Shown piece by piece: positions 1 to 36,732 of a DNA stretch of 36,732 nucleotides. The translations under genes were made by a program, and so were the position numbers. Each line of letters begins with the position of its first letter. The stretch's first letter is position 1. This DNA is from a virus (lineage: Duplodnaviria > Caudoviricetes): IMG/VR virus record IMGVR_UViG_3300004106_000005, positions 1-36,732 of that record; one strand, written 5' to 3'. The notes under the pieces were generated by a model. That model did not search any database. It saw only the letters and a list, made by a program, of their open reading frames with translations, and was not told the DNA's origin.

Positions 1-43
1 CATTAGTTGTGTCTAGCTCGTTATCTTCAAGATTGTCTGCCAT
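1..43 (-). CDS. Partial CDS (5' end, MADNLEDNELDTTN...), probable N4 gp57-like structural protein
   Basis: ATG at 43 directly after the stop of 46..384, with GAGG upstream; runs off the window edge; identity from N4 synteny only. Confidence 0.4.
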   Translation of the reverse strand, partial: MADNLEDNELDTTN

Positions 44-45
44 AG

Positions 46-384
46 TTACACCTCACTACGCAAAGACTCAAGTTCCTGCTCGCTGTCAGCTAGTGCTTTA
101 GCTGAATGATAGGCTTCTTGAACGATGAAGTGCATGTACTGAGTTAAATGCCCAATAGCATTAAGCTGATTAACAATGTAAGTTTGATTTTTCTCATCTT
201 GCATCTGGTGTGCAGCTTTTAGATTAACCAAGCGTAAAGCGTAAGAACTTAAATATTTGTCTAAAAATACCTTTTTAAAATCAGGGTTACTTTTTAGTCT
301 ATCAAGTGCTAAACCAAGATCAATCTTTTCTCTAGCCTGCTCAATAGACATTTCTAATGCTTGGGATTCCTCATTCTGACTCAT
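46..384 (-). CDS. N4 gp58-like conserved protein
   Basis: 112 aa, coiled-coil character, ALDRLKSNPDFKKV motif, directly downstream of portal as in N4-like phages. Confidence 0.7.
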   Translation of the reverse strand: MSQNEESQALEMSIEQAREKIDLGLALDRLKSNPDFKKVFLDKYLSSYALRLVNLKAAHQMQDEKNQTYIVNQLNAIGHLTQYMHFIVQEAYHSAKALADSEQELESLRSEV

Positions 385-449
385 AAATCACCTTTTCGTG
401 TGTCCTCTTCTAGTATAAACCAGAAGAGATAATTATTGACCATTATTGG

Positions 450-2618
450 TCATTCCCCTATTACTTGTGGCTTTGCAAGATAAGCATCAACTGCTTTTTC
501 TTTAACATTATGCTCATGGTGTCTGTCAATTTTTTGCAAGTCTCGTTCTTGATGTACTCCTGATTCTTGCTCAAGATAGTTTAAATCTTGCACGTCAGCT
601 TGGCTGCCTAGGTGTCTAGCCTTTGCCTTCTCAGTGCCAGATTTAACTAAGTTAAGCTGTGCCTGTGTGGTCTCTTTAACTCCTCTAGCACCTTCTAATT
701 CAGCCGTTGCTGAGTGGTGCATAGTAAGAGATTGCTCTTTAGCAATTTGAGCTTTTAGCAGTTCAATCTCAAGTTGCATTTTCATCTCTAACATAGGATT
801 AGGTTCAGGTTGGTATTGCTCAATTTTTTTAGCGAGATCAGGCATTTTTCTTAGTCTTGCAATATCAGAAAGGATCATATTAGTCATCCCTTGATCCATA
901 TTATTCCCAATAGTTTGTAACATATAAGCAAGTTCTTCCGCTTTTTGATTATCTTCTTCAGCAGTGCTAATACTAAGTTGAAGATCAAAATTGCCTGCTA
1001 AATCATCTCTTCTTACTTGAATAAACTCTTCATCTGTAATGCGTATTACTTCCTCTTCTGAAAGAAATACTGCGTTCATACTAATAAATTTACGGCCAAT
1101 TTCAATAATGCCACTTGCTAACCTGCGCAAAATACCTAACTCACGCTTACTTGTAGCATCTAGGGCACTTCTTACAGCAGTAGCTGTGTTACCTAGTGCA
1201 GCACCAGAGATACCTCGGCTAAACGCTTTAATGCCCGTTAAACTTTCAGCTTCATTATTCTGTAAAGTCAGCATAGTCATAGCAGAAGCGGGTATCTCTG
1301 GGTAAACATGAGTAAACACACCCATTCTTGGATCAACACCAGCGTTAAATTCGTAGTCTTCACCACGATTAAACTTACGTTTATTAGCTGCATCTAAAAA
1401 ATCTCTTCTAAATCCTGTTTGACTATTGGCTGACTTACCCAGTAGGTCAACCATTCCTCTTGTTACAGCTCCAATAATTTTTTGGTTATCTTCAAGTAAT
1501 TCAGCGTCTGGTTCACCAAATACTGACTTGCGCACTGGCATATACACAGCGATAACAAATGGATGCTTCTTATCAGGAAACCTATTTTCTTCCAGTCTAA
1601 TAAGTGTATCACCTACCCATGCTGCAACAATGGGTACCAATACCCCATTATTTTTAATGTCCCATAAACCCCAATACTCGTATACTACAAATTGCTTACG
1701 CGATTTATCTGCAAAGTTAAAACTAGAGTCTCCTGGATCAACATAATCAGCACTTGCTACAGGTGAGGCTGCTTCAATGTCTATTTTTGTTAAGTTAGTA
1801 TATTTGCCATCTTTTTGTAAATTTGCCAGTGATGTTTTAAACGCTTCAGCGATAAAACTTGCCTTTTTAAAGTCACCATTACAAGAAGGATCAACTATTA
1901 GATTATTAGAATCAATAATTTCCCAGCATGGCTGGTTTTTTGATTCAATTTTTTTAGTCTGGATTTCTGTTCCTATTTGCTTAGGCAGCAATGCTTCACC
2001 AGTCTCTAAAAATAACTGTAACGCTTGGTCTAGCCCTGGAGTGCTACGGTCAGCATACGCTTCAGGGTCTTGCTGTTGCATTTGGATTAGTGTTGTGTAG
2101 TGCTGTGGTGCTTGTCCTGTCTCATCTGGTACAAACTCGTATGTAGGTACTTCTACTTCAATTTCACTTTCTTCTGTTTCCCAACCTACTTTAACTATTA
2201 CACTACCCGTATCAACAGCGTCTCTAATATAAGCGTCAATAAATTTAATTTTATCTAATTTAGTGTTAATTTGATTATTAAGAACTAATTCATTTTGTTT
2301 TGCCCTATTCCTATCTCCTGCTGTTACAGGCCTTACATTAAACAAATCTGAGGTGCTTAAAAATGGCTCAGATAAAGATGAATATCGCCATTCATTTTGT
2401 TTACGAATTAACCTTGGTTGCACATTAGAGCTACCAGTAATTTTTGCTATCTTGGCTGACCCAGTAATATTACGAGCATCCAGCCACCTACTAACATTAG
2501 CAGTGTACTCATCAGTGGCAGACTTAGCATCTGTAATATTCTGTTTTAAATCTAAAATTGTGGGTTCGTTAACCCAATCGGTAAGTGCTTGTGTCTCTAC
2601 TTGGGGGGTATCTGCCAT
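450..2618 (-). CDS. Portal protein (N4 gp59-like)
   Basis: 722 aa; LTDWVNEPT..DLK, QPRLIRKQNEWRY..LSEPFL, YEYWG.WDI and GNFDL.L.IST motifs typical of N4-like portals. Confidence 0.92.
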   Translation of the reverse strand: MADTPQVETQALTDWVNEPTILDLKQNITDAKSATDEYTANVSRWLDARNITGSAKIAKITGSSNVQPRLIRKQNEWRYSSLSEPFLSTSDLFNVRPVTAGDRNRAKQNELVLNNQINTKLDKIKFIDAYIRDAVDTGSVIVKVGWETEESEIEVEVPTYEFVPDETGQAPQHYTTLIQMQQQDPEAYADRSTPGLDQALQLFLETGEALLPKQIGTEIQTKKIESKNQPCWEIIDSNNLIVDPSCNGDFKKASFIAEAFKTSLANLQKDGKYTNLTKIDIEAASPVASADYVDPGDSSFNFADKSRKQFVVYEYWGLWDIKNNGVLVPIVAAWVGDTLIRLEENRFPDKKHPFVIAVYMPVRKSVFGEPDAELLEDNQKIIGAVTRGMVDLLGKSANSQTGFRRDFLDAANKRKFNRGEDYEFNAGVDPRMGVFTHVYPEIPASAMTMLTLQNNEAESLTGIKAFSRGISGAALGNTATAVRSALDATSKRELGILRRLASGIIEIGRKFISMNAVFLSEEEVIRITDEEFIQVRRDDLAGNFDLQLSISTAEEDNQKAEELAYMLQTIGNNMDQGMTNMILSDIARLRKMPDLAKKIEQYQPEPNPMLEMKMQLEIELLKAQIAKEQSLTMHHSATAELEGARGVKETTQAQLNLVKSGTEKAKARHLGSQADVQDLNYLEQESGVHQERDLQKIDRHHEHNVKEKAVDAYLAKPQVIGE

Positions 2619-2659
2619 TGCTATACCTGTGAATAGTTAAATTTTTACTATCAAATATT

Positions 2660-3043
2660 TTATACTGCTAATGCGTCAAGTTCTGCTTGCTGCTGGCCTA
2701 ATAAAGTGCCAATAGCTTGTCTAAATAAGGCATCATTTTCTTTAATTTTAGCAGCTAGAGTAGCTACTGTAATATTACGGGCTGTAGCCATTGCTGACAA
2801 CATAGGTGTGCTCACTGTGTTATCTGCGATATACTCGTCTGCTTCTTTGAGTTGGGTGAACCATGTTTCCCTTTCTGTTTGTGTGTATGGCTGTGCGACT
2901 TGTGCCATCAAGAGGGAGTAACGTTGGCGTATCTCGTGTTCATCGATAACCTGTTGTTCCTCGGCTGTGAGGGCAGGAAATTCATCTGGAAAATCTTCGT
3001 GTAAGCGCCCCCATAAAAGAGGAGAATAGTCTTCCCTTGGCAT
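2660..3043 (-). CDS. Putative tail fibre assembly chaperone
   Basis: PY...ERETW..Q..EA..Y....TPML..MA.AR motif typical of small proteins next to tail fibres; directly downstream of the fibre gene. Confidence 0.65.
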   Translation of the reverse strand: MPREDYSPLLWGRLHEDFPDEFPALTAEEQQVIDEHEIRQRYSLLMAQVAQPYTQTERETWFTQLKEADEYIADNTVSTPMLSAMATARNITVATLAAKIKENDALFRQAIGTLLGQQQAELDALAV

Positions 3044-3047
3044 GTCA

Positions 3048-6000
3048 TCAGCCTCCTATGGCTACGTAATTTAACGTTCCCACCGCTTCTGCCACTGAGG
3101 AACCTACGGTTAAAGTGGCAGAGGTGCAAGTCATGACATTATCAGTGTAGCGTTGGGAAAACACATTACTTGTAGAAAAGCGCCACGCAGTGCCATATGT
3201 TTTATACATACACATCTTGATGTAAAGTATGTCTGTTGAAGCAGAGCAGGAAACAGTAGAGCTTCCTGTGTATAGCATATCCCTTGACACCGGAGTCACC
3301 GCTAATGAGACAGTAGGCCCGTCATACCAACCATTTGTGTAATACTTTAACTTAAAGTACACTATACCGTCATACTCATAAGATGCTGATCCCGGTTGCA
3401 CAGCGAACTGTGTACTCCAATCAAAATTCACAGTTACAGATCTTGTAGTTGGCCTTGAAGTTGCTGTGCTTGTACCTTCCCACCAGCCATAACTACCACC
3501 TGCGTCAACTAAATCGTCACGTACAGTGACTGTGTTAAATGCTGGTGCTGTTTGTGTGTAACCTCCTGTACCAAAAACTAAACGGCATACAGGAGTAAAC
3601 TGGTATATATTTCCTCCTGTATGAGTTACACTTGCTGACAGTTGCAGGGATTGTTCTTGGTTGACTCCACTAGGCTTATAAGTGGTGATAGAATTGGGGG
3701 AGACCATAACTTTTGGGGGGACTCTCCAATACCCAATATTCGTTGTTGCGTTGTGAGCGCATGTCCCCGTGACTATTTTACTCAGCGATTTATAAGCATT
3801 AAACTGAGAATTGTAATAATCATAAAAAGTTATGTCGCCCCCATTGATAAGGCAATATCTATTTCCGGCAACATTGGCTGTTTGCCCGATACTAATACTG
3901 GAATCTGCGTGTATCTTCCCCCCATCAATAGTTGTTGTACTACCATTATATCCTAATGTAGCATTATCTATCGCTGCGTCAAATATGTGGAAAGTTAAGC
4001 CATCCACATAACAAGTTCCTTGGTAATAATTAGTGGCACTCCATGTCCCAAGTATATAAATCCGTACCCCACAAATTCTTCTGGCAGCACCTTTTAACCT
4101 GCAAGAAAAAGGAATTTTTTGCCAAGCGTTAAGTATACTGGTGTCAGGAGTAAAAATGAAACCTTCAGCTTCACTAGAGTTGTAATATAGTACTACGTAT
4201 ATAGCAGGTTTTCCTACTCCTATGGCAGAAGCTATATAAAAATCTATAGTCCCTGCTACAAAACTCCCAAGAGGCAAAGGAGCGGTGTTCCACATAACTG
4301 CTTTGTGCAGCCCAACAGCTTGAGTAGCCCCCCCTGGGCATACCATTTTAACTGAATTTGAACCGTATCTAACTATAGTGGTCTCCTTTGTGGGAGAAGC
4401 CCCGCTCCAGTTTGACCAACCATCAGGCAGTGCGCCTGTCCATTTTTCAAACGATGGGTTAAATCCTAGTGTTGTCGCTGCGTCATTGGCGTATATTTTA
4501 TCAGTAGGAATATTTGACACACTACTCCAAACAGCAGATAACCCTGCTGACTCAATCATCCTGGCTAGTAGAATACTTTTTGTTTTGTATGCATTAGAAA
4601 ATTTAGTCTTAAAAGTAGTGCTATCTGGTAATTGTGTAGAAATAGTAGGATTAGCCATATACTGAGGGCAATAACTTATAAGTGCGCTCATAGCTGCACT
4701 ATAGTTATTTTTTTCAGTAATAATGCCATATTGAGTTGCTTTAGTTACTAAATTTGCTTGTTCAGCAACTAAAATATCATATTCTTGTAATAGAGCAGGT
4801 TTTTCACTAGGATCAATTATACTATCATCAGTAATATCATCAATTCTACCAAGAGCATCTGCAACATCAACTGCTGTCGCTGTAATCAGTATGCCTGATT
4901 TTTCAAGTATTTTTGTTAATAAATTATTTTTAGCAGCATATACATCAGTAAACTTACTATTAAAAGTAGTGCTATCTGGTAATTGAGCAGCAGTAGAAGG
5001 ATCACTAATATATGGCAAACAATAACTTGTTAATGCTGTTATAGCTGTGTTATAAGCATTTCTTTCCGTTATAATACTATACTGATTTGCTCTATCTACT
5101 AATTGTGCTTGTTCTGCGATTAAAATATTATACTCTTGCAATAACGCAGACTTTTCACTGGGGTCAATTACAGTGTCACTGGTAATATCGTTAATTCTGC
5201 TCATAGCATAATCAGCGTTTGCAGCAGCAGCAGCGGCATTCTCAGAAAAAGCTACAAAAGTAGGATGAAAATTTTCAATAGGTACACCAGTAAGATCAGA
5301 AGTAGAAGTTAATTGCATCTGTATATTATAAAATTTAGCCGTACCCGTGTTATGGCTTAATTCATAGCCAGTTTTTAAGGCATCACTAAAGTTAGCAGAT
5401 CGTAAATCACCTCCGACAATCATACTTGCATTAAGTGTTATTTCTCCAGAATCTGCATCAACAAGAAATATTTTTTTAGGTGTAACATTTGTACCAGACA
5501 CAGAAGACACTACAAAGTTATTTGCATCAATACTAAACACAGACTTGTCTTCTTCGGGTATTAACTGCCAATACACACCAATTCCTGCTACAGGATTATT
5601 CTGGTTGTTAGATTCATGTGCTAAAATACACTTATATGCGCTGTCTATATACCAGCATGTGTCACCAATAGCGTAATTGTGTGCTTCTAAAATCCAATTT
5701 TGGTGTACTAACATTTTAAACCCGGAGATCATCTTATTCCCCTGGTTGTCTTCTGTAACAGTAATACCAAAATAATTAGCCATCATAGAACGGATAGCTG
5801 TCATTTCACTAGCTGTGCTATCAAGGGATTCAACGTGTAAAGCTAATAAATCGTTAGCTGCTGTTAGTGTCTGCGTGGCAGTATATAACTCATTAGTTTG
5901 AGTGTTAACAGTCATCAGGCCTAACTCTATAGAATCAGCTAACAGTGTAATATGTGCGTCATGCTCTATTGTTAAATTTTTAATATCGTTAAAACCAGTA

Positions 6001-6710
6001 TTAGCTTGACCTTCAATATTGTTTACATGTGCGTAGATACTATCTGCACTAACAATAAATTCGCCGTATTTACTATCGATCATCCCTGCCATATCAGTAA
6101 TTTGCTGAGATTGCATGGCAATCTGTTCAGCAGCTATAGCAATATGGCTACTAGCATAGTCAATAAATCCACCAGGATCATTTAAGTCTTTTAAGGATGT
6201 AACAGCTAGGTTAATTTTAGTTGCCTGCTGTGATATTTCGCTCATTAAAGCTGTTATATTATGATCGTGAACACTGACATCAAGAGCAATCTGGTCAATA
6301 GAAGCACCTGTTTGTGACAGGTAAGTCTTAACATTATGATAATCTGACCCATCTGAACCAAATAAAGAATCAAACAGATTCACGTAAGCCTGCAAAGTAT
6401 CGTGAGTTAAATTGATCCTGTTTAAAAATGTTTCTTCGATTTCTAACTCAGTTACTAAACCACGCATTAAGTGTACAATTTCTTTAACATCAGCAGTTTG
6501 CCCAGGTAGCCATACTGGCCCACGTCCTCCTGTTAAAGCAACGTTAATAGTTGGGTTTCCCCCACCTTTGACTGTTACGACAGGGTTTGAGTTCAAAACT
6601 TTGACAGTTGTACCCTGTTCAGCAATGTTAATCTGAGTAGGAGTATTGTCCTTTGCGTTAATATAAATAGGACGCTCAACAACTGTAACTTTGACAGGTA
6701 AACTACTCAT
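3048..6710 (-). CDS. Tail fibre / receptor-binding protein, modular (coiled coil, CBM5/12-like, duplicated helical domain, CBM-like jelly roll, beta-rich tip)
   Basis: 1220 aa; W....Y.IGD.CWY....YKC..AH.S...P.....WQ module; two DPSEK repeats; NPSFE.W...PDGW module; position between portal and adaptor. Confidence 0.75.
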   Translation of the reverse strand: MSSLPVKVTVVERPIYINAKDNTPTQINIAEQGTTVKVLNSNPVVTVKGGGNPTINVALTGGRGPVWLPGQTADVKEIVHLMRGLVTELEIEETFLNRINLTHDTLQAYVNLFDSLFGSDGSDYHNVKTYLSQTGASIDQIALDVSVHDHNITALMSEISQQATKINLAVTSLKDLNDPGGFIDYASSHIAIAAEQIAMQSQQITDMAGMIDSKYGEFIVSADSIYAHVNNIEGQANTGFNDIKNLTIEHDAHITLLADSIELGLMTVNTQTNELYTATQTLTAANDLLALHVESLDSTASEMTAIRSMMANYFGITVTEDNQGNKMISGFKMLVHQNWILEAHNYAIGDTCWYIDSAYKCILAHESNNQNNPVAGIGVYWQLIPEEDKSVFSIDANNFVVSSVSGTNVTPKKIFLVDADSGEITLNASMIVGGDLRSANFSDALKTGYELSHNTGTAKFYNIQMQLTSTSDLTGVPIENFHPTFVAFSENAAAAAANADYAMSRINDITSDTVIDPSEKSALLQEYNILIAEQAQLVDRANQYSIITERNAYNTAITALTSYCLPYISDPSTAAQLPDSTTFNSKFTDVYAAKNNLLTKILEKSGILITATAVDVADALGRIDDITDDSIIDPSEKPALLQEYDILVAEQANLVTKATQYGIITEKNNYSAAMSALISYCPQYMANPTISTQLPDSTTFKTKFSNAYKTKSILLARMIESAGLSAVWSSVSNIPTDKIYANDAATTLGFNPSFEKWTGALPDGWSNWSGASPTKETTIVRYGSNSVKMVCPGGATQAVGLHKAVMWNTAPLPLGSFVAGTIDFYIASAIGVGKPAIYVVLYYNSSEAEGFIFTPDTSILNAWQKIPFSCRLKGAARRICGVRIYILGTWSATNYYQGTCYVDGLTFHIFDAAIDNATLGYNGSTTTIDGGKIHADSSISIGQTANVAGNRYCLINGGDITFYDYYNSQFNAYKSLSKIVTGTCAHNATTNIGYWRVPPKVMVSPNSITTYKPSGVNQEQSLQLSASVTHTGGNIYQFTPVCRLVFGTGGYTQTAPAFNTVTVRDDLVDAGGSYGWWEGTSTATSRPTTRSVTVNFDWSTQFAVQPGSASYEYDGIVYFKLKYYTNGWYDGPTVSLAVTPVSRDMLYTGSSTVSCSASTDILYIKMCMYKTYGTAWRFSTSNVFSQRYTDNVMTCTSATLTVGSSVAEAVGTLNYVAIGG
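4566..5198 (-). repeat. Tandem intragenic duplication (351-nt offset, 117 aa) in the tail fibre
   Basis: RINDITSDTVIDPSEKSALLQEY... vs RIDDITDDSIIDPSEKPALLQEY...; the DNA stretch AAAAGTAGTGCTATCTGGTAATTG recurs at 4611 and 4962. Confidence 0.9.
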
Positions 6711-7117
6711 ACAGTAACTTCTCCTGTTACATTTACAGTACCGTATAAAAATTTATCAACAATAGGCACAGCCTCTGGAGTGCCACTATCAATAACAAGT
6801 TCTAATTCGTACACTCCACTATTCCATTTTAATGCTGCTGTTTCTGCTGCGGATAGCTCAATAGTTAGCGATTCCACATAGGGAGCTTCTAACCCAACTT
6901 GTTCAAAACGAAGCCTACCATTAGCCGTAGTCAGTTCTAACAGCGGAGTTCTTACAGTATGCCCTGGTTTACTTATATCCCAGCTAGGACGTATTTGCAT
7001 ACGTGCAGATGTGTATGTTTGTAAAAAAGCTATTGGGCCATTATCATCTGAGGCAGTTAAGGAAATACCAAATGTACTACCACGATAGATTTTTATGTCA
7101 TATTTACCAGGTTGCAT
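6707..7117 (-). CDS. BppU/LtfC-like beta-sandwich fibre attachment protein
   Basis: YDI.I.RG.TF...ARMQIR...LLELTT.NGR...L.A.ET..L....GVY.LEL motif pattern; overlaps the fibre start. Confidence 0.6.
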   Translation of the reverse strand: MQPGKYDIKIYRGSTFGISLTASDDNGPIAFLQTYTSARMQIRPSWDISKPGHTVRTPLLELTTANGRLRFEQVGLEAPYVESLTIELSAAETAALKWNSGVYELELVIDSGTPEAVPIVDKFLYGTVNVTGEVTV

Positions 7118-7836
7118 TATACAAATCCTCTTGTGTCAAAAATCAATCTAGTTGTGTTGTCATCTGTCATGATACCAAGAGTTTCTAACTTTTTACATGC
7201 TAGTTCATACTGGTACATAAATGTATTAACAGGCTGTGTGCTACCTTCAGCAGGAGAGGTATTCATTCCTCTAACAATTCTACCTGCTATAAATAAAAGA
7301 AGAGGATCAAGTATGTAATTTGGAATAAATAAGTCTATATTTTTTGCGTTAAAGCTGTTTTCAACAACAATTTTAGGATGGTCAGCTTGATAGTGCACTG
7401 TTACTATCTCGGGTACACTAATATTAGAGAAAATTAAAGTGTCAAATAGAGGAATACTAACCCAATTATTTTTAGTAGAGTCATTTATAGGTAATTCTGT
7501 GCCATCTGGTGTCTTAATACTAAGAACTTTTAACAAATCATCTGTAAATGGCTCTTCTACAGTGTGTTCAATGTAAGTAGTGTCATCTACATATTCTGTA
7601 ACAGCAGCATATGTAGAACGCAAGTAATATGTGTTAACTCCTGTAACTTGATGCAGCTTTAAATCACGTTGTTTTAAGTTAAACCGTTTGTGTAGTTCAG
7701 TTAAACCAAGATTTATATGTGATACTATCTTAGGGTGATCAGCTTCAACTATTGTTCCTAGTGTAGAGTTACCTACAGCAAGTCTGCTTAACTCACCATA
7801 AGCAAGCATATCGAATAAATCTTGTAATGTTAGCAT
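7117..7836 (-). CDS. Head-tail adaptor (N4 gp67-like)
   Basis: LAYGELS.L, INLGLT.LHKRF, F.DDLLKV, C-terminal F..RGFV; directly downstream of terminase as in N4. Confidence 0.8.
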   Translation of the reverse strand: MLTLQDLFDMLAYGELSRLAVGNSTLGTIVEADHPKIVSHINLGLTELHKRFNLKQRDLKLHQVTGVNTYYLRSTYAAVTEYVDDTTYIEHTVEEPFTDDLLKVLSIKTPDGTELPINDSTKNNWVSIPLFDTLIFSNISVPEIVTVHYQADHPKIVVENSFNAKNIDLFIPNYILDPLLLFIAGRIVRGMNTSPAEGSTQPVNTFMYQYELACKKLETLGIMTDDNTTRLIFDTRGFV

Positions 7837-7868
7837 AATAAAGCCTCTTTAGAGTGTATTCTAAACTT

Positions 7869-10433
7869 TTATACAATATAAGATTGTATACGTCCAGTAT
7901 TTTGTTCGTCGTCTTCTATTTCCCAAATATTTGAATCTTTCTTTGTTACAATAGGTACTTCTTCACTTGGTCGCCACACTACTAAACAGCCCAACATAGA
8001 TATTGTATCTATGCAGTCGTCATGTTTACTCTTAAAACCTGCTGGACTTGCTAGTGCTAGTTCATTTTCGTATTCTTGTATGATAGATGTTTGTCTTTTT
8101 TCAGTAGGGAAAAAGATATTATGTGCTTTAAAATGTGGAACCATGACATTAAACCTAACCATCTTGTTCGTATTGGGTCTAATCCCAGGTTGCCCATGAT
8201 TGCTGTCACTGGCTAGAGTAAAGAATATATTTTTATCCATCATTTGACTCTGAATCCATGGAATAAACCCGCCTTGCTGACCGCTAACTTCAATTCCTAC
8301 AGCCTGCGGTTTCCATTTTTGAGCCAGTCTAAATAGTTCATCCATATTCTTACCCATATTCTGCTTTGCACATACCCCGTCAACCCAAAACCATTGCCCT
8401 AGATGATTTAAAGCCCATACAGCAATTACAGAATAGTCACTAGCTTCTTTGTCGCTTGTTGCAAAGTCAGTAGTAATATAAAAATTGAAAGCACCCTTTC
8501 TCTTTAAGAGTGACTCGTAGCTATACCAGCCTATCTCATTGTCGAAGACTAGCCTATCTTCATCTGACATAATTCTCAACATTAACTCCTGGTTAAAGTT
8601 AGCAGGTAACCCTAGAGCTTGCGCTTCATTGTACTCATCTAAAACATATTCATATGTAAATCTATCTTCCCAACTGCCTTTAAAATTATTCTTATCAACA
8701 GGAAAATGTTCACAAATAGGAAATACACTTACCCCCCAAGCTCCTGATTCGACTGCTTTATACAATGGGTCACGAGCATTAAATGGAGTGCCCAGCCAAA
8801 TCATTTTTTGCTTAGTAGGACTGAGTGCTTTTGACACAGCTTTATAGACAGTATTTTCTATTGTCTTGATAATTGTTTGGGATTCAGCATCAGTATCACT
8901 AATCAAGTCATCAAGAATAGCCACTGTTGGGCGTTGCCCAAGTTCTTTTGCACCACGTACCCCTGTATTATGTGTTCTAATAAAATCATTTACTATAAAT
9001 TCCTGTAAATCTCCAGAAACAGCTATACACTGGCTAGGCTCGTCAGGGATTCTTTCGATGCTAGTGATTGCCACTAATGGTTTAAACCCAGCAGAAGTGA
9101 ATCTACAGGCTTTTTCCGCTAGTCTAAACGGATTTATAGAAATCCATATTTCAATTTTATATGTTTTCTTTAATTTTCTCTTTTTTGCGGTACCTCCAAG
9201 ACTACGCACTAAAAATGACACATCATCAACTAGTTTTTCTGAATTGCTGCAGAAATATATTTTTCTATTTTTCCATATTGAACCAGAAGAATCCATTAAA
9301 CCCCGTAGTAACTGCACTCTTTGTGCTGCTGACCCTATTAAGTAATTTTTAGGAGTGAATCTGTTACCAGTATGGTTTGTTAAGGTTAAGCTTTTATTGG
9401 TTTTACCTGCTAAACCAACACCTAATAATAATCCTAACGTGTAAGGGTCAGTTGTATACACTTGATCTGGAAAATGCACTACGTTAGTGTTTTCTATAAA
9501 GAAAAGATTTCCATGTGAAGTATTGGTACATTTATCTTTCCATTCCCTATTTTTAATACGCTGTAGTTTTAGTAAGTTTTTTGTGGTTAAGACTGCCTTA
9601 GCATAGCTGACTTTACTATTTTGGTTTAGCCTTAAAATTACACTATTTAGATGGTCTTCACATACTTTTACATAACGTCCATCTTCTAGTGAAATTTTAT
9701 ACATTGGACGGTTAAATATTTCACTTTTACCAATTACTGTAACATAGTTAGGGGAGTCTTTACTAGCAGAGTTGCCTGGATTAACCACACAGTCACCTAT
9801 CTGTACTTCAGTAATTAGTTTTTGTGTACCATCTGCCATTAGCGTTAAAGTGTCTAAACTAAGTGCTTTTGCTCCATACCCTTTAACAACGAGATTGTGC
9901 CCTTTATTATTTTTAAATTCTAAACGAATATCTGTAAATTTTCTACCATTGCCGCTTTGTTCATCATATTTAGCTGTGTTAACAAAACCACTACCATCAG
10001 TTCCCATGCTAATTCTTTGATTGGGAATCATTTTTTGTAAGAATTCACTTTCATTATAGCGAAATTCTACATTACGCCTAAGGTTTTTAACTCCATTTTC
10101 AATACTGTCTGTGACATATAAAATAAGGTTAGTTTTGCCAAAACCAGGCAAATAACCAAATGCTGCAATAAAAAGAACCAGGTATTCTCCGAATAAAGTT
10201 GTTTTACCCACACCACGATGGCAAAGGATAGCACATCGTTTGTTAAGGTTAAACACATTATCCATCATTACCAAGTGTACTAGTGGAGTTTCATTCTCTT
10301 CTGCACCTCCATTTACTTCTTTAATAAAGTTTACGAATAGCAGAGCTTCAGCAGTAGGCATGTAACCAGCAAAGGTATAGTCTACGGTGTTAAGCCACTC
10401 TTCCACAGTTTTCTTCTCGTACTTAGTTTTCAC
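7869..10433 (-). CDS. terL: Terminase large subunit (N4 gp68-like) containing a 300-aa intein
   Basis: HRGVGKTT Walker A, AILDD Walker B, WLGTPF coupling motif, nuclease YITTDFATS...DYSVI and KHDDCID; 554 aa after intein removal. Confidence 0.95.
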   Translation of the reverse strand: MKTKYEKKTVEEWLNTVDYTFAGYMPTAEALLFVNFIKEVNGGAEENETPLVHLVMMDNVFNLNKRCAILCHRGVGKTTLFGEYLVLFIAAFGYLPGFGKTNLILYVTDSIENGVKNLRRNVEFRYNESEFLQKMIPNQRISMGTDGSGFVNTAKYDEQSGNGRKFTDIRLEFKNNKGHNLVVKGYGAKALSLDTLTLMADGTQKLITEVQIGDCVVNPGNSASKDSPNYVTVIGKSEIFNRPMYKISLEDGRYVKVCEDHLNSVILRLNQNSKVSYAKAVLTTKNLLKLQRIKNREWKDKCTNTSHGNLFFIENTNVVHFPDQVYTTDPYTLGLLLGVGLAGKTNKSLTLTNHTGNRFTPKNYLIGSAAQRVQLLRGLMDSSGSIWKNRKIYFCSNSEKLVDDVSFLVRSLGGTAKKRKLKKTYKIEIWISINPFRLAEKACRFTSAGFKPLVAITSIERIPDEPSQCIAVSGDLQEFIVNDFIRTHNTGVRGAKELGQRPTVAILDDLISDTDAESQTIIKTIENTVYKAVSKALSPTKQKMIWLGTPFNARDPLYKAVESGAWGVSVFPICEHFPVDKNNFKGSWEDRFTYEYVLDEYNEAQALGLPANFNQELMLRIMSDEDRLVFDNEIGWYSYESLLKRKGAFNFYITTDFATSDKEASDYSVIAVWALNHLGQWFWVDGVCAKQNMGKNMDELFRLAQKWKPQAVGIEVSGQQGGFIPWIQSQMMDKNIFFTLASDSNHGQPGIRPNTNKMVRFNVMVPHFKAHNIFFPTEKRQTSIIQEYENELALASPAGFKSKHDDCIDTISMLGCLVVWRPSEEVPIVTKKDSNIWEIEDDEQNTGRIQSYIV
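8967..9866 (-). mobile_element. Ala1 (class 3-type) intein with degenerate LAGLIDADG homing endonuclease
   Basis: GYGAK|ALSLDT...(block B VKVCEDHL)...SQCIAV...FIRTHN|TGVRG; removal joins GYGAK-TGVRG; LAGLIDADG remnants PYTLGLLLGVG and LLRGLMDSSG. Confidence 0.92.
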
Positions 10434-11119
10434 TGGATAGCCTGTTCTTCAGTTGATTTTATAGTGGCATTAGTAATCATTTTTAAGTCACCTCCAGCAC
10501 TAATCAGCTCTTGCTGCTTTTCTACCATTAAGCGCATAGCTTTTTCATAGTCTTCAATGATCTCACCTCTATTTATTCCAATGTCTAATTCTATTTTTTG
10601 AGTTTCTGGTCGCTTCAACGCGGCTAAGATATTGTTAGCAGATTCACATCTTACTTTCTCACTGTTAGCGTTAAGCATTAAATCGCTTAAAACATTCAAT
10701 GCTTGTTGGTACATCGGTGCATTTAATATGTGTGATGGAATTATGGTTTGCTCCATAATTGCCATTACTAATTTACTTTTGTGGTATGCAGTGCAGTAAC
10801 TTGCAATATCTTTACTATTAACACCATCAGCCAAGAACTGAGCATACTTATCAGGGAATGTTTTTGTGTAGGCTTCAATATTAGTTGACCCCATTAGTTT
10901 AAAACTTACATATTTAACTGCACTGATATAGTTGGACATTTTATACTTTCCTGTGTTGAGCACAGTAGCATAATCCAACAGATTATCTTTAAACGCAGCA
11001 AGTATTTCAGGATGCCCTAAGGTATTGTTAATTTGATCCAGCAGATTCTGGTTAACATTCTTACGCATAACTGCAGGAAGAGCTTGTTGGAATACCTCCA
11101 TCGTCAGTGGTTCATCCAT
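10430..11119 (-). CDS. terS: Terminase small subunit (N4 gp69-like)
   Basis: Y..AVKYVS.KLMG..N.EAY.KTFP..Y and SEKVR...AN..L..LKRPE motifs; immediately upstream of terL. Confidence 0.8.
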   Translation of the reverse strand: MDEPLTMEVFQQALPAVMRKNVNQNLLDQINNTLGHPEILAAFKDNLLDYATVLNTGKYKMSNYISAVKYVSFKLMGSTNIEAYTKTFPDKYAQFLADGVNSKDIASYCTAYHKSKLVMAIMEQTIIPSHILNAPMYQQALNVLSDLMLNANSEKVRCESANNILAALKRPETQKIELDIGINRGEIIEDYEKAMRLMVEKQQELISAGGDLKMITNATIKSTEEQAIQ

Positions 11120-11369
11120 GTGTAGATACCTCTTTGTTTTGCTGTACTACTTGTTGACTACACTGTTCAGCTAGTTTTAAATACCTTAGTGCAGTTTGAT
11201 GACGACTTTCTCCGTTAAACTTTTGTGAAACTGTCATTAACAGTTCATTATATTTAAATTCTAATTCTTGCTCCCTTTTAGTCTTAGCTTTTGTAATATT
11301 ACTTAATTCTATAAATAGTTTGTCTATAGTTGGTGTTGATAACTCAACAGTTTTAAGTTTATTACACAT
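11112..11369 (-). CDS. Hypothetical phage protein (85 aa)
   Basis: ATG at 11369 with GGAGG SD, preferred over the ORF-track start at 11408; ELLM.V..KF.GESRHQTALRY motif common in phage accessory proteins. Confidence 0.65.
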   Translation of the reverse strand: MCNKLKTVELSTPTIDKLFIELSNITKAKTKREQELEFKYNELLMTVSQKFNGESRHQTALRYLKLAEQCSQQVVQQNKEVSTHG

Positions 11370-11473
11370 AATACCTCCATCTAATGTAAAAGTTACACTT
11401 AATAGCATAAGCCACTATAGCTTTGCTTATTAGTGTGTAAGTAAGCATATTATAACACTTATTCATACTAAGT

Positions 11474-11557
11474 AGAATATAATTTCAACTTCCACCAAGA
11501 ACTGGCGCACTACGCTTCGCTTCGTGCTTGCTCTCGTGGAAGTTGAAATTATATTCT
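11474..11557. repeat. 22-bp perfect inverted repeat with GC-rich 40-nt spacer
   Basis: AGAATATAATTTCAACTTCCAC (11474-11495) / GTGGAAGTTGAAATTATATTCT (11536-11557). Confidence 0.95.
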
Positions 11558-11634
11558 TTTATCTCTATTAAGTACCACAGTGTGGTATAATTTAATCATT
11601 TGATTAAATATCAAAACCTATACTCTAAGTTTTT

Positions 11635-11751
11635 TTAGAAATTATGCCCTGGAAATCTTTGAACCATAGAAATAAACCAATCACCCGGAGTCATATCTGT
11701 GACTGTGTTAGCAATAATTTTATCTTGTGAGTAAATGATTAAGTAATACAT
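11635..11751 (-). CDS. Small hypothetical protein (38 aa, MYYLIIYSQDK...)
   Basis: Strong AAGGAGG SD before the ATG; overlaps the end of the upstream gene. Confidence 0.45.
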   Translation of the reverse strand: MYYLIIYSQDKIIANTVTDMTPGDWFISMVQRFPGHNF

Positions 11752-11921
11752 TGTAATTCCTCCTTTAAGTGGTTTCTACGTAGTTGTGAGGTTAGATGCC
11801 AATAGTTACACTTCGGGCACTTATAAATTCTATATTTTTTATTTAATTTACTACTGATAAATATTTTAAATACTTTTGCTTGTTGTTTAGTTTTAAAGTA
11901 TCTTTTTTCTTCACATTCCAC
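11739..11921 (-). CDS. Small zinc-ribbon protein
   Basis: C..K..F.T...A...Y.CPKC.YWHLTS motif; GTG start with AAGGAG SD. Confidence 0.65.
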   Translation of the reverse strand: MECEEKRYFKTKQQAKVFKIFISSKLNKKYRIYKCPKCNYWHLTSQLRRNHLKEELQCIT

Positions 11922-11933
11922 AGTGTTACTCCT

Positions 11934-12353
11934 TTATGACAGTGAATTCCACTTAGCTTGTACCTTATCGTAAACTTCTGCATTAGGAATGAATGCTTTA
12001 GGGTTAATCATGTAATGCTGCTTTGAAACTCTTTTAATTAAACCAAGTAAATTTAACTCTTTATATGCAATAGTTATCTTTTTTGCTTCAAGGTGGTCTT
12101 TAGCTTCGAATACACAAATATTAGTGTCTAAGTCTCTTACTTTAAGCAATCCCCACCAGAACCATGTTGATTGCTTAGATAAATCTTGTAATAGGCTGTA
12201 TAAATTACAAAATCCTTTTATTTTTGTTGAATATGACATTTCTCCTCCTATTTTTTGAAACGATGGAGTTTTATATTGATTTTTAGTTTTAGTTATGGTA
12301 ACTCTATCACCGTTCCTCACCTCTGCTAAAAGTTTTAACCCCTCATCGTTCAT
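11934..12353 (-). CDS. RepL-like winged helix-turn-helix DNA-binding protein
   Basis: C-terminal AYKEL...GLIKRV....YMINP pattern resembles RepL/wHTH proteins; AAGGAG SD. Confidence 0.55.
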   Translation of the reverse strand: MNDEGLKLLAEVRNGDRVTITKTKNQYKTPSFQKIGGEMSYSTKIKGFCNLYSLLQDLSKQSTWFWWGLLKVRDLDTNICVFEAKDHLEAKKITIAYKELNLLGLIKRVSKQHYMINPKAFIPNAEVYDKVQAKWNSLS

Positions 12354-12574
12354 CTGTTATATCTCCTTGTTAAATCCAGTATACAAACTCCCCAAAAAAT
12401 GGGCAATATCTTTTTTATAATCCCCAAAAAAAGGGGATTTATAATGAGCTAAGTATTTAATATTATTATACTAAAATTGCTAGATATCTATATAAGGAAC
12501 AAAGGAGAGTAATTTCAGATAGAGGATTGGAGGAAGGTACTTATTTTTATTTTTTATTTTTATACGCTAAATTT

Positions 12575-12619
12575 TTTTTATTTTACGTGTAAATTTTATT
12601 TTTATTTTACGTGTAAATT
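12575..12619. repeat. Direct repeat (24-nt period) of TTTTTATTTTACGTGTAAATT in a T-rich tract
   Basis: Copies at 12575-12595 and 12599-12619, each with a TTTAC-GT-GTAAA dyad; a degenerate third copy lies just upstream. Confidence 0.85.
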
Positions 12620-12715
12620 CAGTACTATATAGTCGCCATTACAAATCTTGAGTATCCCCCCTACCTCTTACAAAAACAGCCTCACGTTTTTACAAGCAAG
12701 AAACTACAACAACAC

Positions 12716-12736
12716 AAGCTATCGCTTAACGGTGAA
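12716..12736 (+). promoter_or_regulatory. Candidate virion-RNAP hairpin promoter P1
   Basis: AAGC-TATC-GCTT-AAC-GGTGAA; same core as 13178; precedes the first rightward gene. Confidence 0.6.
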
Positions 12737-12779
12737 TGGCAATCCTGCTATTTATAATGTCTACCTAGGAGACACGCAC

Positions 12780-13013
12780 ATGGACACGACTCAATCTCAA
12801 TCAGTTCTGGCTCAAATCAGACAGGCTTGTAACGCTTGCCTACAGGCTGTAATCACCACAGCTAATACCACAAATGTCATTGCCGGTGTCGGTCATGACG
12901 TGGCAAGTATTGGAAAACAAATCAGTGAGACTGGTTTGGTACGTGCCAATTTTATCAATAAAATCCAACAGTTAGAATTAGAAAAAGAATTCTCTGCGAT
13001 GCTCAATCAGTAG
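12780..13013 (+). CDS. Early protein 1 (77 aa, MDTTQSQSV...)
   Basis: ATG at 12780 with AGGAG SD, preferred over the TTG at 12648; first gene after P1. Confidence 0.7.
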   Translation: MDTTQSQSVLAQIRQACNACLQAVITTANTTNVIAGVGHDVASIGKQISETGLVRANFINKIQQLELEKEFSAMLNQ

Positions 13014-13026
13014 TCAAAACCGATAT

Positions 13027-13065
13027 ATGACCTGTATCTTAATTGATACAGGTCATCTAATTTTC
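13027..13065 (+). terminator. Hairpin/terminator after early gene 1
   Basis: ATGACCTGTATC-TTAATT-GATACAGGTCAT 12-bp stem, followed by CTAATTTTC. Confidence 0.65.
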
Positions 13066-13177
13066 ACCAACTACCACAACACATATCTGCTACGACACAA
13101 CTTGTTAGATAGTCTGTCTTCGAAAGGTAGTTCTTCTTCCGTCCACTTCTTTCCACTTTTTAATTATTCATGGTTCG

Positions 13178-13199
13178 TACGCTATCGCGTAACAGTGAA
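13178..13199 (+). promoter_or_regulatory. Candidate virion-RNAP hairpin promoter P2
   Basis: TACGC-TATC-GCGTA-AC-AGTGAA; stem covaries relative to P1 while loop and downstream bases are conserved. Confidence 0.6.
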
Positions 13200-13245
13200 G
13201 TGCTGCATTGGGTAGCACTATAACCATATCCTAGGAGGTAGTTCT

Positions 13246-13545
13246 ATGGCAACAAGACCTGGTTTTACAAAGAATGAGAATACACCTGTCAAAGAGTCCA
13301 AAGTTAGGGCATATGTAAATTGGGTTGCTCTTAACAGGGCAGGGGAGAAGTCACCTCTTAAATCAGAAAGAGGATTTGTCATTTTCAATCCAGATGCCAA
13401 ATATCCTAATGCTGCAGAGGACAAGTTAGTGAAGTTTGCTACACAGAATGGTGGCTCTGTTACTCTTATGATGGAAGTGAGAGTAACGTTAGCAGCAGCG
13501 AGAGTCAATACAGATGAGCTTGATTTGGCTGATTTCGCTTATTAA
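13246..13545 (+). CDS. N4 gp2/Drc-like ssDNA-binding RNAP II cofactor
   Basis: AYVNW resembles the Drc AYLNF and gp2 FWLNI strands; acidic/aromatic C-terminus; second early gene; AGGAGG SD. Confidence 0.6.
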   Translation: MATRPGFTKNENTPVKESKVRAYVNWVALNRAGEKSPLKSERGFVIFNPDAKYPNAAEDKLVKFATQNGGSVTLMMEVRVTLAAARVNTDELDLADFAY

Positions 13546-13548
13546 CAA

Positions 13549-13584
13549 ATAGGTTACCTCTTAATTGGGGTAACCTATCTTTTC
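13549..13584 (+). terminator. Intrinsic terminator after gp2-like gene
   Basis: ATAGGTTACCTC-TTAATT-GGGGTAACCTAT followed by CTTTTC. Confidence 0.75.
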
Positions 13585-13603
13585 ATTACCAAAGGAGATA
13601 GCC

Positions 13604-13693
13604 ATGCAAGAAAATGATGATGTAGTAATAGCTGACATTATTAAACAATTAGACCAAGAATTAAATGGTTGGATTATATCTTATGAGGGGTAA
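13604..13693 (+). CDS. Small acidic early peptide (29 aa)
   Basis: AAGGAG SD, ATG CAA GAA..., tightly packed with the next ORF. Confidence 0.5.
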   Translation: MQENDDVVIADIIKQLDQELNGWIISYEG

Positions 13694-13697
13694 CCAT

Positions 13698-13793
13698 ATG
13701 AAAATATGCACTAAAGAACAGTTTAAGCTGCTACTAGTAACTGTTGTAATAATAACAGCTTATACAATAGTAGGAATCATAGAACATATGTAA
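13698..13793 (+). CDS. Small single-TM early peptide (31 aa)
   Basis: GAGGGG SD; hydrophobic LLLVTVVIITAYTIVGII. Confidence 0.5.
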   Translation: MKICTKEQFKLLLVTVVIITAYTIVGIIEHM

Positions 13794-13847
13794 TCATACA
13801 AGAGCCTGCATACATTGTAGGCTCATTACTTTAGTGGGAGGATAGTC

Positions 13848-13985
13848 ATGACTAAGAAACATGCTATTACCATACTGATGCTTAGTAAGTGTTATTGGAA
13901 CAACACTATTAAGCAACGTAACAGTTTAGTTAAATACTTTATTAAACTATTCACCAATAAGGAGATACACTATGTTAACCCCTGA
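13848..13985 (+). CDS. Small basic early protein (45 aa)
   Basis: GGGAGG SD; overlaps the RNAP subunit start. Confidence 0.55.
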   Translation: MTKKHAITILMLSKCYWNNTIKQRNSLVKYFIKLFTNKEIHYVNP

Positions 13986-14781
13986 GGAGTTATGGCTAAC
14001 CAATTATATTCAACATAACTGGTTAGCCGAGATAGACATAGCCAGGCATGATTTACAAGAATATGTAAACGGTTCATATTGGGAAAGTAAGAACAACCGT
14101 ATAGCTCAATGGAATCCTGATTATGACGAGCTATGTGATTTAGTCACAATAGTATTTACTATCACCTTATTAAATGCAACTCTGTCATATCAAGCTATTA
14201 CTGGGATGGTAGCTAGCAGGATACCTAATGTAAATAAATTAGACGCAGCTAGAATTGCAGCAGAAGTAATAGCTGTAATAAGTTATTCTGGTTTAATTAA
14301 AATAGAACGCAGAGGGTATGGTAAGAGTATTCTGGTTTATACAGAGTACAGTATAACTACTTCTATACCAGTTGTAGATTTACATAGTCCTGAAGACACA
14401 CCAATTACAGTAAAGAGTAATACAGGGTGTTTCTTAGGTGCTAGTGAAAATTATCACACTTCTACTATCTGTTTAGACCACTTAAACAGGATGAATAATA
14501 TTATGCTGTCATTAGATAGTGAATTTCTTAGAAGGCATAAAGAATGCCCAACCTTTATAATGGACACACCAGATAAAGAGCAGCAATGGCATAAATTCTA
14601 CACAGATAGCTATCAAATGTATGACAAAGTTATTAGGAATGGCAATAAATTCTATCTAAACCATAAGTATGACGCAAGAGGCAGAACTTATTGCGGTGGG
14701 TATTACATTAACTATCAAGGAGCCAGTTTTAAGAAAGCTATCATTCAACTGGCTAATAAGGAGAAACTTAATAAGTGTTAA
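13972..14781 (+). CDS. RNA polymerase II subunit 1 (N4 gp15-like, T7-type N-terminal part)
   Basis: ICLDHLNRMN and FYL.HKYD.RGRTY..GYYINYQG motifs. Confidence 0.93.
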   Translation: MLTPEELWLTNYIQHNWLAEIDIARHDLQEYVNGSYWESKNNRIAQWNPDYDELCDLVTIVFTITLLNATLSYQAITGMVASRIPNVNKLDAARIAAEVIAVISYSGLIKIERRGYGKSILVYTEYSITTSIPVVDLHSPEDTPITVKSNTGCFLGASENYHTSTICLDHLNRMNNIMLSLDSEFLRRHKECPTFIMDTPDKEQQWHKFYTDSYQMYDKVIRNGNKFYLNHKYDARGRTYCGGYYINYQGASFKKAIIQLANKEKLNKC

Positions 14782-14796
14782 TATAAGGAGTAATTT

Positions 14797-15996
14797 ATGA
14801 GAGAATACAGCCCATTAGACTATATTAAGATAGACATTGCTAATCATTTTGGAAAAGATAAAGAGCAATTTGAAGATAGAATAGAATGGGTTAATGAGAA
14901 TAGCCCTATTCTTGAATTATATGCTGAACAAGCAGCAGACCCATACAGATATGTAGCAGCAGTAGCTGCTTATAGAGATGCCCAAAAAGATATACCAATC
15001 GGATATTTAGTAGGTATGGATGCATGTTCTAGTGGCCCACAAATCCTTGCTGTTCTAAGTGGCTGTAAGATTACTGCTGAGAGCACTGGATTGATTGGGG
15101 ATAGACGAGTAGATTTATACTCAAAATGCACAGATGTAATGAACAGTTATCTCACTGCAGATGTAAGCATACCCAGAGACACCGTAAAATCAACTCTAAT
15201 GCCTTGTTTCTATGGAAGTAGGGCTAAACCCATTGAAATATTTGGAGAGCACACAGAAGAGTTGGCAGCGTTTTACGCAGCAAGGGAGGTTGTTGCTCCC
15301 GGAGCGTGTAGTTTAATCTCTATATTTACAGATGCGTGGCGAGCAGATGCTTTATTTCATAAATGGATACTGCCAGATGGGCATACTGCCTATATTCCTG
15401 TAATGCAGATGTGTGAAAGTAAGATTGAAGTAGCAGAGTTGGGCAAAGCAGCATTTGCATATCGATTTAACGCAAATATAGGCTCTAAGAGAGGCATTAG
15501 CCTAGCTGCCAATATAACACACTCAGTAGATGGATTTATCGTTAGAGAGCTTTGTAGAAGGTGTAACTACAATAGGAGTAATCTTGAACGTGTGTTGGAG
15601 CTGTTACAGTCGAGGAAATCTGCTGAATATAGCGCACACAGATTAAGCCAGTTGTATGAGAATACTCAAATAATGTCTCTTATAGGTATCGAGTATATTG
15701 ATGAGGATACTTTAAATAGCTTTTCTAATATTTATTTAGAAGACTTGAAGACACTTATCGAAGATACACTAAATAGACCTTCATTCGAAGTGCTAACTAT
15801 TCATGATGAGTTTAAATGCCATCCAAATTACATGAATTATGTGCGGAAAACATATATTGAAATTATGGCTGAGTTGGCAGAATCAGAACTTTTAACAAGT
15901 ATTCTAACATCTATCTATCAAACATATACTAAGTTTGTAAAATACTCAGATGATCTGGGAGAACTAATTAGAAGTTCTGAATATCCACTAAGCTAA
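14797..15996 (+). CDS. RNA polymerase II subunit 2 (N4 gp16-like, catalytic part)
   Basis: Motif A GMDACSSGPQ, motif B R..VK..LM..FYGS, ANITHSVDG, motif C TIHDEF. Confidence 0.95.
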   Translation: MREYSPLDYIKIDIANHFGKDKEQFEDRIEWVNENSPILELYAEQAADPYRYVAAVAAYRDAQKDIPIGYLVGMDACSSGPQILAVLSGCKITAESTGLIGDRRVDLYSKCTDVMNSYLTADVSIPRDTVKSTLMPCFYGSRAKPIEIFGEHTEELAAFYAAREVVAPGACSLISIFTDAWRADALFHKWILPDGHTAYIPVMQMCESKIEVAELGKAAFAYRFNANIGSKRGISLAANITHSVDGFIVRELCRRCNYNRSNLERVLELLQSRKSAEYSAHRLSQLYENTQIMSLIGIEYIDEDTLNSFSNIYLEDLKTLIEDTLNRPSFEVLTIHDEFKCHPNYMNYVRKTYIEIMAELAESELLTSILTSIYQTYTKFVKYSDDLGELIRSSEYPLS

Positions 15997-16001
15997 TTAG
16001 T

Positions 16002-16062
16002 AAAAAACAAGACAAAGCCACTTTAGCAACCTTCGGTTGTTGGGGTGGTTTTTGTTTTTTTG
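16002..16062 (+). terminator. Long intrinsic terminator after RNAP II
   Basis: CAAAGCCACTTTAGCAACC-TTC-GGTTGTTGGGGTGGTTTTTG with many G-U pairs, followed by a T7 run. Confidence 0.85.
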
Positions 16063-16315
16063 TACCACAATGTAAACATAAAGATAAAAATACAAAAAGT
16101 TGAAACCGATATACTAAAAAATCAAAAATAGCCATTTTTTACTATATAACACCGATACTCTAAGGGCTAATTTTGGCTAATTTAGTATATAGTCAAAAAG
16201 AGGATTTTAATTAAAAAAGACTCATATATGTAAACTTTGAGACATTAAAGAGAACTTTATTTACTTTAACAGATAAAGTTTAAGCCATTAACTTTAATAA
16301 TAAAGGACACCAGTT

Positions 16316-17329
16316 ATGCAAATTAAACCAAAAGAAGCAGCTAGTTTTATCGTTGATTGTATTAAAGCAAAGTTAGTGTGTATGCTGCATGGTTCTCCTG
16401 GTATTGGTAAATCAGACATTGTACGGCAAATTGCAGATGCGTTTGGATTGCACATGATTGATGTACGATTAAGCCAGTGTGATCCAGTAGATCTTAATGG
16501 CTTCCCCAGTATTAAAAATGGTACTGCTACATATGTGCCTATGAATGTATTTCCATTAGAAGATACAGTAATTCCTAAAGATAAGTGTGGGTTTCTGCTA
16601 TTTCTTGATGAGTTTAATTCAGCTAGTCTGGCAACTCAAGCAGCAAGTTACAAAATTATTTTAGATAGAATGGTAGGGCAACATAAGCTACACCCTAATA
16701 CAGCTATTGTATGTGCAGGAAATATGGCAGGGAATAATGCTATTGTTAACAGACTTAGCACTGCTATGCAATCCAGGCTGGTTCATTTTGAGTTAACAAC
16801 TGACATAGAACAGTGGCTTGAATGGGCAACTAGAAATAATATTGATTATCGTGTTACTGGATATTTAAATAGCAGACCAGATAATTTGTTAAAATTTGAC
16901 GCAAATCATAATGATAAAACATTTGCATGCCCTAGAACATGGCAATTTGTGTCAAAGTTAATTAAAGACAGCCCAGGCGTATTGGGTAGCAAGTTACCTC
17001 TATTGGCTGGTGCTATTAGTGAAGGTATTGCTAGAGAATTTATTGCGTATACTAATACTTATGAAAAATTACCTACTATTGACCAGATTATACAAAATCC
17101 AAAAACTACTAAAATAGACACTGAGCCATGTCTGCTTTATGCCATATCTTACATGGTATCAGCGCATGCTAAGGTGAGTAATCTGGATCAACTGTTTAAA
17201 TTCATCAATCGGCTACCAATCGAATTTGCAACAATTACCTGCCAAAATATGCTGTTTAGAGATGCAGCGTTAATTAAAGAACAACCATTTAAACAATGGA
17301 TTGATATTAAAGGTGATTTACTATTTTAA
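16316..17329 (+). CDS. MoxR-like AAA+ ATPase (N4 gp24-like)
   Basis: GSPGIGKS Walker A, LFLDE Walker B, CAGN, SRLVH, PRTW. Confidence 0.9.
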   Translation: MQIKPKEAASFIVDCIKAKLVCMLHGSPGIGKSDIVRQIADAFGLHMIDVRLSQCDPVDLNGFPSIKNGTATYVPMNVFPLEDTVIPKDKCGFLLFLDEFNSASLATQAASYKIILDRMVGQHKLHPNTAIVCAGNMAGNNAIVNRLSTAMQSRLVHFELTTDIEQWLEWATRNNIDYRVTGYLNSRPDNLLKFDANHNDKTFACPRTWQFVSKLIKDSPGVLGSKLPLLAGAISEGIAREFIAYTNTYEKLPTIDQIIQNPKTTKIDTEPCLLYAISYMVSAHAKVSNLDQLFKFINRLPIEFATITCQNMLFRDAALIKEQPFKQWIDIKGDLLF

Positions 17330-17338
17330 AGGAGTGCC

Positions 17339-17599
17339 ATGATGGTAGCATTAAAGAAAAGAGTTGAATTTACTAATTTTAGCCATGTTAAACCAATGGA
17401 ACCAATGAACACTACTGAATTTTGGCAATGGATAGATAACTATTCAAGTCAATCTAGCGACTTTATCAGTACACTTAAAGCGTATCTTAAGAATAATGGA
17501 TTTAGCATTAAAAAGCATATCTTGCCAAAAGAACAATTAGAAAAGCATAAACATATCCATTCATATTATTGGTGGAAACAGTTTGATAATAAACAATAG
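17339..17599 (+). CDS. Hypothetical protein
   Basis: AAGGAG SD; fills the gap in the operon. Confidence 0.65.
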   Translation: MMVALKKRVEFTNFSHVKPMEPMNTTEFWQWIDNYSSQSSDFISTLKAYLKNNGFSIKKHILPKEQLEKHKHIHSYYWWKQFDNKQ

Positions 17600-17610
17600 A
17601 GGAAATCCAC

Positions 17611-18723
17611 ATGAGCCATGCACAAGCGCTGGATAAAGCAAAAATTGGGTTGATGATGTTGCCTAATACATTGTTTTACACTACGATATTATTTTCTTTA
17701 TCTCAAGTCTGGGATAAACAAATTGCAACAGCAGCAGTTGATGGTGTGTCCCTGTTTATAAATCCTGACTGGTTTGTAAGTTTATCACCAAGAGCAAGAA
17801 TAGGGTTACTCGCACATGAACTATTGCACGTAGCTTTAAACCATATGACTCGTAGAAATACCCGAGATGCTCGCTTATGGAACTGTGCTGGTGACTATGT
17901 AATTAACTTAACTCTATGCCAAAACGGATATGAATTACCAGAAGATGGGTTAGTAGATAGACAGTTTGAAGACATGAGCACAGAGCAAGTATATGAAATT
18001 CTTAAGCAAGATACTCAAGATGCAATGAGTATCCCAGGTATTGGCGAAGATATTATTTATCCTGGTTCAGATATTGAGACAAAGGAAATAGAAGCAAAAA
18101 TTACAGACGCTGTATTACGAGGTGTTACACAAGCTAGAACAAACGCTAAAGAAGCTGGAGCTATTCCAGGTGAGATTTTAATCCAATTAGATAAATTTAT
18201 TAACCCTAAGCTAAAATGGGATGTAATTTTAGCTAATTATATGTCTAATTTTAGTAAGGATGACTTCTCATGGCAAAAGCCAAATCGTAGATTTCTGCCT
18301 GATTACTATTTACCCTCTGTATATAGTGAGAGTATTTGTGATCTAGCCATAGCTGTTGATGTAAGCGGTTCAGTAACAGATGCTGAGTTTAGCCATTTTA
18401 TCGCAGAAATAGCAAATATTCAAACTGTCCTTCACCCGGAAAAAATAACTTTAATTAGCTTTAACATTAAAATAGTTGAAATTAAAGAGATCACTAATGA
18501 TCCTGATTTACTAAATTTGCTTACTTTTACAGGTAGAGGCGGTACTAATATTAAAGAACTAATGAACTGGGTACACACAAATAAACCAACAGTAACTTTA
18601 ATTTTTACTGACGGTGAATTCTTAATGGTAGATAACCCGGGGACACCTATTGTATGGCTAGTACATAATAATTCTAACTTTAAAGCTCCTTATGGTGAGG
18701 TCATAACTTATGAAATCTACTAA
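17611..18723 (+). CDS. DUF2201-type HExxH metallopeptidase + vWA domain protein (N4 gp25-like)
   Basis: AHELLH, WN.AGDY.IN, MIDAS DVSGS, GRGGT, FTDG. Confidence 0.9.
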   Translation: MSHAQALDKAKIGLMMLPNTLFYTTILFSLSQVWDKQIATAAVDGVSLFINPDWFVSLSPRARIGLLAHELLHVALNHMTRRNTRDARLWNCAGDYVINLTLCQNGYELPEDGLVDRQFEDMSTEQVYEILKQDTQDAMSIPGIGEDIIYPGSDIETKEIEAKITDAVLRGVTQARTNAKEAGAIPGEILIQLDKFINPKLKWDVILANYMSNFSKDDFSWQKPNRRFLPDYYLPSVYSESICDLAIAVDVSGSVTDAEFSHFIAEIANIQTVLHPEKITLISFNIKIVEIKEITNDPDLLNLLTFTGRGGTNIKELMNWVHTNKPTVTLIFTDGEFLMVDNPGTPIVWLVHNNSNFKAPYGEVITYEIY

Positions 18724-19012
18724 AGAAAATATTGATCCTCGTATTGATGATGTACGTAACTATTGTGTTCTTAATCTTGGATATAATATGGTAATTTTAC
18801 TGCCTCATGCTGATGGTGTTGCACTTATGGCCGCATTAGCAAAAGCAGAAAAACTTGATTGCTCTCTCTATGACATTGGTCAAGGTAACTTAAAATTTGA
18901 TAAAATAGGTGCATTAAACATAGAGTCATACGTTGTAACCCGGAAACAATACGTAGAGGCTAAAATGGCAAGTTTGCTTAATGTAACTACGGAGAAACAA
19001 AGTGACAGCTAA
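18710..19012 (+). CDS. Hypothetical conserved phage protein
   Basis: Overlaps both neighbours, suggesting translational coupling. Confidence 0.7.
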   Translation: MKSTKENIDPRIDDVRNYCVLNLGYNMVILLPHADGVALMAALAKAEKLDCSLYDIGQGNLKFDKIGALNIESYVVTRKQYVEAKMASLLNVTTEKQSDS

Positions 19013-20261
19013 ATTAACTGAAGATCAGGAACAGGCAGTAGATGTATTCTCTAAATTCTTGGAGTCTTCAGATAAATACATGGTTATTCAAGGTGCAGCA
19101 GGATCAGGTAAATCTACCTTAGTTAAGCATCTTGTTAGACTTGTTAAGAATAGATATAAAATGTATTCTTTGCTGCTTAAAAAAAATAAAGCTGAGAATG
19201 AATTTGACTTTGCGTATACTGCTACAACTAATAAAGCTGCTGCTGTGCTAAGTAATTTTATGCAACAACCTGTTAGTACAATTCACTCATTATTAAAATT
19301 AGTTGTAGTAAATGATTATAGCACTGGCTCAACAAAACTTAAGCCAAGAAAAGACTACTGCTTAATTTATAACACACTAATTATTATAGATGAAGCCAGC
19401 TTTATTAGTGATGAGTTATTTAAAATAATTGATGATACTACTATTGATTGCAAAATATTACTTATTGGAGATCAATATCAATTAGCTCCAGTTAAACAAA
19501 AAAAATCTATTATGGAGACTCTTAATTGTGCTAAAGTTTATTTAAATGAAATTATACGTAATAGTGGACTTATTATGCAAACTGGGGCTATGTTTAGAGA
19601 AACAGTTAAAACTGGAATATTTAATTTAATTAAACCAGATAATAAATCTATATTACACGTAAATGGTAGCGAGTTTAAAGAACTTGTAATACAAGCGTAT
19701 ACAGATACAGGTTATTCTGTTAATACTGCGAAAATACTCGCATGGACTAACAATAAAGTATTAGCGTATAACCAATTTATACGTAGTATACTGAATTATA
19801 CTCCTGAATTTAATCAAGGCGAACTTGTACACACGAATAATTCAATTTTAGATAAAAATTATTTTGTAAGTGCTGATTCTTGCGTAAAAATAACTGGTAT
19901 AAGCCAAGATATGCTACTTTATAATGTTACTGGTAAAAATGTAACGATTAATAACAGAATAACAAGATTTTTACCCAATAATCAAATTGACGCTTATACA
20001 GCGCAGAAAATAGCAGCTAAAGAGAAAAATTGGACAAAATATTTTGATATAAAAGATAACTGGCTTGATCTTAGACCAGTATACGCAAGTACAGTTCATA
20101 AAAGCCAAGGAAGTACATATCACACTGTATTTATTGATTTAAGCGATATAAGCAAGTGTAACATCTCAACAGATGTAGCTAGAATGCTTTATGTAGCGAT
20201 TAGTAGAGCTAGCCATAAAGTAGTTCTATATGGTAATTTACCTCAAAAATACGCAGGATAG
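19002..20261 (+). CDS. SF1 (Dda/RecD-like) DNA helicase
   Basis: GAAGSGKS, TIHS, IIDEAS, IGD.YQL.PV, TVHKSQGSTY, YVAISRA. Confidence 0.93.
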   Translation: MTAKLTEDQEQAVDVFSKFLESSDKYMVIQGAAGSGKSTLVKHLVRLVKNRYKMYSLLLKKNKAENEFDFAYTATTNKAAAVLSNFMQQPVSTIHSLLKLVVVNDYSTGSTKLKPRKDYCLIYNTLIIIDEASFISDELFKIIDDTTIDCKILLIGDQYQLAPVKQKKSIMETLNCAKVYLNEIIRNSGLIMQTGAMFRETVKTGIFNLIKPDNKSILHVNGSEFKELVIQAYTDTGYSVNTAKILAWTNNKVLAYNQFIRSILNYTPEFNQGELVHTNNSILDKNYFVSADSCVKITGISQDMLLYNVTGKNVTINNRITRFLPNNQIDAYTAQKIAAKEKNWTKYFDIKDNWLDLRPVYASTVHKSQGSTYHTVFIDLSDISKCNISTDVARMLYVAISRASHKVVLYGNLPQKYAG

Positions 20262-20265
20262 TATT

Positions 20266-20802
20266 ATGAATGTAAAAGCAAGACAAACCAGATCAGCCTA
20301 TATTTACATGCTCCATGATTGGTTAATGCTTTATTTGGATAAAAATTATGTAAATAGCAATCGGCTAGAAATACATAAATTATGCTTTAAAAATCAAGCA
20401 TTATTGAAAGCAAATACAAATACTTTTATATTTGAAGGTAAGTGGTATTCAGGAGGTGATAAAATTAAAGGTGGGGCAAATCGTATATTGCATATTTCGT
20501 TAAAACAGCAAATGTATAATTTATGCCATGAAAATAATTTTGAACATATAGCTAGTGTAAACCAGCTTAGTAACTACATATCGATTGTTTTGCTTAATGC
20601 TAGGCATATTAACGATTTATCTAAATTACTGCCTAGCACATTACAGTTGCCAACTAATATTTCTAATACGAGTATATTTAATATTGGTAATGAAATGACA
20701 GAAGAAGAAATTGCTGCTTTTAAAGAAAAATATAAAAAAGTAATTCATAAGCTTAACGTAAAATTACTCACCGATTTATTATTAGTATCACAAAAGGAGT
20801 AA
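20266..20802 (+). CDS. N4 gp38-like protein between helicase and polymerase
   Basis: ATG at 20266 after AGGA and the helicase stop; identity from synteny. Confidence 0.6.
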   Translation: MNVKARQTRSAYIYMLHDWLMLYLDKNYVNSNRLEIHKLCFKNQALLKANTNTFIFEGKWYSGGDKIKGGANRILHISLKQQMYNLCHENNFEHIASVNQLSNYISIVLLNARHINDLSKLLPSTLQLPTNISNTSIFNIGNEMTEEEIAAFKEKYKKVIHKLNVKLLTDLLLVSQKE

Positions 20803-22817
20803 TGCGTATGTTATCTTGTTATTTTGGTTTACAAGAGCAAGCTGCAATAGCTCGTGTGGCAATACTTATAAAAACAGCTAGTTTTAAAAATAAGCAAATC
20901 CAAAATAACTATGTGATGGGTAATCCTAACAATTATGCTGCGTTTAGCTTAGACTACCCATCATCTGGTAACTGCTCAGTAGCACACCAAAAAGGCTATT
21001 TAGCAGAGCTTTTACCCGTTATCACAGGTATGGATATTCACACGGTATTAGTAGCTGATTCGGCTTATTTTAAGACTTTAGCAGGCAAAACTAAGGCAGA
21101 CCTTTATTACGGGCATGTTTTAAAATGTGCTATCAAAGGTTACGAACATATTAACGTTATTCTAGCTCCTAATTACCAAGCCATTCTTTATAATCCTGCT
21201 TTACAGCTTAAGTTAGACTTAGCTAACCAGACAGTTATTAACTTCTTGGCAGGTACATATGCTAGCCCAGGTAAGTTAACTTTAAAAAATCCTCAGTACC
21301 CTCAGACTATCGAAGATATAACTTTAGCTTTAGCTCGACTTCACCAGTACAAATCAATTACTTGTGACATAGAGACACGAGGATTGAAATTCTACAACTG
21401 TGGAATTAGCACTATAGCTTTTGCGTGGAATCAGTGTGAAGGACTAGCCTTTGCTATAGATAGGCATAAAGATAGTGAGCAAATTAGGCTAGTATTGCGA
21501 GCATTTTTTACTCGTTATAAAGGTAAAATTATTTATCATAATGCAACATTTGATATTAAGGTATTGGTTTATCAATTATGGATGCAGCATTTAGCTGACT
21601 ATATAGGTATGCAAAAAGGTATAGAAATTTTGCACAGTAATTGTGAAGACACTAAAATTATTACTTATTTAGCCACAAATAACACTGTGGAGAATGTTTT
21701 AAAACTTAAGGTATTATCACGTGAATTTGCCGGTAATTACGCTTTAGAAGACATTACTGACACTGAAAAAGTACCTTTGCCTAAACTGCTTGAATACAAC
21801 TTAACAGACGCATGCTGCACATGGTATGTAGCTGATAAATACACACCTAAAATGATAGCTGATGACCAACTTAATACCTATGAGGTACTGTTTAAACCTG
21901 GGTTAAAAGTAATTCTACAAATGGAATTATCTGGTATGCCTATTGACCCAACACAAGTACAAAATGTTAAAGCTACACTAAAAGATATTGTTAAAGCACA
22001 TAAAGCATATATTGCTAATTCCCCCATAGTAAATGATTGTCATTATCAAATACTACAAGAAAAAGTTACTGCAGATAATCTTAAATTAAAAACAAAGGTT
22101 AGAGTAATAGAAGATTTTGCTCAAATTAAGTTTAACCCTCATAGTGATAAACAACTGCAAAGACTAATTTATGATTATTTAGGCTATGAACCAATAGATT
22201 TTACTAAAGGAGGTTTTCCATCAACAGGAGTTAAAACACTTGCTAAACTACTTAACTTTACAAAATGTGAAGAACACACATTATTACTTGAAGCATTTAT
22301 TGGATTATCCCAAGCAGACAAAATATTAACCAGCTTTATACCTGCGTTTGAACAAGCTCAACAGTTACCTGACGGTAGCTGGAGATTATATGGTAATTTT
22401 AATTTAGGGGGTACTCAGTCAGGCCGTTTATCTTCGTCTGAACCAAATCTTACTAATATTCCTTCAAATTCAATTTATGCTAAGTTAGTTAAACAAGCAT
22501 TTATATCCCCATTTGGATATATATTTTGTGGGTCAGATTTTGATTCTCTAGAGGATAAAGTAAATGCTTTGCTTACCCGTGATCCTAATAAAATGGCTGT
22601 TTATGAGCATGGTTACGATGGTCATTGCCTGCGTACATTTTATTACTTTCGAGAACAGTTACCAAATGTTAGCTTACCTGAAGATACAGATAGATGTTTT
22701 AAGTTAAACATAAACGGGCAAGAATTGTATTGTAAAAGTGGGGATTTTGTTATAGATGCCACTAATAAGAGAATTTCCGTAGAAGAGTATTACGCTGCTT
22801 GTTGCAAGGAGGGCTAA
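20802..22817 (+). CDS. Family A DNA polymerase, N-terminal polypeptide (3'-5' exonuclease, thumb, motif A)
   Basis: Exo I CDIET, Exo II HNATFD, Exo III YNLTD, GTQSGRLSS..PNL.NIP, motif A GSDFDSLE, YDGHCLR; lacks motifs B and C. Confidence 0.93.
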   Translation: MRMLSCYFGLQEQAAIARVAILIKTASFKNKQIQNNYVMGNPNNYAAFSLDYPSSGNCSVAHQKGYLAELLPVITGMDIHTVLVADSAYFKTLAGKTKADLYYGHVLKCAIKGYEHINVILAPNYQAILYNPALQLKLDLANQTVINFLAGTYASPGKLTLKNPQYPQTIEDITLALARLHQYKSITCDIETRGLKFYNCGISTIAFAWNQCEGLAFAIDRHKDSEQIRLVLRAFFTRYKGKIIYHNATFDIKVLVYQLWMQHLADYIGMQKGIEILHSNCEDTKIITYLATNNTVENVLKLKVLSREFAGNYALEDITDTEKVPLPKLLEYNLTDACCTWYVADKYTPKMIADDQLNTYEVLFKPGLKVILQMELSGMPIDPTQVQNVKATLKDIVKAHKAYIANSPIVNDCHYQILQEKVTADNLKLKTKVRVIEDFAQIKFNPHSDKQLQRLIYDYLGYEPIDFTKGGFPSTGVKTLAKLLNFTKCEEHTLLLEAFIGLSQADKILTSFIPAFEQAQQLPDGSWRLYGNFNLGGTQSGRLSSSEPNLTNIPSNSIYAKLVKQAFISPFGYIFCGSDFDSLEDKVNALLTRDPNKMAVYEHGYDGHCLRTFYYFREQLPNVSLPEDTDRCFKLNINGQELYCKSGDFVIDATNKRISVEEYYAACCKEG

Positions 22818-22825
22818 TAAATAAA

Positions 22826-22954
22826 ATGGATATTATTCTAACAAATGATACTAAAATACAAGAAATATCTAAGATAGACTATTCTGTACATACAATAAAT
22901 CAGCTTAAAAAGGAGCATGGGGCCTTACGTCAACAAAGTAAGGCCCCAACTTAA
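22826..22954 (+). CDS. DNA polymerase middle fragment (42 aa, MDIILTND...LRQQSKAPT), first half of motif B
   Basis: ATG at 22826 downstream of AAGGAGGG; ends R..SKAPT then TAA at 22952-22954; absent from the ORF track because it is short. Confidence 0.85.
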   Translation: MDIILTNDTKIQEISKIDYSVHTINQLKKEHGALRQQSKAPT

Positions 22955-22956
22955 CT
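22918..22956 (+). other. Candidate translational-bypass element: 11-bp stem-loop + ACT take-off + TAA + ACT landing
   Basis: TGGGGCCTTAC-GTCAACAAA-GTAAGGCCCCA, then ACT TA ACT TTT GCC. Confidence 0.55.
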
Positions 22957-23577
22957 TTTGCCTTAACTTATGGGGGGACATTCGCTACACTTATAAAAAA
23001 CTGTGGATTTTCTAAAGATACTGCTTTAAAAATTGAAACAAACTACCACTCATTATATAAAGTATCTGATGATTGGGTTAATGCTAAACTGGATCAAGCC
23101 AGTATTACTGGGTATGTTACTTGTGCCTTTGGTTTAAGATTGCGTACTCCTATTCTAAAGCAAACTATCTGCAACACAAACTATACCCCATTTATTGCTA
23201 TGGCTGAACGTAGATCAGCAGGTAACGCGTTAGGTCAAAGCTATTGTATGCTCAATGAAAGAGCTGCTATTGAGTTTCAAAAACGCTGTTTAGCTTCACC
23301 TTACCGTTATGATATTCATCCATCTGCACATATCCATGATGCACAATACTATGTAGTTAAAGATGATGTTCATATAGTTAAATGGGTAAATGATAATTTA
23401 ATTGAGTGTATGCGATGGAGTGACTTACCTGAGTTAAAGCATGACACTGTAAAAATGTCGTCTAAGCTTGAGTTATATTGGCCTAATTGGGCATATTCGC
23501 ATGCAGTTCCTAACACTGCTGATGAGAGTAGCATTAAAGAAATTGCTAATAAAGCCAAAATTAAACAGCATGATTAA
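22957..23577 (+). CDS. DNA polymerase C-terminal fragment (rest of motif B, motif C); no start of its own before conserved FALTYGG
   Basis: Frame of ORF 23140..23577 extends upstream as FALTYGGTFATLIKNCGFS...YHSLYKVSD.W...GYVTCAFGLRLRTP; RSAGNALGQS; motif C HIHDA. Confidence 0.9.
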   Translation, partial: FALTYGGTFATLIKNCGFSKDTALKIETNYHSLYKVSDDWVNAKLDQASITGYVTCAFGLRLRTPILKQTICNTNYTPFIAMAERRSAGNALGQSYCMLNERAAIEFQKRCLASPYRYDIHPSAHIHDAQYYVVKDDVHIVKWVNDNLIECMRWSDLPELKHDTVKMSSKLELYWPNWAYSHAVPNTADESSIKEIANKAKIKQHD

Positions 23578-24010
23578 AGAACTCAATCTGTGTATACCAG
23601 GACAGCCAATTTCTAAAGCTAGACATAAGCTTGCTCGTAGGGGTAAGTTTATACATATGTATAACCCTCAGCATAAGCAAAATGACGAATTTAAGCAGTG
23701 TGTAATACAACAATTACCAAAAAATTTTACTTGCTTTAATGGCTTAGTGAAAATTGAAATTATTTTTCATATTGCAAGACCTAAAAGCCACTATGGCATA
23801 GGTAAAAAAAGTGATTGTTTAAAATTAAACATGCCTTTATACCCTATGACAAAACCTGACATCGACAATTATACTAAGTACGTGTACGATTGTTTTAACC
23901 AGGTTATTTGGGAAGATGACTCATTAGTTTATGAATCTCGTGAACGTAAAGTCTACTCTAATACACCTAAAACATTAATTCATGTTATAGGAGAGTACAC
24001 AAATGGCTAG
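23570..24010 (+). CDS. rusA: RusA-family Holliday junction resolvase (copy 1)
   Basis: PG.PI.K.R, RPKSHY, KPDIDNY.K...D..N...W.DD..V; ATG at 23570 overlaps the end of the polymerase gene. Confidence 0.88.
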   Translation: MIKELNLCIPGQPISKARHKLARRGKFIHMYNPQHKQNDEFKQCVIQQLPKNFTCFNGLVKIEIIFHIARPKSHYGIGKKSDCLKLNMPLYPMTKPDIDNYTKYVYDCFNQVIWEDDSLVYESRERKVYSNTPKTLIHVIGEYTNG

Positions 24011-24068
24011 AATAAAGTCAGACACGGGTTTATGCAATAAGAACAACTAAACAATATGGGAGGAATAA

Positions 24069-24686
24069 GTGAACCAGGTTAAGAAAAAAAAGAGAGGACA
24101 TCTGCAACCTATTAAATATTATGATTGGCCTGAACAAAATAGAAAAGTAACCCTTAATGAATTAGCAAAAGAATGGAATAGACCACGGAAAACACTTATA
24201 AATTGGCTTTACATTTATAGGTATAATATTCAACTAATATTTATTGAACGCCAAAGTAAGCCTAGAGGATATGGGGCTACTACTAAGATATTAGCTAATG
24301 GTAAAACATACTGTCAAATGGCTGCTGAAGCAAACTGTAGTGTAGCAGTAATACGAAATCATATTAAATGTAAAGGTATTGACGTTAAATATATACCGCC
24401 TAAACGCCAGTGTAAGCCACAAACAGCATTAGCTACCTCGACTGTTAAGATAAAATCAACTTTTAATAACATAAGGCAACCTGATATAAAAGATTGGAAG
24501 TGTAAATGCCCTACTTGTGGTAAAATATGGAACTACCGTATGTGGTTTACTGGCTCTATACCGTCTAGTGGCTTTATCCCTAAGATGTGTCTTAATACTT
24601 GTGCAGTAGCAGCAACAAAAGTCAATTCGTTAGCTCTAACAGCCGCTAATATCAGATTAAGTGTTCATCGTAATGCAGCAGAATAA
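24069..24686 (+). CDS. Basic putative DNA-binding protein (two HTH-like segments + CxxC zinc ribbon)
   Basis: TLNELAKEW....TL..W, TY..MAAEANCS..VIR, CPTCG...C...C; GGGAGG SD. Confidence 0.55.
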   Translation: MNQVKKKKRGHLQPIKYYDWPEQNRKVTLNELAKEWNRPRKTLINWLYIYRYNIQLIFIERQSKPRGYGATTKILANGKTYCQMAAEANCSVAVIRNHIKCKGIDVKYIPPKRQCKPQTALATSTVKIKSTFNNIRQPDIKDWKCKCPTCGKIWNYRMWFTGSIPSSGFIPKMCLNTCAVAATKVNSLALTAANIRLSVHRNAAE

Positions 24687-24695
24687 GGAGATTAT

Positions 24696-25043
24696 ATGAA
24701 CGCAAAAGAATTTGAAGAATTATCTACACAAAGAGTTGAACATTGCCTTAGCTTACTTAATACAAAAGGTATGGAATATTCTCGTAATGGTGATAGATTG
24801 CACAATTTCTACACTGCCGCTGCTATGAGTAATAATTCTGAATTTGAAGCATTATGGGGTATGTGGGTTAAACATCTTGTGTCTGTTAAAGATATGGTTT
24901 TAGACTGTGCTAATGGAGTTTTCCCTAATCAACAACTTATTGATGATAAATTATCAGATACAATAAATTACTCTCTGCTATTAGAAGGACTGATTGTAGA
25001 AGCAAAAAAACATTCTATTCCCAGTGTACCTCCAGCTATATAA
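24696..25043 (+). CDS. DUF1599 / nucleotide-modification-associated helical protein (MazG-like superfamily)
   Basis: KG.EY....DRL.NF...KH......D..NY..LL motif. Confidence 0.7.
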   Translation: MNAKEFEELSTQRVEHCLSLLNTKGMEYSRNGDRLHNFYTAAAMSNNSEFEALWGMWVKHLVSVKDMVLDCANGVFPNQQLIDDKLSDTINYSLLLEGLIVEAKKHSIPSVPPAI

Positions 25044-25159
25044 TATATGGCTGTACCAGTTATACCCATCTCTCTCTATAATTTCCAAGTACACATTTAG
25101 TCTTAATACAATTTATTTAAGTAAATATGCCTTCGGCATTTGGAGTGATCTTTGTTATT

Positions 25160-25236
25160 GGGTGTGTATCCCAACTGGCAGAGGAAAAGGACTTAAAATC
25201 CTTCAAGTGTGGGTTCGAATCCCTCCACGCCTACCA
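25160..25236 (+). tRNA. tRNA-Leu (anticodon TAA), short variable arm, encoded CCA
   Basis: Acceptor GGGTGTG/CACGCCT, D-loop CTGGCA, anticodon arm AAGGA-CTTAAAA-TCCTT, T-loop TTCGAAT, ends ACCA. Confidence 0.9.
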
Positions 25237-25257
25237 ATAACTTATTTGAGGAGTCTA

Positions 25258-26238
25258 ATGAAATACACAAATAAAACAGCAGTACCAATGTCATTAGCTG
25301 TATGGCTTGCTGAAGATTCATATGACTATAGCGGTGACAGTAATACTATTAGTGTCACAAGCTTGTTAAAGCCAGCAAGACAGATTGTACTGGCTAATAG
25401 AGTTACCATTAATGAACAAGCAACTACAGATATATCAGCAATGATCCCTAGTAGTATGGGTACAGCTCTGCACACTGCTATTAACGCAGCATGGCTTAAT
25501 AACTATAGAGAAGGATTAGCTTTATTAGGCTATCCGCAAAAAGTTATTGATAGTATTCGTATTAACCCAGCAACAGCTGAACCAGGAACTATACCTATTT
25601 ATATGGAACAACGAGTTACTAAACGTGTGGGTAATTTTATTGTTTCAGGTAAATATGATTTTATCGCTAATGGCAGATTAGAAGATTTTAAGAGCACAAG
25701 TGTTTACACATATTTAAATAAATCCAATAATAAAAAATTTATCTTACAAGGTAGTATGTATCGTTGGTTAAATCCTGAATTAGTCACAGATGACCACATG
25801 GCTATTCAGTATATTTTTACTGATTGGAATAAAAGCAAATCGATAAGTGAAGCTAGTAAGGGTTACCCTGCAAATAGAATAGTAGAAGTTGTACTAGCAT
25901 TGCATTCTGAAGTTTACATAGATAGCTGGGTTAAAAGTAAACTAAATGAGCTTACTAAATTATGGGATGCACCTGAAGAAGCATTACCTTACTGTACTGA
26001 CGAAGATTTATGGAGATCACAGTCAGTATTTAAATACTATAAAAATCCAGCTAAGACAAAGCGCAGCACAAAAAACTTTGACTGCTATAATGATGTGCTA
26101 TGCCAGTTGGTACAAGATGGCAGTAATGGTTTGGTTAAAGAAATAAAAGGGCAAGTTAAAGCATGTGTTTATTGCGCAGCATTTAAATTGTGCTCTCAAA
26201 AAAATGAGTATCTTGCCAATGGATCACTAATTATATAA
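25258..26238 (+). CDS. PD-(D/E)XK exonuclease (N4 gp42-like)
   Basis: ATG at 25258 with GAGGAG SD; S.TSLLKP, GTALH, E.R, GKYD, DFKST, C.YC...C; the ORF-track start would overlap the tRNA. Confidence 0.85.
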   Translation: MKYTNKTAVPMSLAVWLAEDSYDYSGDSNTISVTSLLKPARQIVLANRVTINEQATTDISAMIPSSMGTALHTAINAAWLNNYREGLALLGYPQKVIDSIRINPATAEPGTIPIYMEQRVTKRVGNFIVSGKYDFIANGRLEDFKSTSVYTYLNKSNNKKFILQGSMYRWLNPELVTDDHMAIQYIFTDWNKSKSISEASKGYPANRIVEVVLALHSEVYIDSWVKSKLNELTKLWDAPEEALPYCTDEDLWRSQSVFKYYKNPAKTKRSTKNFDCYNDVLCQLVQDGSNGLVKEIKGQVKACVYCAAFKLCSQKNEYLANGSLII

Positions 26239-26247
26239 GGAATATTT

Positions 26248-28416
26248 ATGAGGCCACTTGACCAATATACATATCATCCAATAGCAGAACAAATTGTTGA
26301 TATTTTATGTCGCAAAACACAGAATACTAATCCAATGTTCTTTAGAATATTGATAAATTACTATTTAGCAAAAATTACAGCAATGATGCGAGTTAGTATA
26401 TTAACTCAAGATAGGGGTAAAATTCCTGTAAATTTATATGCAGTTAATCTTGCTAGTTCAGGACAGGGTAAAGGTCACTCTACTAATATTATCGAAGATC
26501 AAATTATTAACAATTTTAGATCAGTATTTTTTGAAGAAACTTACCCAATAGTTTCAGAACGAAATCTAGCTCAATTAGCGTCTAAACGCGCAGCTATCAC
26601 TGGTGATGATGATGACGAAGTGCTCACAGCAGTTACAAAAGAATTTAAAGAGCTAGGCGTTTTAGCTTTCTCATTTGATTCAGGAACTACTGCTGCAGTA
26701 AAGCAAATGCGTCATAAGTTACTTATGGCTGGGATTGGCTCAATGAATCTTGAAATTGATGAGATTGGCTCAAATTTATTAAGTAATTCAGATGTATTAT
26801 CAACGTTTTTAGAGTTGTTTGATGTTGGGAAGATTAAACAGAAGCTTACAAAGAATACTAAGGACAATGTACGATCTGAAGAAATTGAAGGAGGGACACC
26901 TACTAATCTATTGCTATTTGGTACACCTAGCAAATTGCTTAATGGTGGTAAAACTGAAGAAGAGTTCTATTCATTTCTTGAAACAGGATATGCTAGACGC
27001 TGTTTATTCGGGTATACCAAAATAAGTTGTAAAGAAAACAATTTAACTCCTATTCAAGTGTATAATTTATTAACTGATACAGCTGTAGATAATTATTTGG
27101 CCGATCTTTCTATAAAATTAGGACGATTAGCACATGAACTAAATTATAATAAAATTATTACAGTGTCAAAAGATGTTAGCCTACTTTTAATTGAATACAA
27201 ATTATCATGTGATAAACTTGTTGCGTTACTGGGAGAGCATGAAGAAATTCGTAAAGCTGAACTTGCTCATAGATATTTTAAAGCCCTTAAGATAGCTGGT
27301 ACATATGCCTTTATTGACGAGCATTCAGAGATTACTGAAGATAATCTATATCATGCCATTAAACTTGTAGAGACATCTGGAGAAGCATTTATAAGCATAC
27401 TTAATCGAGAACGCAACTATGTTAAATTAGCTAAGTATATTGCTAGCATTAACCGTGAAGTAACTCATGTAGATTTAACAGAAGATTTACCATTTTATAA
27501 AGGTTCTGCAGTTCAAAAAGCAGACTTAATGCAGCTAGCTATTGCATGGGGGTATAAAAATCAAATAATTATTAAAAAATCCTTTAGTAGTGGTATTGAA
27601 TTTCTTACAGGTGAGACGCTTAAACCAGTTGATTTGAACAATTTAGTTTTGGCTTATAGTGCTAATATCTCTGATGGGTACGCTAATATTAGCAATCCAG
27701 CACCTAAATGGGAACTTCTACATAAGCTAATCTGGTCTAATAATCTTAACTGGATTACTCATCATACGACAAATGGCCATAGAGCTGAAGAGAACATTAT
27801 TCCAGGCTTTGACATGATTGTACTTGATGTCGATAGCGGAGTAACACTTAGCCAAGTTAGGCTATTACTGAAAGAGTACACATATCTTATACACACGACT
27901 AAACGGCATACAGTAACAAATAATAGGTTTAGAATAATAATGCCCATCAATTATCATTTAGCGTTAGATGCCGCAGATTTTAAAGAGTTTATGAGTAATA
28001 TTTATGAATGGCTTCCATTTGAAGTAGATACTCAAACAGGTCAACGATCACGTAAGTGGTTAACTTGTTCACTTGGTTCATATGAGTATAACAATACGAG
28101 TAAGCTGCTTGATGCACTACCTTTTATTCCTAAAACTGTTAAGAATGACGAACGAAAAAAGGTTAGTGTTAGTATGCAATCTATGACCAATATAGAAAAA
28201 TGGTTTATACAGAATAGTGATATTGGCAGTAGAAATAATCAGCTAATTAGATATGCTCTTATATTAGTTGATATGGGGCACCCAGTTGATTATGTAAGAG
28301 ATAGGGTGTGTGACCTAAATAATAAATTAGAGGATAAGCTAACCATTAAAGAACTAGAAGACACTATATTTGTATCTGTTGGCAGAGCAGTATTAAAACG
28401 TAATTCTAAACAATAA
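26248..28416 (+). CDS. DNA primase (N4 gp43-like; N-terminal P-loop, C-terminal AEP/PriCT-like)
   Basis: SGQGKG, EIDEIG, GYARR, VLDVD.G, TTKRH, RFRII.P, GSRNNQL.RYA. Confidence 0.88.
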   Translation: MRPLDQYTYHPIAEQIVDILCRKTQNTNPMFFRILINYYLAKITAMMRVSILTQDRGKIPVNLYAVNLASSGQGKGHSTNIIEDQIINNFRSVFFEETYPIVSERNLAQLASKRAAITGDDDDEVLTAVTKEFKELGVLAFSFDSGTTAAVKQMRHKLLMAGIGSMNLEIDEIGSNLLSNSDVLSTFLELFDVGKIKQKLTKNTKDNVRSEEIEGGTPTNLLLFGTPSKLLNGGKTEEEFYSFLETGYARRCLFGYTKISCKENNLTPIQVYNLLTDTAVDNYLADLSIKLGRLAHELNYNKIITVSKDVSLLLIEYKLSCDKLVALLGEHEEIRKAELAHRYFKALKIAGTYAFIDEHSEITEDNLYHAIKLVETSGEAFISILNRERNYVKLAKYIASINREVTHVDLTEDLPFYKGSAVQKADLMQLAIAWGYKNQIIIKKSFSSGIEFLTGETLKPVDLNNLVLAYSANISDGYANISNPAPKWELLHKLIWSNNLNWITHHTTNGHRAEENIIPGFDMIVLDVDSGVTLSQVRLLLKEYTYLIHTTKRHTVTNNRFRIIMPINYHLALDAADFKEFMSNIYEWLPFEVDTQTGQRSRKWLTCSLGSYEYNNTSKLLDALPFIPKTVKNDERKKVSVSMQSMTNIEKWFIQNSDIGSRNNQLIRYALILVDMGHPVDYVRDRVCDLNNKLEDKLTIKELEDTIFVSVGRAVLKRNSKQ

Positions 28417-28424
28417 GGAGTAAT

Positions 28425-29153
28425 ATGGCTCAAAATGGAAATGACCACTTAATACTTATATGCGGTGAAAGCTCTACGGGTAAATCTGCGTCACTTAGTT
28501 TTTTAGATAACCCAGAAGGAGTAGTTTATCTAAACTGTGAAGCAGGTAAGAAATTGCCATTTCAGTCTAAATTTAAAGAAGTTATTGTTACTGACCCTTA
28601 TGTTGTAGAGACTGCTTTTACTCAAGCTGAAGAACATTCTGAAATACATACAATTATTATTGATAGTTTAACGTTTCTTATGGATATGTATGAAAGTTTA
28701 TACGTGATTGGATCAACTAATACAATGAAAGCATGGAGTGATTACGCACAGTTTTTTAAAAATTTAATGCAACAACGTGTCGCACCATCTTCTAAAAATG
28801 TAATATTTACTGCTCATACTTTAGCAACGCTAAACGAATTAGAAATGGTTATGGAAAAGAAAATACCAATTAAAGGAGCATTAAAAAATAATGGTGTAGA
28901 AGCGTACTTTAGTACTATAGTAAGTGCTAAAAAGTTACCTTTAACTAAGCTTGACCCATATCAAAACAGTTTATTAACAGTTAACCCAGAAGAAGAAATG
29001 CTTGGCTATAAGTATGTTTATCAAACACGAGTAACTAAAGAAACTGTGAATGAACGTATTAGATCGTCTATGGGAATGTGGAGTATTAACGAAACATACA
29101 TAGACAATAACGCACAATTTTTACTTAATAAATTGCATGAGTATTATAACTAA
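28425..29153 (+). CDS. Sak4-like/AAA ATPase (N4 gp44-like)
   Basis: GESSTGKS, NCEAGK.LPF, IIIDSLT, FTAH. Confidence 0.85.
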   Translation: MAQNGNDHLILICGESSTGKSASLSFLDNPEGVVYLNCEAGKKLPFQSKFKEVIVTDPYVVETAFTQAEEHSEIHTIIIDSLTFLMDMYESLYVIGSTNTMKAWSDYAQFFKNLMQQRVAPSSKNVIFTAHTLATLNELEMVMEKKIPIKGALKNNGVEAYFSTIVSAKKLPLTKLDPYQNSLLTVNPEEEMLGYKYVYQTRVTKETVNERIRSSMGMWSINETYIDNNAQFLLNKLHEYYN

Positions 29154-29154
29154 C

Positions 29155-29185
29155 ACTAGCTATTATTGTAATAGTTAGTATTTTC
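29155..29185 (+). terminator. Hairpin upstream of SSB (terminator/attenuator candidate)
   Basis: ACTAGCTATTA-TTG-TAATAGTTAGT, then ATTTTC. Confidence 0.45.
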
Positions 29186-29212
29186 ATACTTAATAAATAG
29201 GAGATTTAACTT

Positions 29213-29938
29213 ATGTCATTACTTAAAAGTTTAGTAACAACTGAAGATATTATTGCAGACTCAGACACTCTTGGTGGATACTCAGTATTAGAGTCAGATG
29301 TGTATGACCTAACTATTGAAGTGGCGTTTGTCACATATTCAGCGAATAAAGCGATGGCTTTAAATGTTCATTTCAAGACTGTTGATGGTAAGCAGCTTAG
29401 ACAACAATTTTGGATGACCTCAGGTGAAGCTAAAGGCTGCAAAAATTATTATGAAAACAAGCAAGGAGACAAACAATATTTACCTGGATTTACTATGGCA
29501 AATAGTTTGTGCTTGCTGACTGTAGGAGAAGAAATTAGTAAAATGAATACAGAACCAAAGGTAATAAATTTATACGATTACTCAGTTAAAAAAGAAATCC
29601 CAACAAAAGTTGATATGCTTATTGAATTGTTGGGTAAAAGTGTAACTGCGGGTGTTCTAAAGCAAATTGTAAATAAAAATGAACTGGATGCAAATACTGG
29701 AACTTATGTAGCATCCAGCGAAACACGCACTGAAAACGAGATTAACAAGTTATTTCGTCAGCAAGATGGCCTTACAATCACAGAGATTAAAGCAGCAGCT
29801 ACAGAACCTGTTTTTAAGCAAAAATGGGTTGAAAAATGGAAGGGTGTAACCAAAGATAAAAGTTCTGCTGTAGTGGCAAACGCAAAACCTGTTAATAATG
29901 CAAAAACTAAAACATCAGCACAAAATCTGTTTGCTTAA
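29213..29938 (+). CDS. ssb: Single-stranded DNA-binding protein (N4 gp45-like)
   Basis: D.LGG...LESDVY, YLPGF..ANSL.LL, ENEI.K.F, C-terminal LFA tail; synteny. Confidence 0.85.
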   Translation: MSLLKSLVTTEDIIADSDTLGGYSVLESDVYDLTIEVAFVTYSANKAMALNVHFKTVDGKQLRQQFWMTSGEAKGCKNYYENKQGDKQYLPGFTMANSLCLLTVGEEISKMNTEPKVINLYDYSVKKEIPTKVDMLIELLGKSVTAGVLKQIVNKNELDANTGTYVASSETRTENEINKLFRQQDGLTITEIKAAATEPVFKQKWVEKWKGVTKDKSSAVVANAKPVNNAKTKTSAQNLFA

Positions 29939-29948
29939 GGAGAAAGCT

Positions 29949-30191
29949 ATGCGAATCACATTAACTCATTCTGATATTACACAAGCAGTTATTCAATACA
30001 TCAATACAACAGGCATTGATACTACAGATAAAAATGTTACTGTTACTTTTAAAGCTGGGCGAAAATATAATGGGTATTCCGCAATAGTAGATATTGTAGC
30101 ACCAAGTCAGGTAGAAGTAGCTGTATTAGCAAATGCTGCTGTGGGTGAATCCCAAGTTGCACAGGAAACTCCTAATTTATTCGGTAACTAG
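29949..30191 (+). CDS. N4 gp46-like small protein
   Basis: ATG at 29949 with AAGGAG SD; MRI.L...DI..A...Y...G...V.F.AGR; LFG tail. Confidence 0.7.
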   Translation: MRITLTHSDITQAVIQYINTTGIDTTDKNVTVTFKAGRKYNGYSAIVDIVAPSQVEVAVLANAAVGESQVAQETPNLFGN

Positions 30192-30193
30192 TT

Positions 30194-30358
30194 ATGTTTC
30201 GCACAGTAGGAGATATTCTCCTTACCGTTATTGTGCTGATTTTAATTGCTAGTTTAGTTATATTAAGTCCTTTAATAATTACTATATTACCCACACTAAT
30301 AATAGTAACTGTTTTATTTTGTATTATTTATATTTGTATTAAAGATAGTCGTAAATAA
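30194..30358 (+). CDS. Small two-TM membrane protein (54 aa)
   Basis: MFRTVGD, then ~40 hydrophobic residues, then KDSRK; not in the ORF track. Confidence 0.65.
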   Translation: MFRTVGDILLTVIVLILIASLVILSPLIITILPTLIIVTVLFCIIYICIKDSRK

Positions 30359-30362
30359 CTAA

Positions 30363-30401
30363 AAACCCTGTTAATAAATACTATTATTATTAACAGGGTT
30401 T
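30363..30401. terminator. 15-bp inverted repeat, possibly bidirectional terminator
   Basis: AAACCCTGTTAATAA ... TTATTAACAGGGTTT. Confidence 0.75.
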
Positions 30402-30425
30402 CTATTTTAAACATATGGTGATACT

Positions 30426-30647
30426 ATGTTAAATTTTACAAGAGTTTCTAAGAGTTCACTTAGTAAGTCAACTGCTAACTATTTTGTTTGTTATGAAGAG
30501 AATGGTATCAATTATGTAGTTGAAAGCTGGGTTAAACTAGAAAATGCAGAATACACAGTTAAAATTCTTAACGAACATGAAGAATCTCAAGATAGGAATC
30601 CTTGTTATTTTATAACAGATAAGGAAGGGTATAAAATTCTTACTTAG
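30426..30647 (+). CDS. Hypothetical protein
   Basis: GGTGA SD; 73 aa. Confidence 0.55.
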   Translation: MLNFTRVSKSSLSKSTANYFVCYEENGINYVVESWVKLENAEYTVKILNEHEESQDRNPCYFITDKEGYKILT

Positions 30648-30657
30648 GAGATACACA

Positions 30658-30924
30658 ATGAATGTAAAACGTAAAGGTAATCTGCTACTTAATGCAGATA
30701 TTATTTTGCCAGAAACGGTGTATGCTACTTTTAATGAAGGATTAGTTGATTCTGTAAAAGATGATATAGCTGATCGTATTAGATTTGGTGGGGAAATGCT
30801 AGATATTTACACGCAATTCAGAAGTAATCTCCACATTACAAATGTAGTTGCAATGCTTAATAAGATGGAAACAGTGTATACAGATTATAATTACAGCGTA
30901 CTTACAAAAGGGAGATCATTGTGA
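30658..30924 (+). CDS. Hypothetical protein
   Basis: AGGAG SD; coupled to thyX. Confidence 0.65.
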   Translation: MNVKRKGNLLLNADIILPETVYATFNEGLVDSVKDDIADRIRFGGEMLDIYTQFRSNLHITNVVAMLNKMETVYTDYNYSVLTKGRSL

Positions 30925-31733
30925 AAATTATTGAACAATCACATCAATTACTTCCTGAACAAGATGATCTAATACAGCAGATTGGTTCTAGGGCAGCAAT
31001 TTGTTATCAGTCAGATGGAGATAATACTGAAGCCAACATTAAAAGAGTACAGCATTGCTTAAAAAATGGGCACATGAGCGCATTAGAAATGGGTAGAGTT
31101 ACTACACTTAATCTTAACCATAAGTATACTTCTCCATATATCACACAAATATCTTATAATAATTGTCGTTATGCCTCTGGCTCAGTTAGGGCATGGTTAG
31201 AAGTTGGGTGTGATTTTGATACAATACTAAAAATGCCAAAAGTAGAATTTCCACAATTTAATACTGCTGACTATGCCAGGTTCCGGTATCAAGCAGTAAA
31301 GCTGATTACTAATAGAGCAATTTCACATCAGTTAGTGCGTCATAGAGTGTTTAGTGTACTCCAGGAGTCACAAAGATATGTACGCTATGATAAGCCTGGA
31401 GGAATTGAATTTATTAAACCATTATGGGCTAACACAGAGGATTCACAGGACTGCTGGAAAACTGGTATGCATGCAAGTGAAATATTGTATGGCGACTTGC
31501 TCAATCTTAAAAAACTACAACCACAACAAGCCCGAAGTGTTCTTCCTAATGATACTAAAACAGAATTGATTATGTATGGATCATTGGTTCACTGGAAACA
31601 TTTATTTTATATGCGATGTCAAGGTGGTGCTGATCCTATGGTGAAAGCACTAATGAACCCCGTATTAGAAGAGTTTAGAATCTTATACCCCGGTATATTT
31701 GGTGAACTCAAACCGAGTGTGGCTGGAAAGTAA
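30921..31733 (+). CDS. thyX: Flavin-dependent thymidylate synthase
   Basis: GH.S.LE, signature SHQLVRHR..S..QESQRY, ARSVLP. Confidence 0.93.
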   Translation: MKIIEQSHQLLPEQDDLIQQIGSRAAICYQSDGDNTEANIKRVQHCLKNGHMSALEMGRVTTLNLNHKYTSPYITQISYNNCRYASGSVRAWLEVGCDFDTILKMPKVEFPQFNTADYARFRYQAVKLITNRAISHQLVRHRVFSVLQESQRYVRYDKPGGIEFIKPLWANTEDSQDCWKTGMHASEILYGDLLNLKKLQPQQARSVLPNDTKTELIMYGSLVHWKHLFYMRCQGGADPMVKALMNPVLEEFRILYPGIFGELKPSVAGK

Positions 31734-31771
31734 AGTGAAGTTTTTAAACCATGAGAAATAGAGGATAATTT

Positions 31772-32038
31772 ATGCAAGTACGCAAACATTTAGAATTATT
31801 GGGTATGCCCTGCAAAGACAAAATAACTGGAATGACTGGGGTTGTAACAAGTGTCAGGTTTAATTTGTACGCCTGTGCACAAATACTTGTTCACCCTGAT
31901 TTGGATGAAAAAGGAGAATTTAAGGACTCTTGCTGGTTTGATGTTACACGTGTTGAAGTCACTGATAGTAGTGTACCTGTAATACATCACCCAAACTTTG
32001 ATTATGGTTGTACTGCTGAAAAAATTTCAACTTGTTGA
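31772..32038 (+). CDS. Small SH3-like phage protein
   Basis: LG...KDKITG..GVVT.....LY.C.Q..V.P....WFD..R motif common in phages; GAGGA SD. Confidence 0.7.
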   Translation: MQVRKHLELLGMPCKDKITGMTGVVTSVRFNLYACAQILVHPDLDEKGEFKDSCWFDVTRVEVTDSSVPVIHHPNFDYGCTAEKISTC

Positions 32039-32073
32039 GAACAACATGAAAAATAAACTATAAGGAGTGACTT

Positions 32074-32256
32074 ATGATTGAAAAAGCAAGTCCTGTATTA
32101 ATGAGAAAAGCGCTAGAGGTTGTCGAGGAGCTGAAAAGAAACATGATATTATTTGCCCCCATGCCGGTGCTGAATGAGAAGGACAAACATGACCTCTACA
32201 AAGAGGTTGAGCGCCGGTTAGACCTTTATGAAGCTGAATGTGAAAAAGCAGCCTAA
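32074..32256 (+). CDS. Hypothetical protein (60 aa)
   Basis: AAGGAG SD. Confidence 0.6.
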   Translation: MIEKASPVLMRKALEVVEELKRNMILFAPMPVLNEKDKHDLYKEVERRLDLYEAECEKAA

Positions 32257-32320
32257 TCATTCATTATCATGAAGACGTTATCAGAGCGTCCCGCCGTCTG
32301 CGTTGATGCGTTTGTTGGGC
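32251..32320 (+). other. attC-like imperfect palindrome
   Basis: GCCTAAT overlapping the stop codon ... GTTGGGC (GTTRRRY); inner ATCA/TGAT and AGACG/CGTCT pairs. Confidence 0.35.
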
Positions 32321-32340
32321 TATTTTACCGAGGAAAGATA

Positions 32341-32748
32341 TTGATTACCCATTTAGTGCATGTCCCTATTTTTGGCAGGTCGGTTTTCTTTGTTGGTGGA
32401 TGCCCGGCAGAAGACGCTGAAGAAGCAATTTACCGACTCCGCAAGAAAAGAACTCAAGTGTCGCTTACCCATACCGCTGATGGTTGCGTGAGAGATAGTG
32501 GTGGTGATGTTTTTGTCTGGGTTAAAGATTTGAAGAGGGCAAGTGTGGTTGCTCATGAGTTGGCCCACGCGGCTTGCACGATTATGGAGGTATGCGGGAT
32601 ACCCCAATGTAGGGAGACAGAAGAAATCATGTGTTACCTGATTGGGTGGCTCAAGATAAACGTGCAAGATAAGATTTATACCAAGTTGGAAAACTCAAAA
32701 CAAAAGGAGAATCACAATGAGTCAGATGCGAGCAAAAATGAAAGTTGA
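32341..32748 (+). CDS. HExxH-motif zincin-like protein
   Basis: VVAHELAHA......GI......E...YL.GW; TTG start at 32341 with GAGGA SD preferred over 32269. Confidence 0.65.
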   Translation: MITHLVHVPIFGRSVFFVGGCPAEDAEEAIYRLRKKRTQVSLTHTADGCVRDSGGDVFVWVKDLKRASVVAHELAHAACTIMEVCGIPQCRETEEIMCYLIGWLKINVQDKIYTKLENSKQKENHNESDASKNES

Positions 32749-32788
32749 ATCGGTACATGCCTATGAAGGTCGAAAAGTGTTGAACTAG
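32717..32788 (+). pseudogene. Truncated ORF (23 aa, MSQMRAKMKVESV...)
   Basis: Strong AAGGAG SD; N-terminus resembles a common phage RAKM.V.SV family but stops after 23 codons, just before a structured element. Confidence 0.4.
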
Positions 32789-32898
32789 AGGTTAGGTATC
32801 TTAAGCTGCGCAGCCTTTTTGCATGATTGCAAGACCTGGTCTCAAATTTTGCCACACCTGAGACTAACCCATACAACAATAAACCAAAAGGAGTAGAA

Positions 32899-33804
32899 AT
32901 GTGTGAATTTTTTAGTTGCATTGTGATGAAAAATAAAAAAGTCATATGGGAAGCTGGATTAAATGCCCACCATGAAATTTTAGAAAAGTACAAGATAAAT
33001 GATAATACCCACGACCAATCGGCATTGAAGTTCGCCAGGGTAGAGATTATCCCACCTTCAGCATTAGATGGTGCATTCGAGAAAGATTTAAAAAAATGGA
33101 ATTTTAGTGTTGATGAAAAAACAGTACCAGAATGGTTTTCTCCGGCTCATAAAGTTGCAGCTTTTTCAGCGTTGAAGGAATGTCTCTCCGAATGCCTGAT
33201 TGATGGGGTTGAACTTGACGAGGTTTCTGGTAAAAAAGGTCTGTTCGTCAGAAATTCCACTATCAAAAAATTGATTAACTCCACTGTGCAAGAGATGTGG
33301 AACAACTCTATTGTACAGGAAATGCGGAGTAACTCTATTGTGCAAAAAATGAGAGACAACTCTATTGTACGGAAGATGTTAGATACCTCTATTGTGCAAG
33401 ATATGCTGGGCGATTCTACAGTACACAAGATGTTAGACAATTCCACAGTACATCAGATGCGGGGTTACTCCACAGTACACGAAATGTGGAATTACTCCAC
33501 AGTACGGAAAATGTGGGATTACTCCACAGTACGGAAAATGTGGGGCGATTCTACCGTGCAAGAGATGAGAGACAACTCTATTGTACAAGAGATGAGAGAC
33601 AACTCTATTGTACAAGAACTGTTAGATGCGTCTACTGTGCAAAAGATGTGGGACATATCTACAGTACAGGAAATGTTGGATAATTCCACTGTTTGTGTTT
33701 ATTCGAAGGGAGTTACCTACAAAATTGTGTCACCAATGGCAGTCGCTGTGTGTAGATTTTCGAAGACAGTTGTCTGTGAAACGCTATTCAAACGTGATGC
33801 CTGA
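32899..33804 (+). CDS. Protein with 15 tandem 9-residue repeats (beta-solenoid-like)
   Basis: ATG at 32899 with AAGGAG SD; MCEFFS..., H..I, RVEI.P, W.F.VD...PEW N-domain, then xS(T/I)VxxMxx repeats. Confidence 0.8.
   Translation: MCEFFSCIVMKNKKVIWEAGLNAHHEILEKYKINDNTHDQSALKFARVEIIPPSALDGAFEKDLKKWNFSVDEKTVPEWFSPAHKVAAFSALKECLSECLIDGVELDEVSGKKGLFVRNSTIKKLINSTVQEMWNNSIVQEMRSNSIVQKMRDNSIVRKMLDTSIVQDMLGDSTVHKMLDNSTVHQMRGYSTVHEMWNYSTVRKMWDYSTVRKMWGDSTVQEMRDNSIVQEMRDNSIVQELLDASTVQKMWDISTVQEMLDNSTVCVYSKGVTYKIVSPMAVAVCRFSKTVVCETLFKRDA
33277..33693 (+). repeat. 27-nt tandem repeat, 15 units plus a partial unit
   Basis: Units such as AACTCTATTGTACAAGAGATGAGAGAC (NSIVQEMRD). Confidence 0.92.
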
Positions 33805-33852
33805 TTTTATCAGGCTGCGACAAAAATAATAAAATTAAGGAGATTACTGTAT

Positions 33853-34029
33853 ATGCGTAAATTTACTGTTACATGGAGTACAACTATTATAACAGGAACT
33901 GCTAAAGAAGCATTTAGTATTGCGCTAGATAAGTTACGCGAGGAACCAGTAGAGCTAGATATTCATTACGCTGGGAAGATTTATTCTATTATGGAAGGAG
34001 ACGATAATGACACAGATAACTTTGAATGA
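33853..34029 (+). CDS. Hypothetical protein (58 aa)
   Basis: AAGGAG SD; MRKFTVTW...; overlaps the next gene. Confidence 0.55.
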   Translation: MRKFTVTWSTTIITGTAKEAFSIALDKLREEPVELDIHYAGKIYSIMEGDDNDTDNFE

Positions 34030-34213
34030 TGAGTTAAAAGCGTGTGTACTAGGAGCTGCTAGAACAGTATTCGCAGAAAAAGTAAGGAAAAAAGAAAAAT
34101 ATACGCAAGAAGAGTTTAAAAATGCTCTTAGAAACCAGTGTAAACATATTAGTATCACAGAAGAAGAATTAGATCAGATTATACACCTGTCTTTTGAACA
34201 TTTATATTCATAA
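34007..34213 (+). CDS. Hypothetical protein
   Basis: AAGGAG SD. Confidence 0.6.
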   Translation: MTQITLNDELKACVLGAARTVFAEKVRKKEKYTQEEFKNALRNQCKHISITEEELDQIIHLSFEHLYS

Positions 34214-34234
34214 TATTAGATATTGGAGGTTATA

Positions 34235-34666
34235 ATGAGTAGAATAGTTGCTATCAGCACTATGATAACGCTATTTCTTATAAATCCACAAATTCTTCAT
34301 AACATAAAACCATCAAAAATGCCTGTACAGCCTCAAATTGTTAAACAGGTTGTACCACTCGTGCCACTTGCTAAAGTCCTCGTAGAAGTCACTATGTATA
34401 CAAATAGAGGCATAACATCATCAGGTACTAAAGCTCGTAAAGGTGTGCTCGCAATTTCACATGATTTAAAAGAAAGATTTAAAGGAAAAACAGTTTATTT
34501 GGAAGGATATGGAGTGTTTAAAGTTGAAGACACCATGCACTCTAGGTGGAAGCATAGAGTGGATATTTGGACATCATCTAATAGTAAGGCTAAAGAACAT
34601 GGTATTAAGAAAGCTATACTAACAAAAGTAAACGAACCATTTAAGGAGAAGGCATACATTGAGTAA
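34235..34666 (+). CDS. 3D-domain (MltA-like) peptidoglycan-active protein with N-terminal hydrophobic segment
   Basis: VTMYT...TSSG.....GVLAIS.D...G..VYLEGYG...VEDT......VDIW; ATG at 34235 with GGAGG SD. Confidence 0.8.
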   Translation: MSRIVAISTMITLFLINPQILHNIKPSKMPVQPQIVKQVVPLVPLAKVLVEVTMYTNRGITSSGTKARKGVLAISHDLKERFKGKTVYLEGYGVFKVEDTMHSRWKHRVDIWTSSNSKAKEHGIKKAILTKVNEPFKEKAYIE

Positions 34667-35147
34667 AGCTAATAGAAAAACAATAACATTACTTTGTGTA
34701 GTAGCAGGATGCTTTAGCCAGATTAAAGATAGATGCAAAGCAAAGTCTCCTGTTTATAAAATAGCACAAACTGCTTATAATTATACAGTATGCACATTAG
34801 AAGCGTGGCCTTTAGATGTGGCAGATACAAATCCTAAAATATACAAGAAGAGTATTGAAATTGTAGGATTATGGGAAGAATTTATTCAACAGAGCCAATG
34901 GTATAAAGAAACAGGTAAGCTGTCTTTACTGTGCTTTTTAGCGATAGCAGATGCTATTGCTAATGATTTATTTGATACATATATAAAGTATAACTCTACC
35001 CGGCGTAGAAAGTTTAACCCAATATTTAAATTTATAGGAAAAATGCAAAATATACTAGATTTACCTGGTATTAAATTTGAAGAGTATCAAAAAGCGAGCA
35101 ACTCAGTAGTTATACTGAATAATTTGATAAAAGCAGCTGGATGGTAA
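34659..35147 (+). CDS. Hypothetical protein
   Basis: TTG start with AAGGAG SD; overlaps the 3D gene. Confidence 0.65.
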   Translation: MSKANRKTITLLCVVAGCFSQIKDRCKAKSPVYKIAQTAYNYTVCTLEAWPLDVADTNPKIYKKSIEIVGLWEEFIQQSQWYKETGKLSLLCFLAIADAIANDLFDTYIKYNSTRRRKFNPIFKFIGKMQNILDLPGIKFEEYQKASNSVVILNNLIKAAGW

Positions 35148-35232
35148 AAAAGTAACTTATGTAGCACATACGGAAAATTGTAATTTTGATCGGCAATATC
35201 TGCTGATCTTAAACATAGGAGGAAATACTAAG

Positions 35233-35352
35233 ATGGAAGAATTGATTGAAATCAACGGTGAAGTAGTTCGATGCCGTAAATATTCGGTGCAGAGGAGCGT
35301 CAACGCCTTCTGCCTGGCGAACCTGATGCCCGCCGAGGAGGACGCGGAATGA
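35233..35352 (+). pseudogene. Chimeric 39-aa ORF whose first 9 codons mirror the start of 36036..36377
   Basis: MEELIEING vs MGELIEING; AGGAGG SD; GC content rises after the shared segment. Confidence 0.5.
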
Positions 35353-35513
35353 CTGATATTACCAAATGTGGAACAACATCGTGTCCGTTAGCTGACAAGT
35401 GCTACCGCAAGATAGCACCAGACGACATATACGCGCAGGGCTACGCCTATTTCGTCTATTCGGACAAGGACGGAAAGATTGAGTGTAGCCATTTCTATGA
35501 GAGGGGCAAATGA
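35349..35513 (+). CDS. Small Cys-rich phage protein (54 aa, MTDITKC...CP....CYR...C)
   Basis: GAGGAGG SD; ATGA overlaps on both sides. Confidence 0.7.
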   Translation: MTDITKCGTTSCPLADKCYRKIAPDDIYAQGYAYFVYSDKDGKIECSHFYERGK

Positions 35514-35926
35514 GAATCTCAATTCCCGGTGAACCAATAGCCCAGCAGCGTCCACGATTTGCCAGACGGGGAAAGTTTGTCCATACCTATAACCCGCAGG
35601 AGACAGAGGCCGGACGTTGGCTATTGACAGCCAGACAGCAGATCAAAAGAAAGATGGAAGGGGCGCTAAAGGTAGAGATTGAGGCGGTATTCTCACGGCC
35701 TAAATCGCACTACGGGACAGGAGCTAACGCTACCGTGTTGAGATCAGCGGCAGCTAGGCATTGTACACACAAAAAGGATGTCGATAACATCGCTAAATTC
35801 GCGCTTGATTGCCTAAACGGTGAGGCGTGGGCCGATGATAAGCAGGTGGTGAGCCTCGCCGTAACGAAACGCTGGGCGGTGTGGGGTGAGGATGCCGCGA
35901 CAGAGATTGAGGTGTCGGAAATATGA
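35510..35926 (+). CDS. rusA: RusA-family Holliday junction resolvase (copy 2)
   Basis: PGEPI...RPR, RPKSHY, KKDVDN.AK..LD.LNG.AW.DD.QV. Confidence 0.9.
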   Translation: MRISIPGEPIAQQRPRFARRGKFVHTYNPQETEAGRWLLTARQQIKRKMEGALKVEIEAVFSRPKSHYGTGANATVLRSAAARHCTHKKDVDNIAKFALDCLNGEAWADDKQVVSLAVTKRWAVWGEDAATEIEVSEI

Positions 35927-36048
35927 AGAGAGGAAACTTCAAACAAAAGCGCCCCTGCCAGTATGAGGCTTACAGGGGCAATGATGATCAATGGGGCGTG
36001 TACCCAATACCAATCAAGAGAGGAGATAGCAAGTCATGGGAGAATTAA
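35923..36048 (+). CDS. Small hypothetical protein (41 aa)
   Basis: GAGGT SD; ATGA overlap with the rusA stop. Confidence 0.4.
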   Translation: MKRGNFKQKRPCQYEAYRGNDDQWGVYPIPIKRGDSKSWEN

Positions 36049-36364
36049 TTGAGATCAACGGGGTAGAATATGTGCGTAAACCAACGACCAAAGATAAAGA
36101 ATATGTAATTGTTAGGACATATTCTGCAGGTGTTTTTGCGGGATACCTTAAAACACGAAATGGTCAGGAAGTCGAGTTACTGGGAGCAAGGAGGATTTGG
36201 TACTGGGCAGGAGCAGCAAGTTTATCACAGTTGGCTATTGATGGAACCAATGATGCTAAAAACTGCAAATTCCCAGGGCCGGTGGCATCAATAATTTTAA
36301 CCCAAGCAATAGAGATTATCCCCGCGACAGCAAAGGCCACTAAGTCAATCAAGGCGGTGCCGGA

Positions 36365-36377
<13 letters not shown>
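36036..36377 (+). CDS. DUF6948-like (Sm/SH3-fold-like) phage protein
   Basis: [15 protein letters not shown]......[19 protein letters not shown]....C...EIIP motif; typically followed by Gly/Ser repeat ORFs. Confidence 0.8.
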
Positions 36378-36622
<245 letters not shown>

Positions 36623-36732
36623 GAAGGAATTGATTCAGCTCGGGGCGATGTGCATCAAAGCCTCCTACTCCCTTTGCAGTGAAACACTCAGGCAGCAGGC
36701 GGTAGTGGCGGAGATGGCGGATATTGACCAGT

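Follow-up and report, generated by a model that had tools for sequence, protein, structure and literature searches.

The family A DNA polymerase gene of an N4-like phage is interrupted within motif B by five bases that begin with a stop codon, and ribosomes probably cross this gap by a 5-nt stop-hop, which would make tolerable an insert that likely gave the gene protection against its own homing nuclease. We regard a ribosomal hop, a rare mode of decoding, as the most likely route because similar breaks of 1-48 bases recur among relatives, mostly beside a nuclease gene, while selection on the polymerase persists. In the proposed mechanism, peptidyl-tRNA-Thr would detach from an ACU codon with UAA in the A site, slide five bases forward and re-pair at an overlapping ACU, and decoding would restart at UUU. 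Refolding of a hairpin behind the ribosome would likely power the forward slide. The predicted product is a 248-aa subunit with an intact motif B, containing the junction peptide APTFALTYGGTFATLIK, and the two halves of the polymerase presumably bind each other. The insert itself probably survives from a mobile homing cassette consisting of a tail, an HNH nuclease, a leader and the insert, within which it would guard the gene against the cassette's own nuclease.

The DNA analyzed here, hereafter the window, is the whole 36,732-nt virus record IMGVR_UViG_3300004106_000005. Its N4-like gene neighborhood includes portal, terminase, a two-part N4-like RNA polymerase, primase and SSB, and its polymerase is an N4-like (Schitoviridae-type) family A enzyme with Pol A and exonuclease domains and motifs B and C all present. 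The virion RNA polymerase lies outside the window, so the family placement of the phage rests on neighbors and homologs. The layout of the split gene is given in Table 1.

Table 1. Features of the split DNA polymerase gene and of the break in motif B (window positions).
Feature	Positions	Strand	Basis
Pol A N-terminal gene, 671 aa (3'-5' exonuclease, thumb, motif A)	20802..22817	+	
Apparently cassette-derived C-terminal tail (CTE), ~50 aa, common to split relatives, with a profile like the T4 gp39 C-terminal extension	22662..22814	+	
Shine-Dalgarno-like AGGAGG, 13 nt 5' of the ATG of the second gene	22807..22812	+	sequence
8-nt spacer; slot of the NUMOD4-HNH endonuclease gene in relatives, presumably lost here	22818..22825	+	
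42-aa ORF: apparently cassette-derived N-terminal leader (NTE) and first half of motif B, R-Q-Q-S-K-A-P-T-stop	22826..22954	+	
5' stem-loop, 11 bp, last base adjoining the take-off codon	22918..22948	+	
Predicted take-off codon ACT (Thr42)	22949..22951	+	sequence
5-nt coding gap, TAA plus 2 nt; predicted landing ACT at 22954-56	22952..22956	+	sequence
206-codon frame: second half of motif B and motif C (H-D-A)	22957..23577	+	

The break falls between the K and the F/Y of motif B, and the predicted landing codon shares the last A of the stop (TAA, 22952-54). Coordinates given in the first-pass annotation for the stem arms, the ACT/TAA/ACT series, the 42-aa ORF and the downstream frame all proved correct, as did its calculation that skipping 22952-22956 joins the 42-aa ORF to a 206-aa open frame (42 + 206 = 248 aa). 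Motif B aligns without gaps to the Klenow fragment. In the downstream frame no start codon precedes the essential F and Y, the first ATG, GTG or TTG being codon 62. The AACTT AACTT tandem duplication is likewise present at 22948-57, one of 53 window positions at which some 5-nt tandem duplication begins. Neither a take-off stem nor a well-spaced mini-SD was found in the window; an AAGG lies 10 nt before the landing site, within the stem.

The first-pass annotation allowed for mutation or assembly error as the simple source of the extra bases and proposed a check that the 5-nt insert is fixed. The window sequence was matched in 17 public runs labeled as groundwater or aquifer metagenomes. In six of eight runs (X1-X3, a possible source of the window, and X4, X5 and X8, further runs; the other two had no cover), a contig, as distinct from raw reads, bridges the site with the insert present and no indel. 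No deletion form appeared among these six bridging runs, at the level of contigs, from which assembly drops rare variants. A strain (L001) 99.1% identical to the window also carries the insert. Insertion in all six bridging runs, recurrence in relatives and selection together lead us to reject the mutation or assembly-error explanation; the core stop-hop reading, giving S-K-A-P-T-F, is the best-supported one.

Scans of viral and metagenome sequences showed the same motif to be broken in related N4-like Pol A genes, with about 32 distinct alleles: 15 with 5-nt gaps at two Thr sites, five with 40-48-nt gaps, four with 6-nt inserts and eight with one extra base. Because the metagenome scan covered 43 of 64 parts and its patterns demanded a G after Lys, the numbers of alleles are minima rather than frequencies. 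The site-1 patterns accepted any insert; neither they nor the scan for short gaps at site 2, which used the CAA codon only, demanded a stop codon. True polymerase was present at 14 of the 120 metagenome loci from pattern scans, and de-duplication left 58 unsplit and four split intact alleles. Of 121 viral loci selected by protein similarity alone, the best 80 mostly carry an unbroken R-x-x-x-K-x-P-T-F-x-L-T-Y, and two further lineages have a stop at the same spot. At site 1, the ten 5-nt alleles (Thr codon, stop, 2 nt; two of them are this phage) and the four 6-nt alleles (Pro codon, stop, 3 nt) are all split, as are seven of the 1-nt alleles, which bear an additional T before Phe; the eighth is otherwise arranged. 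Site 2 lies four codons on, after F-A-L-T, where 11 hits for long inserts contain five distinct 40-48-nt gaps and another 11 hits, for short inserts, five distinct 5-nt gaps (seven loci). A genome scan of bacteria and archaea gave no polymerase match among 120 loci. Tail and leader queries, which are short and weakly sensitive, found the cassette in none of the cultured phages, among which 475 records contain the downstream part; in Vibrio phage JA-1, an HNH gene splits the polymerase farther upstream.

A stop comes first in all 19 of the five- and six-base alleles, with all three stop codons in use, and the pattern scans of relatives found no sense two-codon insert. A pattern starting with AAAG returned 54 loci and no true insert; the AAA-bearing allele L219 was found by another pattern. 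Independently, at the protein level, the leader profile matched 46 short proteins, which end in K-x-P-T (22), K-A-P-S (2) or K-x-P (8), read on out of frame past P-T-F (8), stop shortly after F-A-L-T (5), or combine a different leader with a K-A-P-T end (1). All 24 full-length leader-bearing proteins read P-T-F. The stop-first arrangement, the lack of sense inserts and the constancy of P-T-F in these 24 proteins argue for exact removal of the gap over readthrough or a -1 shift. One full-length protein, P0071, known from a protein record only, joins a leader of the L098 type to an intact frame and counts against the hop. A recoded genetic code was considered and rejected, since all three stops are used at the site and terminate other genes.

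The classes differ in the signals they carry. The long-gap alleles (L044:3921-4020, L401, L406, L407 and L408) have a Thr take-off, a 5' stem and a strong internal stem; Thr landings occur in five of five, although the pattern did not demand them, and a purine-rich stretch lies about 6 nt before the landing. Judged by these features, the 40-48-nt gaps are candidates for full gene-60-like bypassing in N4-like Pol A. The L044 insert had been entertained as a group I intron, a candidate set aside when Rfam and the sequence pointed to a 47-nt bypass-like gap instead. L410 and L412-L417 carry the 5-nt stop gap at motif B's second Thr, and in each of them the 5' stem is relocated. The 6-nt in-frame stop insert follows Pro in L087, L069, L091 and L245, and the upstream stem is absent from them. 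This class may use readthrough, or a hop whose landing is wobble-paired or unmatched; it includes one unmatched landing (CCG to ACA), which, together with stems in none of four, counts against the hop reading. Eight alleles (L099, L182, L201, L210, L262, L266, L272 and L041) have one extra T before Phe and weaker stems. UUU-pyrimidine is shift-prone in E. coli, and this class fits a candidate programmed +1 shift at such a site.

N4 needs its DNA polymerase, and the downstream part of the interrupted gene is under purifying selection in relatives, as judged from substitution ratios. In the downstream frame, dN/dS of close pairs is 0.06 for 5-nt alleles (L098/L232) and 0.03 for 1-nt alleles (L182/L266); intact pairs give 0.01-0.07 and distant pairs 0.06-0.13, the latter near saturation. 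The frame is open in all interrupted alleles. The window and L001 show zero differences there, so selection is demonstrated for the relatives and not for this phage itself.

The perfect GC-rich stem described in the first-pass annotation is exact, with 11 bp, 7 G/C and a 9-nt loop; the window contains three perfect stems of at least 11 bp against 0-2 in ten shuffles, so the stem alone is only modestly unusual. Its fold z-score is -3.4 against dinucleotide shuffles and -4.1 against synonymous-codon shuffles. Across site-1 alleles, a stem at p<=0.05 versus synonymous shuffles occurs in 10/10 of the 5-nt class, 5/7 of the 1-nt class and 0/4 of the 6-nt class, compared with 0/4 split intact and 5/58 unsplit (fused) intact controls. 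The site-2 take-off uses a different stem, found with five of five short and four of five long gaps versus 6/62 intact alleles. In 16 of 19 alleles the last base of the stem sits at -1 or 0, counted from the Thr take-off. Two pairing registers exist; in the 12-pair register both sides have changed in 6 of 12 pairs (0/500 shuffles), and the window's own register (A) alone gave no significant covariation. L001 has one stem mismatch (-14.2 vs -21.4 kcal/mol), which counts against the hop reading. The comparison of alleles indicates that the 5' stem is under selection where the gene is interrupted. The alternative pairing of CCCCA with TGGGG around the stop, raised in the first-pass annotation, has a folding energy of -5.0 kcal/mol and an equilibrium probability of about 1e-8 and is not supported; the idea that the hop gates polymerase expression likewise found no support.

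Codon matching between take-off and landing, which had been listed as a hallmark of bypassing, is present in this allele (ACT/ACT) and is not general, with Thr landings in five of 13 distinct 5-nt types and GCT, GTG, ATA or ATT in the others. The landing triplet is always R-Y-N, which pairs with the Thr anticodon by Watson-Crick or G-U pairs under the wobble rules; GTG, ATA and ATT require one or two G-U pairs. In 12 of 13 types the third base of the landing tracks the purine/pyrimidine class of the take-off's third base; the Fisher p of 0.007 is optimistic because the alleles are related and origin by 5-nt duplication alone yields matched codons. Among the related polymerases, the stem shifts with the take-off between sites, and exact codon identity holds in 5/13 types. 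Taken together, the stem, landing and third-base data favor re-pairing of a peptidyl-tRNA-Thr after a slide of five bases.

The first-pass annotation overlooked what accounts for the insert: the gene was likely split by a mobile HNH-nuclease cassette, of which a remnant persists, much as mobA split genes 39/60 in T4. Nearly all interrupted alleles share a layout in which a C-terminal tail, an HNH nuclease and an N-terminal leader divide the gene, so that the N-terminal gene ends with a foreign tail of ~50 residues and the second gene opens with a foreign leader. All nine nuclease ORFs tested are NUMOD4-HNH (Pfam). Similarity places an HNH gene directly upstream of 23 out of the 26 interrupted alleles whose flank reaches 250 nt or more, of two of six with shorter flanks, and of none of the four split alleles with an intact motif. 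In the window the tail and leader lie 8 nt apart and the nuclease is absent; this phage appears to have lost it and kept the split and the insert. On a polymerase tree (quick method, downstream part, 78 rows of at least 150 residues, partial loci excluded), the 5-nt alleles are scattered, requiring six changes, at least three of them forced by strong branches, and among 26 loci near one lineage the leader occurs in only two, the two with the gap. This scatter and the co-occurrence of leader and gap point to the tail-nuclease-leader-insert cassette as a mobile element.

The tail profile matches the last 60 residues of T4 gp39 (hhalign; E 1.8e-4, probability 48%, score 22.5), and the score exceeds those of all 250 decoy C-termini (maximum 15.1) and 100 shuffles (maximum 16.3). 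Because the alignment is short, the profile match makes homology of the two tails likely rather than proven. The leader profile showed no similarity to T4 gp60, and the cassette NUMOD4-HNH no match to the degenerate mobA region of T4. Tail and leader were also considered as an intein remnant, on grounds of resemblance, and this was rejected for lack of Pfam support or a Hint family. No group I intron ribozyme core was detected by Rfam, which reported only a tRNA in the window and nothing in L044. An AlphaFold model of an intact split relative is uninformative, with pLDDT under 50 over residues 1-60. A second HNH split site, with its own leader, lies just upstream of G-Y-D-G-H in L010, L041 and protein P0048, and can coexist with motif-B inserts. 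In L014 (3135-3872), L027 and L071, which are split with the motif intact, other genes occupy the nuclease slot, that of L014 encoding a Thoeris anti-defence Tad2-like domain.

Other routes across the gap were weighed against the stop-hop. A -1 frameshift, with readthrough in the 6-nt class, would add two residues to motif B (P-x-L-T-F) and appears very unlikely to us. The 5-nt insert read in -1 and the 6-nt insert read through give equal lengths, often with P-x-L-T-F, and C-CCN in many alleles would permit a Pro slip. However, all 62 intact alleles share one motif spacing, as do the 24 full-length leader proteins and Klenow, in agreement with the earlier judgement that a slip inserting two residues fits less well; a sense 6-nt allele was not found in the scans though it would be favored, nor does this route account for the same 5-nt gap when it lies at the second Thr, for the long gaps or for the third-base covariation. 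Termination with coupled re-initiation would instead build a three-chain polymerase, the last chain starting at a non-AUG codon that overlaps the stop, with the stem masking an AAGG ribosome-binding site until it is melted; we hold this to be very unlikely. Stop/start overlaps do occur in three types (TA-GTG, TA-ATA, TA-ATT), and AAG-G is present in 20/21 split interrupted site-1 alleles vs 18/58 fused intact ones, a pattern-biased comparison. Against this, the codon in the window is ACT, the commonest is GCT and ATG occurs in none of 13 types; motif B would be severed between K and F/Y, and the 1-nt class and the long gaps with Thr landings do not fit.

Removal of the five bases from the RNA, by hairpin-stimulated realignment of RNA polymerase over AACUU or by cutting and rejoining, has similarly little probability in our assessment. 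Hairpin-stimulated transcriptional slippage is a known phenomenon, and both the hairpin directly upstream and the perfect 5-nt tandem repeat here, with near-repeats in L410 and L413, would suit it; yet most alleles have no repeat (L164, L226, L219), Rfam found no intron in the window or L044, and a terminator-like U tract is absent. A dead gene, an artefactual insert or a phase switch at the DNA level is largely refuted and we give it scarcely any credence. The AACTT duplication is compatible with it, as is a single intact contig (P0063) beside many 1-nt alleles of one lineage, but the insert is present in all six bridging runs with no deletion form in contigs, about 32 alleles are hit at one motif under purifying selection, and the polymerase part is single-copy in the window, a partial genome.

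Programmed bypassing is established in T4 gene 60 and topoisomerase homologs, in yeast mitochondrial byps and in one Streptomyces phage. The closest parallel to the stop-hop proposed here is T4 39/mobA/60, in which an essential gene is likewise split by an HNH nuclease and has gained a C-terminal tail and an N-terminal leader. Further likenesses are an insert 42-46 codons into the second gene, a stop after the take-off, a 5' stem, a nuclease that can be lost with the insert kept, and a tail similar to that of gp39. The 40-48-nt relatives also resemble gene 60 in their stem, mini-SD-like stretch and matched landings (5/5 Thr/Thr). In contrast, the target here is motif B of N4-like Pol A rather than the large-subunit gene of a topoisomerase, the codons are Thr rather than Gly/Asp, and the gap is 5 nt rather than 20-50 nt; the window has neither a take-off stem nor a mini-SD 5-7 nt before the landing, the leader is unlike that of gp60, the nuclease is NUMOD4-HNH, and the landing is often by wobble only. 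The differences in target gene, gap length and take-off stem place the element outside T4 mobA/gene 60, though it would work in a like manner.

The accessible text on MobA in T4-like topoisomerase genes describes an HNH nuclease that splits the gene and adds a tail and a leader, a bypass insert that blocks self-nicking, and occasional loss of the nuclease with the insert retained; it presents MobA as exclusive to Topo2L, contains no mention of a polymerase, and gives 20 nt as the shortest gap (10.1101/2022.08.31.505936). The same portion describes Aeh1 nrdA, split by the free-standing HNH MobE with tails that permit a two-chain enzyme; this case differs in its target, and no recoding insert is described for it there (10.1101/2022.08.31.505936). 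Synthetic stop-hops in E. coli, as far as the available part of the report goes, use matched codons around a stop, and no natural in-frame stop hop was known in 2016 (PMC5009743). Our candidate shares with them the matched codons and the few bases skipped, and differs in being natural, in a landing that overlaps the stop, in the change of frame and in the conserved stem (PMC5009743). In the Streptomyces phage Hau3 terminase, bypassing was shown by a junction peptide in E. coli with a UAA variant; it too is a short natural phage gap, but its natural pause is a rare UUA codon, a regulatory role is proposed and a homing nuclease goes unmentioned in the accessible text (PMC10732093). An N4-like Pol A without such a split appears in the available part of PMC10201439, and HNH-split DNAP of Vibrio phages in that of PMC3670811. 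We found no report of bypassing in N4-like or any other family A polymerase gene in the full-text literature outside subscription journals, including the accessible parts of PMC7576135, PMC8300805 and 10.1101/2024.12.09.627546.

A broader reading, whose chances seem to us evenly balanced, is that a sister element of MobA colonized N4-like polymerases and carries a natural recoding series of 40-48-nt bypasses, 5-nt stop-hops, 6-nt stemless hops and +1 shifts; as part of this same reading, the 5-nt hops would occur at two Thr codons, be driven by the 5' hairpin alone and land by wobble. If true, among natural programmed bypasses the 5-nt form would be the shortest, and it would directly test whether forward sliding is powered by the hairpin as it refolds behind the ribosome. 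The polymerase would then be a second, unrelated essential target, and gaps of 1-48 bases in one mobile cassette would amount to a natural deletion series that could tell which signals a jump of 5 bases needs and which one of 47, if a 5' hairpin is enough, and how loose the landing may be. It would also lend support to the view that homing nucleases, as a general rule, exert selection for recoded inserts within conserved motifs, and would mean that interrupted polymerase genes of this kind are mis-annotated as broken.

Several other features of the window were observed. The terminase large subunit (7869-10433, minus strand, 854 aa) has a LAGLIDADG-like domain (373-425) and, near residue 491, an H-N-T end, and probably contains an intein, judging from these motifs. 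A tRNA-Leu (anticodon TAA) lies at 25160-25236, and two RusA-like resolvase genes lie at 23567-24010 and 35510-35926. Non-coding DNA at 11474-11557 holds a perfect 22-nt inverted repeat with arms 40 nt apart. AT-rich direct repeats at 12540-12640 are near a probable genome end, with portal and terminase to their left and early RNA polymerase genes to their right, a pattern of circularly permuted N4-like assemblies.
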